A DNA stretch of 64,000 nt from positions 62,001 through 126,000 of the IMG/VR virus record IMGVR_UViG_3300027759_000046; one strand, written 5' to 3'. Both the position numbers and the translations under genes were made by a program. Below, in pieces: positions 1 to 64,000 of the stretch (position 1 is its first letter; each line of letters begins with the position of its first letter). A model generated the notes under the pieces. That model was not told where the DNA came from and searched no databases. It saw only the letters and a program-made list of their open reading frames with translations.

Positions 1-2
1 AA

Positions 3-233
3 CGTTGGATGCACGTGTGGTCCTCGTGGGCCCATTGGATCCAGGTCAATATCTTCTGATTCAATATCAGCAGATCCACCCATTCTTTTTATTTGAGCAA
101 GGCCTTCTTCCTGAGAGTTTACTGGAATCAAAGTGTTTTGACCAACTACATAGTAGCCGTCTTCGCGCTCTTCAATTCTCAATGGTCCAGACAGATCGAA
201 TTCCATGCCATCACTAAATTTAAGTTTTGACAT
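3..233 (-). CDS. Hypothetical protein, runs off the window edge (MSKLKFSDGMEFDLSGPLRIEERED...)
   Basis: My translation from ATG at 233; open to the window edge, co-oriented with upstream genes; absent from the ORF track. Confidence 0.6.
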   Translation of the reverse strand, partial: MSKLKFSDGMEFDLSGPLRIEEREDGYYVVGQNTLIPVNSQEEGLAQIKRMGGSADIESEDIDLDPMGPRGPHVHPT

Positions 234-244
234 AGTTAACTGAT

Positions 245-604
245 TTATTTAGGCATCTTTGCCATAGCTGGATCAACTTTCTTGTTGATAGCTTTACCTT
301 TGATAACAAGCTTAGAGATCTTAGGATCAACTTCTTTCTTAGAAGCAGTTCCACGACCCTTAGGCATATCGGCCATTTCAGGTTTCACCATTTTATTAGA
401 AGCAGAACCACGACCCTTAGGCATATCAGCCATTTCAGGTTTTACAGTTTTACTGATTGCTCTACCTTTTCCAACAGGAAGTGCAGACATCTCATCATCA
501 ACTTGTTTTGTAATTCTTTTGCCTTTAGCTGGAGCGCCTTTAGCAAGATCTTGATTCGTTTTCTTTTCAAAAAGATACTCTTCGTAGCTTAAAACTGATT
601 TCAT
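245..604 (-). CDS. Small basic repeat protein, putative internal head protein
   Basis: N-terminus MKSVLSYEEYLFE (CTS-like); about four KGR...KPEMADMP repeats; directly downstream of the capsid gene. Confidence 0.6.
   Translation of the reverse strand: MKSVLSYEEYLFEKKTNQDLAKGAPAKGKRITKQVDDEMSALPVGKGRAISKTVKPEMADMPKGRGSASNKMVKPEMADMPKGRGTASKKEVDPKISKLVIKGKAINKKVDPAMAKMPK
340..450. repeat. 57-nt tandem repeat inside the basic protein gene
   Basis: tagaagcag..ccacgacccttaggcatatc.gccatttcaggttt occurs twice, 57 nt apart. Confidence 0.8.
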
Positions 605-681
605 GTGAATTTTGTTTTTTTGTAATTTCTTTTTTGCTAATCCTAGCTAGGTTATTTATTAGTGAAAGTCGGCTAAAAAAG

Positions 682-708
682 AAAAGGCTCCCTTTTGAGG
701 AGCCTTTT
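682..708 (-). terminator. Intrinsic terminator after the major capsid gene
   Basis: AAAAGGCTCC/GGAGCCTTTT stem followed by a U-tract on the minus strand. Confidence 0.85.
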
Positions 709-730
709 ACTATGAATAATCTAGTTAAGA

Positions 731-2410
731 TTAAGCTGCGTATCCAGTTGAAGGAGCAACAGAACCAGTCAATACTCCTAGGCCAGTTACTTCCATAGTG
801 ATGTATTGTGTTTCTGGGTGCCATCCAGCTTCCGTGATAGCATAACGAGATTTCATACCAATTTTCGGAGAGAAAGTACCCTCTGCAATTGTTTGAAGAC
901 TCTCAGCCATGATATATGGAAGGAATTTAACACCTGGCTCTTCGTCAGCGCCTTTACGTCCGATGTGGATGCGGTTGTCGCTGAATTTCAAGTTAGGATC
1001 TACGTATACAGTTAAACCGTGTACTTTACCAGCTGGGTAAAGTTGACCAGGTCCTGAAGGAAGATCGTTATTGAATGGAGCAAAAGAGTAACCAGCAACG
1101 TCAGCAAGAGCTGAAGCTACACGGCCGTTAGTAACGATGTATGTACCAGCACCGAAACGACCTCTGTGATAAATCAAGTTAGCCATTTCAAGGATTTTAG
1201 TAACAACACGACGTTGTAGAGTTGAGATGTTTTCGAAACCTGAACCGATCGTAAGATCTAAGTTAACGATTCCAGCGCCTTCAACTGCTTCTAACGTAGT
1301 TTTATGAGTTTTACCTAAGTTAAATACTCTGTCAACTAATTTTTTGTTGATACCTTGTGCAAGTTCATTAACTGCTACGTTCTCTAACATAGAGATTACG
1401 TCGAAATTCCAAACTCGGTTAAGATCTTGGATTTGCTCAACAGTTGCAGAGATTGCTACTTGGTCTCCTTTTGCCTCAATGAATTTCGTAAACATACGAA
1501 GACCCATTTGACGGAATTTAGAAGCTTCAGCAACTTCACGAGTCATACCGTCGTAGTTAACTTGAGAACCAGTAGAACCTAAGAAAGGACCATCGAAATC
1601 AACGTCAGCTTCAGTTGTAGTTGAAGTGAAACCTGAAATGTGGTTTTCTAAAGCAGATACTAGAGCTGCAGTTTGAGTAGTCAAAGACTTAGTGTAAGCG
1701 TGAGAAGCACCATTAACTGTAATAGTTGTGAAAGTTTCACCGTTAGTTACGAAATCATTGATTGTCTTAGTCTCATCGCCAGTTGTGTTAACTACTTTAA
1801 ACATAGCTACTCCATCAATACGTGAGAATCCGATGAATGATAAGTTCAATACGTCTCCACCACCTAAATCGATCTTAGAAGTATCACCAGCTACGAAAGA
1901 AGCTAGAGTACCTGTAGAAAGAGTAGTAGTTTTAACGAAACCGTTGATTTTGATTACGAAAGGCTCGTATTGTTTGTCAACGTTACCACCTTGGTATACG
2001 TAATCCAAATAAGGTAAGAAACCTACTGGAGAATCCATAGGAACTACACCAACTAGATCGAAACCTACAGTTTTAGCAGCTACTTGAATAGCGATAGGTA
2101 ACAAGCTTGGGAATTTATCACCAGAACCAGCTACGTTATAGCTATTTTTTGCACCATTTGTGAATGGAGTCATTGAAGAAGTTGGAGCAGAGATTGCACC
2201 CATTGCAGATACTGAACCTGGTTGTTGTAAGAACAAACCTGGAGCAGTGCTCTCGTTTAATGAACCTGCGTTATCAAAGATTGCGTGGTTGTGAGCGTAA
2301 TCTACCAACCAAGGGCGAGATTGTACGTTTGCACCATAACCTTCTAATACTGGGGTCCAAGTTTCCGTAACTGAAGCGTCATTCAGTCTTTTGAAAATTT
2401 TTGTTGCCAT
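731..2410 (-). CDS. Major capsid protein, T4 gp23-like
   Basis: W.PVLE N-arm, SLNE|ST maturation site, VGVVPMDSPVG, KFLPY, F.PKIGMKSRY motifs. Confidence 0.93.
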   Translation of the reverse strand: MATKIFKRLNDASVTETWTPVLEGYGANVQSRPWLVDYAHNHAIFDNAGSLNESTAPGLFLQQPGSVSAMGAISAPTSSMTPFTNGAKNSYNVAGSGDKFPSLLPIAIQVAAKTVGFDLVGVVPMDSPVGFLPYLDYVYQGGNVDKQYEPFVIKINGFVKTTTLSTGTLASFVAGDTSKIDLGGGDVLNLSFIGFSRIDGVAMFKVVNTTGDETKTINDFVTNGETFTTITVNGASHAYTKSLTTQTAALVSALENHISGFTSTTTEADVDFDGPFLGSTGSQVNYDGMTREVAEASKFRQMGLRMFTKFIEAKGDQVAISATVEQIQDLNRVWNFDVISMLENVAVNELAQGINKKLVDRVFNLGKTHKTTLEAVEGAGIVNLDLTIGSGFENISTLQRRVVTKILEMANLIYHRGRFGAGTYIVTNGRVASALADVAGYSFAPFNNDLPSGPGQLYPAGKVHGLTVYVDPNLKFSDNRIHIGRKGADEEPGVKFLPYIMAESLQTIAEGTFSPKIGMKSRYAITEAGWHPETQYITMEVTGLGVLTGSVAPSTGYAA

Positions 2411-2428
2411 TTTATTAAAAATGTTTTT

Positions 2429-4411
2429 TTAGTTTTGTGCTCTTCTTTTGAGAGCGTCTAGATAGCTATTTGAATAACCTCTTAGACTTTCGTTTACTTG
2501 TACTAACGATATGTAGCCCTCTTTACCTTGGCTTTCGTTAATTGTTTGATTATTTATATTATTTGCTTGCGCAATTCTTTCATTTACTGTTCTAAGATCG
2601 CGAGAATCCCAGAATGCTTTAGCTTGATAAGGAGTGTTGATCACTTGAGTAGAAGCTTGAGCAGCCATCCAATTACGTTCAGCATCATTCATACTTTCAA
2701 ATACTGTTTTGTATTTTTCTGGCATGAAACGAACGTAAGCTGGAGTGTTTTCCGTTTGTTTATTCATTACTGATTCCATGATATTGATAACTTCACCTTC
2801 AGTAAAGAAGATAGCGCCTCTCATAGTTTCAACGATTGCTGTTTTAGTATCAGCATCCAAAGCATAGAATTTTTGCTTGTTAGATTCACTAAGAAGTTTC
2901 AAGAAAGGATATTTGTTTTCAAGAACTGCATTCGCTGAATTAGATTTGATATGAGATAAGATACCGTCAACTGCGTTAGCTAATTCATCAACTCCTGAAG
3001 CATCTGTAACTTCGTAGCTTGCACTTTCGTTAAGTTTCTTAACGTCAGATAACAATCTGCGAGCTTTGATATTTGTGTTTGGAGTAATCTTTTCATTCAT
3101 TGTTTCAGCGATGTACTCAGAATAAGCAATTCCTTTCTGTACGTTTTCGCCAAGATACTCAGAATATTTGATTGCTGCATCTAGGTTTTCAGCTAAGTAG
3201 TTTGCAAATTTAATACCTTTTTCAGCATTCTCTGCAACGTATTCAGCGTATTGAATTCCTTTGTCAACGTTCTGAGCTAAGTAGTTTGAGTAAGCAATAT
3301 TCTTCTCAACGTTTTCAGCAACATACTCGCCGTAATTGATAGATTGGTTAACTTTCTCTCCTAGATAATCAGAGTATTGAATGTTTTTCTCAACTTTTTC
3401 TGCTAAGTAATCACCGTAATCGATAACGTTGTTAACTTTTTCTGCAACATGCTCAGTATATCCAATACCTTTATTTAGCATGGTTGAAAGGTAGTTTGAA
3501 TACTCAACCATTTTTTCCATTTCACTTGCTAAGTAATTTACATACTCAACTAGTTTTCCAGTTTCTGGTGATTCATTGCTATTTTCATTAAGAGAGCGAA
3601 TTCCAGCGTTGTTTTTCGAAAGGTTTTCTTGAAGAGCATCGAATTTCTTCTTAACCAATTGCGAATACTGGTTCATTTCTTCTCTTGATACAAAGTCATT
3701 AGCCATTTGCTTATTATTATTTTGTTGTTTAGTGATTTCAGAATTATTTATTCTATAGATCTTTACAGAATCTTCAAATGAGAAGCTTTCTGATATATCT
3801 GTTAACTTATTTGTGATGGAAGTTGTCTTAATGCCGTCCAAAGACTCAAAAAGTACAGAAAAATTGTCCCTTAAGCTCTCAGAAACCTGAGTTAGGGAAG
3901 CTTGTGAGAATCCTGGTTCAGCAACGATATCGTAAGTAAAGATTTTTTGAATCTTAACGACTCCGCTCTCGTTTACGTTACCTGCTGCTCTTGATGAAGT
4001 TGAGATTGTACAACCTGACTCAACTAGAGTCTTTGCAATACGACCACATGGAGTATCAAGAACTTTAAGTTTAATACGAACAGTATTTGAAGGTTCGTCA
4101 TAAGTAAGAGCTTCAACCACGTGAGAAACGTTCTTTAGGGAAACGTCAAAACTTTGTGGATGGTCTAACTCTCCGAATAACTGACCCTTTTGGATCTTCT
4201 CATTTAGATATGAAAGATGAGGCAAGTACTCTTGCTTCTCATAGATACGATTGTTCTCGTTCTTTTGTCCAAAGACTGCACAAATACCCTCAAGGATAAT
4301 TGAGCCATCGTTTGATTTTGAAACGTTCAACGCTTCGTTAACTCGCTCGATGATGAATAATTGACTATCATCGAAGCCAGTCTTTAGTAAGTTTGTTTTA
4401 GCGCTAGTCAA
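2429..4411 (-). CDS. Prohead core protease (gp21-like) fused to a scaffold-like repeat region
   Basis: LEGICAV..KNENNRIY, GELDHP, SSRAAG, TYDIVAEPGF motifs; long helical C-terminal region; TTG start. Confidence 0.9.
   Translation of the reverse strand: MTSAKTNLLKTGFDDSQLFIIERVNEALNVSKSNDGSIILEGICAVFGQKNENNRIYEKQEYLPHLSYLNEKIQKGQLFGELDHPQSFDVSLKNVSHVVEALTYDEPSNTVRIKLKVLDTPCGRIAKTLVESGCTISTSSRAAGNVNESGVVKIQKIFTYDIVAEPGFSQASLTQVSESLRDNFSVLFESLDGIKTTSITNKLTDISESFSFEDSVKIYRINNSEITKQQNNNKQMANDFVSREEMNQYSQLVKKKFDALQENLSKNNAGIRSLNENSNESPETGKLVEYVNYLASEMEKMVEYSNYLSTMLNKGIGYTEHVAEKVNNVIDYGDYLAEKVEKNIQYSDYLGEKVNQSINYGEYVAENVEKNIAYSNYLAQNVDKGIQYAEYVAENAEKGIKFANYLAENLDAAIKYSEYLGENVQKGIAYSEYIAETMNEKITPNTNIKARRLLSDVKKLNESASYEVTDASGVDELANAVDGILSHIKSNSANAVLENKYPFLKLLSESNKQKFYALDADTKTAIVETMRGAIFFTEGEVINIMESVMNKQTENTPAYVRFMPEKYKTVFESMNDAERNWMAAQASTQVINTPYQAKAFWDSRDLRTVNERIAQANNINNQTINESQGKEGYISLVQVNESLRGYSNSYLDALKRRAQN
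3091..3553 (-). repeat. 11 tandem 14-aa repeats (xIxYxEYLAExxxK) in the protease-scaffold
   Basis: LVEYVNYLASEMEK through GIAYSEYIAETMNE, counted in the translation. Confidence 0.9.
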
Positions 4412-4431
4412 CTTGTATAAGACTTTTTTGT

Positions 4432-4439
4432 TATTTATA
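4432..4439 (-). promoter_or_regulatory. T4-type late promoter TATAAATA upstream of protease/capsid operon
   Basis: Exact TATAAATA about 20 nt upstream of the gp21-like start. Confidence 0.8.
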
Positions 4440-4477
4440 TAGCGACCTATCGGTTAAAATAGACAGCTATACTAACA

Positions 4478-5356
4478 TTATTTATCAAAGCCTTTCAGTA
4501 ATTCTTTAAGCGTAGTTAACTCTTCTTCAGATAATTTAGATAGATCAGGTTTATTTACCTTGATCTCAAATATAAAAGAGCCGTTTGTCCCAGCTGGCGT
4601 AAATAATCCATGGTCAGGAATTCTAACTCTAATATCTGATAAACTATTTACAGTTAGTGATTTTATGCGATATTTTTTACCCAGGGGATTTTCCAAGATA
4701 ATTTCGTCTGAAAATAAGACATCTCTGAGCTCAACATTAGTTGTCTGAACAATATCAAAGTCTTTAAGTTGCAGCCCCTGTAGATCTATAATTATTCTAA
4801 CTATTAGATCCCCAGATACGCTATTTTGCCTAGCCTTTCCAAAAAAGTCAGACCGTTCAAAGACCTGGCTAGAACCGGCTCCCTTAATTCTAAGAATAAC
4901 TGCATCAACTGATCCGCCAATCTTTGTGATAGGGTATGCAGTCTTACTCAAGTTAACCTTTATCTTATAAGACTTATTATCAAATGATGATTTATCAAGG
5001 CCAGATTTTGAAATTTGATATTCTACTGTGAATTCAACGCCTGCCATTAGTTCGCTTAGCGAAAACTTACGGTCCCTTACGATATTTAGATGAGACGGAT
5101 CAAATCCATTAAAAGAAAAGTCATGAAATGTTGTGAAATATTCGTTAACTGATCCGCCATTTAACGTCCGATCATAGTCGGCTCTTTTATTTGAATCTCC
5201 GAGTGTTTCGTAAGCTTCAACTATTTTCTTAAAGTGCTCTTCTCCTTCCGGGTTTCGGTCGGGGTGATACTGTTTAGTAAGTTTGCGGTACGCCTTTTTA
5301 ATTTCATCAGAATCAGCATTCTCTTGAATCTCAAGGACTTCATAATAATTTTTCAA
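4478..5356 (-). CDS. dnaJ: DnaJ/CbpA-like co-chaperone (J domain plus C-terminal domain, no Zn finger)
   Basis: [33 protein letters not shown]. Confidence 0.9.
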
Positions 5357-5443
5357 AATAGATAAATCTGAAATAGTATTTCTAGTATAATACTATTAAG
5401 TAGATAATGGTTTACCTTAACCTCTGCTAAAAAAATCCGCCAT

Positions 5444-7234
5444 GTGAAACCAGCCATATTTACCTATTACAACAAAGCCGTCGAGTCAGTATTCTTTGAC
5501 AATATTGAATCCTTGATTAGAAATTCAGAACCGAATGCCTATTCAAAAATTATTATCTGTACAGAAGAAGAATTACCAAAGGCAATAATCTCTAAACTTA
5601 GGAGAGTTATGCCAATTGTAAGAACTTATCCAAATAGCCTATCTCAAAATTTATTAGATTTAGCGAAAGGCCCAATGTTTGTAAATCCTCTACTCTTGAG
5701 CGCATTTTCGCAATACGATCAAACTCTTACAGTATTTGATTCTTCAATATACGTAACCTCTGCTGTAACAAATTCAAATTTTCAAAACTGGTTCTATCAA
5801 TCACATCATGGCAAGATAAGTCATCAACTGTTTAAGATAACGCCGACTATCCAATTGTATCAGAGTGCGCGTGCATTTATGAGCTCAATGAAGCCAAGCG
5901 ATCCAGACAGCCTAAACGTATTTAGTTACTTTATTATAAACTGTCAATTACTGGCAACCAAGCATATTGTACCAGAAAAGTTAATTTTTTCAAATCCAAA
6001 ACCGGAAGATGTAATTAAATTGAATAGGCTCGTTGCAATTTCAACAATAAATCCAGTAGCCTCTCCGGAAAGGATTCGCGAAATCATAAAGACCCGTGCG
6101 GACCTATTGAGTTCACAAAAGCCTAGGCTTCTCTCAGCAATAATTTCAAAATTTTATAACTACATTGATCAACTGTCTTCGCCTGACGAGTTTGAAGATG
6201 ATGGCAAAACTTACATGCCTAGCACGCTAATCGTTGAAGTTCCGACAAATGATCCAACTTCTGCTGGCATTTCTCGAATGTTAAGGCTTGCAGTTGAACT
6301 ACCTCATTCAAATACAACAGCAGGCGGAATAACTGAGACTCTAAAACTTGCAAAGAAAATTCCAACTTCACCTCTAATCAGATTTCAAAGAATTACTGGA
6401 AGTTATCCTATCGACCTTGACCTACACTGGACAGTCGGTCTGCCGGATAACACTTTTCCAGAATGTGATGCCTGCATAACATATTCAGATAATCCATACC
6501 TAAATCAGCTAGTTAGTTTACCTCAAGTTGATAAAGTTATTCTGTACATGTTATCATACGGCATGGCAATCGATCGAGAACGCGCAAACGTTTTAAATCC
6601 AGACGTAATAGTCACATGTTCAACCAAAAAACTTGAAGAAGCAATTGCAAAAGAAGGAGTAAAAGTTCATAGAATCGGATTTGGTTTAGATATGGATCAC
6701 ATGTATGTCGACCCAAAAATTAAACGCAATAAGTATTTAGCTCTACTCTATCACCCATCATTGGCTAAACGATATGATTTAGGTGTAAAAATTGCAAACG
6801 CACTCTATTCAAACGGAACGATTGATGGAGTAATAACAGTCGGTTCATCAGTTAATTACGACATGCACAAGCATCCAATTGGACTCGTTAAACATTATCC
6901 GAATGCAAAACCAGCAGAGGTTAGAGCAGTTTTTAATCAAACTCAATGTTTTTTAATGCCATCAATTACTGAGGGTCTAAATCTTACACCAATTGAATCT
7001 ACTCTATGTGGATGCCCAGCAATTATTTGTGACGGCGCAATCAATGAAATATTTTATGAATCTCAAAACTGTAAAATTGCAAGAATTGATAATGAATCAC
7101 AAATGATTAATTTAGCAACTGATATTATTCAAAATTTCGATTTGTACTCTGAAAAATTCATGACCGATATGCAGGCAAGAGTTGCTGAAAATACTTGGGA
7201 AAATGTTGTTAAAAAATTAAATGAACTAATATAA
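5444..7234 (+). CDS. Glycosyltransferase, C-terminal GT4 (GT-B) domain with unknown N-terminal domain
   Basis: FLMPSITEGLNLTPIESTLCGCPAI resembles the GT4 E-x7-E signature. Confidence 0.75.
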   Translation: MKPAIFTYYNKAVESVFFDNIESLIRNSEPNAYSKIIICTEEELPKAIISKLRRVMPIVRTYPNSLSQNLLDLAKGPMFVNPLLLSAFSQYDQTLTVFDSSIYVTSAVTNSNFQNWFYQSHHGKISHQLFKITPTIQLYQSARAFMSSMKPSDPDSLNVFSYFIINCQLLATKHIVPEKLIFSNPKPEDVIKLNRLVAISTINPVASPERIREIIKTRADLLSSQKPRLLSAIISKFYNYIDQLSSPDEFEDDGKTYMPSTLIVEVPTNDPTSAGISRMLRLAVELPHSNTTAGGITETLKLAKKIPTSPLIRFQRITGSYPIDLDLHWTVGLPDNTFPECDACITYSDNPYLNQLVSLPQVDKVILYMLSYGMAIDRERANVLNPDVIVTCSTKKLEEAIAKEGVKVHRIGFGLDMDHMYVDPKIKRNKYLALLYHPSLAKRYDLGVKIANALYSNGTIDGVITVGSSVNYDMHKHPIGLVKHYPNAKPAEVRAVFNQTQCFLMPSITEGLNLTPIESTLCGCPAIICDGAINEIFYESQNCKIARIDNESQMINLATDIIQNFDLYSEKFMTDMQARVAENTWENVVKKLNELI

Positions 7235-7989
7235 TGACCAACGTAATAATTATCCCAGTTCACAATCAAGTATTTCACCTAAAGGCTTGTATTGAAAGTA
7301 TTAAGAAACATACAAAGAATTATTCTCTAATAATAGTCGACGACGGCTCAACTGATTATGAGACGGTTAAATGGATCGATGATTTACCTGATAAGATATT
7401 GATTCGTCATACTAAAGCAATGGGATTCTCTAAAGCATGTAATGACGGAATCGACTATGCTATAAAATATCTAGACTTTAACATTTTATGTTTGCTAAAT
7501 AGCGATACCGTAATTGTTACGCCAGACTGGTTAGATAAAATGGAGACAGAATTCAGTAAATTTGATAAGCCTGGGGTTGCAAGTGTTGTTAGCGATAATG
7601 CAACAACTCAAACAATACACAATCCTGCGAAATATTTAACTCAAATCGATACTAAACCGACCTTTAAGTCCCAACTAATTCATGGATTCTGTTATTTCAT
7701 GAGCCGCGAAGTCATCTTAACTCTCGGCAGATTTGATGGAGACCTATTTCCACATTACGGCAGTGAAGACGATTATTCGTTAAAATGTATAAGAAACGGG
7801 TTCACAAATTTCGTAGTCGGCAGCATCTTTATTAAACACAATGCTTCGACTAGCTATTCAGCGGAACGCCGAGAAGCCTTAATTGCAAAAAGCGTGCCGG
7901 CTCTATTAACCAGATGGACTCGGCAGTACGTTAGCGAATGCATAAACAGAAGTCTTCACATTCAAAAAATGCTAAACGAAAATGTATGA
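7234..7989 (+). CDS. GT2 family glycosyltransferase
   Basis: IIIPVHN, IVDDGSTD, GFSKACNDG, LLNSDT, GSEDDYSL. Confidence 0.9.
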   Translation: MTNVIIIPVHNQVFHLKACIESIKKHTKNYSLIIVDDGSTDYETVKWIDDLPDKILIRHTKAMGFSKACNDGIDYAIKYLDFNILCLLNSDTVIVTPDWLDKMETEFSKFDKPGVASVVSDNATTQTIHNPAKYLTQIDTKPTFKSQLIHGFCYFMSREVILTLGRFDGDLFPHYGSEDDYSLKCIRNGFTNFVVGSIFIKHNASTSYSAERREALIAKSVPALLTRWTRQYVSECINRSLHIQKMLNENV

Positions 7990-8635
7990 TATAAATCACA
8001 TATCCATGCAAGAATGGGCAGACCTAGTTAAAGAATATGCCAACTTTGAACCTCAATCAATCATGGATATTGGGGCAATGGATGGAGCGGATACTGAAAC
8101 TCTAGAATCAAATTTTAAAACAGGTAACGTTTACATAATTGAACCTCACCCAGTTCTCTATTCACGAATTTGCAAAAATCGGCCAGAGTTCAAGAGCTTT
8201 AATTTTGCAGCGTCCAACCAAACCTCTGAACTCGAATTCAATACTATCAATATTGAAAATTCAAACTTGGGGATCTCTTCATTATATGAAAGAGTTGACG
8301 ATTTAAGTTGGGCCTTGCCTAGTCAATTTGACAAGACCTCAGTAAAGTCAATGCGAATGGACGAATTTATGGAGTCTCAACAGATTGATACAATTGATCT
8401 ACTTAAAATAGATGTTGAAGGACACAGCTTTGAAGTATTAAAAGGATTTGGCGAACGTCTTAAATCAATCAAATGTATTCACATAGAAAATGAACATACT
8501 GAGGTCTGGAAAAATCAAAAACTATATCCAGAAGTAGAACCTATTCTGGTAAATAATGGATTCGTAATGCTCTCAATTAAAGTCGGATGGCCTCAAACTG
8601 ACTCAATCTGGATTCAAAAAAACTGTTTAAAATAA
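7982..8635 (+). CDS. FkbM-family methyltransferase
   Basis: DIGAMDG, IEPHP, IDLLKIDVEGH. Confidence 0.88.
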   Translation: MYDINHISMQEWADLVKEYANFEPQSIMDIGAMDGADTETLESNFKTGNVYIIEPHPVLYSRICKNRPEFKSFNFAASNQTSELEFNTINIENSNLGISSLYERVDDLSWALPSQFDKTSVKSMRMDEFMESQQIDTIDLLKIDVEGHSFEVLKGFGERLKSIKCIHIENEHTEVWKNQKLYPEVEPILVNNGFVMLSIKVGWPQTDSIWIQKNCLK

Positions 8636-8644
8636 TAATTTAAT

Positions 8645-9334
8645 ATGATTAACATGACCTACATTTACGATGAGTTTATGCACAAACTAAAAACTCAAGA
8701 AAATTTTTCTCTTGTGAGATACGGAGACGGCGAATGGGCTGTAGCTTTAAGAAAGGAGCCAACATATTCCATAATTTTAAGAAGGTTTGAAAAGGTAGAC
8801 GGCCTAATCAGATCAGGAGATACAATGCTTGACATTATAAAGTCTGGTCCCAAGTATTATTTTGGTCTTCAAAATCTTGCGCTAAGCCTTTGGCCTGAAG
8901 ATATCGAAAGCGCTATTCCAGATGGGGTCAATGTGATAAATGCAGATATGCTACACAGACTATCTGAAATGGGTTCTCTTGGAGACTTCTTTGATGTTTT
9001 AAAAACTCGAGAGCTTATCCTATTGGGGCCAGAATACCTTAAGAACCTAAATTTCTTAACCTTTGATCACGTTATTTCGCCTGATCCAAATTCTTGGGAT
9101 TATTGCGATGAGCTGCAGGCTCAAATTGAAGAAAAACTTGCAGGTAAAACTAATCCAGTAATTCTCTATTCGGCAAGCATTGCTGCTAAAATAATTATCG
9201 ACCGTATGTACAATAAGTATGGCGAAACGATAACTCAAATTGATACAGGTTCTCTATTGGATCCTTACGCTGGGGTCCATACTCGAGAATACCATAAAAC
9301 TGTATTGGAAAGACTTGCTTCACAGAAAAACTAA
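8645..9334 (+). CDS. GT-D fold-like (DUF1792-like) glycosyltransferase
   Basis: FSLVRYGDGE and IDTGSLLDPY motifs; paralog of 57664..58410. Confidence 0.6.
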   Translation: MINMTYIYDEFMHKLKTQENFSLVRYGDGEWAVALRKEPTYSIILRRFEKVDGLIRSGDTMLDIIKSGPKYYFGLQNLALSLWPEDIESAIPDGVNVINADMLHRLSEMGSLGDFFDVLKTRELILLGPEYLKNLNFLTFDHVISPDPNSWDYCDELQAQIEEKLAGKTNPVILYSASIAAKIIIDRMYNKYGETITQIDTGSLLDPYAGVHTREYHKTVLERLASQKN

Positions 9335-9335
9335 G

Positions 9336-10163
9336 ATGAAATTAGCTGCAGGATATGTCGTATTTGACGGATTGGAGACTCTTAGGGCGTCCCTAGCGTC
9401 AGTCAGAAATCAGGTCAATATAATTATTGTCTCATACCAACGGGTTTCCTGGGGAGGAACTATGGCGAAACCTGAGCTGATCCCAACTCTCAATGAATTA
9501 AAAAAAGAAGGGCTAATTGATCATATTATTGAGTTCACGCAGTTTAGACCAAGTAATCTAAAAACGCCAGACTCTGTAATTCAGGCCAAATCATTTGAGC
9601 TCAATAAGAGACAGAGTTGCCTTGATCTCGCACGTAGTCTTGGAGCAACACATTATCTTTCAATGGATGCTGACGAATGCTATCGAGATTCTGAATTTGC
9701 ATGGGCAAAGGCTGAGATTGAGACTCACTCACTTGATGCAACTGCTCTACACTATATTAACTACGTTACTCCAACTCTGCACAGAGGTCATTCGCGCTGG
9801 AAAATTCCATTCATCTATCGAGTTACTCCAACTTGTAGACATCATACTCTACAGCAAATATTTTCAGGAGTTGATCCAACTCGAGGTATGATAGACGACT
9901 CTTATCGCAAGAGTCGAGTATTTGAAAGGGATATAATCTCAATGCACCACATGGAAATGGTTAGGCACGATATTGAGGCCAAGTACCATGCATCAAGCAG
10001 ATTCTTTCCAAATCGAGAAAACCTAAATATTTTAGCGAATGATGTGGTTGAGGCCCAAAGAACTGGGTCTCTTAAATTTACCGGGCCTCATCTTGGAGAT
10101 GACGATCCCAAAGTAAGTAAATCCTTAATTGAGTGTCCAAACGAATTTGGGATAGACTTTTAG
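9336..10163 (+). CDS. Putative GT-A fold glycosyltransferase
   Basis: MKLAAGYVVFDGLETL start, NKRQSCLDLAR..THYLSMDADE (DxD motif); glycosylation cluster context. Confidence 0.6.
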   Translation: MKLAAGYVVFDGLETLRASLASVRNQVNIIIVSYQRVSWGGTMAKPELIPTLNELKKEGLIDHIIEFTQFRPSNLKTPDSVIQAKSFELNKRQSCLDLARSLGATHYLSMDADECYRDSEFAWAKAEIETHSLDATALHYINYVTPTLHRGHSRWKIPFIYRVTPTCRHHTLQQIFSGVDPTRGMIDDSYRKSRVFERDIISMHHMEMVRHDIEAKYHASSRFFPNRENLNILANDVVEAQRTGSLKFTGPHLGDDDPKVSKSLIECPNEFGIDF

Positions 10164-10972
10164 TCTGACGCGATTGTAACGTGTTTTGCTAAGTACAGGG
10201 AGGCAGCATTCTGCACAGTTGCAAGAGTTGCGCCTGGCGTAGCTGGCATTTTAGCATCGATTGCTGCAGCCAAGCCGTTAAGTACTACTTCTAATTGATT
10301 TCCCAATACCGCATTATTGAATACTCCGTCCTTACCGATCTCAACGTTTCCGCCCGTAATCTTAACTGTTCTAGCGTCAACTGTAACTTGAGAACCTGTT
10401 GTTAAATTAATCTGCGAATCCGATACGATCCGAATTACATTATTCTCTAATGAAATTGATGACTGATTGTCCTTGTGTTCAATCAACACGTTTGACGTCT
10501 TTTGATCAATTCGAATGAAAGATTTTTTCATCTCCATTTGCAGACCAATCTCACGATCAAACCAAAATTTAATCTCTTCATCTCCGTCAAACAGGATAAA
10601 ATGAGCTCCTTCGTATTTAGTTGGAGTCTGAGCTCCTTTCTTAAGCTCGTCCTTAATATCTTCTCCGACCTCCTGAACTTGACAGTATTCTGGTGAGTAA
10701 ATATCTCCATTGCTAAATCTGACCTGAACTACTGCACCGACTTTTGGAATCGATAGGGATCCAGCGCGAGCGTCCTGGCCAAAGAATAGGGGCTTATTTG
10801 CTGGAGTTGCCCATGGCAAATCAGCGACTTCAATATCGTCAAACAGCGAAAATACTCTGACACGACAGCGACCTTCATATAGAGGATCCATAATGTCTTC
10901 TACCTTTCCTAGATAGACTTCCGTAAATTCTTCAACCGCTGAGTTGGTTTTAATGCTCGTATTATCAATCAT
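10160..10972 (-). CDS. Baseplate central spike, gp5/VgrG-like OB-fold plus beta-helix
   Basis: GKVEDIMDPLYEGRCRVRV..LPWA..SLSIPKVGAVVQVRFSNGD; no lysozyme domain. Confidence 0.85.
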   Translation of the reverse strand: MIDNTSIKTNSAVEEFTEVYLGKVEDIMDPLYEGRCRVRVFSLFDDIEVADLPWATPANKPLFFGQDARAGSLSIPKVGAVVQVRFSNGDIYSPEYCQVQEVGEDIKDELKKGAQTPTKYEGAHFILFDGDEEIKFWFDREIGLQMEMKKSFIRIDQKTSNVLIEHKDNQSSISLENNVIRIVSDSQINLTTGSQVTVDARTVKITGGNVEIGKDGVFNNAVLGNQLEVVLNGLAAAIDAKMPATPGATLATVQNAASLYLAKHVTIASD

Positions 10973-11003
10973 ATAATAGTTATACTTCTAATTTAGTAAT
11001 AGG

Positions 11004-12326
11004 TTATGGATAAACGTCTCCAAGATCGCCATTGCCAACTACGCTCGGTGGATTCGGGGTTGGGTAAATATCGCTCTTAAGATTGCTCGTAAGCGGCGGG
11101 CCAACTGGGGCTTGACGACCCGTTAGTGAGGCTCCAAACTTATTGATTGCGCCAGCTACTCCATTTAAACCGCCTTCGTCATACACATTACCTAAGGCCT
11201 TGCCTTCTAGGGCAGTTTGTATATCATTCATGAAAGATCCAACGATTGCGCCAGGCAATCTCATTGCTGTGCTAGTAATATTATTTATGCGGTTTGCAAT
11301 TCCTTGAGCCGCTCCACCAAATAGGTTAAATTGACCAAGCCTATTTGAATAAGTATTACCTAAGTCGCTAGCACTACGATCCCCATTGTGAATTGTTTTA
11401 ATATCATTAACATCGCTAATCGGAACAGGCTGGTGTTCAACCCAACCAACATTCACTTTGAAACTTGGTGAAAATGGTTTATCGTCAGTTGATATTTTAT
11501 GTTCAGTTTGGCCGCCTGATCCAGCTATAAAGTCTGAAAAATCAAATTCGCACATTTTAAGTCTAAACTTAACAACCTTTAAACCTGATACAGTATTTTT
11601 TTTAGCATCCTCTTTGAATAATTTATAGTCATTAGTTTTATCGTACGTATTGTAGTCAACCAAATTTCTAATTTCAATTAGGCTTATTTCCATATCAAAC
11701 CATCTTAGATTATCCGGCAGTCTGTATGACAGGCGTTGCTCATCGTATATTGCATAGCGATAATTTTCAGCAATATCGGTTAAGGGCTGAGTAACTGACT
11801 CAAGGCAATTAAAAGTTAAAGTAGCTTTCTTATTACCTTCTTTTACACGACCAATCGTCTTCCATAGGTCCGAAATTCCTTGCACTGATTGGAAATACCA
11901 AGGTGAAGACTGTATGGTGCTTAGTCCTTTGATTGCCTTGCCTAAACAGACCGCTGGGTTATAAGAGTCGCTTCCAGTATTAGGCATAGTCTTGTGATCT
12001 GCCCCGTAATAATCAGTCAGCCAGTCATACGCACAGTATTCAACAAGATTGTGAGCCTTCTCGGAAGTAATCACAGAGTCTCTTGAATATCTAGTTGGAT
12101 CAACTGATGCATTAGTTAAAAACCAATCCATTGGGCCAATCAATAGGTTATCGTTTGAGATTCCATCTGTTGCAAATTGCGCTCTCGATGGAAAAAAATC
12201 AACGACAAAGGTTAGAAAAACTGGGTCTTGAAAGTCAAATATTGACGACTTTACGAACATATCGACCATTGGCGAGCTTGTAGAGATTGAATCTGCAAAC
12301 TTTACGTTATTTGGATTAGTTATCAT
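11004..12326 (-). CDS. Putative tail tube-like/baseplate protein
   Basis: WYFQSVQGISDLW, LTFNCLES, LPDNLRWFDMEI; baseplate cluster context. Confidence 0.5.
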   Translation of the reverse strand: MITNPNNVKFADSISTSSPMVDMFVKSSIFDFQDPVFLTFVVDFFPSRAQFATDGISNDNLLIGPMDWFLTNASVDPTRYSRDSVITSEKAHNLVEYCAYDWLTDYYGADHKTMPNTGSDSYNPAVCLGKAIKGLSTIQSSPWYFQSVQGISDLWKTIGRVKEGNKKATLTFNCLESVTQPLTDIAENYRYAIYDEQRLSYRLPDNLRWFDMEISLIEIRNLVDYNTYDKTNDYKLFKEDAKKNTVSGLKVVKFRLKMCEFDFSDFIAGSGGQTEHKISTDDKPFSPSFKVNVGWVEHQPVPISDVNDIKTIHNGDRSASDLGNTYSNRLGQFNLFGGAAQGIANRINNITSTAMRLPGAIVGSFMNDIQTALEGKALGNVYDEGGLNGVAGAINKFGASLTGRQAPVGPPLTSNLKSDIYPTPNPPSVVGNGDLGDVYP

Positions 12327-12328
12327 TA

Positions 12329-13864
12329 TTAAGTAGTAATTTCATTTTTTGGTCGAGGTAATAACCAGTGTCTTCTAGCCAAAAGCATCTCAGTTTCAAA
12401 TTTACCGTCAAGGTACTTGTAATCAATTGATGATACGTAATAGAAACCGCTTAGCCCCTTATCATAAAATTCAGCCGCCATATTTTGATCGTATTCTGGA
12501 TTACCAGTTTCAACGCTAGCCGGGTCAAAGTCTTCTGAATTTTCCTTTCGTGAAACTGCTGCGTTCATTGCAGCTTGTCGTTGTAAAAATATTGCAACTG
12601 CAACTCTAGAACCTCTAATAATATTCGCGTTTAGACCGTCTAGTCTAATTTTCAACATGTTCTTTTGAGTCTCTTTTAGGTTATGATCATTGATTATGTG
12701 TGCAAACTTATATTGATTATGAGCGTTTCCGTAATCGATTCCGCGCCATTCACCAATAATTGAGTCAGCATTTGCGTACTCGTCTAGGATAACTGTTTGC
12801 GGAGCTCGACCGTCTGCTCCAGCTGGTGTAGTAATCGGTTCTGCATAGTGCTCAATGAAGTTAACTGAATCTGCATCAGAATCTTTTGTTTCAGAATTTC
12901 CGCCGTGATCATACCAATAGGCCTGTCTCCTTAATCCATTATTAACTAGGACCTCGCCATGATTACTAACTAACGAAAATTCATGAATGAACGATTCCGA
13001 ACCCTTTGCTGATTTATAATTACTTAACACAATATCAACCGGCGAATTGTCAGCATCAGCGTCTAGAGCCGGATCCACCTGATTTTTATTTAGAGCAGTT
13101 TGAACTAGCGTAGTAAATCCCTTATCTAACTCCTTATCTTGACCAAACATCTTCTCAACATTTATGAAATTAAGCGTGTAATATCGATCAATAAAACAGT
13201 CAAAGAAGTTTGAATCATCGGAGTAAGCCATCTTTTTAATATGTGAAATGAATGATTTGTAAGAGTAATTAGGCATAAGCCAAGTCATTTGGTCTTTCGT
13301 ATCCGCCTCTGCTAAATTATCTGCAAAGCCTAATTGCAATTCATCAGCGACTTTCTGTAAAACCCCCTTTGATGTTAAGTTTGGATAAGATCTTGAAAAC
13401 TGACCGTTTAATTTTGGAATATAGAGATCCCCGCTAATTGTATAGATGGTAGTTGACGTTCCGGGCAAGCTAATTGAACTCACGTTATTAATCAAATAGT
13501 CGCCAGCTAAGCTCTTAAGCTTTTTGTTTGGTGATTGGATAAACACACTTGCGATAATATTCGCAAGTGGATAGCCGCCTGCACCAAATACCGAATGTCC
13601 ATCAATTAATGTGATTGATATTCTTGGAACCAATTCATTTTGCCAAACGTGTATTGACTTGATAGCATCTGCTGGTAATCTGACTTGGCCTATCATAACG
13701 ATTGGCGTCATCAAACCCTTACGTTCAGAATAACCTATAAAATCGGCCTTTTTATCAAAGATCTCATTACCATTAGCATCCTTGAACTGTTTGGTGTCCC
13801 TAACCGCAATCTGAGTTGGCGTAATCTTTGGCGTAGATCTAATTAAAATTTTATCAATTGCCAT
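12329..13864 (-). CDS. Putative baseplate hub protein (gp27/GpD-like)
   Basis: Size, position between spike and LysM-like gene, C-terminal GLSGFYYVSSIDYKY. Confidence 0.6.
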   Translation of the reverse strand: MAIDKILIRSTPKITPTQIAVRDTKQFKDANGNEIFDKKADFIGYSERKGLMTPIVMIGQVRLPADAIKSIHVWQNELVPRISITLIDGHSVFGAGGYPLANIIASVFIQSPNKKLKSLAGDYLINNVSSISLPGTSTTIYTISGDLYIPKLNGQFSRSYPNLTSKGVLQKVADELQLGFADNLAEADTKDQMTWLMPNYSYKSFISHIKKMAYSDDSNFFDCFIDRYYTLNFINVEKMFGQDKELDKGFTTLVQTALNKNQVDPALDADADNSPVDIVLSNYKSAKGSESFIHEFSLVSNHGEVLVNNGLRRQAYWYDHGGNSETKDSDADSVNFIEHYAEPITTPAGADGRAPQTVILDEYANADSIIGEWRGIDYGNAHNQYKFAHIINDHNLKETQKNMLKIRLDGLNANIIRGSRVAVAIFLQRQAAMNAAVSRKENSEDFDPASVETGNPEYDQNMAAEFYDKGLSGFYYVSSIDYKYLDGKFETEMLLARRHWLLPRPKNEITT

Positions 13865-14442
13865 TATTTAATTTTATTTTTAATTAGAGTCTCTTTAAGT
13901 TTTGATCTAGAGATAGGAGTTGGGCAATCTTGTTTACTAATTGAAGTAACGTCCCCACCAAATATAATTTTACCATTTGCCACTTTTACGCTGCTATCGA
14001 GAGCAACGTTAGGCGGAACCAACGGAGCTGCTCCAGCTTTCTTCTGTAAATACTCAGCACGACGCTTATCCTTTTTGGTTTTGGGAGTAAAGACAACGTT
14101 TGATTTCTTTTTTCTAGGCCCAAATTCTGCAAGAGTAGGAGCTGCTCCAAATTTATTCAAGGTAGCTGAATCTGGGATTCGAATAACATCTCCAATATTT
14201 AACGAAAATGGATTAGAGTAGCCATTGTATTTTAATAATAGATCAGCATAGTCAGTTTTTTGATAAAATATGTACGAGATCAAGTCAGGTCTCATGCACG
14301 TCTCATCAGTCACAGCGTATAACTGTCCGCTGTTTATTCTGATTCCAAGATACGATACTGCTCGACGAATCAAGTCAACAACGACATCACCGTTGGGTTT
14401 CGTAAACTCTTTTTTATTGGTAAGTGTTTTTAGTCCTAGCAT
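13864..14442 (-). CDS. Baseplate wedge protein, LysM/tail-X-like (gp53-like)
   Basis: MRPDLISYIFY..YADLLLKYNGYSNPFSLNIGDVIRIP. Confidence 0.75.
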   Translation of the reverse strand: MLGLKTLTNKKEFTKPNGDVVVDLIRRAVSYLGIRINSGQLYAVTDETCMRPDLISYIFYQKTDYADLLLKYNGYSNPFSLNIGDVIRIPDSATLNKFGAAPTLAEFGPRKKKSNVVFTPKTKKDKRRAEYLQKKAGAAPLVPPNVALDSSVKVANGKIIFGGDVTSISKQDCPTPISRSKLKETLIKNKIK

Positions 14443-14451
14443 GTCTCTATA

Positions 14452-16440
14452 TTATTGTTTATCTTGGCGACGATCGTAATACATCCACAAGATTGAATCA
14501 TCAATTTCGTTTTCCGCAACCTTCTTTGGATCGTCTGCTCCTGCATAACCGTACGCTCGTCTAATTCTACTTCTGTAATTTACGTAAGTATTGCCTTTTA
14601 GTTTATCTTGATCACCTGCATCTAGATCATTAAATGATTTCTTGGCTTTCTCGCTCCATTCAGTATTATTTGTCTCTCCGAATGTGTCATTCGCTGATGA
14701 AAACGGTCGCAGCTTAGATGACATCATCTTGGTCTCACCTAAGTTAAAAATTCTCTCAATTGCAACCTTATCTCGAGGTTTACCTTGTTGCAACGCAACC
14801 TTAAATGTTACGCCAGTCGGAAAATCATCTGGTCCCATCTCTTCGTCAAATACCATATCGCAGGCTGAGCACACAAGATCCCCCATTGTCATAATTGGAT
14901 TAAGTGGATTGCCGACAACTAGGTGCCATTCACCAATAGGTCGATCAGATAGAGCTGATCTAACTGATATTAACTTGGGAACTGCTTCGGCTAGTGCACT
15001 AATTGCAACAGTCTGCGCAACATTTGCAGCTTTGTTTTTAATCTTGGTGAAATCTTCATTGCCTGCATCTTGCATCATTGAAATTCCCTGATCTGCTGCT
15101 GCTTTTATACTGTCCATCACCGACGACGCAAGTTTCACCATGTCTGCACCCGAATTGTTCTCAAATGAGGTTGCCCAGTTTGTTAAAATATTGCCAAGCG
15201 CCTCCGTCGTTGTAGGATCAAACTTTACACCAGTTCTTGGAAAATATCTGGCCAATTGGCCTAGAAATTGCGCATCATTATAGGTCAAATTCAAGAAACT
15301 TGAAATAAGATCAAGTGCAACAATTTTTGGACTAAGACCATTAAACGATCTAAATGAATAATGAAACTCTATCGTAAATGGCGAATTCCAGCCGTCTTGC
15401 ATACCCCTTTCCCTTCGAGTACTTTGGTGAATTACATTCACTGGGCCGTACACTCGATTCCAGTATGGACCGTTTGTTTCGTACTGACCCTTTAGAAATG
15501 TCTGCAGCTTTCCCTCCATGCCGCTTAATTGCTGAAGCTGCGCATTGTTGCCCTTTAGCCCAACATACACCTTTTTAAGCTGGTCAGCCTTACCCTTTAG
15601 TTCCTTAACGCCGTCAAACATTTTTACTAAATCGTCGACCGTCACCTCATTTCCTTCAATATCCTGCTGCTGAACTGAAACTGTGGTCCATTTGAGATTC
15701 CACTTCAACATTCCAGTCTTTGCGAGAGAATTATTTGTGCCTTCGCCCCACCAAGTAACCGCTTGTGCAACTGGAATAGGATGCTTCTCGCCAGGTATCG
15801 TGAGCTGATCTTCAACCGGAAATGGATATCGTCTAAGAGTAATCATACGGTTATTTGGAATTTTACCGTAGTTCTTACAAAACATAAAATCAGTCATTGC
15901 GTAAGGCTGGAAGCCAGTAACGCTGAATCCGGACTGTTTTGCTCCCCATAAAATAATTGCCTTTGCTGTAGGGTTTACTAGAGATGGAGAATTTTTTATC
16001 TGAAATTTTGCAATGTCCGCCTTTTTAAGCTCAAGCAATTTAACGTTATCTGCTATCTGTTTTTGAACCGATTCAAGGTCACTAATTTTATTTTCTTTAC
16101 TTAATACTTTGGCCTGCTGTCTTAGCCTTGCCTGTTTATTATTAATTTCGTTAGTTGCTTGAGTATTGGCAGCATCATTTTCGCCAGTATTGGTTCGGCT
16201 TGGCGAAAATCCAATAAAGTGGCCAGCCGGCTCATAAGAGAGACCGTTCCTAAACTTGGAATACTGGAAAATTGAAAATTTATTGAAAATTGACTCTGGT
16301 GCCGAATTAATCACCGAGCCGTTACCTTCTCCGCCTAATACCTTTGATAGATCATAGATGCTACTGCTCGTAGCAAGCTTCTCCATGTAGTTGGTACCGC
16401 TAAATATCTGTTCAACCTTTAATGCCCAATCATTCGCCAT
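14452..16440 (-). CDS. Large baseplate/tail-tube initiator-like structural protein
   Basis: KNYGKIPNNRMITLRRYPFP; C-terminal WHLVVGNPLNPIMTMGDLVC..GPDDFPT; cluster context. Confidence 0.5.
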   Translation of the reverse strand: MANDWALKVEQIFSGTNYMEKLATSSSIYDLSKVLGGEGNGSVINSAPESIFNKFSIFQYSKFRNGLSYEPAGHFIGFSPSRTNTGENDAANTQATNEINNKQARLRQQAKVLSKENKISDLESVQKQIADNVKLLELKKADIAKFQIKNSPSLVNPTAKAIILWGAKQSGFSVTGFQPYAMTDFMFCKNYGKIPNNRMITLRRYPFPVEDQLTIPGEKHPIPVAQAVTWWGEGTNNSLAKTGMLKWNLKWTTVSVQQQDIEGNEVTVDDLVKMFDGVKELKGKADQLKKVYVGLKGNNAQLQQLSGMEGKLQTFLKGQYETNGPYWNRVYGPVNVIHQSTRRERGMQDGWNSPFTIEFHYSFRSFNGLSPKIVALDLISSFLNLTYNDAQFLGQLARYFPRTGVKFDPTTTEALGNILTNWATSFENNSGADMVKLASSVMDSIKAAADQGISMMQDAGNEDFTKIKNKAANVAQTVAISALAEAVPKLISVRSALSDRPIGEWHLVVGNPLNPIMTMGDLVCSACDMVFDEEMGPDDFPTGVTFKVALQQGKPRDKVAIERIFNLGETKMMSSKLRPFSSANDTFGETNNTEWSEKAKKSFNDLDAGDQDKLKGNTYVNYRSRIRRAYGYAGADDPKKVAENEIDDSILWMYYDRRQDKQ

Positions 16441-16507
16441 TAATACTACGTTATTTGATATTATTTATCAATGGAGTCTAAAGTTACGAGAAATGGCAGA
16501 CTTCAGA

Positions 16508-16954
16508 TTAAGAGTATGGATCTAGGTCCGGGTTTGGAATTTTATGCCAGCGCCTTTCGCTGCCGCTTCCAGCCAATTGAACCTCTTCGGCTGTGTCCTT
16601 GATGAATCGTAGAGCCTCTTCGTAATCACCGTCTGTTAACAGGTCGTCCACCATTTGAGCAGCAGAGTCTGATAACTTAACTCGATAGACTACTGGGTGA
16701 CGTTGATCATTGGCTCTGCATCGCAGCGTCATCAGGCTTAGGTTTCCGCCAAATGCTTTTTTCTCTGGATCGTCCTTGCCGCTAATATCGCTAAGACCTA
16801 GCCCATGTAATCTGTCCAAGTTTTGTGATCTAGCTAGGGAAGGTTCCTTAACAAAAGATTCGATTCCTTTGCAGTCAGCAATGCCGTAATACCAATGGGA
16901 TTCTCCAGTACCGCGTGACTCGTTAAATGATTTAAATGAATTTGCGTATTTCAT
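16508..16954 (-). CDS. Putative head cargo protein (CTS-like N-terminus)
   Basis: MKYANSFKSFNE; RLHGLGLS motif; GATAAATA upstream. Confidence 0.55.
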   Translation of the reverse strand: MKYANSFKSFNESRGTGESHWYYGIADCKGIESFVKEPSLARSQNLDRLHGLGLSDISGKDDPEKKAFGGNLSLMTLRCRANDQRHPVVYRVKLSDSAAQMVDDLLTDGDYEEALRFIKDTAEEVQLAGSGSERRWHKIPNPDLDPYS

Positions 16955-17044
16955 AGGCTTAAAATTATTATACCTTTATTTATCCTGGACAGGATTCACA
17001 GTTTATAAGTATATTAGTTCTATAAACCACCTAAAACCCGTGTT

Positions 17045-17449
17045 ATGAAAAAGTTAGTAGTTGTATTAGGAGTTGCATTAATCACGTCCTTCAATGCCTT
17101 TAGTCAAAAAATCGATATTCACGTTACTCAAGTATCTGTACGCGAATCAGCAGACGGTCTGCCAGACACAGAGTACTCACTAAATGTTAATTCTTACTAT
17201 TTTATTAACCTGGATGCAGGCACCGTTGTGTATCAAAGCCCTAAATACGATATCGATGTAAGTCGACGCATCATAAGTAAAGACTTAACCGGCAGTATTA
17301 TTACGATCGTTTACGAAGACGATGGCTTTACTCCAACTCTAGTCATTGATAAAAGTACGAATTCGGTTAACTGGATCAATCAAGACTCATCTGCTAAATT
17401 AACGTATGAATTCAGAAAGTTTAGCATGGAAATCAAGGAAAAATCTTAA
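17045..17449 (+). CDS. Secreted protein with Sec signal peptide
   Basis: MKKLVVVLGVALITSFNAFS|Q. Confidence 0.7.
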   Translation: MKKLVVVLGVALITSFNAFSQKIDIHVTQVSVRESADGLPDTEYSLNVNSYYFINLDAGTVVYQSPKYDIDVSRRIISKDLTGSIITIVYEDDGFTPTLVIDKSTNSVNWINQDSSAKLTYEFRKFSMEIKEKS

Positions 17450-17469
17450 CTCAATCAATTCACAATAAA

Positions 17470-17495
17470 AAAGCCCTTCCAGACAGAAGGGCTTT
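17470..17495. terminator. Bidirectional terminator
   Basis: AAAGCCCTTC-cagaca-GAAGGGCTTT between convergent genes. Confidence 0.85.
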
Positions 17496-17518
17496 CGTTG
17501 TTTAATATAGTTTGACTA

Positions 17519-18157
17519 TTATTTAGGAGCAGTAGTGGGTGCAACAACTAGTGCCTGCTTAGCCGCAACTGTTGGAACTATGAAAGTTCTAACGAAGTAC
17601 GCCCAATATGTAATTTGAGTTTTACCAGTTGTGTCAGCTGGATCAGCGATCATTGTATTCCATTTTGCATTTTCCAATGATTCTTTGGCATACGGTAAAA
17701 AAATTTCCTGAACTGGTGAATTGCTTGCGCCATTATAGATTGGAGTCAATTGAGAACTTGCTTGATTAATGAAGGCTAGCGCATTCTCTTTTGGAAAAGC
17801 ATTATTGATTGATCTAGGCTGTCTTCCTAGATACGCCATTGCCAAGAAAATTGATTGAACAATGTTAGCACGCTCTTTGAACCAAGCAACTTGAGAGTTG
17901 GCAACCCTTGTATTATCAGGATCAGACGCAGTTTCCGCTTTCACCCACGGTGCAGGCTTTGCAGCGTTTGCGAATTGTGGTACTGAGATATAGCTATCAA
18001 AGTCAGCTTGACTCTTAAATGATAATTTATAGGTAAGCCCGTCTGTTGCTTTAAATCCTGTGCCAGGCGCAGCAACTGCTGCATCAGCCTCTTCTGCTAA
18101 ATTCAGGTCAGTCAAATTCTCATTTAACCACTGTTTGTATCCTTTAATTAGTTGCAT
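17519..18157 (-). CDS. Putative head cargo protein; N-terminus similar to 18763..19377
   Basis: MQLIKGYKQWLNE then an Ala/Pro linker. Confidence 0.6.
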   Translation of the reverse strand: MQLIKGYKQWLNENLTDLNLAEEADAAVAAPGTGFKATDGLTYKLSFKSQADFDSYISVPQFANAAKPAPWVKAETASDPDNTRVANSQVAWFKERANIVQSIFLAMAYLGRQPRSINNAFPKENALAFINQASSQLTPIYNGASNSPVQEIFLPYAKESLENAKWNTMIADPADTTGKTQITYWAYFVRTFIVPTVAAKQALVVAPTTAPK

Positions 18158-18250
18158 GTGATATATTAATTCTTTTTGTAAAGTTATTTATCTTGGCTAA
18201 CCTATAGATTTTGTAGTATATTATAACTAACCAACTAACTAACATACAAT

Positions 18251-18694
18251 ATGAAAAAGTTAATCCTAATCGCTCTAAGTTTAATAAGTTTAAGCGCAGG
18301 CGCACAAAATCTTAAAAAGTTTTACCGTGTTGAATTAGATACAATTCAGCATATTAACTGGAATGCAGATTTAACCCTTAGTCAAGCCCTATCTTCAGGT
18401 TCAGTAAAGTATCCGTATTACTGGGCAGATCATATTGTTTGGGAATACGATTTAAGTAACATGACTGCTACTTGGATCAGTGGATCAACTCGAAAAGTCT
18501 ATAAGATTCGTCGAGTTTCAAATCTAAACGGAGTATTACGATTTGAGGTTGGAAATGAGGCTGAAACTGGTTGGATTGATAGCATTAAGGCTACTAGCAG
18601 CGGTCTCTTCTTATTAACTAGCGAAAACGTTGATTTAGTAAATGGACAAAAAGACGGATCTTTTACTCGAAATGCAAAAATGACAAGTCATTAA
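18251..18694 (+). CDS. Secreted protein with Sec signal peptide
   Basis: MKKLILIALSLISLSAGA|Q. Confidence 0.7.
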   Translation: MKKLILIALSLISLSAGAQNLKKFYRVELDTIQHINWNADLTLSQALSSGSVKYPYYWADHIVWEYDLSNMTATWISGSTRKVYKIRRVSNLNGVLRFEVGNEAETGWIDSIKATSSGLFLLTSENVDLVNGQKDGSFTRNAKMTSH

Positions 18695-18713
18695 TTTAAA
18701 CTTCACTATAATA

Positions 18714-18741
18714 AAAAAGGAGGACATTAGTCCTCCTTTTT
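18714..18741. terminator. Bidirectional terminator
   Basis: AAAAAGGAGGAC-atta-GTCCTCCTTTTT between convergent genes. Confidence 0.88.
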
Positions 18742-18762
18742 CTTTTTATAAAGTATTTACAG

Positions 18763-19377
18763 CTATCCCTGAGCAGGTGGAGTAACTGGAGGTGTAGTAG
18801 AAACCCAAGGCATACCTGCCTTAACGCACTGTTCTCTCCAAATCTTTGGCCAATTAGTATCCCATTCAGCTACCCATTTCTTACCGCTTTGGCGATCAGA
18901 CGAATCTAGCATGCTGTACATGTTTTTAACAATCGTAACATCTACGTTATCCGATCCGCCAGTTGCTAACGCATTCATTTGAGCAAGTTTCATTGGACTC
19001 TTTAATCCACGTAGGGCATGTATCTCCAATGCAGCAGTTACTGAATCTACGATACTCCCGCCAAACGTTTTTTTAGTAGGATTGTTCGGATCTCTCGTAA
19101 GAGATATTGATCCTTGACTAGGCATAATCTTTTTAAGAGCAACTCGATTTGAGTTCTCATCGTTACTGGAGCCAGCGTCAGTAATTGAACCATCAGTTGC
19201 ATTCCAATATTGATATTTTGAATGAGCTAAATCGTCAGCGAATGGATATTGGTAAGCAACTCCATTTGATTTTAGAGTATAGCCTTCAGGCTTTGCACCT
19301 GGACCAGAAGTTCCAGCCACCGGAGCCGCTTGTGCATCCTCATTGAGCCATTGTGTGTATCTTTTAATAATTGCCAT
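18763..19377 (-). CDS. Putative head cargo protein
   Basis: MAIIKRYTQWLNE then an Ala/Pro linker. Confidence 0.6.
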   Translation of the reverse strand: MAIIKRYTQWLNEDAQAAPVAGTSGPGAKPEGYTLKSNGVAYQYPFADDLAHSKYQYWNATDGSITDAGSSNDENSNRVALKKIMPSQGSISLTRDPNNPTKKTFGGSIVDSVTAALEIHALRGLKSPMKLAQMNALATGGSDNVDVTIVKNMYSMLDSSDRQSGKKWVAEWDTNWPKIWREQCVKAGMPWVSTTPPVTPPAQG

Positions 19378-19407
19378 TTAGATTTATTTTTTGTAGAGTT
19401 ATTTATT

Positions 19408-19746
19408 CTAGTACTGAACTGATTTACGTTCCTGAAGTCGATTCCAGCGATTGAACCGGTTAACTGCAAATCCTGAAAACCAACCCTTATGAGATCTTGA
19501 CTCAGTTGTACGATTAACTCTCTCAATATTATCCATGTACAGCCCAGGCACAGTTCGGATCATCTCGCCGTGAACATTAACTGGCTCATCCAATTCTACT
19601 TCAATTCTGAAAACATCAGGTTCATACGAGTTATGGTAGACTTCACTGACCGTTGCCGATGCTCCGTCTATTTCTTGGAATAATGCATTCTGCATCTCTT
19701 CTGCTTCCGCTCTGACAATAACCTTGTCTCCGATTTTGAATTTCAT
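19408..19746 (-). CDS. Hypothetical protein with SH3/KOW-like N-terminus
   Basis: MKFKIGDKVIV. Confidence 0.5.
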   Translation of the reverse strand: MKFKIGDKVIVRAEAEEMQNALFQEIDGASATVSEVYHNSYEPDVFRIEVELDEPVNVHGEMIRTVPGLYMDNIERVNRTTESRSHKGWFSGFAVNRFNRWNRLQERKSVQY

Positions 19747-20009
19747 ACTGGTAGTTTTATGATTTTTAGGGTTAACTCGCCTGACCCCTTAATTAGTCGG
19801 TGCCATTCATGTCTATTAATATTTATTGCGTGATCGAGTGAAAAAGGCAAGCGGTCCTCTAATTGAATTTGCCAATCAGTTTTTTCAACTGATTCGACTA
19901 TTCTGGACTCATCGTCTCGGTGCCACATGAGCTCAATTGGGTCAATGTCTGCACCAAATTTGCGAGTTACAATATTACCGTTAATTTCAAGATCAGTATA
20001 AGGTTTCAT
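19743..20009 (-). CDS. Small cupin-like hypothetical protein
   Basis: LMWHRD..WQIQLE..HEWHRLIKG. Confidence 0.55.
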   Translation of the reverse strand: MKPYTDLEINGNIVTRKFGADIDPIELMWHRDDESRIVESVEKTDWQIQLEDRLPFSLDHAININRHEWHRLIKGSGELTLKIIKLPV

Positions 20010-20557
20010 TACCAGAATCCAGGATAAGTTTTACCACCCCATAGATGCGCGTATCGGTTGATACGGCAGGCCCAGTAACCTGCTTTTGTTTTATCTTTCT
20101 TAAGATGACATTGATGGCGAGCGGCAAAGGATGCGCGGGCTTTAGGATTGCTAACCTTTGCAGTTAGGCCTCCATGAACATCGCCGAATGAAATCTTTTT
20201 AATATTACCAGTGTGAGGATTCTTTACGAATACGTGATACTTCTTGGCTCCTCCACGTTGAGGATAATTTAATTTTACTGACTTTCCGTGATATTCAGAT
20301 TCGTTAATCTCTTCAATTGGAAAATCTAACGGAACGATTCGACCCTCAAAAACGGCAGTTTTACCAAGATCAGTTTCAATAAAGAGAATCTTATCGACTC
20401 CCGTAAAATTCATTTCGCCCGCATCAAATCGATTACGCGCCTCCACTAATAACTGAATATGCGCATTGCTACCGGGTCTAAAAATAGACTCAGCAACCGA
20501 CATTCCACGATCAAGATGATACTGTAGATTTTCAGAAATTAGAGTAGGGTTTACCAT
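20009..20557 (-). CDS. Conserved hypothetical phage protein with basic C-terminal module
   Basis: Likely start MVNPTLISE; INE then KKYHVFVK..KISFGD..ARASFAARHQC..AGYWAC. Confidence 0.65.
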   Translation of the reverse strand: MVNPTLISENLQYHLDRGMSVAESIFRPGSNAHIQLLVEARNRFDAGEMNFTGVDKILFIETDLGKTAVFEGRIVPLDFPIEEINESEYHGKSVKLNYPQRGGAKKYHVFVKNPHTGNIKKISFGDVHGGLTAKVSNPKARASFAARHQCHLKKDKTKAGYWACRINRYAHLWGGKTYPGFW

Positions 20558-21003
20558 GCTTCGTTCATTGGAGTAATTTGGCCACCACATTCGCAAGTCA
20601 TGTCTTCATTACATTCTTGTGATTCGTAAGTCATATTACACTCATTGCAAGAGTATAAACCTTCAGCCATTTCGTCGATTTCCTCTCCGAATTTTTTAAT
20701 TGGGCCTTCTGCTTCAGCTTCCGGTGCTCCATTTAATTCATTCATAAGAAAATCAGCAACCTCTTCGATATCGTCTTTCGATGTTGCAATATGATCGGCT
20801 GCCCAATCATGGCCGTTGTGAAGTAGTTGATTAACTTGAGTCTCGTCCATTTCCAACATTATATCAATTAGTCTCTTAATTGTTTTAAGATTACCAAAGA
20901 ACATGTAATGATCAACCTCTTCAGAACCAGCTTGCGCCATTTCAGGATTAGTCATTTTAGGATCTTGTTCAAATGCTTCAAACGTTTTTACTAAATTTTT
21001 CAT
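20551..21003 (-). CDS. Putative head protein with C-terminal Cys cluster
   Basis: MKNLVKTFEAFE; CNEC..CxC. Confidence 0.55.
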   Translation of the reverse strand: MKNLVKTFEAFEQDPKMTNPEMAQAGSEEVDHYMFFGNLKTIKRLIDIMLEMDETQVNQLLHNGHDWAADHIATSKDDIEEVADFLMNELNGAPEAEAEGPIKKFGEEIDEMAEGLYSCNECNMTYESQECNEDMTCECGGQITPMNEAW

Positions 21004-22535
21004 TATTGATTATTATTTTGTTTTAGAAAATCTGAAAACTCAAGAATATGAGTTGCTTTCTTTTTCTTCTTTTTTATTGGGCTGAAATTATCGCCTGAAC
21101 CTAGAGAGGTTGGTGTAGGCGGTGTGATTGGTCCCATTGAACCAATTGAGCCGGGTACCTGTGCCGAAACTCCAGGCGCTCCAGCCTCTTCAAACGCAGC
21201 TTCTTTTTTAACATCGAGTACTGATGGTCCGGGAATGAACATGCGGCTTATTGCATCGCCTTTCATTTCGCCTTCTCGACCCTTCAGCGCTTTACCAACA
21301 ACCATAGCTGTTTTATTTAGGGTCTTAGCGTAAATATTGTGAACCAATGATCCAAAATTGGCAAATGCTTGCCCTGCCGGAGTCATTGGCTTGTTGTCTG
21401 GGCCAAGTAAAAGATCCATTAAAGAAGATAATCCTCTACGGAACTTCATGATCCTAGAATCATCCGCAATCTGCTTGCCAGTCACAGGTAGAGCAACTCG
21501 CTCATATAATTTAAGTTTCTTATTAAAATCAAAATGAATTCCCTTGGTTCTATCAAGTTGAATACTTTTGCTTCTAGCCTTTTCGCGTAATGCTATTTTA
21601 GCTTGAGTTAATAGGTCTTCCAGATACTTGATTGTTTCAGGATGACTTGCTTTACGCAATTTAGTCTGGCCCTTTAGTCCGTTAATCTTAATATCAATAT
21701 TGTTTAGTTCTGTTTCTAATTCTTTCTCTGTCTGAAAATTACCAATATTTAATTCTAAGATTCGACGCAAGATTGTTGCCTCTTCTCTGGTAAAACCTGA
21801 TGATTGGCCTGAAAGTGTTTCAAATCGCTCTTCTCCAATCTCTTCTTTAATCTTATCTTCAGTATATCGTTTAGCTCTCTCAAACTCTACTTTATCTTCC
21901 TCTGGGAAATCTTCAATTATTTCTTCAACTACCGTCCAATCACTTATAATCTCGTCAGCAATCTCTTCCTTTTCTTCAACGGTTTCAGCAGTTTGGATTT
22001 TATCTAAGTTAAGTTGATTTGCTTTACCAGCGCCAGTAATAATCACCAAATAAGAGCTCTCTAACGAGCGTTGAACATCTTCAATTTTTCTTGAAATTTC
22101 TTCAGCAACTTGTTTTACTTGAGCATCTTCTCTGGCTTTGAGTTTGTCGTACATGTCGTCGAGCACGCTAATCCTCTTTGCTATTTGTGCCTGCTGCTTA
22201 GCTAATGACTTAAGTAAATCATTGTGTGCAGTACCGCCCTTTGCAAATTCGTCCTTAATTAATCGGCTGATTCTATCAAGTCTATTTTTGCAGTATTTTA
22301 GGTAATTTTCAACATTGTGTTTGGATTTAATAATATCCTCCTCTTTCCACGCTTCGACCTTAATTGCCTGATCTATTAAGTTATCAAGAAATTCGTCCAT
22401 CTTTTTTAGCGCATCAAGCTGTTCTGTTGTGTACTCAGAAGAGTCCACATCAGGTTCACCAGAGCCGATTTGAATTAAATTGGCCTCTGCGAGTAAATCC
22501 TCTAGGTGTTTAAATCTTTTTACTTTTAGAAACAT
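21003..22535 (-). CDS. Long coiled-coil protein, putative virion component
   Basis: Helical acidic/basic heptads; LLAE near the N-terminus; C-terminal ILEFSDFL. Confidence 0.55.
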   Translation of the reverse strand: MFLKVKRFKHLEDLLAEANLIQIGSGEPDVDSSEYTTEQLDALKKMDEFLDNLIDQAIKVEAWKEEDIIKSKHNVENYLKYCKNRLDRISRLIKDEFAKGGTAHNDLLKSLAKQQAQIAKRISVLDDMYDKLKAREDAQVKQVAEEISRKIEDVQRSLESSYLVIITGAGKANQLNLDKIQTAETVEEKEEIADEIISDWTVVEEIIEDFPEEDKVEFERAKRYTEDKIKEEIGEERFETLSGQSSGFTREEATILRRILELNIGNFQTEKELETELNNIDIKINGLKGQTKLRKASHPETIKYLEDLLTQAKIALREKARSKSIQLDRTKGIHFDFNKKLKLYERVALPVTGKQIADDSRIMKFRRGLSSLMDLLLGPDNKPMTPAGQAFANFGSLVHNIYAKTLNKTAMVVGKALKGREGEMKGDAISRMFIPGPSVLDVKKEAAFEEAGAPGVSAQVPGSIGSMGPITPPTPTSLGSGDNFSPIKKKKKKATHILEFSDFLKQNNNQ

Positions 22536-22536
22536 A

Positions 22537-22959
22537 TTACTTTTGTTGCAATAAGTATTGCGTTTTGTTAGTTAAGTCTAAGATTTCATCTGCTAAGTTG
22601 TAAAGCTCTGAATCCTCATCTCGGTCAAACAGGTTTCTAAAGGTTCCGCGTAATGCATCGTTCACCAATTCAAAGAATACTGGCAATGCCATCTCGTAAT
22701 CGTAGATCATTACAGCAGCCTCTCCGAATTTAAGGTTTTGTGAACCGTATTTACCAGCAATTGCCTCAACGATCGTGTCCATTTGATCGATGAACTCTTC
22801 GTAGAACATACCGAAATGGCGATGTTCTGTATCTAGACCAGTTTGCCAGTGAATTATTTTAGCCTGATCAGCAATTTGCATTAGTGAAAGCATGAAATAG
22901 CCGATTGTAGCCTTGTCCTGCATTTCTTGTGGTTCTGTTAAATCTTCCATTCCGAACAT
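22537..22959 (-). CDS. Ferritin/Dps-like four-helix protein (DUF5856-like)
   Basis: KIIHWQT..EHRHFGMFYE..DTIVEAIAGKYG..DEILDLTNKTQYLL. Confidence 0.65.
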   Translation of the reverse strand: MFGMEDLTEPQEMQDKATIGYFMLSLMQIADQAKIIHWQTGLDTEHRHFGMFYEEFIDQMDTIVEAIAGKYGSQNLKFGEAAVMIYDYEMALPVFFELVNDALRGTFRNLFDRDEDSELYNLADEILDLTNKTQYLLQQK

Positions 22960-23141
22960 TATGATTTATGTAATTTTTGTCGCTTTTCCCAAGATTTAAA
23001 AGGTGTCACCCAGAAATTACGTTCAATATTCTTTTGTAAGTAATCGTATACGTCATTTCCTTCAGGATGCTGCATGACAGCATTCTTTAGAGGTTCTTTG
23101 CCCTTTCTCCAGTTTTCAACGTTTTTATGAGTCTTCTCCAT
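22959..23141 (-). CDS. Small hypothetical protein
   Basis: Operon-coupled ORF with an AATAAATA motif upstream. Confidence 0.55.
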   Translation of the reverse strand: MEKTHKNVENWRKGKEPLKNAVMQHPEGNDVYDYLQKNIERNFWVTPFKSWEKRQKLHKS

Positions 23142-23208
23142 ACTAGGTTATTTATTAAACAAAGAAGGGCCGCTTTTGGCGACCCTATTCAGTGTATGTA
23201 TAATTTGA

Positions 23209-26160
23209 TTACTTTGTAAATATGTTGAATATATTATGATTCTGTGGGTCCTGCCACATTGGTCCACTGCGGCATTCAAGATGCTTTTTAAATTCTTTAA
23301 AGCCTGCATCGACTTTACAATAGACAATCTCAGATGAGTTTACGACTGCTAGTACTGAAAACTCATCAACTTTAGCGTAATATAAAATATGATGCCATCC
23401 TAAAAAGTTTATGAATTCCTGTTCGTTTCGGCTATTCTCAAAAAAGTCTTTAATTCCAGCAAGCAAGTCATCTTCATGGCCGCAACCCGTTTCCCAAATT
23501 CCTCCAGAAAAAATAGAGGCAAACCATCTCTCAAAGTCTTCAATAACTTGAGGTTCATTTGAAAATTCCTCTGAGATAAGATCAAAAAGAGGTAACCATG
23601 TTTGGTTGAGCCATATTCTATTAATTGTGAATAACCTAGCTCTTGGATCATTTTTTAAAATATCTTCACAAAACTCAACAATCTTTAAATTTTCGCCAAC
23701 GATTAACTTAAGTTCTTCAAGCTTTTTAATTATTACTGAGCGACCGTTGACAAAACCTGCTCTTGATGATATTAATCTGCCGCTGTTCCCCTTAACCTCA
23801 ATATTAACCGGGCCTGCAGCAATATCACCTTCGCCTGCTTTCTTTTTACCATCTTTAAACAATATTGAAATTAGCTCGCCCTTTCCCTTTCCTTGAGTAT
23901 TTCCAATTTTATTAGTTATCTGAAACCTTAGAATGGTCTTAAATATTTCGGGATTAACTCCAAAGTCCTGAGCCGTTAATTCTCCAGAAGACGATATGTT
24001 TGAAATATCGTAGCCTTTACCGCCCGCTATTGTTTCGTAGAAACTTTCAAGGTCAGCGGCTGATTCATTTAGAATATCACCACACTCTTGAGCAAAAGAT
24101 TCTGCATCGGTGCTTAAATATCCACGGTTAATCAATTCTTCCGCAATTTTCCCTAATGTGTCAGAAGATTCGTGCATAGACATCTCCTTTTTAAGTTTAG
24201 CTAAGATGCTAGAATATTTATCGGGTGAAGATTTTCTTAGTTTTTTTAAACTATCAAATTCTCTTTCTGACTCGTGATCATCGTCTGTCCGTGGAACTTC
24301 ATTTGCAAAATTTGCCTCAACTGCTTCGTTTAACTTAGGCTGTGCCAATTCGTTAATATCGCGATTCATATTGAAAAATTCTGAGTGAATTGCTTGAGGT
24401 GCAGCTGATTTAAAATTTTGATAATCTTCAGATCTTAACGAGTTCATAATCGAATCTTTAACTCCAGCAATTGGTAATTCAACTAGAGAAACGTCATTTC
24501 TAAAATTAAGATTTCGTGATCTCTTTTTAGCTAATTCCATTTGTAAAGCCAAGTCCTTGATTCGACTCTTTGTTCCAGATATAATAACTGGTTCAAAATC
24601 AGGTTTGATTGCTCTCAATAAGTTCTCAACCTCTCCGTCCTGTACCATTCGGTGGCCGGTGATAAAGCTTGGGTGTTGCGAAGTAACTTTGTCTAAACAG
24701 CCTTTAACGGTTTCTTGTTTAAAAGGTTTAGTCTTATTTACTGAACCGTCATGAATGCATACCATTAAACACGGATAGCCATTCATATCAAACAATTTCT
24801 GTGCAGATTTAAGATGACCTGGGTGAAAGGGTTGAAAATCTGAGATGATTAAGTTAACTCTTTTGGATTTACGTTCGTTATCTGGAACTTCTGCAAAGGT
24901 TTCAAAATAACCAAGATCTCGCTCTTCTCCAACAAATTCGCTGAATGTTGGAAAGTAATTCTCGTAAACAGCATCACCTAATAGGACATTACTAATCTTC
25001 TCAATTTGAGAAACCAGATTAGCTCGCATTGGCTTGGTGAAGAATGTTGAACTAACTCGAACCGTTTTCTTTCTAAACATATTTAAGAAGACTCGATAAA
25101 TCTCCTTGTAGTTAGGATTCGACTCAATAATCTGAGTAACCTTTTTGTCGTGAATAAGGTCGAAATTTACGTTAAAGTCTTCTCTTCTCAGGAATTCTGG
25201 AATTTGAATATCTAAGTCAATGTATTTTTCGCCGAACTCAGAAATGAATTCTAAATAGATGTGATTGACTAGCGAAATATATTTTTGCTCGTATGAATCT
25301 CCTTTAAGTGGAATTTCTCGCAATTCGCTAAGTGAATATCTCTCAATAAAATTCATTAAGTCGATAACAATAATCCAAATATAGTCGTCCGATTTCTTTT
25401 GAACTCGGTCTTGTGCTTTTTGTTTTGCATTCGCCTGAAATACTGGATCTACTAATTTAGCCAAGAAGACTGAATCTTCTGAGTTATTGTTGGGATCGTA
25501 AAAACGAAATACCAAACCTTCAATATCTTTGTCTAGAGTATCCCTTAGGAACGTTGTTCCAAGCTCAGGATTTAGAACTGACACAATATACTTCGTGAAT
25601 GATGTTGTCTTAAATTTATCAACCAATTCTTCGAAAGGCGTGTAGATGAATTCATGCATTTTCTCTTTTTGATCTGGAGAAAGCTTGCCTTGAAATACGA
25701 TCGGTGGACGTTCAATATTTAAAATATCAGCCCATTTGTCAAGAGTATCTTTATCTTGAATAGTCTCCGACATCTCGCCCTTTTCATCAAGGATATGAAT
25801 GTAGCTTAAGATTAAGCCATTTTTAGGAAGTCTATCGTATGCAATAGTTTGTGCTTTTGGGCTAGTAAACCACTCCATTCCGAAATGGTAGTTATCTGGT
25901 ACTTTGCTTACGGTATCAGGCCCAAGGCTCTCAAAGTGTCTAATAGCCGGCTCAAAGTAACGGCTGAGTACTCTATCGATGTACGTAATCTCTGCGTTCC
26001 TCTTAAAGAAGCGGAACTTACCCGTGCTAGGGTCTTTTTGGGCGCCAAAGAAGGCCCCATCCATTTTCTCATTTACAATTACTGTTTTGTTTAAAAGGCC
26101 TTCTAAGAATTCCTTTCCGCGTTTATCATAAACGTCTCTTAAGTGTGATAGTCCTGGCAT
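23209..26160 (-). CDS. Multidomain protein: ATP-dependent (RNA) ligase-like, HxGH nucleotidyltransferase, PD-(D/E)xK nuclease-like
   Basis: NEKMDG (motif I), FGMEWF, IEGLVFR, LAKL; DFQPFHPGHLK; GEGDIAAGPVNIEVKG. Confidence 0.7.
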   Translation of the reverse strand: MPGLSHLRDVYDKRGKEFLEGLLNKTVIVNEKMDGAFFGAQKDPSTGKFRFFKRNAEITYIDRVLSRYFEPAIRHFESLGPDTVSKVPDNYHFGMEWFTSPKAQTIAYDRLPKNGLILSYIHILDEKGEMSETIQDKDTLDKWADILNIERPPIVFQGKLSPDQKEKMHEFIYTPFEELVDKFKTTSFTKYIVSVLNPELGTTFLRDTLDKDIEGLVFRFYDPNNNSEDSVFLAKLVDPVFQANAKQKAQDRVQKKSDDYIWIIVIDLMNFIERYSLSELREIPLKGDSYEQKYISLVNHIYLEFISEFGEKYIDLDIQIPEFLRREDFNVNFDLIHDKKVTQIIESNPNYKEIYRVFLNMFRKKTVRVSSTFFTKPMRANLVSQIEKISNVLLGDAVYENYFPTFSEFVGEERDLGYFETFAEVPDNERKSKRVNLIISDFQPFHPGHLKSAQKLFDMNGYPCLMVCIHDGSVNKTKPFKQETVKGCLDKVTSQHPSFITGHRMVQDGEVENLLRAIKPDFEPVIISGTKSRIKDLALQMELAKKRSRNLNFRNDVSLVELPIAGVKDSIMNSLRSEDYQNFKSAAPQAIHSEFFNMNRDINELAQPKLNEAVEANFANEVPRTDDDHESEREFDSLKKLRKSSPDKYSSILAKLKKEMSMHESSDTLGKIAEELINRGYLSTDAESFAQECGDILNESAADLESFYETIAGGKGYDISNISSSGELTAQDFGVNPEIFKTILRFQITNKIGNTQGKGKGELISILFKDGKKKAGEGDIAAGPVNIEVKGNSGRLISSRAGFVNGRSVIIKKLEELKLIVGENLKIVEFCEDILKNDPRARLFTINRIWLNQTWLPLFDLISEEFSNEPQVIEDFERWFASIFSGGIWETGCGHEDDLLAGIKDFFENSRNEQEFINFLGWHHILYYAKVDEFSVLAVVNSSEIVYCKVDAGFKEFKKHLECRSGPMWQDPQNHNIFNIFTK

Positions 26161-26165
26161 AGTAT

Positions 26166-26744
26166 TTAGTCTAATGAACCGTAATCGCCTCTACTCATTG
26201 CTGCTGCAAATTCTCTGTCGGAGTGTGAATCCTTAGTGATATTGAAGCGAACGGCATCGGCTGCGAGTTCTTGATTTTGTTTTAAAAATTGAATAAGTGC
26301 AAGTGTATCGATATCTTGGTATTCGCCAGATCCTCCAAATTCTACAAGTTGTTTCTCTAATCCTCTTACTTCTGGAATTTCAAAAAGCCAAATTCTGAAA
26401 GTGACGATTTCTCCATGAGACGCTGATCTTTCTGACATCTCGGTTAGATGGTTTACTATTTGCTCGAGTGCATCAGCTTGGTCAAGAGGTCTTTCCCAAA
26501 CTTTCCATTCTTTACCTTCACGATTTATATTTACTGAAGTAGACGTGCCTGACCCAGTCGGTACTGAAATTGACATTAGATTTGGGCATAATTCCATTAT
26601 CTCAGCTAGATCACCTGCAAAATGTTCAATCGTTTCGCCACGTAATCCGTGATCAGTTGCCAGGCCCTTGTTCTTTAGCCAGTTCAGGCGCTCTCGTCTA
26701 GCGGATTCAGATATGAAATCGGTAAAGCCTTTAAGATTTTTCAT
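26166..26744 (-). CDS. Putative head cargo protein
   Basis: MKNLKGFTDFISE; WLKNKGLA motif. Confidence 0.55.
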   Translation of the reverse strand: MKNLKGFTDFISESARRERLNWLKNKGLATDHGLRGETIEHFAGDLAEIMELCPNLMSISVPTGSGTSTSVNINREGKEWKVWERPLDQADALEQIVNHLTEMSERSASHGEIVTFRIWLFEIPEVRGLEKQLVEFGGSGEYQDIDTLALIQFLKQNQELAADAVRFNITKDSHSDREFAAAMSRGDYGSLD

Positions 26745-26760
26745 GCAAGATACTTTCTTG

Positions 26761-27369
26761 TTATTTATTAGGCTCGATGCCTAAAAGTCGATAGCATTCA
26801 TTATTAAATAGGGTCGCAGATAATTCATCAAAATGATTAAACACAAGGCTTAGACCATTTTCGGACTCAGAATTTGAAAGCCATGATCTTCCGATATCTA
26901 ATAGATGTGCCATTTGAGACTGTTCTTCTTGCGTTGAATGAGCTCCGTCCCAAGTATCTTTAGTACGACCAGAATCTCCAGTTTGACCTGCGACTGATAC
27001 GACTAGAGTTTTGCAGTTTTTAAATAGATCAGAACTTAGCAGCGAGAAATATTCTAACTCAGCTTTAGTTTTAGTTAATCGACCACGTAGAATTGCCCAA
27101 GTGTATGCTGAAACAATTGCTCTGTCAAATACCCAGATTTTATCCTTGTATTCTGGACGCTGATTCATTTCCATAATGGTCATGATGTTGCCAAGACTAA
27201 AATAGTGTAGGCTTGGACTCTTTTCGTCTGACACCATGTCAAGAGTCTTAACGTGATTTGCGAAATAGAATTTATAATACTCTAATCTTGGATCATTACA
27301 GGTCTCTAGGAAATTGTTAATTAAGAATGTTTTGCCCGAATGTCTTGGGCCTTCGATGAATAATATCAT
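26761..27369 (-). CDS. P-loop nucleotide/polynucleotide kinase-like protein
   Basis: ILFIEGPRHSGKT Walker A; WVFDRAIVS. Confidence 0.75.
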   Translation of the reverse strand: MILFIEGPRHSGKTFLINNFLETCNDPRLEYYKFYFANHVKTLDMVSDEKSPSLHYFSLGNIMTIMEMNQRPEYKDKIWVFDRAIVSAYTWAILRGRLTKTKAELEYFSLLSSDLFKNCKTLVVSVAGQTGDSGRTKDTWDGAHSTQEEQSQMAHLLDIGRSWLSNSESENGLSLVFNHFDELSATLFNNECYRLLGIEPNK

Positions 27370-27896
27370 ATTAGTTTTAATCTTTCTGAGTTACCAAATT
27401 CTTCAAGGGACCGTGCTGTATCCCAATCGATTGTAATTATTTTACTCTTATCTACGAAAATAAAGTCAATATCAATATTAATCCCTGCATCTAGGAACCA
27501 TGCCGTGTATTTAATGATCTCCCAAAGAGAGTCTTCGTATATCGTAATTGAGGTTGCTTCGTGCTCGCGAATTAAGTCTATCGCAATTTCAGCCTTATCT
27601 CCTTCTCTGCCGAGGAAAAAGGTCTTTTCAAATCGAATTTGATGATCTGCCAATAATTCAATAACTCTAGGCTGACATGCCTTAACTCTATGGGTTATTA
27701 GATAGTTTAGACAGTCGTCCTTGGTTCGATCTATCGTATTTTTAATACCCCGAATGTTGAATTTTTGATCTAGTGATTCTGGCGAATCAAACCATTCGTA
27801 GGGCTCTTTACCTTTAGCTTCACTGCATGTGTAACCGGGTACCCTAAATAGGGTTTCGTCAAAATCAAAGATATTAATGTGAGTGCTATTTTTCAT
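27366..27896 (-). CDS. HAD-superfamily phosphatase (RNA-repair Swiss-army-knife-like HAD)
   Basis: NIFDFDETLFRVP, LITHR, ITIYEDS. Confidence 0.72.
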   Translation of the reverse strand: MKNSTHINIFDFDETLFRVPGYTCSEAKGKEPYEWFDSPESLDQKFNIRGIKNTIDRTKDDCLNYLITHRVKACQPRVIELLADHQIRFEKTFFLGREGDKAEIAIDLIREHEATSITIYEDSLWEIIKYTAWFLDAGINIDIDFIFVDKSKIITIDWDTARSLEEFGNSERLKLI

Positions 27897-27954
27897 GAAG
27901 ATCTTTTACTGATAAATAAACTAGTAGTTTTAACCATAATGTACCAAATTTAGC

Positions 27955-28425
27955 ATGACACGAACCCTTAGACATACCAGAGAATATAACGGCAACCGAT
28001 ATCACTTGGTTAGAGACTGCGTGCAGCATCAAAAGCCGTTCGCAATCTATAATTTCACATCTTCCAAGCAATACGATCAGTTTTTAGGTGATCTAGACTC
28101 ATTCGGTAAGCTTAATTATTGCATTCAGACGATAACTTCGCTAGCCGAAGTTCATAGAAACATGAGAATGGTTTATCCAAGCATCTTTGTGACAAACGAA
28201 GGCACTGATGTTAAATTAGACGACTTTAAAAAGATTATCAAGGGATCATTACCTCATTATAAGCTAGATTCAGTCGTTTGTCTATACGATGGCACAGTTT
28301 CAGTATTCTATAAGAACGGTCAACATCACTCAATCGGTAATACGATTTACTCAAGTAATCAAATTAACGAATTCAACAGCGATTTTTATCAAATCGAGAG
28401 TACTTATTATACTTTCATTATGTAA
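27955..28425 (+). CDS. Hypothetical protein
   Basis: Intact ORF with GATAAATA upstream at 27911. Confidence 0.6.
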   Translation: MTRTLRHTREYNGNRYHLVRDCVQHQKPFAIYNFTSSKQYDQFLGDLDSFGKLNYCIQTITSLAEVHRNMRMVYPSIFVTNEGTDVKLDDFKKIIKGSLPHYKLDSVVCLYDGTVSVFYKNGQHHSIGNTIYSSNQINEFNSDFYQIESTYYTFIM

Positions 28426-28458
28426 AACTTTACCGGTTTTTTAGGTAAAATAATACTA

Positions 28459-28905
28459 ATGGAAGAACTTACACCCCAACCCAAAAGAACGATCGCGGAG
28501 GTCTTTCGTAGTAAACGAGAAGACTATTCTGGTGAAATTTACACAGGTATTAAATTACTGGAGAACGTACGTAAAATCCCAGAGGCGCAAGTTACTTTTT
28601 TAAGTCTTAGACAGCGAGTTTTAGAGGAAAATCACACTCTAATCGAGCATTTCACCAACTTAAAAAAGAACTATCGTGAAAAGAAGGGCGAGGAATGGAT
28701 AGAAGCTTCAAAAAGTAGTCAATTACGTTTTAATTCCAACGAAAAGACAACAATTGTGGATGGCCGAACTGCAACGATTAAAGAGAAATTAGAACAAATT
28801 GAGAATCAAATTGGATTCTACTCAGAATCAATCAAAACGATCGACTCTGTCTTATTTGGGATAAAAACACGTATCGATGTTCAAAAACTATTGGACGGGC
28901 ATTAA
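28459..28905 (+). CDS. uvsY: UvsY-like recombination mediator
   Basis: Helical 148-aa protein immediately upstream of uvsW, the conserved T4-like synteny. Confidence 0.6.
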   Translation: MEELTPQPKRTIAEVFRSKREDYSGEIYTGIKLLENVRKIPEAQVTFLSLRQRVLEENHTLIEHFTNLKKNYREKKGEEWIEASKSSQLRFNSNEKTTIVDGRTATIKEKLEQIENQIGFYSESIKTIDSVLFGIKTRIDVQKLLDGH

Positions 28906-28920
28906 AATTATCCGACATGA

Positions 28921-30450
28921 TTGTTAACTTTTAAACTTGCTTCAGACAAACAACATTTACAGCTAATAAGTCACGACACCAAAGGTGAATTAAAGGATCT
29001 GCAACTCTATTTTAGAAAGAGACAAAAAGGCTATCACTTCAATAAATTATATCAGCGTAAACTGTGGGACGGTTACGATAAATTCATCGATAAGGACCTT
29101 AAAATCGGTGTGGGTCTGTGGAAAGAGATCCTAAATTTCGGAAAGAAATACGATTACGAAATTACAATTGAAGGCCTCGACGATCTTCTAAATCTATCAT
29201 TTACAAAGGATCAATTGGAAAAATTTGCGTCAGTTTTACTTGACGGAACTGGTATTGACGTTCGTGATTATCAGTTGGAAGCAGCTCATCGAGCTCTAAA
29301 ATACAAGTTCTGTTCCCAAGAGCTTGCAACCTCAGCGGGTAAGACCCTAATCCTATTTTTATATCTTTCTTTTCTTAAACGTAAGGGCGTAATTTCCAAA
29401 GAAAAAAAGGCCTTAATTGTTGTTCCGAATATCTCGTTAGTAGGTCAAACTGCTGAGAAATTTGAGAAAGATTATAAAACTGGACTGCTTGATTGGACTG
29501 TTCTGCAAATAGGCGGATCAAACAAGTATTCAGATAAACTATTCGAGAGCTCAGATCTAGTTATCTCAACCTACCAGAGTCTAAAGAACAAAGATGCCTC
29601 ATTCTTTGAGAAATTTAGCTGCCTATGTATTGACGAGGCTCACACAAGCCGAGGTAATTCAATTCGTGATATTCTACTTGGCTGCAAGAACGTTGAGTAC
29701 AAATTAGGACTGTCTGGTACCATTAAAATTGAGGAAGAGTACTCAGATTTCTTTAAGATTCAGGAGTTCTTAGGCCCATTAAGCATGGTGCTTAAGTCAA
29801 ACTTCCTGATTGAACAACAGCATTCGCCAAACGTCTACATTAAAATGCTATCTCTTAAGTATCCCGAGTCCGAGCCATTCGTTAAGAAATATTTGGAGCT
29901 TAGGGAACGTGGCCAAGCTGGCAAAGAGATGTTTACTGCTGAACGCGAGTTCATTGTGTCATATCAACCTAGAATTAACTTTATTGCAAGCATGTGCAAG
30001 AAACTAGAAGGCAACAAGCTCATTCTGTTCATTAACGTTAAGGATCAGTACGGTCAACGCATTTGCGATAAGATTCTTGAGGAGAATCCCAAGGCATATT
30101 ACATCGACGGTGGCGTTGGTGATAAGGATCGTAGCGATTACAAAGAGAACATGGAAAAGGGTCAGGGTGTTGTGCTCATTGCCTCTTATGGAACCTTCTC
30201 AACCGGTATTGACCTTAAGAACGTAAATCATATTATCTTTGCAGAGAGTTATAAATCCGAAATTACAATTCGTCAATCTATTGGTCGAGGAATGCGTAAG
30301 TTAGCTGGAAAACATCAAGTCGTTGTTTACGATCTAGTTGACGATCTAGCCGGTTATATCGTGAAACACGGTCAAGCCAGAGAAAAGATCTACAAGAAAG
30401 AGCAATTCATTCTTTCAAAACACTCATTTGATTTAGGCAAGTTCCTATAA
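28921..30450 (+). CDS. uvsW: UvsW-like SF2 DNA helicase
   Basis: VRDYQ, ELATSAGKT, IDEAH, GLSGT, TFSTGIDL, QSIGRGMR. Confidence 0.92.
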   Translation: MLTFKLASDKQHLQLISHDTKGELKDLQLYFRKRQKGYHFNKLYQRKLWDGYDKFIDKDLKIGVGLWKEILNFGKKYDYEITIEGLDDLLNLSFTKDQLEKFASVLLDGTGIDVRDYQLEAAHRALKYKFCSQELATSAGKTLILFLYLSFLKRKGVISKEKKALIVVPNISLVGQTAEKFEKDYKTGLLDWTVLQIGGSNKYSDKLFESSDLVISTYQSLKNKDASFFEKFSCLCIDEAHTSRGNSIRDILLGCKNVEYKLGLSGTIKIEEEYSDFFKIQEFLGPLSMVLKSNFLIEQQHSPNVYIKMLSLKYPESEPFVKKYLELRERGQAGKEMFTAEREFIVSYQPRINFIASMCKKLEGNKLILFINVKDQYGQRICDKILEENPKAYYIDGGVGDKDRSDYKENMEKGQGVVLIASYGTFSTGIDLKNVNHIIFAESYKSEITIRQSIGRGMRKLAGKHQVVVYDLVDDLAGYIVKHGQAREKIYKKEQFILSKHSFDLGKFL

Positions 30451-30455
30451 AAAGC

Positions 30456-30490
30456 GAAAACCTCCCGGATAGCGATATCGAGAGGTTTTC
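30456..30490. terminator. Hairpin terminator between convergent genes
   Basis: GAAAACCTC ... GAGGTTTTC stem. Confidence 0.6.
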
Positions 30491-30523
30491 AATAGCCGAG
30501 GCTATTACGGTCCTAAGTCCGTA

Positions 30524-31309
30524 TTATCTTTCTTGAATTTCTTCGACTGCCCATTCTGTAAAAAGCTTTTGTGCAGTCTGTGCAAATTTATTAGGCCTTT
30601 TGCTAATCTCGTTTAAATCATTCCAAATTTGTTCAGCTTTAATCTTTTCTTTTTGTAATTCTTCGCGAATGTTGTCTGCGTCAGTCTTAAACTGTGCAAG
30701 CTCATCAGGGACGTCCGCTAGGCCCAACTTAACAAGTCTTAAAAATCTTGGATCATGTGCAATTCTAATTAATTCCGCCCATTCCTCTTCATCGTCTCTT
30801 GCCTCAGTTTTAGTATCATGATATGTCATTAGTTCGTCTTCGATCGAATTAACAAAATCTTCGCCGGTTGTATCTGGTACAATAATTAACCAGCCACCGC
30901 TATTGCCGCCCCAACCGGTATTGTCAATCCACGAATAGTACTCTTGAATATCTTCTTGAAAAAATTCTCTCTGGTCTTGAATCCAACTCCACCACATGCT
31001 ATCAAGCTCATCATCACTTAATTCGTCTTCAGTCATTCCAACTGCCTGTCTAATTGTCTCAAAGTCTGGCCACGTATGAATTTTTGCATCGATTGCAAAA
31101 TGACCTTCTCGAATATTGCGGCTCTCTCTATTCCACCAATACTCGTTTTCAAGTTCTCCCCACATGCGTTCAACGTCGTCCATTAGTTCAGGAATCCCTT
31201 CTTCGAAATAAAAGTCTCCATAGTCTCGGCCATAGTCTCTTGATAGAGTCGTCAGAACCTCATTCCATCTGCGTGCTTCAGTAATAAATTGTGAGAATGT
31301 TTTTACCAT
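30524..31309 (-). CDS. Putative head cargo protein, acidic
   Basis: MVKTFSQFITE; RLVKLGLA motif. Confidence 0.6.
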   Translation of the reverse strand: MVKTFSQFITEARRWNEVLTTLSRDYGRDYGDFYFEEGIPELMDDVERMWGELENEYWWNRESRNIREGHFAIDAKIHTWPDFETIRQAVGMTEDELSDDELDSMWWSWIQDQREFFQEDIQEYYSWIDNTGWGGNSGGWLIIVPDTTGEDFVNSIEDELMTYHDTKTEARDDEEEWAELIRIAHDPRFLRLVKLGLADVPDELAQFKTDADNIREELQKEKIKAEQIWNDLNEISKRPNKFAQTAQKLFTEWAVEEIQER

Positions 31310-31698
31310 TATCTGCCGGCTTTGCTTATTTCAATTGCCTGTAATTGTTTAATTGCCTTTTCTCGGCTGGGATGAGTTCCCAATACTTTCTTGCCGCTCT
31401 TGTCAGTTACGACCCATTTGTTACCGCGTTTAAGTACCTTTTCATTTAGCGCTTGGTACTCGGAAAATCTTGCAACTCGATTCTCTGCTAAAGCCGGCTC
31501 CATGATCGGTTGCGAAGCTAGTTGGTTTACCGAAATCGATTCGACTTTATTTACTAATTCAGTTACTTTAGCTTTAATCATTTCAAGTTTTTCAATTTGA
31601 TCTTGAGTTAAAGATTCATTTGCTTCTTCTACGATAAACAAATATTCAATAAACGAGTCGATTTGATTTTCCATTTTAAATTGATATTTTTGAGGCAA
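31309..31698 (-). CDS. Hypothetical protein with short basic C-terminal module
   Basis: ARFSEYQALNE then KRGNKWVV..KKVLGTH..AIKQLQAIE. Confidence 0.6.
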   Translation of the reverse strand: MPQKYQFKMENQIDSFIEYLFIVEEANESLTQDQIEKLEMIKAKVTELVNKVESISVNQLASQPIMEPALAENRVARFSEYQALNEKVLKRGNKWVVTDKSGKKVLGTHPSREKAIKQLQAIEISKAGR

Positions 31699-32287
31699 TC
31701 ACGAGGCCAAGTATAAGTTTAGTATACACAAGTTGAAAGTGATAATAGGTCAAAATGATTTGGTGTTCGTCTTTTGCCAGGCTAACTAATCCCTTTTTCA
31801 GAGTAAGTTGGCCTAACTGATTTAGCACTCTAACCATTTGAACTCGGTCTCTGATCATGCTAGATAAAATCTCAGCCATCGTTGAGTAACTTAAGCTAGT
31901 TCGGTTGTCCTGAATTAGAGCACACCAATCTTCAGCAGCTTCAACTGCATTACGTTTTACCAAAAGATCTTTTGATTTTAGACCCTTATCTAATATTTTT
32001 AAAATTTTGTCTAAGTCTTTTACCTTATCGGCAATTTCGTTGATCCAATACAATTCTTGTTCAAAAATTACTATTGCTATCTTGGTTTTATCCTTGCCAT
32101 AACCAAATTTAACCAGTTTTGGGTCTATTGGTCTTGCCTGAAAAAAGTCAGAGTCCTCATCGAATAAAAACGTTGGAGACTTAGGCATTTCACCAATCTC
32201 TATCTCGAACTCACCAAATGGGAAGTTCTGGAGAAACGGGTACTTTCGAGTAACCAGCTGAGATTGTTTACTGGGTGAAATTATCAT
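31676..32287 (-). CDS. Hypothetical protein
   Basis: Intact ORF with AATAAATA upstream. Confidence 0.6.
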   Translation of the reverse strand: MIISPSKQSQLVTRKYPFLQNFPFGEFEIEIGEMPKSPTFLFDEDSDFFQARPIDPKLVKFGYGKDKTKIAIVIFEQELYWINEIADKVKDLDKILKILDKGLKSKDLLVKRNAVEAAEDWCALIQDNRTSLSYSTMAEILSSMIRDRVQMVRVLNQLGQLTLKKGLVSLAKDEHQIILTYYHFQLVYTKLILGLVIASKISI

Positions 32288-32353
32288 CCTTTTGATTTTT
32301 GTTTATTTATTTGGTACATTAAACCAAAATACTCTTTACTGATACAAGACAAT

Positions 32354-33811
32354 ATGACTCACAGCTTAGACCATCAAATTAAATCACTAGATCTTAAACA
32401 GAATGCAATTAAGATCCTAATTAACTCATTCTACGGTGCCTTCGGTAACCGATACTTCTACTTCCATAATAACGATATTGCCCAGTCAATCACTCTACAG
32501 GGCCAAGATCTTATTAAATTCTCAATTCGAGCAGTCAATCACTATTTTATTAACAAGTGGCATCTTGATACTGAGTTGCATGAAAAGCTTGGAATTGCCG
32601 GTAAAACGATTACGCCGATTACTAAAGAAGCTGCGATTTACACAGATACTGACTCAGTCTACGTATGTTTCGATTACGCAATTCGATCAGTCGACGGCCT
32701 AAAGCTATCAAATAAAGAATCGCTAGAGTTCTGTTTATCAATCAATCGTAATCGATTAAAAGATTATTTCGAGCAAGCATTTGAGAAGTACTCATCTCAT
32801 TTTAATACAGACAATCGTCAAAACTTTGAGCTTGAGAATCTATCTAAGTCCGGTATCTGGCTTGCCAAAAAGAAATACATTCTTAAAGTTTCCTATAAAG
32901 ATAACAAGCACGAGCAGCTGCTCGACAAAGAATCACTAATCATTAAAGGGCTTGAAGCAATTCAGGCATCATATCCAATCTGGGCAAGAAATCACCTGCA
33001 AGCTCTTTACACGTATCTATTAGATGTTGGCTACGACCTAGATCTAGAAGGTGACCTCATTCCAAAATTAACTGAGTTGAAATCCGAATGCGAAGCCTTA
33101 CCGGTTGAAGATATTGCTTTTAACTTCTCGGTTAGAGTTTATGAAAACTATCTAAAGAGTCTGGTGCCTCTTGTCTTAGAAACAGGTATGCCGATTTACG
33201 GCCGTGCCGTTTCATATCACAATCACCTAGTTAAAAAGAATAACAGTCAAAAATACGCTCTGATTAGAAGTGGTTCCAAGATTAAATTCTATTATGCTGC
33301 GCCTAACGAACATGAATTTGATATTTTCGCCTATGCGCCAGGTTCTTATCCAGAAGAGTTCGCAGTTCCATTAGATAGAGAGCAACAGTTCTTCCGACTA
33401 ATCGTTGAACCCATCAATAAATTATTGGTTGCAATGGGTTATCCTGAGCTTACTCCAAGCCTTACTCGTAAAGTCGAGATTATTAAGTCAAGAAGCCGCA
33501 AGGCCGAATTTACACCAGAAGAGATTTATCCACTATACTCAGTTAACTCTGAGACCCTAGACTTCGCTGAGATTCCTGAGAGCTGTCAAGAGTACGTTAG
33601 CGATCCAGATAAAAAGGTCCCAGCCGAAATATTCACTGTCTATATTTCAGCAATTTCCAAATTCGGTTTAAACACAGTAATTGTTCCTAAACACGAATTA
33701 CATAAGTATCGAGAACGTATTGCCAAGAAAAAAGGTCTTGAGATTGAAGTTCCAAAGCCTGAACCTAAACCTAAAAAAGCGAAAGCTGTAAAAGAAGTAA
33801 ATGAAGCGTGA
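32354..33811 (+). CDS. Family B DNA polymerase, C-terminal half only (gp43B-like)
   Basis: Begins at motif B (KILINSFYG), has YTDTDS, KKKY, KGLE; no exonuclease or motif A. Confidence 0.88.
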   Translation: MTHSLDHQIKSLDLKQNAIKILINSFYGAFGNRYFYFHNNDIAQSITLQGQDLIKFSIRAVNHYFINKWHLDTELHEKLGIAGKTITPITKEAAIYTDTDSVYVCFDYAIRSVDGLKLSNKESLEFCLSINRNRLKDYFEQAFEKYSSHFNTDNRQNFELENLSKSGIWLAKKKYILKVSYKDNKHEQLLDKESLIIKGLEAIQASYPIWARNHLQALYTYLLDVGYDLDLEGDLIPKLTELKSECEALPVEDIAFNFSVRVYENYLKSLVPLVLETGMPIYGRAVSYHNHLVKKNNSQKYALIRSGSKIKFYYAAPNEHEFDIFAYAPGSYPEEFAVPLDREQQFFRLIVEPINKLLVAMGYPELTPSLTRKVEIIKSRSRKAEFTPEEIYPLYSVNSETLDFAEIPESCQEYVSDPDKKVPAEIFTVYISAISKFGLNTVIVPKHELHKYRERIAKKKGLEIEVPKPEPKPKKAKAVKEVNEA

Positions 33812-34922
33812 AGAAGTAATTTATTTCGTAGAGACTCTGCTCAGAAAGAGATTTCACGATAATCTCGAGAAGCAAAAGATCGAAGACGATACTGACCGTA
33901 AGATTAATTTTGCGTGTCCAATCTGTGGAGACTCTGAGAAAAAATCTTCAAAGAAACGTGGCAATCTCTATCTAGATACTGGCGCATACAAATGTTTTAA
34001 CGACGGCTGTATGGCGTACATGACTCTTGGCGAATTTGTTGCAAAGATGAGTCGCGAACACGGCATTATGTTGCCAAGTTTCGTGATGGATATTGAGTAC
34101 AAACCAACCAAGGTAAAGCGTGACGATAATCAATTAATTAGATTCTTAACGTCAGATACTGGTGAGCTTGTTAAAATCACCGATATCATAAATCGATTCG
34201 GCTTAAAGAGGTTAGATCAATTAGAAGGTCCATCTAGAGCGCTAGACTATCTTAAAGGCCGAGACCTTAACCTAATTGAAGATTTCGGAGATTGCCTCTA
34301 CACTGATTCGTCAGACAGTAGAGTCTATATTTTTAATTTCGATAAGAGATCCGGTCGTGTGTTGGGGTTCTCAATGCGTAGTCTAAATCCGGATGCCGAA
34401 CGTAAGTACATCATTAAGTCTTATACTGATCTCGCAAACGTATTTGTTCAAAAGAATATCTCAAAGCAATTGGTTGAGGATGCAAATTTCCTAAATAACT
34501 ATTTCAATATCTTAAACATTGATTTCGCAAAGCCTATCTTAATGGCTGAAGGCCAGTTTGACTCTCTGTTATTAGAGAATTGCATCGCAACCTCTGGTGT
34601 TAGTAAAGCCCGGAGCATTATGTCAAACCTTGGTGCAAAAAGCGGAGTCCGAATAATATTTGATAGGGACAAGGCAGGTCGTACCCAGATGATGCAGTTT
34701 ATTAAGCAAGGCTACTCAATCTTTCTCTGGAATAAAGCACTAAGCGAAATTAAATCAATGTGCGAGAGCGCATCAGAGTACATCAGTCTATCACATGTGA
34801 AAGATATTAATGATCTATTCTCATTTATCCGAAAAAAGAAACCTGATTATACTCTTGAAAAATTTAACTCTTGGATCAATTGTAATTTTAGTGAGACTGT
34901 CTATGATCTAGTCTACCTATAA
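33801..34922 (+). CDS. DNA primase, T4 gp61-like
   Basis: NFACPICGDS..KRG..YKCFNDGC Zn finger; TOPRIM EGQFDS, IFDRD. Confidence 0.9.
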   Translation: MKREEVIYFVETLLRKRFHDNLEKQKIEDDTDRKINFACPICGDSEKKSSKKRGNLYLDTGAYKCFNDGCMAYMTLGEFVAKMSREHGIMLPSFVMDIEYKPTKVKRDDNQLIRFLTSDTGELVKITDIINRFGLKRLDQLEGPSRALDYLKGRDLNLIEDFGDCLYTDSSDSRVYIFNFDKRSGRVLGFSMRSLNPDAERKYIIKSYTDLANVFVQKNISKQLVEDANFLNNYFNILNIDFAKPILMAEGQFDSLLLENCIATSGVSKARSIMSNLGAKSGVRIIFDRDKAGRTQMMQFIKQGYSIFLWNKALSEIKSMCESASEYISLSHVKDINDLFSFIRKKKPDYTLEKFNSWINCNFSETVYDLVYL

Positions 34923-34925
34923 ATA
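34918..34925 (+). promoter_or_regulatory. T4-type late promoter TATAAATA
   Basis: Exact match at the end of the primase gene, ahead of the gp4-gp2-portal genes. Confidence 0.7.
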
Positions 34926-34930
34926 ACCTT

Positions 34931-35437
34931 ATGAAACCAAAAGAGCAAAAGAGCATCAAGACCTTCTTAAAACCTAGAGCGGGCGCGATTCGTCAAGGAT
35001 ATTTTAAGCCTGCAAATCCAGATAAGTACATTGGTGATCCAAATCAAATCATTTTTAGATCAAGCTGGGAATTCAAATTTCTAAAGTGGTGCGATTCAAG
35101 TCCAACTATCCTAGCCTATTCATCTGAGCCGGTTGGGATCCTGTACTACAGTCCATTAGATAAACGTGGCCATACGTATTATGTGGATTTCTATATCGTT
35201 ACTAAAGATGCTGAAGGAAACGAACAAAAATGGCTCATTGAGGTAAAACCTAACAAGTATGTCAAACCGCCCACTGCTCCTGACCGTATGACCAATAAGC
35301 AGACCGCTAATTATGTTTATGCTGCTAAGCAATACATTGTGAATCAGGCTAAATTTGAAGCGGCCAAGGACTTTGCAGCACAGAGAGGTCTTAAATTCGG
35401 AATAATAACCGAAAACTTTCTGTTCAAATCGATATAA
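34931..35437 (+). CDS. Head completion nuclease, T4 gp4-like (TnsA-type)
   Basis: QGYFKPANPDKYIGD..IFRSSWE..SSE..YYVDF..IEVKP. Confidence 0.9.
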   Translation: MKPKEQKSIKTFLKPRAGAIRQGYFKPANPDKYIGDPNQIIFRSSWEFKFLKWCDSSPTILAYSSEPVGILYYSPLDKRGHTYYVDFYIVTKDAEGNEQKWLIEVKPNKYVKPPTAPDRMTNKQTANYVYAAKQYIVNQAKFEAAKDFAAQRGLKFGIITENFLFKSI

Positions 35438-35446
35438 AAGAAGATA

Positions 35447-36097
35447 ATGGCAATTAAACTCCTAGAAGACTACGTTCAAACTGGAATAGTTAAAGATTTT
35501 CAGTCACCTGTTCCAAATTACCGATTTGACTCAGAGGGAGTTCCCTATAATTTTAGGGCTCTTGCTCCAGGCCACATTTACACGTTCGTTTCACTAAGAG
35601 AGCGCGGGTCAGACAGCTTACCAAGCCTAGACGAATACCAAACAAATCCGACTCCGGGTAAAAAGCCGTATTTTGATAACCGGCCAATCTTTTTATCACT
35701 AGGTCAAGAAGGTCCAATGGAAATTGGGCTAAACTTAAAAATGATGCCTGATCAGCTCAGGAAAAATTTCATTCGAGTTTACTTAAAGAACAATGTGTTG
35801 CCAGTTATTGAAAACTTAACTGACGATAAGGGAAACTTGATTGAAATTACCCAAAGGTTAAGATCTCCAGAAATTAAAAAATTACTCCAAATGGACCGAC
35901 GTTACGTTAGATTGGCTGGCGACCTATCAAGCTTTAATTTTGAGTTCCTGGTTGATAAATATAACAGAGAAGAGATGAGATTCTTAAAAATGATTGACTG
36001 GCCGGACGTTCCAAAACTTGGTGAATCCAATTACGTCCAGGACAAGACAATTGTTTCAAAGACTCCAATTTCGTACTTTTTAACAAAATTTACATAA
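35447..36097 (+). CDS. DNA end protector, T4 gp2-like
   Basis: PGHIYTF, FDNRPIFL..IGLNLKMMP; adjacent to gp4. Confidence 0.6.
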   Translation: MAIKLLEDYVQTGIVKDFQSPVPNYRFDSEGVPYNFRALAPGHIYTFVSLRERGSDSLPSLDEYQTNPTPGKKPYFDNRPIFLSLGQEGPMEIGLNLKMMPDQLRKNFIRVYLKNNVLPVIENLTDDKGNLIEITQRLRSPEIKKLLQMDRRYVRLAGDLSSFNFEFLVDKYNREEMRFLKMIDWPDVPKLGESNYVQDKTIVSKTPISYFLTKFT

Positions 36098-36104
36098 CAT
36101 ATAA

Positions 36105-37793
36105 ATGGCAGGATTCTTAGACAGTAACCCAATGAGATCATTAAGATCTAGACTCACTGAATTGAGCAAATTTGGGCAGAAATATGACGATCTACTCGTT
36201 AAAAACTCACAAGCAATCGGTTTTATTGAGGGTCAAATGCAACAAGCCGGTTCAGGATTAGGTAGCGATCTAATGAGAGCTACTCTGGCCTTATCTGATA
36301 CAACATCAGCTCTAAAGACCAAATCTATTGCATTCTTTCAAATGGATTACGTGTCCAAACGAGAAAGACTTCGTGATATTGCATCAAACGGCGAAATTGA
36401 ATTTGTACTTGAGACTATTACTGACGACAGTATCGTATTTGATGATGATAACCGCTTTTGTTACGCAAATGACCTAGTCGGAGAAATTCAGTACATGGGT
36501 CAAAACAAGAAACAACGACTTGAATTTCAAGAAAAGGTTCTAAACAAATATCAAGATACTTTTCAAAATATCTACAGTAAATGGGGCTTTGATCAAGGAA
36601 TTTCAGCATGGCAGTACTTCTATCAATGGTTAATTGAAGGTCACTTGGCCTTTGAGATAATTTACGATGACTTGTTAAAACCTACTCAGATTATCGGCTT
36701 TAAAGAATTGGATCCAGCGACTCTCTATCCAGAGATGAAGAAAGATGCAGGTGGATCATTAGTTCTACAATGGCAACAAAAAGATCCTCTGTCTAAAACA
36801 ACTAGAACTTTATCAGATTCTCAAATCATCTATATTTCATACTCAAATCACATGAGAACCAAACGAGTTAGTTTCGTTGAGAGACTTGTTCGTTCATTTA
36901 ATATGTTGAGAATCATTGAACACTCTAAAGTTATTTGGCACACAATGCACGCACCAATTCGTCTTGTTACAACTGTACCAATCGGAACCAAGTCAATGCA
37001 AAAGGCAAAGGAAGACGTTAGGGAATTTACCAATACTCTTAAGGAAGATATTTCATTTGATGGAGACTCTGGTGAATTAAAAGTTGACGGAAAGCCAAAT
37101 ATCTTGTTCTATAAGAATTATGTTGTTCCAGTAAATGATCAACAGCAACAGGTTAAAATTGAGCCATTGGAATACTCTGGACCAAACTTAGCCGGTTCAG
37201 AATTATTGAAATACTTCCATGAGAAGTTAAAAATGGACTCTAAAATTCCTGGGACCAGATTTGGTGAAGGTGGTGGAGCATTCACACTTAACGCAGAAGG
37301 TATTTCAAGAGAAGAGATTCGATATAATAAATTCATTCAACGTTTACGTTCAGCATTCAAAGAGTTAATCACAAAGCCTCTTTACTTGCAAATGTGCTTA
37401 GACATGAAAGAATTACAAAACGATCCTAAATTCGCAAACGCAGTCGGTCTTAACTGGTACGATGATAACGTATTTGAAGAACTTAAAGATCAAGATCTTA
37501 TTAACAAACGTCTTGCTACAGTTAACGCTCTTAAAGCAGTTGTTGATGATGCAAATAAACCATACTTCTCAACAGAATTCTTGATTCGTGAGTACTTAAA
37601 AATGAGCGATGAAGATATCCAAAAGAATAAGGATTATCAAGCGGTTCAGATGGGAGAAGCTGAAGAGGCTAAGGGCGGAGCCGGTGGAGCCGGTGCTCCT
37701 GGCGGAGGTGGTGGAGCTGCTGCTCCTGGCGCGCCCGGTGAGGAAGGCGGCGGAGAATTTAAGACAGAATTAGGAGCCAAAGGCCAACTTTAA
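36105..37793 (+). CDS. Portal protein, T4 gp20-like
   Basis: EIEFVLETITDDSIV, WLIEGHLAFE, KMDSKIPGTR, REEIRYNKFIQRLR. Confidence 0.92.
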   Translation: MAGFLDSNPMRSLRSRLTELSKFGQKYDDLLVKNSQAIGFIEGQMQQAGSGLGSDLMRATLALSDTTSALKTKSIAFFQMDYVSKRERLRDIASNGEIEFVLETITDDSIVFDDDNRFCYANDLVGEIQYMGQNKKQRLEFQEKVLNKYQDTFQNIYSKWGFDQGISAWQYFYQWLIEGHLAFEIIYDDLLKPTQIIGFKELDPATLYPEMKKDAGGSLVLQWQQKDPLSKTTRTLSDSQIIYISYSNHMRTKRVSFVERLVRSFNMLRIIEHSKVIWHTMHAPIRLVTTVPIGTKSMQKAKEDVREFTNTLKEDISFDGDSGELKVDGKPNILFYKNYVVPVNDQQQQVKIEPLEYSGPNLAGSELLKYFHEKLKMDSKIPGTRFGEGGGAFTLNAEGISREEIRYNKFIQRLRSAFKELITKPLYLQMCLDMKELQNDPKFANAVGLNWYDDNVFEELKDQDLINKRLATVNALKAVVDDANKPYFSTEFLIREYLKMSDEDIQKNKDYQAVQMGEAEEAKGGAGGAGAPGGGGGAAAPGAPGEEGGGEFKTELGAKGQL

Positions 37794-37819
37794 TAGTATA
37801 AGATCTAAAAACCTATTGC

Positions 37820-38920
37820 ATGGAGTCAACAATCTTTACGATTGACGCATACTTATCAAATCAAGAAAGAGCCGATGTTTGTCAGAATTTAATTCAACAA
37901 ATTCGTAAGCTCTACCCAACACATAAGATCCTACTTATAAACAAGTATCACAGTGCTTGGGGTCTTGATGCACAAGTTGATCATTATTACTATTACGGTG
38001 AAGGCTTCATGGTAGGCTATCCACCTGAGCGTATCTTATCCTCTGGTAAATATGAGATGCCGTATACTTATGTCAAGACTCATTACGGCACCTTTGAAAA
38101 TTGGTTTCCACTAGTTAATGTAACTGACCACGTCGCCGGTATATTTAATAGTTTTATTATCTCAGCCAGACTTGCTAAAATGTTGGGCTTTGATAAAATT
38201 GTCAAAATTGAATATGATACTATTTTTGACGAAACCGAATTCATAAATCTACAATCAGACATTGCTTGTTTCGAAGATTACTTGTTCTACGGAACTCGCA
38301 AAGAAGGCGAATGGGCCCAACCTCATCAATACTTAGTAGACGTTCACATTATTGGATATTCAGCAAAGCTCTTTGATTCTTATGGGCTTGTTAAAAACGA
38401 TGATGATTATTGGAATCTATGCGAGCGTATCAATTACTATGGCAAATGGATTGAATACATCATACCTGCCGTAGTTGAAGAGCGAAAGGCCTTAACTCCA
38501 GTAATTGGTACTGCAATTCCAGGTAAATTTAATACTCTATTTGAACACACTCAGTTTGATGTAATTAATTCTCCAAGTGAGTGGTCTAATGTTTGGAAGC
38601 ACGTTCCAAAATTATGTAAAGCGGCAAACTCAATCGGCCCTATTGAAAATTTACTTGTAATATTCTATTGGAACAATAATGAATCTGGTGTAATCAAGAC
38701 AAGATGTGTAGTGCAAGACGTAGATACTGACAAGGTAATCTATGAAAAGGAAATTGACCTATTAGCTAAGGCAAATTGGCTATTTGATTCAATTAATCTA
38801 ATTAGACCAGTTAAGGTTACTACATGGACTACGACCGGCGACGAAACTTTTACGCAAACTCAAGTAATAGAGCTAAGCGACTTGCAAAATCTCGCACCAA
38901 GATTTTTATTCAATGACTAG
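37820..38920 (+). CDS. Hypothetical protein, possibly glycan-related
   Basis: First gene of the second sugar cluster; KIEYD motif. Confidence 0.45.
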   Translation: MESTIFTIDAYLSNQERADVCQNLIQQIRKLYPTHKILLINKYHSAWGLDAQVDHYYYYGEGFMVGYPPERILSSGKYEMPYTYVKTHYGTFENWFPLVNVTDHVAGIFNSFIISARLAKMLGFDKIVKIEYDTIFDETEFINLQSDIACFEDYLFYGTRKEGEWAQPHQYLVDVHIIGYSAKLFDSYGLVKNDDDYWNLCERINYYGKWIEYIIPAVVEERKALTPVIGTAIPGKFNTLFEHTQFDVINSPSEWSNVWKHVPKLCKAANSIGPIENLLVIFYWNNNESGVIKTRCVVQDVDTDKVIYEKEIDLLAKANWLFDSINLIRPVKVTTWTTTGDETFTQTQVIELSDLQNLAPRFLFND

Positions 38921-39368
38921 ACCATACATAATATCACATAGAGGTAATCTAAGCGGCCGAATTCCAGAAAGAGAAAACACGCTAGACTATATTGACGAAG
39001 CGATCGCAGAAGGTTTCGATGTTGAAATCGACCTATGGTTCCATGATAGTAAATTCTTCTTGGGTCATGATGGCCCTGAAACAGAAGTTCAGATGCAGCA
39101 ATTGATTGATAGATCCTTTAATTTATGGGTTCACGCAAAAAATCTAGATGTCGTAACTTATCTGCTTCAAACTGAACTTCATTGGTTCTGGCATGATAAG
39201 GACACCATGACTCTAACTAGCGAAGGAATTCCATGGGCTCAACCTGGTCAATTTGTACCAAACGGAATAACCGTTGAGTTTGAAATCATAAATATTCCAT
39301 CATACGCACTAGGGGTATGTACTGATAATCCAATTGACTACAAAAATACTATAAAACATGAAGATTAA
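38913..39368 (+). CDS. Glycerophosphodiester phosphodiesterase-like (GDPD) protein
   Basis: ISHRGN..ENT..FDVEIDL..LGHD..WVHAKN. Confidence 0.8.
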   Translation: MTRPYIISHRGNLSGRIPERENTLDYIDEAIAEGFDVEIDLWFHDSKFFLGHDGPETEVQMQQLIDRSFNLWVHAKNLDVVTYLLQTELHWFWHDKDTMTLTSEGIPWAQPGQFVPNGITVEFEIINIPSYALGVCTDNPIDYKNTIKHED

Positions 39369-40464
39369 TATCCTAATTCCAATGGCAGGTCTTGGTACCA
39401 GATTTAAAAACGAGGGATTCGACCTACCCAAGCCTCTAATCGAAGTCAATGGCAAAACTCTAATTGAACATTCAGTTAGCACACTAGGCATTGAAGGCCA
39501 ATACATATTCATTACTCGTCAATACGATGACCAGACTCACAATGCGCTATTATCGGCTAAGCTAAAACAACTGTATCCGACATCAGTTGAAATTACCTTA
39601 TCTGAACCGACTAGGGGATCAGTTGAGACCTGTTTAGCCGCTGCTAAATTGATCAATACAACAGATCCATTAATCATCACTAACTGTGATCAGATCACAG
39701 ACTGGGACGCAGCAGAGTTTTTGGAATTCGTTTCTCAAAGGTCAATCGCAGGAGCAATCGTTACCTACACTTCAAGCAATCCAAAGAATAGTTTTGCAGT
39801 AGTTGAATCCGGTCGAGTCGTTGAAGTTGTTGAGAAAAATCCAGTAACTGATATTGCTCTAATTGGTCTACACTATTGGAAACATGGAGAAGACTTTGTC
39901 AGAACCGCAAATGAACTAATGAAATCATTTGAAGATAACGGTCGACCTGAGTGCTACATTTCCGAGACATATAATTACCTTATTCAAGAGGGTCGATTAA
40001 TCAAGAACTTTCATATTGATGAAAACCAGTATATTTCATTGGGTACTCCATACGATCTAACAATTTACCAAGGAAAGGTTAAGGAATTTTATACGGATAA
40101 ACCTAAAACACTCTTTTGCGATATTGACGGTACTCTACTAAAGCATGTACATAAATTTAGCGAGCTTATTGACACTGTTCCTAAATTGCTCGATGGAGTT
40201 AGAGAAAAAATTAATCAATGGGATTCTCAAGGCCACAAGATAATCTTGGTTACTGCACGTAAGGAATCAGCTCGTGAAATGACGGAAAAACATCTTAAAG
40301 ATTTGGGACTCTGTTGGGATCATCTAATCATGGGCGTAACAAGCGGTAATCGAATTCTAATAAACGATAAACTAAATAAAACAAATCCGGATCGAGCACA
40401 AGCAGTTAATGTTATAACTAACTCAGGCTTTGGCACAATCGACTGGGAAACATACGGACTATGA
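39358..40464 (+). CDS. Sugar-phosphate nucleotidyltransferase fused to HAD phosphatase
   Basis: IPMAGLGTRF..PKPLI, NCDQ; C-terminal FCDIDGTL, VTAR, INDK. Confidence 0.85.
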   Translation: MKINILIPMAGLGTRFKNEGFDLPKPLIEVNGKTLIEHSVSTLGIEGQYIFITRQYDDQTHNALLSAKLKQLYPTSVEITLSEPTRGSVETCLAAAKLINTTDPLIITNCDQITDWDAAEFLEFVSQRSIAGAIVTYTSSNPKNSFAVVESGRVVEVVEKNPVTDIALIGLHYWKHGEDFVRTANELMKSFEDNGRPECYISETYNYLIQEGRLIKNFHIDENQYISLGTPYDLTIYQGKVKEFYTDKPKTLFCDIDGTLLKHVHKFSELIDTVPKLLDGVREKINQWDSQGHKIILVTARKESAREMTEKHLKDLGLCWDHLIMGVTSGNRILINDKLNKTNPDRAQAVNVITNSGFGTIDWETYGL

Positions 40465-41315
40465 AATTACCATTTATATTTACAGAAGACAAACATTTTT
40501 GGGAGGTTAAAAGCACACTTCGCGGAAAAATTGGTGAACTACTTAACATATTTCCAGAAAAAGAGTTACCTTTAAGAATAGACGTAGCTAGTTCAATCAC
40601 TGGCGAAGTTATGTATACCATGCAAGCTACCGAACACAGTTGGTTTGAAAAATACGACTTTTATTTTCAAGATATATTTGTCTATACTGCAAGCGACCAG
40701 CTTGTGTGGGAACAACGCTGGGATATACTTAAAGATCCAGCATATAGTCTCTTTTATCTCTTAAACTGTTTCAAAGATACTCGCGGTATTGTTATAGGAG
40801 CACATGACGGAAGATACGGAGAGTGGGTAACTTTAATAAAAGACAAAAGGCATAAAATTTTACTAGTTGAAGCTTCACAAGAGCAATTTGATTCATTGCA
40901 AAAGGGATATAATAAAAATACAAGCGTCACTCTTATGAAAAAATTGGTCACTACTGACGGTAAAACGGTGCCATTTTTTGAAGGCGGCAATGGATATGGT
41001 AATAGTGTCTATCGAGTGCATCTTGAAAATTATCTAAACGGCCAAGAAATCAGAGAAACTTTGACGGACTCAATTAGTATAGTAGACTTAATTGAAAACT
41101 TTTCAACTGAATTAGATTGGATTCATATTGATACTGAGGGATATGATGCAAAATTAATTCTTGCTCTTAAGGAAAGACGTGATCTACTACCTCGCCTAAT
41201 TGTTTTTGAAGACATTCACATACCTCTCGAAGAAAAACACGAATTGGAAAATTTCCTAGTTATTGAAGGCTACTCAATGCATTCATACGACGGTAATACT
41301 TTTTGCATAAGATGA
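40461..41315 (+). CDS. FkbM-family methyltransferase with N-terminal extension
   Basis: IGAHDG, LVEAS, IHIDTEGYD. Confidence 0.8.
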   Translation: MKLPFIFTEDKHFWEVKSTLRGKIGELLNIFPEKELPLRIDVASSITGEVMYTMQATEHSWFEKYDFYFQDIFVYTASDQLVWEQRWDILKDPAYSLFYLLNCFKDTRGIVIGAHDGRYGEWVTLIKDKRHKILLVEASQEQFDSLQKGYNKNTSVTLMKKLVTTDGKTVPFFEGGNGYGNSVYRVHLENYLNGQEIRETLTDSISIVDLIENFSTELDWIHIDTEGYDAKLILALKERRDLLPRLIVFEDIHIPLEEKHELENFLVIEGYSMHSYDGNTFCIR

Positions 41316-41641
41316 TAGTAAATAGAATTGAAAACATGAAAGGCGGTTGGTTCGTTGGAAACTTTGAACCTAGTTGCCATAAGACTCCAAATTTTGAAGT
41401 CTCTTATAAAGTCCACGCTCAGAACGAGAACTGGCCAACTCACTATCATACTGAGATAACTGAAATAAATTTACTTGTTAGAGGAACCATGATTTTACAG
41501 GGCAAGACTCTGATTGCTGGTGATATTTTTACTCTGGAACCCTATGAGATTGCAGATCCAATTTTTACAACTGAATGCGAAATCGTCTGTGTCAAAACTG
41601 GATCAGTAAATGATAAAATATGCGTAATCAATGCAAACTAA
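41303..41641 (+). CDS. Cupin, sugar epimerase/isomerase-like
   Basis: GWFVGNF, HYH..EINL. Confidence 0.7.
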   Translation: MHKMIVNRIENMKGGWFVGNFEPSCHKTPNFEVSYKVHAQNENWPTHYHTEITEINLLVRGTMILQGKTLIAGDIFTLEPYEIADPIFTTECEIVCVKTGSVNDKICVINAN

Positions 41642-42527
41642 AATAACCGTAATAGGCGGAGCTGGATTCATCGGATCACATCTTGTATCACTTCTGCTAG
41701 CAAATAATTATCAAGTAATAGTAATAGATGATCTTTCTACAGGATCACTGAGCAATCTTAAAAATGATCTAGCTAACCCTAACCTTTCGTGCTATAAACT
41801 TGATGTTAGTAAATCCGCTATTGCTCTAGCCTCTTTGATCGAAGGCTCATCTCACGTCTTTCACCTTGCTGCCAAGACCTCAGTTGAGGAATCCATGGCC
41901 AGCCCAGTGGAGTACTATACCTCAAATCTAATAAGCACAGCGGTTGTACTTGAGGCAATGAAGCGAGCTGATATCAAACACCTAATCTTTAGTTCAACCA
42001 GTGCAGTGTATGGAGATACTCAAACATTTCCAACTCACGAATACTGCGAACCGTATCCAATGTCTCCGTATGCCCTAAGTAAATTAATGGCCGAGAAATT
42101 ATGCGAACACTATACAACAATTTCAACCGTTTGTCTACGGTACTTTAACGTATATGGAGATCGACCAAACTTAACCGGTTCATATAAACCAGTGATGTCT
42201 GTGTTTCTAGAAAAGGCTAGATCTGGTGAACCGTTGCCCATCATAAATGGAGGTGCTCAGTCTAGAGACTTTATTGCAGTAGAAGACGTTGCTTTAGCAA
42301 ACTTTGCGGCCATGAAAATAGAGAAAGGCCATCATATCTTTAATGTCGGTACAGGCTTAGACATAAGCGTTAAGGAGATTGCTGATAAAATCTCAGAGAA
42401 TCAAATTGATGCAGGCAGTAGGATTGAACCGGCTAGATCTCTTGCAGATATCACTAAAATACAGGTAGAGTTAGGATGGAATCCTGTGCACAAATTCGAT
42501 GAGTGGATTAGTCCTCGTATATCGTAG
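41631..42527 (+). CDS. NAD-dependent nucleotide-sugar epimerase/dehydratase (GalE-like)
   Basis: GGAGFIGSH, HLAA, YALSK (YxxxK), LRYFNVYG, RDFI. Confidence 0.92.
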   Translation: MQTKITVIGGAGFIGSHLVSLLLANNYQVIVIDDLSTGSLSNLKNDLANPNLSCYKLDVSKSAIALASLIEGSSHVFHLAAKTSVEESMASPVEYYTSNLISTAVVLEAMKRADIKHLIFSSTSAVYGDTQTFPTHEYCEPYPMSPYALSKLMAEKLCEHYTTISTVCLRYFNVYGDRPNLTGSYKPVMSVFLEKARSGEPLPIINGGAQSRDFIAVEDVALANFAAMKIEKGHHIFNVGTGLDISVKEIADKISENQIDAGSRIEPARSLADITKIQVELGWNPVHKFDEWISPRIS

Positions 42528-42882
42528 CGAACGAACGACGCCCGTCAATTGAAATATCTAGACCCAATGCAGTTTTGTGAATGTCACCAATATCGTCTAG
42601 TGTAAACGCATTAGCCTTAACATTGTAAAGTTTAGACATCATTACGTAATTTTGAATTTGTAAATTTGCTTCAGCCTCAAGGTTTTCAAGAGGACCTCCT
42701 TCAAATTCAAATAGGTATTTTGTAACATCAAGCCCATATTCTGGCTCACCCAGTACTTCTCCCTTTTTGGTTAACAGTGTCATTCTGATCTGTTCAATAG
42801 TATTCTCAATATTGCCAGATTCGGAAATCTTTTCCGGAATGTAATTCGGATCGCCTGGTGCTCTGAAATAGAAATCTATCAT
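42508..42882 (-). CDS. Baseplate wedge subunit, gp25-like
   Basis: EQIRMTLLTKKGEVLGEPEYG..YLFE. Confidence 0.8.
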   Translation of the reverse strand: MIDFYFRAPGDPNYIPEKISESGNIENTIEQIRMTLLTKKGEVLGEPEYGLDVTKYLFEFEGGPLENLEAEANLQIQNYVMMSKLYNVKANAFTLDDIGDIHKTALGLDISIDGRRSFATIYED

Positions 42883-42884
42883 AA

Positions 42885-43619
42885 TTAGAAATTGACTAGG
42901 AACATCCAGTCAGCTGAATTTTCGCCTTTCATCATTTCCATTACGGTAGTAAGCTCTGCTTCTGCTTTCGTAACTAATGACGTGTAGTTTGGTTTTACTC
43001 CACCCGGTAGGTTAAAATCAAATGAAGTTAATAAATCACCCAATCTGATTTTTGCTTTAGCTCTGACGTATCTTTGAAATAATTCGTCCTCGTAAAGATC
43101 TTCAGCTGGTATTTTCTTTGCAACTTGTGCAACGACTGGAGTAGAAGGATTTCTACCCATTATTGTAAGCTTATGAGTATTCTTATTGTAATCGTACGCT
43201 AGAGTATCAATCGTAAAATTCTTTGCAATATCCAGGAATGAGAATAGGACGGTTCGGTACATAAGAGATTCTCCAATAAACGGAGTCAAGAAAATCTCAG
43301 ATCCAATAAACTTGTTATCTGCAAAATCTTTATCAATTGTTCCAAACATTGATCCGCCCTTTGCCTCTTTTACTTGATGAACGAATTGAACGCAATCTGG
43401 CATTTGAATCGTTCTCTCCTTTTTGAATAGTGGATTCGAAAATATTGTAAGAGGTAATAGCAAGTACCTAGGCTCAATCGCATGTCTCCAGTTATCGTAG
43501 AAATATCTTTCCGCAATAGTAATGATACGTACGATTTCCTGTTCCGGAATTGAATACGGTAAGGCCTTTGCAAAAGTTAGTTCGTTTTGAATATCAAGTA
43601 TTAGTTCAGCTTGAGTCAT
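42885..43619 (-). CDS. Neck protein, gp13-like
   Basis: LFQRYVRAKAKIRLG..LPGGVKPNY..AEAE. Confidence 0.7.
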   Translation of the reverse strand: MTQAELILDIQNELTFAKALPYSIPEQEIVRIITIAERYFYDNWRHAIEPRYLLLPLTIFSNPLFKKERTIQMPDCVQFVHQVKEAKGGSMFGTIDKDFADNKFIGSEIFLTPFIGESLMYRTVLFSFLDIAKNFTIDTLAYDYNKNTHKLTIMGRNPSTPVVAQVAKKIPAEDLYEDELFQRYVRAKAKIRLGDLLTSFDFNLPGGVKPNYTSLVTKAEAELTTVMEMMKGENSADWMFLVNF

Positions 43620-43634
43620 TTAATTTTGCTAATT

Positions 43635-44015
43635 TTAAACTGCTTTTTGTGCAGTCTGTGCATCAGTTGTTTTCTGAGCATCCATTTTCTTAGATAGGTC
43701 TAATAATTTACTATCTAAATCTAGTTTCTTAGCATCGTAGTCAACCGCTTTTGGGTCCAGTTTCTTAAGTTCAGCATTAAGCTTATCAACTTCAACTTGT
43801 ATAGCTAAAGAGGCTGTAGATTCATCAACTTTCACAGTTTTTGAATAATCAGGCTCATTTGTATCTAACGGAGTTAAATCAGCTTTCTTTACTTGATCAA
43901 TTGTTTTCTCCTTTTTTACTGGATCTGCTGGTTTTACTGCTAATGCATGCTTCTTAGGCTCAACTAGAGTATTGCCATTTTTAAATTCGTCGAACTTTAA
44001 AAGTCTATTCTTCAT
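43635..44015 (-). CDS. Putative head protein, charged
   Basis: MKNRLLKFDEF CTS-like N-terminus. Confidence 0.5.
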   Translation of the reverse strand: MKNRLLKFDEFKNGNTLVEPKKHALAVKPADPVKKEKTIDQVKKADLTPLDTNEPDYSKTVKVDESTASLAIQVEVDKLNAELKKLDPKAVDYDAKKLDLDSKLLDLSKKMDAQKTTDAQTAQKAV

Positions 44016-44034
44016 TTAGTGTAATATCTTTTTA

Positions 44035-45438
44035 TTATTTATTAAGCTTATTGTTTTCCGCCGATTGATTGAACTTCGCGGTCTCAGGTTCTTCTTTACA
44101 AAAGTCGTCAAACGTTTTAACGGCACGACCTCCAGGATTAGAACCATATCGATCAGCCATAGGATTAGTCTTTAAATCTAATCTCGAATACGGTTGACTT
44201 GTTGTCCATTGAGCAGGTAGACCTCCAACTGGCACATTTACGTCAGTTGGCATTATGTTCTGATCAATTGATTGGTTAAATGAATCAGCCGGCACAGCGA
44301 ATGTACCGTTTTCTTCAACTTGACCGCTTTTAACAATGGCCCATATCTTTTCTTTATCTACTCCATCCGGTAATCCCTTAGCAAAGCTTTCAAAATCATC
44401 TTCTGCGATGAATTGTCGCATTAGCGTACCGGAAACTCCATCAGAATCTCCTTCTTCTTGACCAGCTCCTTTAATAAATTCCGGTCGAACTGTTTCAATT
44501 CGTTGTAATTGCTTTATTCCACCCAACCATTTTTCCATAGCCGCAAATCGCTTCATGTCAGCTGGTAAAGCGTATAAATTTATCTTATTATTCGGTGCAT
44601 CTTGTGTTTTACCAAGGTCTTCAACCCATTCGTATGCGGATCTTACTGGTGTAACCTCAGATAGGTGAATTTGAATATTTGAGTCTTTGCCAAAATATAA
44701 TTCCAAGATAGAGACGGCCATTTCGCCAGTAACTCCGCCTTCTGGTTTTGGCGAAACGAATACATGAAATTCGTCGTTCTCTGCCGCATACTGTTTAATC
44801 ATATCGTAATGACCTGTATGAGGCGGTTTAAATTTACCAGTAAATATCCCAATCTCTTTTAATTCAAGTTTAGGTAAGTGATCTGCTGTAACTCTGTGAG
44901 TGTTTACCGTAATAGGTAATTCTTTTTCAAGCTCTTTTGCAAGAGTCAAATTATTAATATCATCATCGAAGAATTTAAAATCAGTGTAACCCATTTCGTA
45001 AAGTCTTCTAAAAGCTTGCTGTTTCTTTTCGGCAACCGATCCGTGAAATCCTTCAGCTGGATCGTTTACTGCAATTACGAATTTAGGATGAATATCGATT
45101 CCGTTATCTAGAAAGAATTCTCTAATCATTGCCCCTTTATTTCTTGCAGTAACAATACCGACCGCCGTTGAATTTTCGTAAGTATCTTTAAGAATCGTTA
45201 AGATATCCTCAACTAGTTTACCTGCTTTCAAGATCTGAGGATCTTCGAATTGACTATAATTAACTTCGTGATGTGGCTTATGCTCATATTCATTGAACTC
45301 TTGTGGAGTCAGGTGAAATACTTCGCCAGTCTTAGAATCTTTCACAGCGATCCTTGCATTAGTTACAACTAATGTATCGTCTAGGTCAAATATTGTAATT
45401 GATTCGCCACTAAAGGCCATTTCATTAAGTCTTTTCAC
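44035..45438 (-). CDS. HAD phosphatase fused to HxGH nucleotidyltransferase
   Basis: IFDLDDTL, VTAR, FFDDD; GKFKPPHTGHY; likely GTG start (VKRLNE). Confidence 0.75.
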   Translation of the reverse strand: MKRLNEMAFSGESITIFDLDDTLVVTNARIAVKDSKTGEVFHLTPQEFNEYEHKPHHEVNYSQFEDPQILKAGKLVEDILTILKDTYENSTAVGIVTARNKGAMIREFFLDNGIDIHPKFVIAVNDPAEGFHGSVAEKKQQAFRRLYEMGYTDFKFFDDDINNLTLAKELEKELPITVNTHRVTADHLPKLELKEIGIFTGKFKPPHTGHYDMIKQYAAENDEFHVFVSPKPEGGVTGEMAVSILELYFGKDSNIQIHLSEVTPVRSAYEWVEDLGKTQDAPNNKINLYALPADMKRFAAMEKWLGGIKQLQRIETVRPEFIKGAGQEEGDSDGVSGTLMRQFIAEDDFESFAKGLPDGVDKEKIWAIVKSGQVEENGTFAVPADSFNQSIDQNIMPTDVNVPVGGLPAQWTTSQPYSRLDLKTNPMADRYGSNPGGRAVKTFDDFCKEEPETAKFNQSAENNKLNK

Positions 45439-45443
45439 TAATA

Positions 45444-46508
45444 TTATACCTTTATTTTTTGAGAAGCGGTCATCATGCACTCCATTAAGTACTGGTGACA
45501 TTCATTTAAGTAAGATTCGTAGTTCTGAGTCTCGTCTGGTGTCATATCGTGTTTGTGAGCTTCATGAATAAGAACTTCTTCACAAATTCTCTTGATCGCC
45601 TGTTTTGCGCTATCTGATAAGCCTGGCACGTAACTTTCTGGCATTGCTGACCAACACTCATTTAAGAATTGATCGAATGAACCGGATACTCGACCTTCTG
45701 CGAGTTTTTGGTCGTATGCATGAAACGGCACTGATGCGCCTGGATGTATAGTATTGATTGTGTAGCCATGCTCTCTGCTAGTGTATCTGTCCCAGCTAAT
45801 ACCTGTAACATCGTCTAGTGGAATAATTTCACCATTGTCTGCGGTAATTTCTCCAGTCCTTAGATCTAACTGATTAGTTGGATTTGATACCTTATATTGT
45901 TCGCGATACGCATTGAACGTAATCGGTTTCTTTGGACCGTCTTCCCAGTCCTTAATTAGATGAGAGAACACACGGTTATAGTAATTAGGGTCATTACGTT
46001 TCTCTCGGTCAGTCTGCATTGGCGTTTTATTGTAAATTGAATGACTTGGTGCACCGCTTGCTGAGTCAACTTCAGTTGCCTCAATTGAATTGTCCTCAAT
46101 GCTCTCAATCTCCTCGTCTCCACCGAATTTGCTAACTTCTACCTGAATTCGGTATTCAACTCCTTCATGTTCGCCAACTAACTCCGCGTAACCCATACCT
46201 TCGTCCCATTCAGTATACTCAGTGTCTAAATCAAAATCAACAATAGCCTCTTCTCCCCAAACTGTTAGAATTTTTATGAAAGTTTCGCTGTCCGTGATTC
46301 TACGCACTTTGTAACCAGCTGCTTGAATTTCAGCCAGGTCCTCTGGCTTATTACCCATGATTTTGATAACACCAGGTTTACCGGGTTCAGCTAAACCTAG
46401 TCCTTTAAGCCTTTTAAAATTGTCTTGATGTGATTTTGGATTGGCTCCCATGGAGGTAGCCTCTTTATCCATGAATTGAGGAAGTCTTCTTTTGCCGAAT
46501 TTGCCCAT
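45444..46508 (-). CDS. Hypothetical acidic protein, putative head cargo
   Basis: RLKGLGLA motif; internal SFDQFLNE and YESYLNE; TATAAATA upstream. Confidence 0.55.
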   Translation of the reverse strand: MGKFGKRRLPQFMDKEATSMGANPKSHQDNFKRLKGLGLAEPGKPGVIKIMGNKPEDLAEIQAAGYKVRRITDSETFIKILTVWGEEAIVDFDLDTEYTEWDEGMGYAELVGEHEGVEYRIQVEVSKFGGDEEIESIEDNSIEATEVDSASGAPSHSIYNKTPMQTDREKRNDPNYYNRVFSHLIKDWEDGPKKPITFNAYREQYKVSNPTNQLDLRTGEITADNGEIIPLDDVTGISWDRYTSREHGYTINTIHPGASVPFHAYDQKLAEGRVSGSFDQFLNECWSAMPESYVPGLSDSAKQAIKRICEEVLIHEAHKHDMTPDETQNYESYLNECHQYLMECMMTASQKIKV

Positions 46509-46533
46509 TAGTATAACCCTTTTTTTGTAGGGT

Positions 46534-46541
46534 TATTTATA
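46534..46541 (-). promoter_or_regulatory. T4-type late promoter TATAAATA
   Basis: Exact match about 25 nt upstream of the 46508 start. Confidence 0.75.
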
Positions 46542-47301
46542 TGGCGGTGTCGAGGCTAGAAACGACTCCACGTTTAGAAACCGCTAACCCAGCGCAATGG
46601 TTTGCAAATCTAATTGCTGTATCCAGGTTTCGAGTTTTAGCATACGACGCAGCAAGGCCAGCCAGAAATGAATCTCCTGCGCCCGATACGTCTTTAACCT
46701 CAACTCTCTTTTCTGGTGAAACAATGACTTGGCCAACTCGGGCGCCCTTATCTCCGAGCGTAACAATGATCTTAAAGCCAAAATCCTTTATGAATTCTGA
46801 ATCGTGATTTGGATTCTCCCACTCCTTTGAATTAATTTTGATCCATGAGAAGTTTCTGGCCCAATAACCAAGAGGCTTCTTTGTATCTAGGAAACTTACC
46901 TTTGCCACTTTAGCAATTTCTTCAAGAGTTTGAGTACTTAAGAAGCCCTTGCAATAGTCAGAGACAATAACGATATCAGCTTCATAGATTCGGTCAATGA
47001 TTCTGCTGTCAAGCTCTAGGGGATCAACTGGCCCATCATGATCCACTCTTAATAAGATATAGTTAGAAGCTTGATCGACATACCTGTGTTTAACGATATC
47101 ACCACCTGGCTGTTTTATAAATTTAATCTCAGCATCAGGCAATAGCTCGCTAACGTTTGCATAGACGTTTGCCGCCATGCCTCCATTTGTTACCTTTTGT
47201 CCACTCACAAATACTGGAGTTGGGGCCTCAGGGTTAAGTCGTGTGCAGGTGCCGTATTCAAATACGTCTAGGCATTCTTCGCCAATTACTAAAATTCTCA
47301 T
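46537..47301 (-). CDS. hldE: HldE/RfaE heptose-7-phosphate kinase domain (PfkB family)
   Basis: MRILVIG..LD..G...RLNPEAPTPV, GGMAANV, SDYCKG, DVSGAGDSF. Confidence 0.88.
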   Translation of the reverse strand: MRILVIGEECLDVFEYGTCTRLNPEAPTPVFVSGQKVTNGGMAANVYANVSELLPDAEIKFIKQPGGDIVKHRYVDQASNYILLRVDHDGPVDPLELDSRIIDRIYEADIVIVSDYCKGFLSTQTLEEIAKVAKVSFLDTKKPLGYWARNFSWIKINSKEWENPNHDSEFIKDFGFKIIVTLGDKGARVGQVIVSPEKRVEVKDVSGAGDSFLAGLAASYAKTRNLDTAIRFANHCAGLAVSKRGVVSSLDTAI

Positions 47302-47311
47302 GTAAAATAAA

Positions 47312-47701
47312 TTATTTGTTATTGATAATCCTAGTAGTTGAATAGTCTCCAACTCTACTAAAATATATTACTTCGTCCGCCCATTCGGATCCGATTACCT
47401 TTTTATTTTTATATTCTTCGCCGACTACCATCACGGTCGGTCTAACTGACTTAACTAATGAGGACAACACTTCATCACTGTCAAAATTAACAACCTCATC
47501 GACCCATTTTATCGATCTCATAAATTCTATACGAGAGGCTAGTGAATTAACTGGTCGATCTTGACCCTTTAACTCTTTAATGCGATCGTCTGTGTCAAGC
47601 CCAACAATTAAAAAATCGCCTAAACTCTTTGCAAATTCCAAGAGCCTGATATGACCGACATGCATTACATCAAATGTTCCATTAACCCAAATTAGTTTCA
47701 T
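47312..47701 (-). CDS. HldE/RfaE heptose-1-phosphate adenylyltransferase domain
   Basis: NGTFDVMHVGH, GLDTD..LKGQDRPVN, YSTTRII. Confidence 0.9.
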   Translation of the reverse strand: MKLIWVNGTFDVMHVGHIRLLEFAKSLGDFLIVGLDTDDRIKELKGQDRPVNSLASRIEFMRSIKWVDEVVNFDSDEVLSSLVKSVRPTVMVVGEEYKNKKVIGSEWADEVIYFSRVGDYSTTRIINNK

Positions 47702-48638
47702 AGTCTTTAATTTTTTTGGTAAGCGACCTAAAAAAAGGTTCGCTGTCTAGTATATGATTATCTCCAGGATTTAGAAATTCGGCCCTTACGAAACCGCCAT
47801 CGTCCAAATAGTCATGATAGCAGTCAATTAGCCTTGAACCCAGCGAGTATTGCAACATAGACTTAAGAGTCTTATATGCCAACATTCTCTCATCCTCTGA
47901 TCCACTAACGAGCCCTTCGTCTAATTTAACTGAGTCTCTAAATGGAGGCGGAGGCATCAATACTGCAACGCCAAGACCCGGGTACAATTCAGTAAATTCA
48001 GTTACTCTCTCTATAAATCTGTCAAATACGCGACATACTGTATCTTCAATTGATTGTTTTTTTAATCCGGAATTACGTATGATGCTTGTTCTAATATCAA
48101 TTTCACCAAGTAGAAAGAGAGCAAAGTCATTTTCAATAAATGGAATTGATCTATAGAAATCTGTCGTTACCTGCTTACTAAAGCGATTCATCGACAGAGA
48201 AAGATGAGATACTCCTGTGAATTGGCCAAACTCAGCCTTCTTATTCTTAAACAGGTAAGCAACATTTGAATCTCCGATTATCCATACATTTGGAAAACCT
48301 GGTTTTCTGATCTTTATGTCAGTTATTAAAAATGGAACATCAATCACTTGAAGATCGCCTGAGTCCATGTTAATTACTCTTAGCTCTACGCCAAAATTAA
48401 ATTTAGTAGTTAGTTGATTCTCTTGATTTACGATATGCGAATCCGACCTAAACTCTGCCCAATAATTACCACGCGGATCCGTGTTAAGCTCAACTCTTGA
48501 ATATTCGGTTGTTTTGAAAACTCTATCCCATACCTCAATCTTGATTCTGGACTTGGCAGACCCAACGTATTGGAAAAATATCTTAAACAGATCAGCGGTT
48601 CCGTGATTGGAAACCTCGTAGCTGGTTAAGCGAATCAT
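47682..48638 (-). CDS. Protein with C-terminal SGNH/GDSL-like domain
   Basis: IIGDSN, LLGEIDIR, GDNH. Confidence 0.55.
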   Translation of the reverse strand: MIRLTSYEVSNHGTADLFKIFFQYVGSAKSRIKIEVWDRVFKTTEYSRVELNTDPRGNYWAEFRSDSHIVNQENQLTTKFNFGVELRVINMDSGDLQVIDVPFLITDIKIRKPGFPNVWIIGDSNVAYLFKNKKAEFGQFTGVSHLSLSMNRFSKQVTTDFYRSIPFIENDFALFLLGEIDIRTSIIRNSGLKKQSIEDTVCRVFDRFIERVTEFTELYPGLGVAVLMPPPPFRDSVKLDEGLVSGSEDERMLAYKTLKSMLQYSLGSRLIDCYHDYLDDGGFVRAEFLNPGDNHILDSEPFFRSLTKKIKDYETNLG

Positions 48639-49018
48639 TTGACTTGAGAATCGCCCGCCCATACACGATAAGAATCTTGGTCAAAGTGTTCGGTTGAGAC
48701 CTCAAAAATCTCTCCATCAAATAGAGCCTCTAGTTGATGCGGCTGCCCTGGTCGTTGTCGAACAACATCACCTTCGACTAGACGCTGTTCATGCACTTCA
48801 GCAGTTTCAGTATCAATCCAACGATAAAGGAACTCCCCGAAGTTTACATACCAGGTCTCATCCTTAATTAGGTGATAGTGCATTGAGAACTTACAACCCT
48901 TTTTGAACTGTAAGATCTTGCCACAGTAATTTTCATTATTTTCAATAATAATTTCTTTACCCCAGCCTTTGGGTACTTCGCATCCTTTACAGACGCTTGG
49001 CTTGATTTGATGTCCCAT
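48635..49018 (-). CDS. Cupin, sugar isomerase-like (mannose-6-P isomerase type II/lyxose isomerase-like)
   Basis: KGWGKE, FSMHYH..KDETWYV, PHQL, EVST. Confidence 0.8.
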   Translation of the reverse strand: MGHQIKPSVCKGCEVPKGWGKEIIIENNENYCGKILQFKKGCKFSMHYHLIKDETWYVNFGEFLYRWIDTETAEVHEQRLVEGDVVRQRPGQPHQLEALFDGEIFEVSTEHFDQDSYRVWAGDSQVK

Positions 49019-50994
49019 TATTTAATAGATAATTTTTCGTCTTTCGCCTTATACGTGATCACCAGATGATCTCCTTCCTTGATCTTATTGTCAATATAGG
49101 CTTCAGCAATGAGGTCTTCTACGTGTGACTGGATCACTCTCTTTAACGGCCTAGCTCCAAACTTAGGATCATATCCTTTTTCAATCAAGAAGTCCTTTGC
49201 CTGTTTAGTAACTTCAATTGTATACCCGTTTTCTTTAACTCGAGCAGCTAGATCAGCAATATCAATCTCAATGATTTTACGAATATCGTCTTTCTCAAGT
49301 GAATTAAAAATGATAATATCGTCTATTCGATTTATGAATTCTGGCGCAAACTGTTTGCTAATTGCCTTTTGTAAAACTTGATGAGCCAGATCTTTCTGCT
49401 TTTCAATTGAGTCAGCTGTTGCAAAGCCAATGCCTGCACCAAACTCTTGTAGACCCTTAACTCCAACGTTTGAAGTCATGATGATCACAGTATTTTTAAA
49501 ATCAATCTTACGCCCTAATCCATCAGTCATGTGGCCTTCGTCCAATACTTGCAATAGGGTATTAAAAATATCCGGGTGAGCTTTTTCAATCTCATCAAGT
49601 AGAATCACAGAATAGGGTTTACGTTTTACCTTCTCAGTCAACTGACCGCCATTCTCGTATCCAACGTATCCTGGAGGAGCTCCCAACATTTTACTTGCGG
49701 TAAACTTCTCTCCGTACTCTGACATGTCTATTCTGATCAAGGCATCTTCTGATGAGAACATGAATTTTGCTAACTGCTTAGCCAATTCAGTTTTACCAAC
49801 ACCGGTGGGGCCTAGGAACATGAATGTACCGATTGGTTTCTTTTTGGACTTTAGACCTGCTCGAGAACGTTGAATTGCTCGGGTTAATTTTCGGACCGCA
49901 TCGCCTTGGCCAATAACGCTCTGAGCTAACGTAGTTTCCATGTTAGCAACTTTCTCAAGTTCAGAACCTTGTAAACGAGTAACTGGAATACCTGTGATTG
50001 ATGCAACAACTGCTGCAATATCAGCCTCATTTACTTCAAGCCTATTAACTTTCAGAGACTCTTCCCAAAGTTTCTTCTCATCGGAAATTTCGTCAATTAC
50101 TTTTAGAGCTTCGTCTCTAAGCTTAGCAGCTAATTCGTATTGCTGTGATTTAACTGCTTTATCTTTTTTCTCAGTAACTTCGCCTAATTTTTCTTCAAGT
50201 TTCTTAATTGAATCCGGTACAACTACTCCATTAATGTGGACGTTTGACCCAGCTTCATCCATTAAGTCGATTGCTTTGTCTGGTAAAAACCTGTCCTGAA
50301 TGTATCGATCACTATAGGAAACGCATGCATCTAGTGCATCATCGCTATAGTGAACAGAGTGGTGATCCTCGTATTTGGATCTGATATTTTCCATGATTTG
50401 ACGAGTTTCGGCTGAGCTAGATGGATTTACCAAGATTTGTTGAAATCTACGATTAAGTGCTCCATCTTTTTCAAATGATCCACGGTACTCATCGACTGTT
50501 GTTGCACCAATGCATTGAATCTCTCCACGGCTAAGTGCTGGCTTCAAGATATTAGCCGCATCTAATGAACCGCTCGCAGAGCCAGCTCCAATTAGTGTAT
50601 GAATTTCGTCAATGAATAGAATAATATTTGGGTTCTGTTGAACCTCTTGAATGATTTGTTCCATGCGCTCTTCAAACTGACCTCGGTATTTTGTACCAGC
50701 GACCAAGTTTGCAAGCTCAAGAGAGATAATCTTCTTATCGAACAGGACTCTTGGACAAGTTCGGTCAATAATCATTTCAGCAAGACCTTCGACTATTGCA
50801 GTTTTACCAACACCAGGTTCACCAATTAAAAGCGGATTATTTTTCTTTCTACGTGCCAAGATTTGGCTGCATCTCTTTATCTCAGCAGATCGGCCAACGA
50901 CCGGATCAAGCTTGCCTTCGAACGCTAATTGCGTTAAGTCCTTACCGAAGGAATCCAACATTGGAGTTTTACTGTTTTGCGATTGTTTTGCCAT
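49018..50994 (-). CDS. clpC: ClpC-like AAA+ ATPase lacking the N-terminal domain
   Basis: Two Walker A motifs (GEPGVGKT, GPTGVGKT), UVR-like M domain, IGF loop. Confidence 0.9.
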   Translation of the reverse strand: MAKQSQNSKTPMLDSFGKDLTQLAFEGKLDPVVGRSAEIKRCSQILARRKKNNPLLIGEPGVGKTAIVEGLAEMIIDRTCPRVLFDKKIISLELANLVAGTKYRGQFEERMEQIIQEVQQNPNIILFIDEIHTLIGAGSASGSLDAANILKPALSRGEIQCIGATTVDEYRGSFEKDGALNRRFQQILVNPSSSAETRQIMENIRSKYEDHHSVHYSDDALDACVSYSDRYIQDRFLPDKAIDLMDEAGSNVHINGVVVPDSIKKLEEKLGEVTEKKDKAVKSQQYELAAKLRDEALKVIDEISDEKKLWEESLKVNRLEVNEADIAAVVASITGIPVTRLQGSELEKVANMETTLAQSVIGQGDAVRKLTRAIQRSRAGLKSKKKPIGTFMFLGPTGVGKTELAKQLAKFMFSSEDALIRIDMSEYGEKFTASKMLGAPPGYVGYENGGQLTEKVKRKPYSVILLDEIEKAHPDIFNTLLQVLDEGHMTDGLGRKIDFKNTVIIMTSNVGVKGLQEFGAGIGFATADSIEKQKDLAHQVLQKAISKQFAPEFINRIDDIIIFNSLEKDDIRKIIEIDIADLAARVKENGYTIEVTKQAKDFLIEKGYDPKFGARPLKRVIQSHVEDLIAEAYIDNKIKEGDHLVITYKAKDEKLSIK

Positions 50995-51017
50995 GTATAT
51001 GTATTGTAGTTATTTTA

Positions 51018-51647
51018 TTAATCCCACCAGCCTCTTAAGCCGCTGCCGTCAAATTGATTTTGCCAGTGATCCCAACTTTCATTGTGATCCAGGTCTTCAG
51101 GAGCATTCTCGAATTTTGAATAGTCTTGACCTTTCATTAAGTGCCATAACTCATCCCATAATTGTTCTTCGATTTCACGAGCTCTTGCAAATACCTTGCT
51201 ATTGTGTTCTTTTTCTTCTGGTGTATCCTGATCTTTGATCTGCACATAACCTTCTTGTTCAGCAGGTTCAAACTCCCATGGGTGATGTATAATCTCTCCC
51301 AATTCAGCTTCAGCTAATTCAATAAAATCATCATCAACGAAGTGTTGCATAAGATCTGCAGCTCGCTTCATTGCTCTAATCTTCTTAGAAGAGCTAGACT
51401 CAACTTCATGACCTCGTCTTTCAATATTTACAGCCATGTCCTCAAGCGCAGCTTGCATTAGTGGCAATACTGCATGTTGACCGCTCCACCATCTGTAATT
51501 CCAGACAGCTTTACGAAAATGCCAAAAGTTTTTTAGGCCACGAGGCAAATCATATCTAATGAAATCCCAGGTTTTCCAGTACCATTTTTCTCTATCAATC
51601 ATTCTCTTGAAACTTTCAAAGAATGTGTCTGCGAAATTTACTTCCAT
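51018..51647 (-). CDS. Hypothetical protein
   Basis: Intact ORF, Trp-rich. Confidence 0.65.
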   Translation of the reverse strand: MEVNFADTFFESFKRMIDREKWYWKTWDFIRYDLPRGLKNFWHFRKAVWNYRWWSGQHAVLPLMQAALEDMAVNIERRGHEVESSSSKKIRAMKRAADLMQHFVDDDFIELAEAELGEIIHHPWEFEPAEQEGYVQIKDQDTPEEKEHNSKVFARAREIEEQLWDELWHLMKGQDYSKFENAPEDLDHNESWDHWQNQFDGSGLRGWWD

Positions 51648-51648
51648 A

Positions 51649-51936
51649 TTATTGAGGTGTTGTTTGATTAATTATTATACTATCGTCTACTGGTTTCGGT
51701 TTAGGTTTTAGACCGGAATCGCAGTGAAATTTTTTGCACGGTACAGGTATTCTAACCGTGTCAGGTTTAAGATAAACTGGTTTTTCAACAATTACGGTGT
51801 CCCTATGTTGAACAGTTGAAGACTCAACCACTTTTGTTCGGTTTGAAGCCGCAGCAACGATACCAGTTACGATAAATCCAGCAGTTATTAATATAGTACT
51901 AGCGCCCATTAGGGCAAGTTTTGTAAATTTAGTCAT
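51649..51936 (-). CDS. Small membrane-anchored protein
   Basis: N-terminal hydrophobic helix; HRDTVIVE..DTVRI. Confidence 0.6.
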   Translation of the reverse strand: MTKFTKLALMGASTILITAGFIVTGIVAAASNRTKVVESSTVQHRDTVIVEKPVYLKPDTVRIPVPCKKFHCDSGLKPKPKPVDDSIIINQTTPQ

Positions 51937-52375
51937 TAATGTGAGAGATTATAGATTGCAGCGAATGCTTTACATTTTGTCTAAATGCATTTTCCATAGC
52001 TGTGCGACGTTGTTCAACTTCGTTAACGAATGCTTGGTACAGAGACCTTTGTAATTTTTGGGAAATTTTGATATTGTAGCCAAACACGTGATTGATCACA
52101 ACCAACTCATATTCAGTTAAGATAATAAGTATTTGCTTGCGATCGTTCTTTAGGAAATATCGACCACTGAGTGGGCTAATTAGCAATTCACTATCCGCCT
52201 TAACTAGCATCTTCTTGAAGAGTAGAGCAGCGTCTAATTCGGAACTATTTTTTTCTGGTCTTTCTCGGTCGAGTGGGTTAAATGCTCTCAGCAATTTAAT
52301 TGAGAGTGTTTGAGAAAGACGTCTAAACCTGTGAACTGTCGGTTTAATTGACGCTAATATTTGATCAGTTGTCAT
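51929..52375 (-). CDS. Hypothetical protein
   Basis: Operon-coupled ORF. Confidence 0.6.
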   Translation of the reverse strand: MTTDQILASIKPTVHRFRRLSQTLSIKLLRAFNPLDRERPEKNSSELDAALLFKKMLVKADSELLISPLSGRYFLKNDRKQILIILTEYELVVINHVFGYNIKISQKLQRSLYQAFVNEVEQRRTAMENAFRQNVKHSLQSIISHIND

Positions 52376-52388
52376 AAGTTAAATGTAC

Positions 52389-52778
52389 TTAAAATTTAAA
52401 GAATTTTCCTATTAATTTTTCAAAGTCAATTAAACCACCCTCACTCATTCTCTTTGGTAATTCGTACTCTTTAAAGTCCGTACTAACTCTGATCTCCTCA
52501 ACTTCTTTCCATAGACTTGGAATATCGTAACATATTGGAGCACCGTCCTTGTCCCAAGCTTGATTAATCTCACCACTAAGAGAATCCCTTTCATATAAGT
52601 ACCAATCAATCCAGTCTCGACCAACTTCACCGTAATACGCGCTCAATAAGAGATGAATTACCTCAGAATACTCTTCTTCGTACGTCATTAGGTCAATGCC
52701 TAGTTTATTAGCGGCGAAACTACGTTCCTGCTGATTTTGAATCTGCGTAATGATTCTCTCAAATACCTCAAGCTTCAT
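52389..52778 (-). CDS. Hypothetical protein
   Basis: Likely start MKLEVF; DWIDWYLYE. Confidence 0.6.
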   Translation of the reverse strand: MKLEVFERIITQIQNQQERSFAANKLGIDLMTYEEEYSEVIHLLLSAYYGEVGRDWIDWYLYERDSLSGEINQAWDKDGAPICYDIPSLWKEVEEIRVSTDFKEYELPKRMSEGGLIDFEKLIGKFFKF

Positions 52779-52974
52779 GTGATTCGGGTTTTGGTGGATC
52801 AAGAATTATCATAAAATCTTCAATTGCAGTTTCAATGCCAGCTGAGATCAGATTAGTTAAGTCTTCTTCAGTCGATACCATATTCATGCTCTGTGCAACT
52901 GCTAAAGTTTTCACCAAGCTAACTGCGTGTTCTTTTGCGAAGTCCGCAATATTTAGGTTATTTAGATTCTGCAT
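52768..52974 (-). CDS. Small hypothetical protein
   Basis: Overlap-coupled ORF. Confidence 0.5.
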   Translation of the reverse strand: MQNLNNLNIADFAKEHAVSLVKTLAVAQSMNMVSTEEDLTNLISAGIETAIEDFMIILDPPKPESHEA

Positions 52975-53329
52975 CTGTTTCGGAAATTTTAAATAGTTCG
53001 TAATTACTATTTCGGGTTTTAAATTTAAGGTAGTCTTCGCGCTGCTCTACTATTTCAGTAACAGCAGTCGTTTGCCAAGTAAAGAATTGGTTAAAAGGAG
53101 ACATGATAAGTGAATAACCAATAGCAGGTTTATCGTGCTCAGCTTTAAAACGACCTTCGTCATTCCACTCTAACCACTTTATTGCTTTAGACTGGTTAGT
53201 TAACCCATCACGTTCACGAACCAGTTTCCAATTAAACTCGTTTTCAACTACTCCTTGCTCAACCGCAATTCTTAATACATTATCCTTATCGAGAACTGCT
53301 GGGATTTTAATTTGATTTAACCTACTCAT
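52958..53329 (-). CDS. Hypothetical protein
   Basis: Overlap-coupled ORF; WQTTAVTEI. Confidence 0.6.
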   Translation of the reverse strand: MSRLNQIKIPAVLDKDNVLRIAVEQGVVENEFNWKLVRERDGLTNQSKAIKWLEWNDEGRFKAEHDKPAIGYSLIMSPFNQFFTWQTTAVTEIVEQREDYLKFKTRNSNYELFKISETDAESK

Positions 53330-53562
53330 GATTGTGTACTAAATTTTTTATCTAATCTACCAAACGTCTTATCGTCCAGTCTATGGTTAAGACTTCGAGA
53401 TACTTCAAAGAAGGTTGGAGTGTCCAATTTATCGAAATACTGCTTTTCAAAAAGACGAATCAGTTTTCTAGCAGCTGACTCTTGAAGCGGATGCTCACAT
53501 GAGTCAATTACTTTCTCTATCCAATTGGCAACATCGCCGTAGTGTTTACTTATTGCTGCCAT
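53326..53562 (-). CDS. Small hypothetical protein
   Basis: Overlap-coupled ORF. Confidence 0.55.
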   Translation of the reverse strand: MAAISKHYGDVANWIEKVIDSCEHPLQESAARKLIRLFEKQYFDKLDTPTFFEVSRSLNHRLDDKTFGRLDKKFSTQS

Positions 53563-53752
53563 CGTAAATATCGTTTAATTGTTTCTCAAGTTTATTGGCT
53601 CTAAGATCTGTCATCCAGGCAGTTGCAACCCATATTGCGCAGTTGTACTTCCAAATGTCAAATTTTCCAGCGGCTGCGTCAACTCCTAGTGATATTGCAA
53701 GAGTAATTGTCATTATAATATAGATGACTTTCATAAATGTATTCATATTCAT
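53546..53752 (-). CDS. Small membrane protein
   Basis: Two hydrophobic segments. Confidence 0.55.
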   Translation of the reverse strand: MNMNTFMKVIYIIMTITLAISLGVDAAAGKFDIWKYNCAIWVATAWMTDLRANKLEKQLNDIYDGSNK

Positions 53753-53754
53753 TA

Positions 53755-53970
53755 TTATTTTAGTTCTTCGTTTATTCTGTGTTCAATATCGCGAGCAACC
53801 TTAATTGCTCCAAATTCGGAGATCCAATTCGCTAATAGCGGCCCACCATTAAATTCAATGTACTCAATTAAATTCTGGTGCTGGCAATTCTTTAGCCAAT
53901 TAAGAGCATGTACGTCAACCGTTTCTTTATAGAACCGCTCGTCGCTTTCAATTATCTTATTTTCTTCCAT
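53755..53970 (-). CDS. Small hypothetical protein
   Basis: Operon-coupled ORF. Confidence 0.5.
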   Translation of the reverse strand: MEENKIIESDERFYKETVDVHALNWLKNCQHQNLIEYIEFNGGPLLANWISEFGAIKVARDIEHRINEELK

Positions 53971-54208
53971 ACTTTATAAATTTATAAGTTATTGAATCAC
54001 CTACTTGAGTATGTCCAGTGCAAGGAACCGTATCCGCATTTGACAGTACAGCTTTCCATCGAGGAGACATTTCGTCATGAATTGAAACTGGCTGAACTCG
54101 GTAGGTCTTAACTACTGCAAATTTTTTGATTACAATAGACTCAGGTTTTCTGGTTTCGCAAGCGGTAAACATAATTGCTCCAGCTAATATGATTAGTATA
54201 GCTTTCAT
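53957..54208 (-). CDS. Small lipoprotein
   Basis: MKAILIILAGAIMFTA|C lipobox-like signal. Confidence 0.65.
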   Translation of the reverse strand: MKAILIILAGAIMFTACETRKPESIVIKKFAVVKTYRVQPVSIHDEMSPRWKAVLSNADTVPCTGHTQVGDSITYKFIKYGRK

Positions 54209-54396
54209 TGTTCTACGAATGATTCAGTTGTGATAGCAATAATTCGTTCACGTTGACTCTTGGTCAGCATAGAGCGATCTTGCCAAATTTGATTTAGTGC
54301 CTTACCTAATTCTTGTTCAGTATAGGTAGAGCCGTCTGAGAAACCGCCTGATGAGTTAAGCTCAAACTCTTCTTTAGTAACAGTAATATAGTTCAT
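54205..54396 (-). CDS. Small hypothetical protein
   Basis: First ORF after an AGTATAATA -10-like element. Confidence 0.5.
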   Translation of the reverse strand: MNYITVTKEEFELNSSGGFSDGSTYTEQELGKALNQIWQDRSMLTKSQRERIIAITTESFVEQ

Positions 54397-54448
54397 ATCT
54401 AAGATTATTTAGTCTTAAATATTATACTACAATTACAGTACTTTAGTT

Positions 54449-54715
54449 TTAGGTATTGGATTTTTTGCTCTTTTTGGGATTAGCGCCAAACCAATATGGG
54501 TTTCCGCTTTGAGCAACTTGAGCCTGTTGCATAAATTGAGTGTAGCCTTGGGATTCTTTAGTTGATGCAGCTTTCCACGCTTTTTCTTTAGGATAGCCTT
54601 TGCTTCCAGGCTTTGCAGGAGATTCGCCGCGCTTTCTTTTAGCCTGAACATTATCCCAAAGTCCAGGCTTTTTCTTTTCAGTAATAAATGTTGTAAATGA
54701 TTTAACGTGATTCAT
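54449..54715 (-). CDS. Small putative head protein with basic module
   Basis: MNHVKSFTTFITE then KKPGLWDNVQAKRKRG..PGSKGYP..AW. Confidence 0.65.
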   Translation of the reverse strand: MNHVKSFTTFITEKKKPGLWDNVQAKRKRGESPAKPGSKGYPKEKAWKAASTKESQGYTQFMQQAQVAQSGNPYWFGANPKKSKKSNT

Positions 54716-54716
54716 C

Positions 54717-55121
54717 TTACTTTGCAGTATTGCCAAACAACATTGCAACAATAATACCTGCAATTGAGCTGATGATGATCCATAAAAATTTAGTCACAGT
54801 GCCTTTAAATGACATTAGTTCTTTATGCTCATCAATTATTTTAGAGTAATCGCGTTCAGCCTCTTCTTTCTTTTTACGGAATTCAGTATTCTTGTTAACA
54901 CGAACAACAATTCCATCTTCTGGATCAAGTAATTGTTTCTTAATTAGGCGCAGGTCTTCGTGCATATCTTCTTGCGAAGATTCAATACCTGAAATCTTTT
55001 CTTGAATTACTTTAATTTCACCATTGGGCATCTTTGCCTTGATTAGTTCAAGTGCTTCAAGGATTTCATTCATCATGTTATCAACATCGCCATCCTGCGA
55101 TCTGCTAGTGCGTCCACTCAT
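54717..55121 (-). CDS. Coiled-coil protein with C-terminal TM helix
   Basis: FLWIIISSIAGIIVAMLFG. Confidence 0.6.
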   Translation of the reverse strand: MSGRTSRSQDGDVDNMMNEILEALELIKAKMPNGEIKVIQEKISGIESSQEDMHEDLRLIKKQLLDPEDGIVVRVNKNTEFRKKKEEAERDYSKIIDEHKELMSFKGTVTKFLWIIISSIAGIIVAMLFGNTAK

Positions 55122-55141
55122 GGTGTATTCGGAAAATATTT

Positions 55142-55441
55142 TTACATTAATTCTGCGTTATCGGAGTCAGTAGGTTCTTCTTCGATAGCTGGTTGTTCTT
55201 GATTGTCTGCCGGCTCTTCTGGGTTGTCCGCAGGTTCGTCCATCATCATAAGATTAGGTTCTTCGCCCTGTGGCATTTCGTTGCCCATTGGCTCTTGTGC
55301 TGGTGCAGGCAATTCCAATTGACCTTGACCCATGTCAGGTCCGTCCATGTGAATGTTAGCATCAACCTCAGGTTGATTGTCCAATCCTTGTGTTACGAAA
55401 TCTTCAAAGCTAAGAATTCTACTTTTGTTTAGATTATCCAT
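55142..55441 (-). CDS. Acidic low-complexity protein, putative head protein
   Basis: RILSFEDF then an E/P/D-rich tail; GATAAATA upstream. Confidence 0.55.
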   Translation of the reverse strand: MDNLNKSRILSFEDFVTQGLDNQPEVDANIHMDGPDMGQGQLELPAPAQEPMGNEMPQGEEPNLMMMDEPADNPEEPADNQEQPAIEEEPTDSDNAELM

Positions 55442-55479
55442 TTTTAAGTAGGTAATTTTGGTTTATTTATCTTTATTGG

Positions 55480-55506
55480 TGGAACAATTTGAGCCTCGCT
55501 CTGGTC
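55480..55506. repeat. Left arm of an inverted repeat flanking 55512..56309
   Basis: TGGAACAATTTGAGCCTCGCTCTGGTC; 13-nt core exactly complementary to 56359..56371. Confidence 0.8.
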
Positions 55507-55511
55507 AAATG

Positions 55512-56309
55512 TTAATTAGCAAGTGGTGTTCCGCAGCTAGGGCAGAACTGCCAATTACTCTTTTTTATTCTGGTGCCGCAACCTGTGCAATAAGATCGGA
55601 TTTCACCAATTTCTACAGGTTTTTGACTCTCAGGTAGGATCTTGTATTGATACACTGAGCAGGTCCATGAATTGAACGTGCCGTAGCTATTAGTAAATCC
55701 TTGATCTGATTTAGCGCCCTTTTCAACACGGCCAGTTTCTAAAGATCCAGCAACCGGTGCTGATGCACTACTGGTCAAAGTTAGATTTCCGACAGCAGAG
55801 TTGGTTGAGCAGTACAAAGTATTGACAGTAGACCCACCATACACAGGGTTAGCTGTCCAGGATGGAGTAGAATACGGCATGTACTGTATCTGTGAGTCTA
55901 TTTCAGAATAGAAGTCAACTTTAATGTTGCCATTAAAGAAAACAGCACTCTTAGCTGCCTCAGAGTCTTCAACTTCATACGTTGAGAATTTAAACTTACG
56001 ATCCTCATCAATGAATCTCTCTAAGTAAACTCTTTGGCCAGGATTCACAATGATTCCGCCGCCTGAGATGACGCGGCCGTTGACACTGATCTTAGCTAGG
56101 ACTCTTACTGTTTTTGGGTTGAATAATTCTATCTCAAAATGAGATTCGTCCTTTAGATAGACAGTTGTTCCGCTATATAATCTTAGACGATTTTTGCTCT
56201 TTGTAATGTGAGCTTCAGGTTTGGGGTCATAGTTCGAATACGAGATTGAACTGCCCACGTTTAGGGTGTTTGTTTGTTGGTACATAGTAGTTATGTTTTT
56301 TTTGCTCAT
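55512..56309 (-). CDS. Hypothetical protein with beta-rich N-domain and C-terminal double zinc ribbon
   Basis: FEIELFNP..YLERF..FKFSTYEV; CTGCG..CPSCG. Confidence 0.75.
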   Translation of the reverse strand: MSKKNITTMYQQTNTLNVGSSISYSNYDPKPEAHITKSKNRLRLYSGTTVYLKDESHFEIELFNPKTVRVLAKISVNGRVISGGGIIVNPGQRVYLERFIDEDRKFKFSTYEVEDSEAAKSAVFFNGNIKVDFYSEIDSQIQYMPYSTPSWTANPVYGGSTVNTLYCSTNSAVGNLTLTSSASAPVAGSLETGRVEKGAKSDQGFTNSYGTFNSWTCSVYQYKILPESQKPVEIGEIRSYCTGCGTRIKKSNWQFCPSCGTPLAN

Positions 56310-56355
56310 CTCTTTGTAACCCTATTGATTACTCAAAGGCCCGCGGACCCGAGAC

Positions 56356-56380
56356 GAACAGAGCGAGGCTCTATGTTCCA
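56356..56380. repeat. Right arm of the inverted repeat, in a structured 5' leader
   Basis: GAACAGAGCGAGGCTCTATGTTCCA. Confidence 0.8.
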
Positions 56381-56412
56381 TCTTTATTATACTTGATTAT
56401 TTATTCAAGTTT

Positions 56413-56489
56413 TGGTACTCTCGGAGAGACTCGAACTCCCAACCCCTTCGTCCGTAGCGAAGTGCTCTATTCCATTGAGCTACGAGAGC
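56413..56489 (-). tRNA. tRNA-Arg(ACG), CCA encoded
   Basis: Cloverleaf; anticodon arm CTTCG-CT ACG GA-CGAAG. Confidence 0.95.
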
Positions 56490-56495
56490 ATTTAG

Positions 56496-56569
56496 TGACC
56501 CCGACAGGATTCGAACCTGTGACCTACTGCTTAGAAGGCAGTTGCTCTATTCCGCTGAGCTACGGGGCC
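56496..56569 (-). tRNA. tRNA-Arg(TCT)
   Basis: Anticodon arm ACTGC-CT TCT AA-GCAGT; no CCA. Confidence 0.95.
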
Positions 56570-56574
56570 ATTTG

Positions 56575-56655
56575 TACCTCGGGTGGGAATCGAACCCACA
56601 AGCATTTTGCACTCGATCTTAAGCCGAGCGTGTTTACCAATTTCACCACCGAGGC
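56575..56655 (-). tRNA. tRNA-Leu(TAA)
   Basis: Anticodon arm CTCGG-CT TAA GA-TCGAG; variable arm; no CCA. Confidence 0.93.
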
Positions 56656-56656
56656 G

Positions 56657-56733
56657 TGGGGTGACAGAGGGGAATCGAACCCCCGATCTTCTGAACCACA
56701 ATCAGACGCTTTAACCAACTAAGCTACCGCCAC
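56657..56733 (-). tRNA. tRNA-His(GTG), CCA encoded
   Basis: Anticodon arm TCTGA-TT GTG GT-TCAGA; C73. Confidence 0.93.
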
Positions 56734-56735
56734 AG

Positions 56736-56805
56736 AGGTCAGTGTTGGAATCGAACCAACTCCGTGGGATTTGCAGTCCCACCGGCCTCCACGACCGAAC
56801 TGACC
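56736..56805 (-). tRNA. tRNA-Cys(GCA)
   Basis: Anticodon arm TGGGA-CT GCA AA-TCCCA; U73; short D arm. Confidence 0.9.
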
Positions 56806-56809
56806 TAAT

Positions 56810-56844
56810 AAAAAATGGGGCTTAAACTTGCGCTTAAGCCCCAT
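56810..56844 (-). terminator. Intrinsic terminator upstream of the tRNA operon (putative attenuator)
   Basis: 11-bp stem ATGGGGCTTAA/TTAAGCCCCAT plus U-tract ending about 5 nt before tRNA-Cys. Confidence 0.85.
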
Positions 56845-56868
56845 GTAAGGTTTTAGTTTTCCATCACA

Positions 56869-56940
56869 TCACGGCCTAAGTCTCTCAGATCTAGATCTGC
56901 GAGTACATAAACTTAATCGATGTAATGATAGTGTTTTCAT
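56869..56940 (-). CDS. Putative leader peptide MKTLSLHRLSLCTRRSRSERLRP (23 aa)
   Basis: Translated by hand; 10 of codons 6-20 are cognate to the five downstream tRNAs; last codons can pair with the terminator 5' arm. Confidence 0.65.
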   Translation of the reverse strand: MKTLSLHRLSLCTRRSRSERLRP

Positions 56941-56974
56941 GTTAATAATATACTATAAAATTCCTTTTCGGTTT

Positions 56975-56982
56975 TATTTATA
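56975..56982 (-). promoter_or_regulatory. Late promoter TATAAATA (plus a TATATT -10-like element at 56947..56952) upstream of the leader/tRNA operon
   Basis: Exact motif; TATATT lies 6 nt before the leader ATG. Confidence 0.65.
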
Positions 56983-57026
56983 TTAAACTTATTTCTTATC
57001 AGAGTTTTGAATCATAATATATGTAG

Positions 57027-57683
57027 TTAAATTTTTTGTAGCATTAAATATGCGTCATCCGTAAATTGGCCCTTTCGTACAACCGCATTATACCAGCTAA
57101 AATCAATCACTCGATATTTAGCATGGTTACCGGCCCGTCGGATTCGTTGAGTTCCATGAATCTCATTATTCCATGGACTCTCATTCGTAATCAGTAAATC
57201 CAATAAATCAAGTCTATTCCAGATACCAAATTGATGATTCAATAAATACGGAGACTCTTCAGCAAATTCTAGAATCTGATGACCTTCAAACAAACTGTGA
57301 TCTTTAAATATTCCGAATTCTGGTTTATTTGGAGGGCGAGACGTGATATAGAAAGCGGAGAGATTTTCATCTTTTAAATCAGTAAAACACTTATTAAAAA
57401 TGTCTAATTCTAATTTACGATATGGCCAAAAATCTTCTTGCATGTATGCGATATACGGAGTATCAATCGCGTTTAAGATAGTAATTAGTCGATTGCTCCA
57501 CTCGCCTGATCCAGTTTTTAAATTGATCCAGCCATTCTGCTCTACTGATAATTCTTCAGTACAAAAATATTTGCGACAGTCAATTAAGTTTCCATCAGTA
57601 AATTTAAAAAATGGATCCCAACAGAAACTGTATTTATCGCAAGTGTGTAATATTAGACTAATTTCAGTCATGCAATAATTCAT
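57027..57683 (-). CDS. Putative GT-A fold glycosyltransferase
   Basis: LILHTCDKYSFCW, WSNRL, YMQEDFW, SPWNNE. Confidence 0.6.
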   Translation of the reverse strand: MNYCMTEISLILHTCDKYSFCWDPFFKFTDGNLIDCRKYFCTEELSVEQNGWINLKTGSGEWSNRLITILNAIDTPYIAYMQEDFWPYRKLELDIFNKCFTDLKDENLSAFYITSRPPNKPEFGIFKDHSLFEGHQILEFAEESPYLLNHQFGIWNRLDLLDLLITNESPWNNEIHGTQRIRRAGNHAKYRVIDFSWYNAVVRKGQFTDDAYLMLQKI

Positions 57684-58410
57684 TTTTTTGCCAAGGTCTA
57701 GTTATGTAACCTGCATAAGGATCTAACGCAGATCCGATATCAATTTGAGTTATATCTGAATACCTAAAATACAAATTACTTATTAGCATCTTTCCGGCAA
57801 TCGTACATGCATATAAAATAACTGGGTCCTCAGTATTTTCAATCAAGTCTATCACTTGATTCTCTAAAGTATCGTAGCTTTCCCAAACATTCTCAGGTTC
57901 AGTACTCACATATTTACAGCTCTTTGAAACTATTGATAATTTGCCTAAATATATTGGACCAACGATAATTAAATTTCGGTTTTTAAATGATTCAAATAGA
58001 TCAAGTAGTCCATAATTAGCATATATATGCATAAAAATTACAGAGTTATTCTTCAAGAATTCTGGAGAAATTTCATCATAGAAATTTTGTAATTCTAATG
58101 GAAAATTATTTGAAATTAGCTCGCAGCATGGAGTATTATTCTCAATGCCTACAATTAGATTAGAATCACTTATCTTTAATATTGGGAGAATCGATTTCTT
58201 AAAAAGTTCTTCGTATTTCGGTAGAACTGGTGTTCCTCCTAATCCCAACAAGACTTTTAAGTCACCGTCTCCTAACCGAATCAACGAAAAGTGTTTATTC
58301 GTTTGAATATTTTCAACTATTCTATTGTAAATTAATTCGCTGGAATGATTCTCTATAGATGGGGCCCAATAATTCCAAGCTTTTATTTTATCTTGGTGAA
58401 ATCTCTGCAT
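57664..58410 (-). CDS. GT-D fold-like glycosyltransferase, paralog of 8645..9334
   Basis: FSLIRLGDGD; IDIGSALDPYAG. Confidence 0.6.
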   Translation of the reverse strand: MQRFHQDKIKAWNYWAPSIENHSSELIYNRIVENIQTNKHFSLIRLGDGDLKVLLGLGGTPVLPKYEELFKKSILPILKISDSNLIVGIENNTPCCELISNNFPLELQNFYDEISPEFLKNNSVIFMHIYANYGLLDLFESFKNRNLIIVGPIYLGKLSIVSKSCKYVSTEPENVWESYDTLENQVIDLIENTEDPVILYACTIAGKMLISNLYFRYSDITQIDIGSALDPYAGYITRPWQKNELLHD

Positions 58411-59612
58411 TAATCGTTGGATTTTCCCAATTTTCGCTTTACTGCTTCTCTTGTTTTTTCCATCTTTGCCGCGTAACTAGGATTTTTCTTTTTATTGAAT
58501 GCAATTTGCTGATTTAGTGAACCTGATATTTTTTGCAGGTTCTTGCCTCTAGTCTTAATTAACCAATCAGCTAGCGCATTTACTCCAAGTTCTTTGAATT
58601 TACCGTTTGCGTCCGGTGCATTAGAATCGTGCCATTCAAGGCGTTTCTTTTCAGATACTGTTGCATTGTCAGCGATTGCTGCATCTATCATTTGTTCAAG
58701 TTGAGCATCTGTGAAACCTAGCTTTAACATCGGCTCCCTAAAAGAGTACCGTAATTTGCTAGTAAGTCTCTGCTTAATTTGCTCTGGAGTAGTTGCGTAA
58801 TATCGAGTGTCTCTGTGGTTTACGAAAACTTGACATACGGCCTTAACTCGACGAACCATCTTCATTGGCTCTTTAATTAACTGTGCCATTCTTGAAGCTT
58901 TACCCTCATCGAATCCATAGCTATTAAATAGACCAGCGGCTCGCATAATATCCTTTTCTTCAGGTTGAACGTTTTCAACATCAATAAAATTGTTGCTCGC
59001 AAGACCTAGGGCCTTTAGCCGATTATAATTACGTTGCTGATTTTCACGAACTCCTTCCAGACTCTGGAATTTATCTAAGATTGAGTCGATTTGCTCGTCA
59101 TTTTGACCGGTTCTAGCTGAGTGAGCTAGTGCTGATATACCTGCACCCATTTCTCTATATTCTGGACTTAACGTAGCATCCGGATCTTTTCGGCTTATTG
59201 AAATAATATCAATTAGAATGTCCTGTAGGAAATTTACAACTGCATCCGGGTTAACACTAGACATTTCAGAATCAAGATCATCATCACCGTCTAGAATATT
59301 AACGTATTGAGCAACTTGATCCGCGATTTGTCTTAATTCGCCTTGTGTATCTGGCATTTCAGCATTAACCGAAGACCTCTTGATTTTCTTTAGCGCAAAG
59401 ACTGGAACCTTTGCAATAGTTTCACGGCTACCTGTTAATTTAACTCTTGCGAATTCACCATCAATTGATAGTAGTTGGCCAGGACCGCGATACGATTCAA
59501 CCCAATCTCCGGGTTCTAATTCTGGATTGTCCTCGTTCTTTGCGAACTCTGCATCTGGATCCTGTAAGAATTTATCAAGATCAAAATCTTCAAATAATTT
59601 AACGTGTTTCAT
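58410..59612 (-). CDS. Modular putative head cargo protein
   Basis: MKHVKLFEDF; SH3-like segment; RLKALGLA; basic C-terminal module. Confidence 0.55.
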   Translation of the reverse strand: MKHVKLFEDFDLDKFLQDPDAEFAKNEDNPELEPGDWVESYRGPGQLLSIDGEFARVKLTGSRETIAKVPVFALKKIKRSSVNAEMPDTQGELRQIADQVAQYVNILDGDDDLDSEMSSVNPDAVVNFLQDILIDIISISRKDPDATLSPEYREMGAGISALAHSARTGQNDEQIDSILDKFQSLEGVRENQQRNYNRLKALGLASNNFIDVENVQPEEKDIMRAAGLFNSYGFDEGKASRMAQLIKEPMKMVRRVKAVCQVFVNHRDTRYYATTPEQIKQRLTSKLRYSFREPMLKLGFTDAQLEQMIDAAIADNATVSEKKRLEWHDSNAPDANGKFKELGVNALADWLIKTRGKNLQKISGSLNQQIAFNKKKNPSYAAKMEKTREAVKRKLGKSND

Positions 59613-60006
59613 TGTATTTGATAATCAGTTCGCCTAGAACCTCAATTTTTCCAACGATTCTTTGAAAGTCCATCTGTTTTAGTGAAATTGCTTTAGTAGA
59701 GCCGTCAATTGATTTTAGGTGTTCCGATAATTCTTTTTTGGCCTCAGCTAGGTTAAATTTGCCGGCTGCTGCTTTTTGATAGTATGGAAGTTTAACTTTA
59801 AAATGCTGATAGGTTAGGAGAGCATCTCCACCCTTTTCCTTGGCATTCTGTGCAATCTTTGAGGCTCCGCCCAAACGATTCTTAGCGAATTCTTCAAGAG
59901 TCTCAACCTTCTTGGCTTCATGCAGAGCATTGAAATCCATGAATGTCGTGGCAAGCTTGGTCTTCGGTAAAGTTTTTTGGTGTAGTTCCCAGTTTATGAT
60001 TGACAT
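59599..60006 (-). CDS. Putative head protein
   Basis: TTFMDFNALHE; TATAAATA at 60026..60033. Confidence 0.55.
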   Translation of the reverse strand: MSIINWELHQKTLPKTKLATTFMDFNALHEAKKVETLEEFAKNRLGGASKIAQNAKEKGGDALLTYQHFKVKLPYYQKAAAGKFNLAEAKKELSEHLKSIDGSTKAISLKQMDFQRIVGKIEVLGELIIKYNETR

Positions 60007-60024
60007 CAGTCAGAGTATTTTAGG

Positions 60025-61761
60025 TTATTTATATTCAACCTTGACTCTAGACCTGAACTCTGGTGGGAATTGAGTACCTGCGCTCTTAAATAGATCTGCA
60101 AAACACCCATCTATTAAGTAGGTCACAGCCCAATCTTCTGGGGTTCGGATTGACCGACCGACTCCTTGTAGGACCGAAACCGAGGTCTTCCAGTTATACC
60201 ATTGCTGTGAATAGTTTAATTTGGCCGCAACGTACTTGTCACCTAGGTAAGGGTACGGAACCTTTAGAAATATTTGAAATCTTGATAAGTCGTCAACTAG
60301 GTTTAGGCCTTCAAGTAGAGAAGGCCCCATTGCAACTGTGCCACGATTCTTCTTCATCTTCTTCAGCATCTTCTCCTTTTCCTCAGAGCCTTTGTACAGC
60401 AGAACTCTCTTTCTGACATCCTTAGGTAGAGCCTTCCAAATCTTTTGGCCCAACTCATAGGATCCAGTGTGAATGATTCCTGATTCTGTCTTATGCGTGT
60501 TTAGGATCTCAGTTACTCGAGCAACCGCCCAATCCAGATTGTCAGCTAGGAATCGGGTCGACAGTTTCTTGCCAGGATAAAATATGATTGGCGATCTGTC
60601 CCACTTGAAATGACTCTCAATCTTAAAGTATTTTGCATCTTTGATTCCATGATTTCGCATAAAGTCCTGAGTACCTCCCATCGTCGCTGTCATTAGCAAT
60701 TTGAATCCAAATTTATTGAAGAAGTGCTTGTGTAATAAGTAGTACTCATCGATACAATTGAACGTGATTGACGTTTCTCCAGGATTCTTAACCATCTTAT
60801 GGACTCCAGTCTTTTCAATGATATCACTATAGTCTTCTAATTTGCAGTGCACGTCTTTTAACCAGTCAGTCAAGTTAAAGGTTGCTAACCAGTCTTGTGG
60901 AACCGAGTCTTCTCCGAATTCTTTACCTGCAACTTCTCGAATATCAGCAGTCTCTTTAACCAGACCTCCAAGTATTTTAGTGATCTCCTTTAGATGAGCT
61001 AAGATAACGGCTGGTGCCTCTTCTGCATAGACCTCCTCAATGTTCTTCTTAAGACCCATTAGATTTACGTTAGGGATCTTAAGTCCAAGATCGCCAATGT
61101 TCTCAAGAATCTTTTCAACCTTCTTGTGAATTTCATGTGATACGATTGGGCTAAAGTGGCTCTGTACAATATCCAATAGTTTGTGAGCCTCATCACAGAC
61201 AACAAAATCTCTCTGTGGAAAAGGTGAACCTTTACCTTTACCTTGCTGTTGCTGCTCAACGTAATTTCTTTGAATGAGAGCGTAAGGATATGTGAGTAGT
61301 GCAATTGGCGATTTGATCGCCTTTTTACGAGAGGTTAAGTAACCGCATTGCTTAAAACACGGAAGAGCCTCAGCTGATTCGTATGAGACTCCTTTGCTCT
61401 TGCACTCTCCGACTGAAAATCTTTCTCCATTGACTGCACACGTGTAATTGTCAACTCCTTTAATATTACCCCAATTCCAGAGTTGCATGCTACGAAAGTC
61501 CTTGACGTATTGATCGTGTAGAGCCAAGTCAGATGCAAGGATATAGCCACGATTTCCTTTAAAAGCCAAAAAATCCGCAAACAACATTGCGATCACAGAC
61601 TTACCTGAACCAGTCGGGGCGTCCAATAGGAATACTCCATTTGAATCTTCATCGTATGCTTCTATGATTGCAAGGATAGCCTCTTTTTGTTGAGGTCTAA
61701 ACTCGAACATTGGATGCTTACCCTTAACAAACTGTTCAAATTCGGCCTTTAGTTTACTCAT
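60025..61761 (-). CDS. DinG/XPD-family helicase
   Basis: RPQQ, DAPTGSGKS, four-Cys cluster, CDEAH, MTAT, EGLNL, QGVGRSIR. Confidence 0.88.
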   Translation of the reverse strand: MSKLKAEFEQFVKGKHPMFEFRPQQKEAILAIIEAYDEDSNGVFLLDAPTGSGKSVIAMLFADFLAFKGNRGYILASDLALHDQYVKDFRSMQLWNWGNIKGVDNYTCAVNGERFSVGECKSKGVSYESAEALPCFKQCGYLTSRKKAIKSPIALLTYPYALIQRNYVEQQQQGKGKGSPFPQRDFVVCDEAHKLLDIVQSHFSPIVSHEIHKKVEKILENIGDLGLKIPNVNLMGLKKNIEEVYAEEAPAVILAHLKEITKILGGLVKETADIREVAGKEFGEDSVPQDWLATFNLTDWLKDVHCKLEDYSDIIEKTGVHKMVKNPGETSITFNCIDEYYLLHKHFFNKFGFKLLMTATMGGTQDFMRNHGIKDAKYFKIESHFKWDRSPIIFYPGKKLSTRFLADNLDWAVARVTEILNTHKTESGIIHTGSYELGQKIWKALPKDVRKRVLLYKGSEEKEKMLKKMKKNRGTVAMGPSLLEGLNLVDDLSRFQIFLKVPYPYLGDKYVAAKLNYSQQWYNWKTSVSVLQGVGRSIRTPEDWAVTYLIDGCFADLFKSAGTQFPPEFRSRVKVEYK

Positions 61762-61792
61762 GTATTTGTTTGTTTGTTATAGTACTATATTC

Positions 61793-62506
61793 TCACTTCC
61801 AATAGTTTTGGTCTTTATAGAAATAGGATTCGTTGTTGCGGTTTAGCCAGTTTCTAAAGACTAGCTGTACCATTTTAGAATAACCATATCTCTTGAATCG
61901 ACGATTGTCTTGTGTAATTAATTCAGGAACTAATTTGAAGTTCGCAGGCTTAATCTTTCTGCTCAGTAACCAATCTTCGCTTTGATGAGCCCTTTCGTCG
62001 AATCCGCCAAGCTCGTTAAATATAGCTCTTCGCATTAGCATAAATCCGCCAATTGCGAATGGTCTGGTCTTGGACAGGTACCATGTAACAATTTCATTTA
62101 GTAAAAATATTAGCACAGCGCGAATGTCTAGCTCACCTTTATACTTTGGATAAGTACCAAGCATTGCGTAATTGCCAGTATACAAAGAGGCAATTGACTC
62201 TCTAATAACATCTCGGTGAGTGAATGTGACATCTGCATCCAAGAATAATAAGTATGGAGTATCTGCTAACTTCGCACCAGCATTTCGACCGACAGCTGGC
62301 AAGCCACCTTTAATTACTTCAACGTTAAGGTCCAGCTGTTCTGATAACTCTTTAATTATGTTGAGAGTTGAATCAGTAGATCCAGCGTCTGCGATAATTA
62401 CTCTAACTCCGTCTATTCCATTTTGTCGTTTAATATGTCTAAGAGTTCGGCCAATATAGGCTTCCTCATTGAGGCATGGAATTACAATAGTTAAAGATTC
62501 TTTCAT
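61793..62506 (-). CDS. GT2 family glycosyltransferase
   Basis: IVIPCLNEE, DAGSTD, GRNAGA, FLDAD, GGFDE..SED. Confidence 0.9.
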   Translation of the reverse strand: MKESLTIVIPCLNEEAYIGRTLRHIKRQNGIDGVRVIIADAGSTDSTLNIIKELSEQLDLNVEVIKGGLPAVGRNAGAKLADTPYLLFLDADVTFTHRDVIRESIASLYTGNYAMLGTYPKYKGELDIRAVLIFLLNEIVTWYLSKTRPFAIGGFMLMRRAIFNELGGFDERAHQSEDWLLSRKIKPANFKLVPELITQDNRRFKRYGYSKMVQLVFRNWLNRNNESYFYKDQNYWK

Positions 62507-63219
62507 TACTTAATTAAAGTTAATTTTTGAGAGCTTAGATCAAAGCCAGTAGTCTCGTACACCACGTACGAAGTATTTTCAATCCAATCGCCAGTATTTA
62601 AGTATCGGACACCGTCCACTTCCTTATCAGCTGGCGTATGAATGTGACCGCAGACAACAGTATGACAATTTCTTTTCTTTGCCTGTCGAACCATTTCATT
62701 TTCAAAATCAGTTACGAAAGAGATCGCAGCCTTCACATTATCCTTTAGGTATTTCGATAAGCTTGTTTTCTTGTTGAACTTCTTTAGGAATCGGTCAATC
62801 ACAATTGCCATATCATAACCAACTGATCCCAGGACTCCAAGCCAATGCATCTTTACAATACCGTCGTACTTATCTCCGTGGCAAAACCAAATACCTGCCT
62901 CAGTGAATTCATCGACAACTCTAATTCCGCCAATCTCAACTGGCAAATATTCTCTAAGAAACTCATCATGATTTCCAGCAATCCAGATAACCTCGTGTTT
63001 CTTTGAAACTTTCAATAACTTTCGGATAAGTCGAGTATGTTCAACTGAGAATTTCTTGTATTTCTTAAAGAGCCAGCCGTCAATGATATCGCCGACCAAG
63101 ATCAAGCGATCGAATTCAGTATTCTTAAGTAGTTCAATTACCCCTTCAGTATTGCAGCCCTTTGAGCCAATATGAACGTCTGATATTACTAGAGTTTTCA
63201 TAATTAATCTTTTTCCCAT
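62506..63219 (-). CDS. Metallophosphoesterase, UDP-2,3-diacylglucosamine hydrolase (LpxH)-like
   Basis: SDVHIG, GDIIDGW, GNHD, HGD, CGHIH, NTGDW. Confidence 0.85.
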   Translation of the reverse strand: MGKRLIMKTLVISDVHIGSKGCNTEGVIELLKNTEFDRLILVGDIIDGWLFKKYKKFSVEHTRLIRKLLKVSKKHEVIWIAGNHDEFLREYLPVEIGGIRVVDEFTEAGIWFCHGDKYDGIVKMHWLGVLGSVGYDMAIVIDRFLKKFNKKTSLSKYLKDNVKAAISFVTDFENEMVRQAKKRNCHTVVCGHIHTPADKEVDGVRYLNTGDWIENTSYVVYETTGFDLSSQKLTLIK

Positions 63220-63515
63220 CCGTCTACTTCATGATCGTATTCGCAACATGGGAACTGACGGCCCTGTTCGTCGACGTGAGTCCATACTTTGCCATCTTCA
63301 ATCCATACCCAAGGTTCATCCGCTTTTCCTGGAAGTTCAGGTCTTTCTAACGGCGGATGATACGCATTTACATCAGTGTGTCTGTGATTACAGTCGCATC
63401 CTCTTGGAACGCAATCATCGCACGAGTAAGAGTTCTCTTTACTCGAGTATCCGGGCATGTATACCCATGTTGCGATCTTGCCGCAATCACATAATTCTTT
63501 ACCAGCTATCAACAT
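63204..63515 (-). CDS. Cys-rich hypothetical protein
   Basis: CDCG..CDDC..CDCNH..PCCEY. Confidence 0.6.
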   Translation of the reverse strand: MLIAGKELCDCGKIATWVYMPGYSSKENSYSCDDCVPRGCDCNHRHTDVNAYHPPLERPELPGKADEPWVWIEDGKVWTHVDEQGRQFPCCEYDHEVDGWEKD

Positions 63516-63702
63516 CAGTTAAATCTATTTCAGTTCGGGTTAAATGACTAAAGACGCGTAATTCACTACCAATTCCGTTTGGTGTACATTTCCAAGTAAG
63601 CAGCCCAACCTCACCGTATATAGCCTTAATATGAGAAAGCCATTTATCAAACTTCTTCTGCTGTTTGTCATCTAGTTCTATTGTTATTTGTTTATTCGCC
63701 AT
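63499..63702 (-). CDS. Small hypothetical protein
   Basis: Intact coupled ORF; TPNGIG..IDLTDVDSW. Confidence 0.6.
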   Translation of the reverse strand: MANKQITIELDDKQQKKFDKWLSHIKAIYGEVGLLTWKCTPNGIGSELRVFSHLTRTEIDLTDVDSW

Positions 63703-63719
63703 TTGATCTAATTAAAAAT

Positions 63720-63794
63720 TGAAGAGGGAGGAATCCAACCCACAGTCACGGCCGTTAAGGCTTGCTCTCATTAATGTCACTGAGCTACTCTTCC
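63720..63794 (-). pseudogene. Degenerate tRNA-like element
   Basis: GGAAGAG-TA-GCTC D arm and acceptor match; T loop TTGGATT; disrupted anticodon arm. Confidence 0.55.
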
Positions 63795-63798
63795 TTTG

Positions 63799-63876
63799 TA
63801 CCCTCTGAGAGACTCGAACTCTCACCCTAAGACTAGATCCTAAGTCTAGCGCGTCTACCAATTCCGCCAAGAGGGC
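63799..63876 (-). tRNA. tRNA-Leu(TAG)
   Basis: Anticodon arm CTAGA-CT TAG GA-TCTAG; canonical T arm. Confidence 0.93.
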
Positions 63877-64000
63877 AAATTGTGGATGATTCAGTCTAAC
63901 TGTACCTTGTTGGCTATCCACCTAGCCCATTTCTTATCTGATCTTCTTCAGCATCACTTTGATGTTTGAACCTGGCTGATAGTGATCGCCAATTATTTGC

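Follow-up and report, generated by a model that had tools for sequence, protein, structure and literature searches.

Organization of the locus

The window, that is, the whole 64,000-nt stretch of DNA analysed (positions 62,001 to 126,000 of virus record IMGVR_UViG_3300027759_000046), is part of a 253-kb phage and carries on its minus strand five close-packed tRNA genes, 1-5 nt apart, preceded by a 23-codon ORF and a strong intrinsic terminator (Table 1). The identity of the tRNA genes was confirmed by an Rfam search. The terminator stem has 11 Watson-Crick pairs, or 13 pairs when one G-U and the C-G closing a GCAA loop are counted, it is followed by TTTTTT, and the hairpin alone folds at -21 kcal/mol. 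Only 9 nt separate the stem from tRNA-Cys. An earlier note, based on the sequence alone, had described the ORF, the terminator and the tRNA order, and had proposed that the leader end can pair with the terminator 5' arm; this description is correct in every detail. The pairing CUUAGGCC:GGCUUAAG and its AUGU/ACAU extension are what RNAfold predicts for the nascent RNA lacking the terminator 3' arm. The note did not, however, recognize a large 1:2 hairpin, in which codons 5-11 pair with codons 21-23, the stop codon and the 7 nt after it. The leader as a whole folds with z = -6.7.

Table 1. Coordinates of the features of the leader and tRNA operon in the window
Feature	Position	Strand	Description
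Conserved upstream motif ATAAATAAAACC	56970..56981	-	20-24 nt before the -10 element
Promoter-like motif AGTATATT	56947..56954	-	-10 hexamer TATATT (56952..56947) ends exactly 6 nt before the ATG
Leader ORF	56869..56940	-	23 codons plus TGA; encodes MKTLSLHRLSLCTRRSRSERLRP
Modelled regulatory window	56893..56928	-	Codons 5-16
Region 1	56908..56927	-	5' strand of the 1:2 hairpin (codons 5-11)
Apical hairpin inside the ORF	56882..56903	-	AGAUCU:AGAUCU
Region 2	56862..56881	-	Codons 20-23, the stop codon and 7 nt more; core CUUAGGCC (56880..56873)
Terminator stem	56844..56815	-	
Region 3	56832..56844	-	Terminator 5' arm
Region 4 and U-tract	56809..56827	-	Terminator 3' arm (56827..56815) and U-tract (56814..56809)
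tRNA operon	56413..56805	-	Five tRNA genes
tRNA-Cys(GCA)	56805-56735	-	
tRNA-His(GUG)	56733-56657	-	
tRNA-Leu(UAA)	56655-56574	-	
tRNA-Arg(UCU)	56569-56495	-	
tRNA-Arg(ACG)	56489-56413	-	

The position of the promoter-like motif predicts a leaderless or nearly leaderless leader mRNA. In the window, 6 of 11 AGTATAWT sites are intergenic and co-oriented upstream of genes, and three of these lie 26-29 nt before an ATG. The same motif directly precedes other tRNAs in relatives. The conserved upstream motif, for which a role as an upstream promoter element is inferred, overlaps the stop codon of the upstream gene in some relatives. In contrast, no promoter fits between the hairpin and tRNA-Cys, a distance that is similarly short in the relatives, and a simple sigma-70 scan found no minus-strand promoter between the hairpin and the tRNAs or inside the leader. 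Only 2 of 65 genes of this phage have a Shine-Dalgarno core, so the absence of one here says nothing against translation of the ORF.

Conservation in related phages

To find out whether this arrangement is conserved, we scanned viral contigs with the terminator pattern, which ignores the ORF. This gave 13 hits, all of which belong to this family and 12 of which carry the ORF. Together with a metagenome scan and gene-context look-ups, 13 distinct leader sequences were recovered from three clades of uncultured jumbo phages (relatives are designated here by L numbers), although the sequences are related by descent and there are effectively 2-3 independent lineages. Six gene-context look-ups gave no further cassette: five showed relatives of the upstream protein's C-terminal domain without an adjacent tRNA operon, one of them without any DNA returned, and the sixth, L151, repeated the leader of relative L125. 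A DNA search of a cultured-phage database found only generic tRNA similarity, and thus no cultured relative. In bacterial genomes the terminator pattern hit one unrelated Colwellia terminator, so there is no sign of a host-derived homologue.

The spacing of -10 hexamer, 6 nt and ATG is identical in all 13 variants, and the conserved upstream motif is present in all variants even though the upstream gene differs. All variants keep an ORF of 22-23 codons with its stop codon inside region 2. The ORF is kept open with no indel in all 11 MKTLSLH/MKNLTLH-type variants, and a 22-codon counterpart exists in the divergent clade comprising L087 and L146, at 54-57% nucleotide identity. The leader is 88-100% identical to relatives whose flanking gene DNA is 53-76% identical, which is similar to the tRNAs themselves. 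In particular, the stretch comprising region 4 and the U-tract is 100% identical in relatives L004 and L139, where the flanking 400-aa gene is only 68-76% identical at the DNA level.

The cassette is specific to the Cys-first operon. Other tRNAs of the window (Leu-UAG at 63798..63876) and of relatives L012-L016, L037 and L125 have no ORF-plus-terminator cassette, while other tRNAs in related phages have the -10 motif but no ORF or terminator. In L004, L139, L066, L125 and L151, a promoter-like AGTATAWT or GGTATATT motif precedes tRNA-Arg(UCU), so that the distal tRNAs there may escape control by the leader.

Alternative RNA structures and ribosome masking

The leader can form three mutually exclusive helices (1:2, 2:3 antiterminator and 3:4 terminator), each with compensatory base changes. 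RNAfold gives 1:2 plus 3:4 for the full RNA in all 8 variants folded, and 2:3 for the nascent RNA in 7 of the 8. RNAalifold finds 40 pairs, 7 of them compensatory. In the terminator, 98% of cells are paired and 3 pairs are compensatory. In the 1:2 hairpin, pair 15-78 occurs as A-U, C-G and U-A. For the 2:3 helix, 97% of cells are paired and two pairs changed on both sides (C-G to U-A and U-A to C-G), whereas slid controls reach at most 56% and 0 of 2000 shuffles reach the observed value. The change CU to UC in region 2 has no pairing partner to satisfy other than AG to GA in region 3. L087 provides a third state, CUUGAGCU:GGCUCAAG. The stop codon lies 1 nt after the antiterminator core in both deep clades. 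A hairpin at the position of the apical hairpin, which may act as a pause hairpin, is found in every clade, but with a different sequence and register (CAAGAC:GUCUUG, GAGAU:GUCUC).

We next masked the RNA with a modelled ribosome. The probability that the terminator arm is paired with anything upstream proved uninformative as a measure, because weak alternative pairings fill in, and it was replaced with the energy gain from the antiterminator. In the window, this gain is -8.6 to -13.0 kcal/mol with the A site at codons 5-15 (-7.5 at codon 16), against -4.0 to -5.7 at codons 18-24 and -4.8 with no ribosome. In all 8 variants the gain is at its largest with the A site inside codons 5-16, peaking at -11 to -17 kcal/mol and already declining by codons 13-16 in some variants, and it falls to -0.5 to -6.3 kcal/mol at codons 17 to stop. 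Without a ribosome it is -1.2 to -5.2 kcal/mol in seven variants and -9.5 in L037. In this model, therefore, a ribosome stalled at about codons 5-16 leaves region 2 free.

Leader codons and operon tRNA content

As stated in the earlier note, ten of the 15 codons at positions 6-20 are read by the five operon tRNAs and all five tRNAs are represented. Over the whole leader, 11 of 22 internal codons are cognate, against 10.5% expected from this phage's codon usage (binomial p = 4e-6). The leader ranks first of 280 small ATG-ORFs in the window, although two others reach 0.46-0.47. In the eight variants tested, 9-17 of 21-22 codons are cognate, against 8.5-22% expected (p from 1e-4 to 5e-8). Dinucleotide shuffles that stay open give P = 0.001 for the window and L066, and no shuffle of 5000 reaches the observed count for L125 and L087; every operon tRNA is represented in these four variants. 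Part of the codon enrichment comes from base composition and hairpin symmetry, since frame +1 also scores 3-9 of 21-22, but frame 0 has more cognate codons than both other frames in all variants.

Within the modelled regulatory window, 11-12 of the 12 codons are cognate in phages with the full eight-tRNA operon, against 8 of 12 here. Codon content follows operon content between the deep clades: L087 and L146 have tRNA(CAU, Met) and no Arg tRNA, and their leaders have 3 internal ATG and no cognate Arg codon, whereas all other leaders have 0 ATG and 2-6 cognate Arg codons (AGR plus CGH). However, the tracking is not fine-grained. The window's clade has lost tRNA-Ser(UGA), tRNA-Ser(GCU) and tRNA-Leu(UAG) from the operon, yet its leader keeps four Ser codons (4-6 across the clade). 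L142, a relative with only Cys, His and Arg(UCU) tRNAs, keeps four TTA codons, and only 3 of its 12 codons in the regulatory window are cognate. Similarly, L132 lacks tRNA-Leu(CAA) but has the same leader as L087.

Discussion

The computational tests suggested in the earlier note, where they could be run, came out in favour of its core reading, namely a trp/his-type leader-peptide attenuator in front of the tRNA operon, with leader codons matched to the operon's anticodons. In the absence of transcript, ribosome or reporter data, and with the host unknown and uncultured, we consider this reading probable (roughly 0.72), with translation of the ORF, its coupling to transcription and regulated read-through being inferred. 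We propose that transcription starts at or within a few nucleotides of the AUG, as inferred from the fixed spacing of -10 and ATG, and that a ribosome loads on the leader while RNA polymerase transcribes the next ~130 nt. If the charged tRNAs that the leader needs are plentiful, the ribosome would run to the UGA and cover region 2, so that region 3 pairs with region 4 and the GC-rich hairpin and U-tract stop transcription 9 nt before tRNA-Cys. If no ribosome translates, region 1 would hold region 2, with the same result. If the ribosome stalls at about codons 5-16 because a cognate tRNA is scarce, region 1 is covered and the free region 2 would capture the terminator's 5' arm as it emerges, allowing polymerase to read through and the five tRNAs to be made and cut out of the transcript. 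With one to a few codons for each operon tRNA, the leader would act as an OR-gate over several isoacceptors, and the product of the operon would relieve the stall, giving negative feedback on tRNA supply.

This control logic is known for amino-acid genes, but we found no description of it for tRNA genes of phages or bacteria in the literature searched. The leader-peptide attenuators of enterobacterial amino-acid operons (trpL, hisL, leuL, thrL, ilvL of ilvGMEDA, and pheL) appear to share with this element a short ORF between the promoter and the first structural gene, regulatory codons, alternative 1:2, 2:3 and 3:4 helices, an intrinsic terminator, and a stop codon placed so that a terminating ribosome masks region 2; the present leader is multivalent, as thrL and ilvL appear to be (for the theory of codon number and position, see PMC1183508). 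It differs from them in that it is encoded by a phage, that the regulated genes are tRNAs and not biosynthetic enzymes, so that the output directly replaces the sensed molecule, that the regulatory codons are single and scattered over 5-9 isoacceptors instead of forming tandem runs, and that there is no Shine-Dalgarno sequence and probably no 5' UTR. Scattered single codons predict low sensitivity except to severe depletion. The pheST (pheM leader) attenuator of E. coli likewise appears to control a component of the translation apparatus in response to charged-tRNA supply, but it controls an aminoacyl-tRNA synthetase, for one amino acid, and is chromosomal. The E. coli tRNA-Phe genes pheU and pheV provide no precedent, as in MG1655 both tRNAs start about 8 nt after a -10 element, with no leader.

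T-box riboswitches also make a terminator/antiterminator decision that reports on tRNA status, but they bind uncharged tRNA directly through a specifier codon and the T-box bulge, with no ribosome involved, and are about 200-300 nt long. Here the antiterminator loop has no conserved UGGN, and at E <= 1 Rfam gave no leader, T-box or sRNA family. Besides the tRNAs, the only matches were sub-threshold Y-RNA-like (YrlA) hits that overlap the tRNA genes and a terminator-only match to BjrC68, at 27 bits against a threshold of 39. In mycobacteria, leaderless polycysteine short ORFs act as cysteine-responsive attenuators (bioRxiv 10.1101/834739). There too the regulatory ORF starts at the 5' end of the transcript and its translation tunes expression of the downstream operon; those ORFs have runs of Cys codons and control cysteine-metabolism genes in a bacterium, whereas here the leaderless start is only inferred from promoter geometry.

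Why phages carry tRNA genes has been debated for about 50 years, the main candidates being codon compensation, replacement of tRNAs lost to host shut-off, and escape from tRNA-cleaving defences (PMC10264068, PMC11464382, PMC11555353), and almost nothing is known about how phage tRNA expression is controlled. A leader peptide whose codons mirror the operon's anticodons would show that, in these jumbo phages, tRNA production is demand-driven and set by ribosome stalling on exactly those codons, which supports the view that the tRNAs serve to fill a shortage. It would also extend classical attenuation from metabolite supply to the tRNA pool itself, and provide a compact natural sensor that reports shortage of several tRNAs at once. 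The earlier note had further suggested that the element senses tRNA depletion, for example by host anticodon nucleases. It is conceivable, though we regard it as unlikely, that a 70S ribosome loading on the very 5' AUG reads one or a few codons for each of up to nine isoacceptors and that, because single codons respond only to severe shortage, the natural trigger is tRNA destruction by host anticodon nucleases, other tRNA-cleaving defences or host shut-off by the phage itself. The cassette would then be an inducible counter-defence circuit, and these the first tRNA genes known to be under ribosome-mediated attenuation. Simple supply-and-demand feedback explains the design equally well.

Among the alternatives, the one that survives best, although it is improbable, is a structured non-coding RNA switch in which the three helices are operated not by a ribosome but by a phage or host protein, a small RNA, a tRNA binding directly, or polymerase speed, with the ORF as a by-product of the sequence. 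Consistent with this, conservation is at the nucleotide level, the helices covary, the peptide sequence is poorly conserved between clades, leader codons do not follow recent tRNA losses, and about 20% of dinucleotide shuffles stay open by chance. However, the ORF, its ATGAAA start, its length and the place of its stop relative to region 2 persist in the divergent clade, and no indel occurs in the 72-nt ORF, whereas indels begin 11 nt after the stop. The frame 0 excess of cognate codons, the shift of Met and Arg codons between clades in the direction that operon content predicts, and the lack of a matching Rfam family also weigh against it.

We find it still less likely that the locus is an independent small-protein gene whose 23-aa basic peptide is the product, the tRNAs being made by leaky read-through. 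It is a complete promoter-ORF-terminator unit, and the N-terminal MKTLSLH is conserved within the main clade. Yet substitutions are radical for a peptide (R/S/C/L/H interchange at positions 8-18), while in the full-operon clade they stay within the set of operon-cognate amino acids; moreover, the conserved helix between the ORF's end and the terminator arm is not explained, and the tRNAs would have no promoter of their own. Finally, although in most relatives the cassette begins at the stop codon of the upstream gene, and in relative L103 the same terminator directly follows a protein gene with no leader, the possibility that the hairpin is simply the terminator of the upstream transcription unit, with constitutive partial read-through and a coincidental ORF and pairings, is very unlikely, since tRNA-Cys is decayed in L103, making it a dead locus and not a working alternative, the covariation of 2:3 and 1:2 is left unexplained, and in the window, where two extra genes have been inserted upstream, the promoter-like block moved with the leader and not with the upstream gene.

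Organization of the leader and the tRNA operon

The window belongs to the 253-kb IMG/VR contig IMGVR_UViG_3300027759_000046. Its portal is of the T4 type and is closest, at 33-39% identity, to uncultured huge phages and to the Lak phages of Prevotella. Only 2 of its 65 long ORFs have a Shine-Dalgarno (SD) core and upstream regions are A/T-rich, while the genetic code is standard (53 TAA, 8 TGA and 4 TAG stops). The SD-poor, A/T-rich upstream regions and the portal affiliation suggest a Bacteroidota-like, SD-independent host.

On the minus strand, a conserved motif ATAAATAAAACC is followed by AGTATATT, six bases and then an ATG that opens a 23-codon ORF (MKTLSLHRLSLCTRRSRSERLRP). After a 25-nt spacer comes a 13-pair hairpin closed by a GCAA loop and followed by TTTTTT. 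Five tRNA genes, Cys-GCA, His-GUG, Leu-UAA, Arg-UCU and Arg-ACG, begin 9 nt after the stem and are set 1-5 nt apart. The earlier note had observed this ORF and terminator ahead of the five tRNA genes, and every statement in its observation was confirmed. Coordinates of the features discussed in this and the following sections are collected in the table.

Coordinates of the leader ORF and of other features in the window and in the compared sequences (L-numbers)
Feature	Sequence and coordinates	Strand
Leader ORF, 23 codons	window 56940..56869	minus
Promoter-like motif and GC-rich 5' UTR after the tRNA operon	window 56310..56393; L003:3905-4021; L008:2885-2985	minus (window)
Probable true start (ATG) of the zinc-ribbon protein gene	window 56285	
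Insert of ~23 nt with a promoter-like motif before tRNA-Arg(UCU)	L004:~4510-4532; L139:4614-4636; L066, L125 and L151 between tRNA-Ser(GCU) and tRNA-Arg(UCU)	
tRNA-Ser(UGA) and tRNA-Ser(GCU) genes missed by ARAGORN	L036:5585-5667 and the gaps between tRNAs in L036, L037, L125, L143, L087	
Small protein genes or ~0.3-0.8-kb inserts in the tRNA operon	L089, between tRNA-His and tRNA-Leu(UAG); L036 and L143, between tRNA-Arg(UCU) and tRNA-Arg(ACG); L146:3995-4195	
Decayed copy of the locus	L103:8380-8460	minus
tRNA-Leu(UAG)	window 63798..63876	
Weak tRNA-like remnant	window 63719..63794	minus
983-aa protein with an N-terminal RNA-ligase domain; T4 Rnl1-type ligase next to an AAA_33 kinase-like gene in L148	window 23209..26160; L148:4622-5728	minus (window)
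Weak HepT-like match	window 21003..22535	
Two-ring ClpA/ClpB-type AAA+ ATPase	window 49018..50994	minus

The leader is conserved in three clades of related phages

No cultured phage resembles the region. We searched for relatives by five routes, using the flanking proteins, a promoter-plus-ATG pattern, a terminator pattern that ignores the ORF, the same kind of terminator pattern on metagenomes, and the gene context of homologues of the upstream protein. The terminator pattern that ignores the ORF gave 13 hits, all in this family and 12 with the ORF. Together, the five routes gave 13 distinct leader sequences, which fall into three clades: that of the window (WIN, with relatives L004, L139 and L142), a clade with an eight- or nine-tRNA operon (L036, L143, L037, L089, L150, L066 and L125) and a divergent clade (L087 and L146). 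The pattern is absent from 185,579 bacterial and archaeal genomes except for one unrelated terminator.

The leader is under strong nucleotide-level selection. It is 88-100% identical, about the same as the tRNAs themselves, to relatives whose neighbouring gene DNA is 53-76% identical. In the window two extra genes, one of them GT-D-like, sit upstream, and the conserved block moved with the leader and not with the upstream gene. In one further sequence, L103, the family's terminator follows a protein gene directly and is followed by a tRNA-Cys-like sequence whose acceptor stem no longer pairs. There is no promoter motif and no leader ORF at this locus, which reads as joint decay of the leader and the tRNA. 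In some relatives small protein genes or inserts interrupt the tRNA operon, so that in those phages it is not a simple contiguous tRNA array.

Alternative structures of the leader RNA

The full leader is predicted to fold into a long hairpin plus the terminator, at -45.8 kcal/mol and z = -6.7. In the long hairpin, codons 5-11 pair with codons 21-23, the stop codon and the 7 nt that follow. When the terminator's 3' arm is left off, the RNA refolds, codons 21-23 (CUUAGGCC) now pair with the terminator's 5' arm, and the helix is extended as suggested in the earlier note. The same behaviour is predicted for 7 of the 8 variants folded.

We then counted pairs on the seven alignable sequences. The lower stem of the long hairpin (helix 1:2) is 98% paired, and one of its pairs occurs as A-U, C-G and U-A. 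The antiterminator (helix 2:3) is 97% paired and two of its pairs changed on both sides, whereas slid controls reached at most 56% and 0 of 2000 shuffles reached the observed value. The terminator (helix 3:4) is 98% paired, with three compensatory pairs. RNAalifold independently gave 40 pairs, 7 of them compensatory. The change CU to UC in region 2 answers AG to GA in the terminator arm, and no other helix requires it. The L087 clade has a third state, CUUGAGCU with GGCUCAAG, and there the terminator 3' arm has changed as well. The small hairpin inside the ORF is present in every clade, but with a different sequence and register. In both deep clades the stop codon begins 1 nt after the antiterminator core.

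To model the effect of a ribosome, we forced the stretch from -15 to +12 nt around the A-site codon to be unpaired and measured how much ensemble energy the nascent RNA gains by pairing the terminator arm with upstream sequence. Across all eight variants the gain is largest with the A site inside codons 5-16, peaking at -11 to -17 kcal/mol and already falling by codons 13-16 in some variants. In the window it is -8.6 to -13.0 kcal/mol at codons 5-15 and -7.5 at codon 16. From codon 17 to the stop the gain is -0.5 to -6.3 kcal/mol, and with no ribosome it is -1.2 to -5.2 kcal/mol in seven variants and -9.5 in L037, a member of the eight- or nine-tRNA clade. This is the on/off pattern of a trp-type attenuator, and it defines codons 5-16 as the regulatory window.

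Leader codons and the operon tRNAs

With standard wobble rules, 11 of 22 internal codons in the window's leader are read by the five operon tRNAs, and all five are represented. The fraction expected from this phage's own genes is 10.5% (p = 4e-6). Against dinucleotide shuffles that remain open, P = 0.001, and the ORF ranks first, but only narrowly, of 280 small ATG-ORFs in the window. Frame +1 also shows some enrichment, so base composition and hairpin symmetry contribute to the signal.

In several relatives ARAGORN had missed tRNA-Ser(UGA) and tRNA-Ser(GCU) genes with unusual D and T arms, one of which scores only with Rfam's tRNA-Sec model (47.9 bits) although its anticodon is UGA (Ser). With these added, the full operon is Cys, Ser, His, Leu, Leu, Ser, Arg, Arg. 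In that clade codons 4-18 are all Leu, Ser, His, Cys or Arg in most variants, and 11-12 of the 12 regulatory-window codons are cognate. Those five amino acids make up 22% of the phage's codons. The divergent clade has tRNAs Cys, Met(CAU), His, Ser and Leu (two anticodons), plus Ser(GCU) in L087, and no Arg, although the sequence alone did not distinguish whether the CAU tRNA is elongator Met or Ile2. Its leaders, MKMLLCHISMSLSHSMSGRLEL and MKMSLCHISMSLSHSMSEGLEL, have three internal ATG codons and no cognate Arg codon, whereas all other leaders have none of the former and 2-6 of the latter (AGR plus CGH).

Within the window's own clade, however, the operon has shrunk to five tRNAs (WIN), four (L004, L139) and three (L142), and the leader has not followed. 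The window keeps four Ser codons and one Thr codon in its leader, and three of the Ser codons and the Thr codon fall in the regulatory window (8/12 cognate). L142 keeps four TTA codons without a tRNA-Leu(UAA) and scores only 3/12. CGH codons do fall from 2 to 1 to 0 as tRNA-Arg(ACG) is lost, but that is a small effect. In addition, a further relative, L132, lacks tRNA-Leu(CAA) and has the same leader as L087. The match is therefore clear between deep clades and essentially complete in the full-operon clade, but it is not maintained over short evolutionary times.

Promoter-like motifs and the start of translation

In all 13 variants a TATAWT hexamer ends exactly six bases before the ATG. The longer motif AGTATAWT occurs 11 times in the window. 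Six of these sites are intergenic and co-oriented upstream of genes, lying 26-29 nt before the ATG of three protein genes, 6 nt before the leader's ATG, and further upstream of two others. In relatives the motif sits just upstream of other tRNAs that have no leader. If this is the promoter, transcription starts at or next to the A of the AUG and the leader mRNA is leaderless, for which there is a precedent in the leaderless regulatory short ORFs of mycobacteria (bioRxiv 10.1101/834739). This step is an inference, and a more distant start is possible, which would give an AT-rich, SD-free 5' UTR like those of the phage's other genes.

In most relatives, but not in the window, an insert carrying an AGTATAWT or GGTATATT promoter-like motif lies just before tRNA-Arg(UCU). 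It may be an internal promoter that bypasses the attenuator, in which case the distal tRNAs of L004, L139, L066, L125 and L151 (a further relative) may have a second, unregulated source.

Directly after the tRNA operon of the window, an AGTATAAT promoter-like motif is followed by a GC-rich 5' UTR with two hairpins (AGAGC..GCUCU and GGGUCC..GGGCCU), which precedes a ~257-aa zinc-ribbon protein gene. Apart from one single-base indel this UTR is identical in L003, L139 and L142, although the protein is only 78% identical to that of L003. In L008 (58% protein identity) both hairpins covary. The true start of the gene is probably the ATG listed in the table, because relatives have a stop after the upstream ATG.

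Comparison with known attenuators

The anatomy satisfies every sequence-level criterion of the leader-peptide attenuators of amino-acid operons. It differs from them in what is regulated (tRNAs), in using scattered single codons for many isoacceptors, in being phage-borne and probably in being leaderless. It is not a T-box. The E. coli genes pheU/pheV, considered as a possible precedent, have no leader. In the literature searched we found no report of tRNA genes under ribosome-mediated attenuation, and a paper on the function of phage tRNAs does not mention promoters, operons or terminators at all. We conclude that this is most likely (probability of about 0.72) a genuine ribosome-mediated attenuator that gives demand-driven feedback control of a phage tRNA operon. 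That it senses tRNA-cleaving host defences is an attractive but untested possibility, which we regard as doubtful.

Other features of the window

The window's tRNA-Leu(UAG) has no leader or terminator upstream, and a weak tRNA-like remnant (17 bits, below threshold) lies immediately downstream of it. The 983-aa protein with an N-terminal RNA-ligase domain also has a weak cytidylyltransferase-like match. Together with the T4 Rnl1-type ligase and the neighbouring AAA_33 kinase-like gene carried by a relative (L148), and with a weak HepT-like match in the window, this hints at a tRNA/RNA repair theme in these phages. The window also encodes a two-ring ClpA/ClpB-type AAA+ ATPase with AAA_2, AAA_lid_9 and ClpB_D2-small domains (PHROG 4871).
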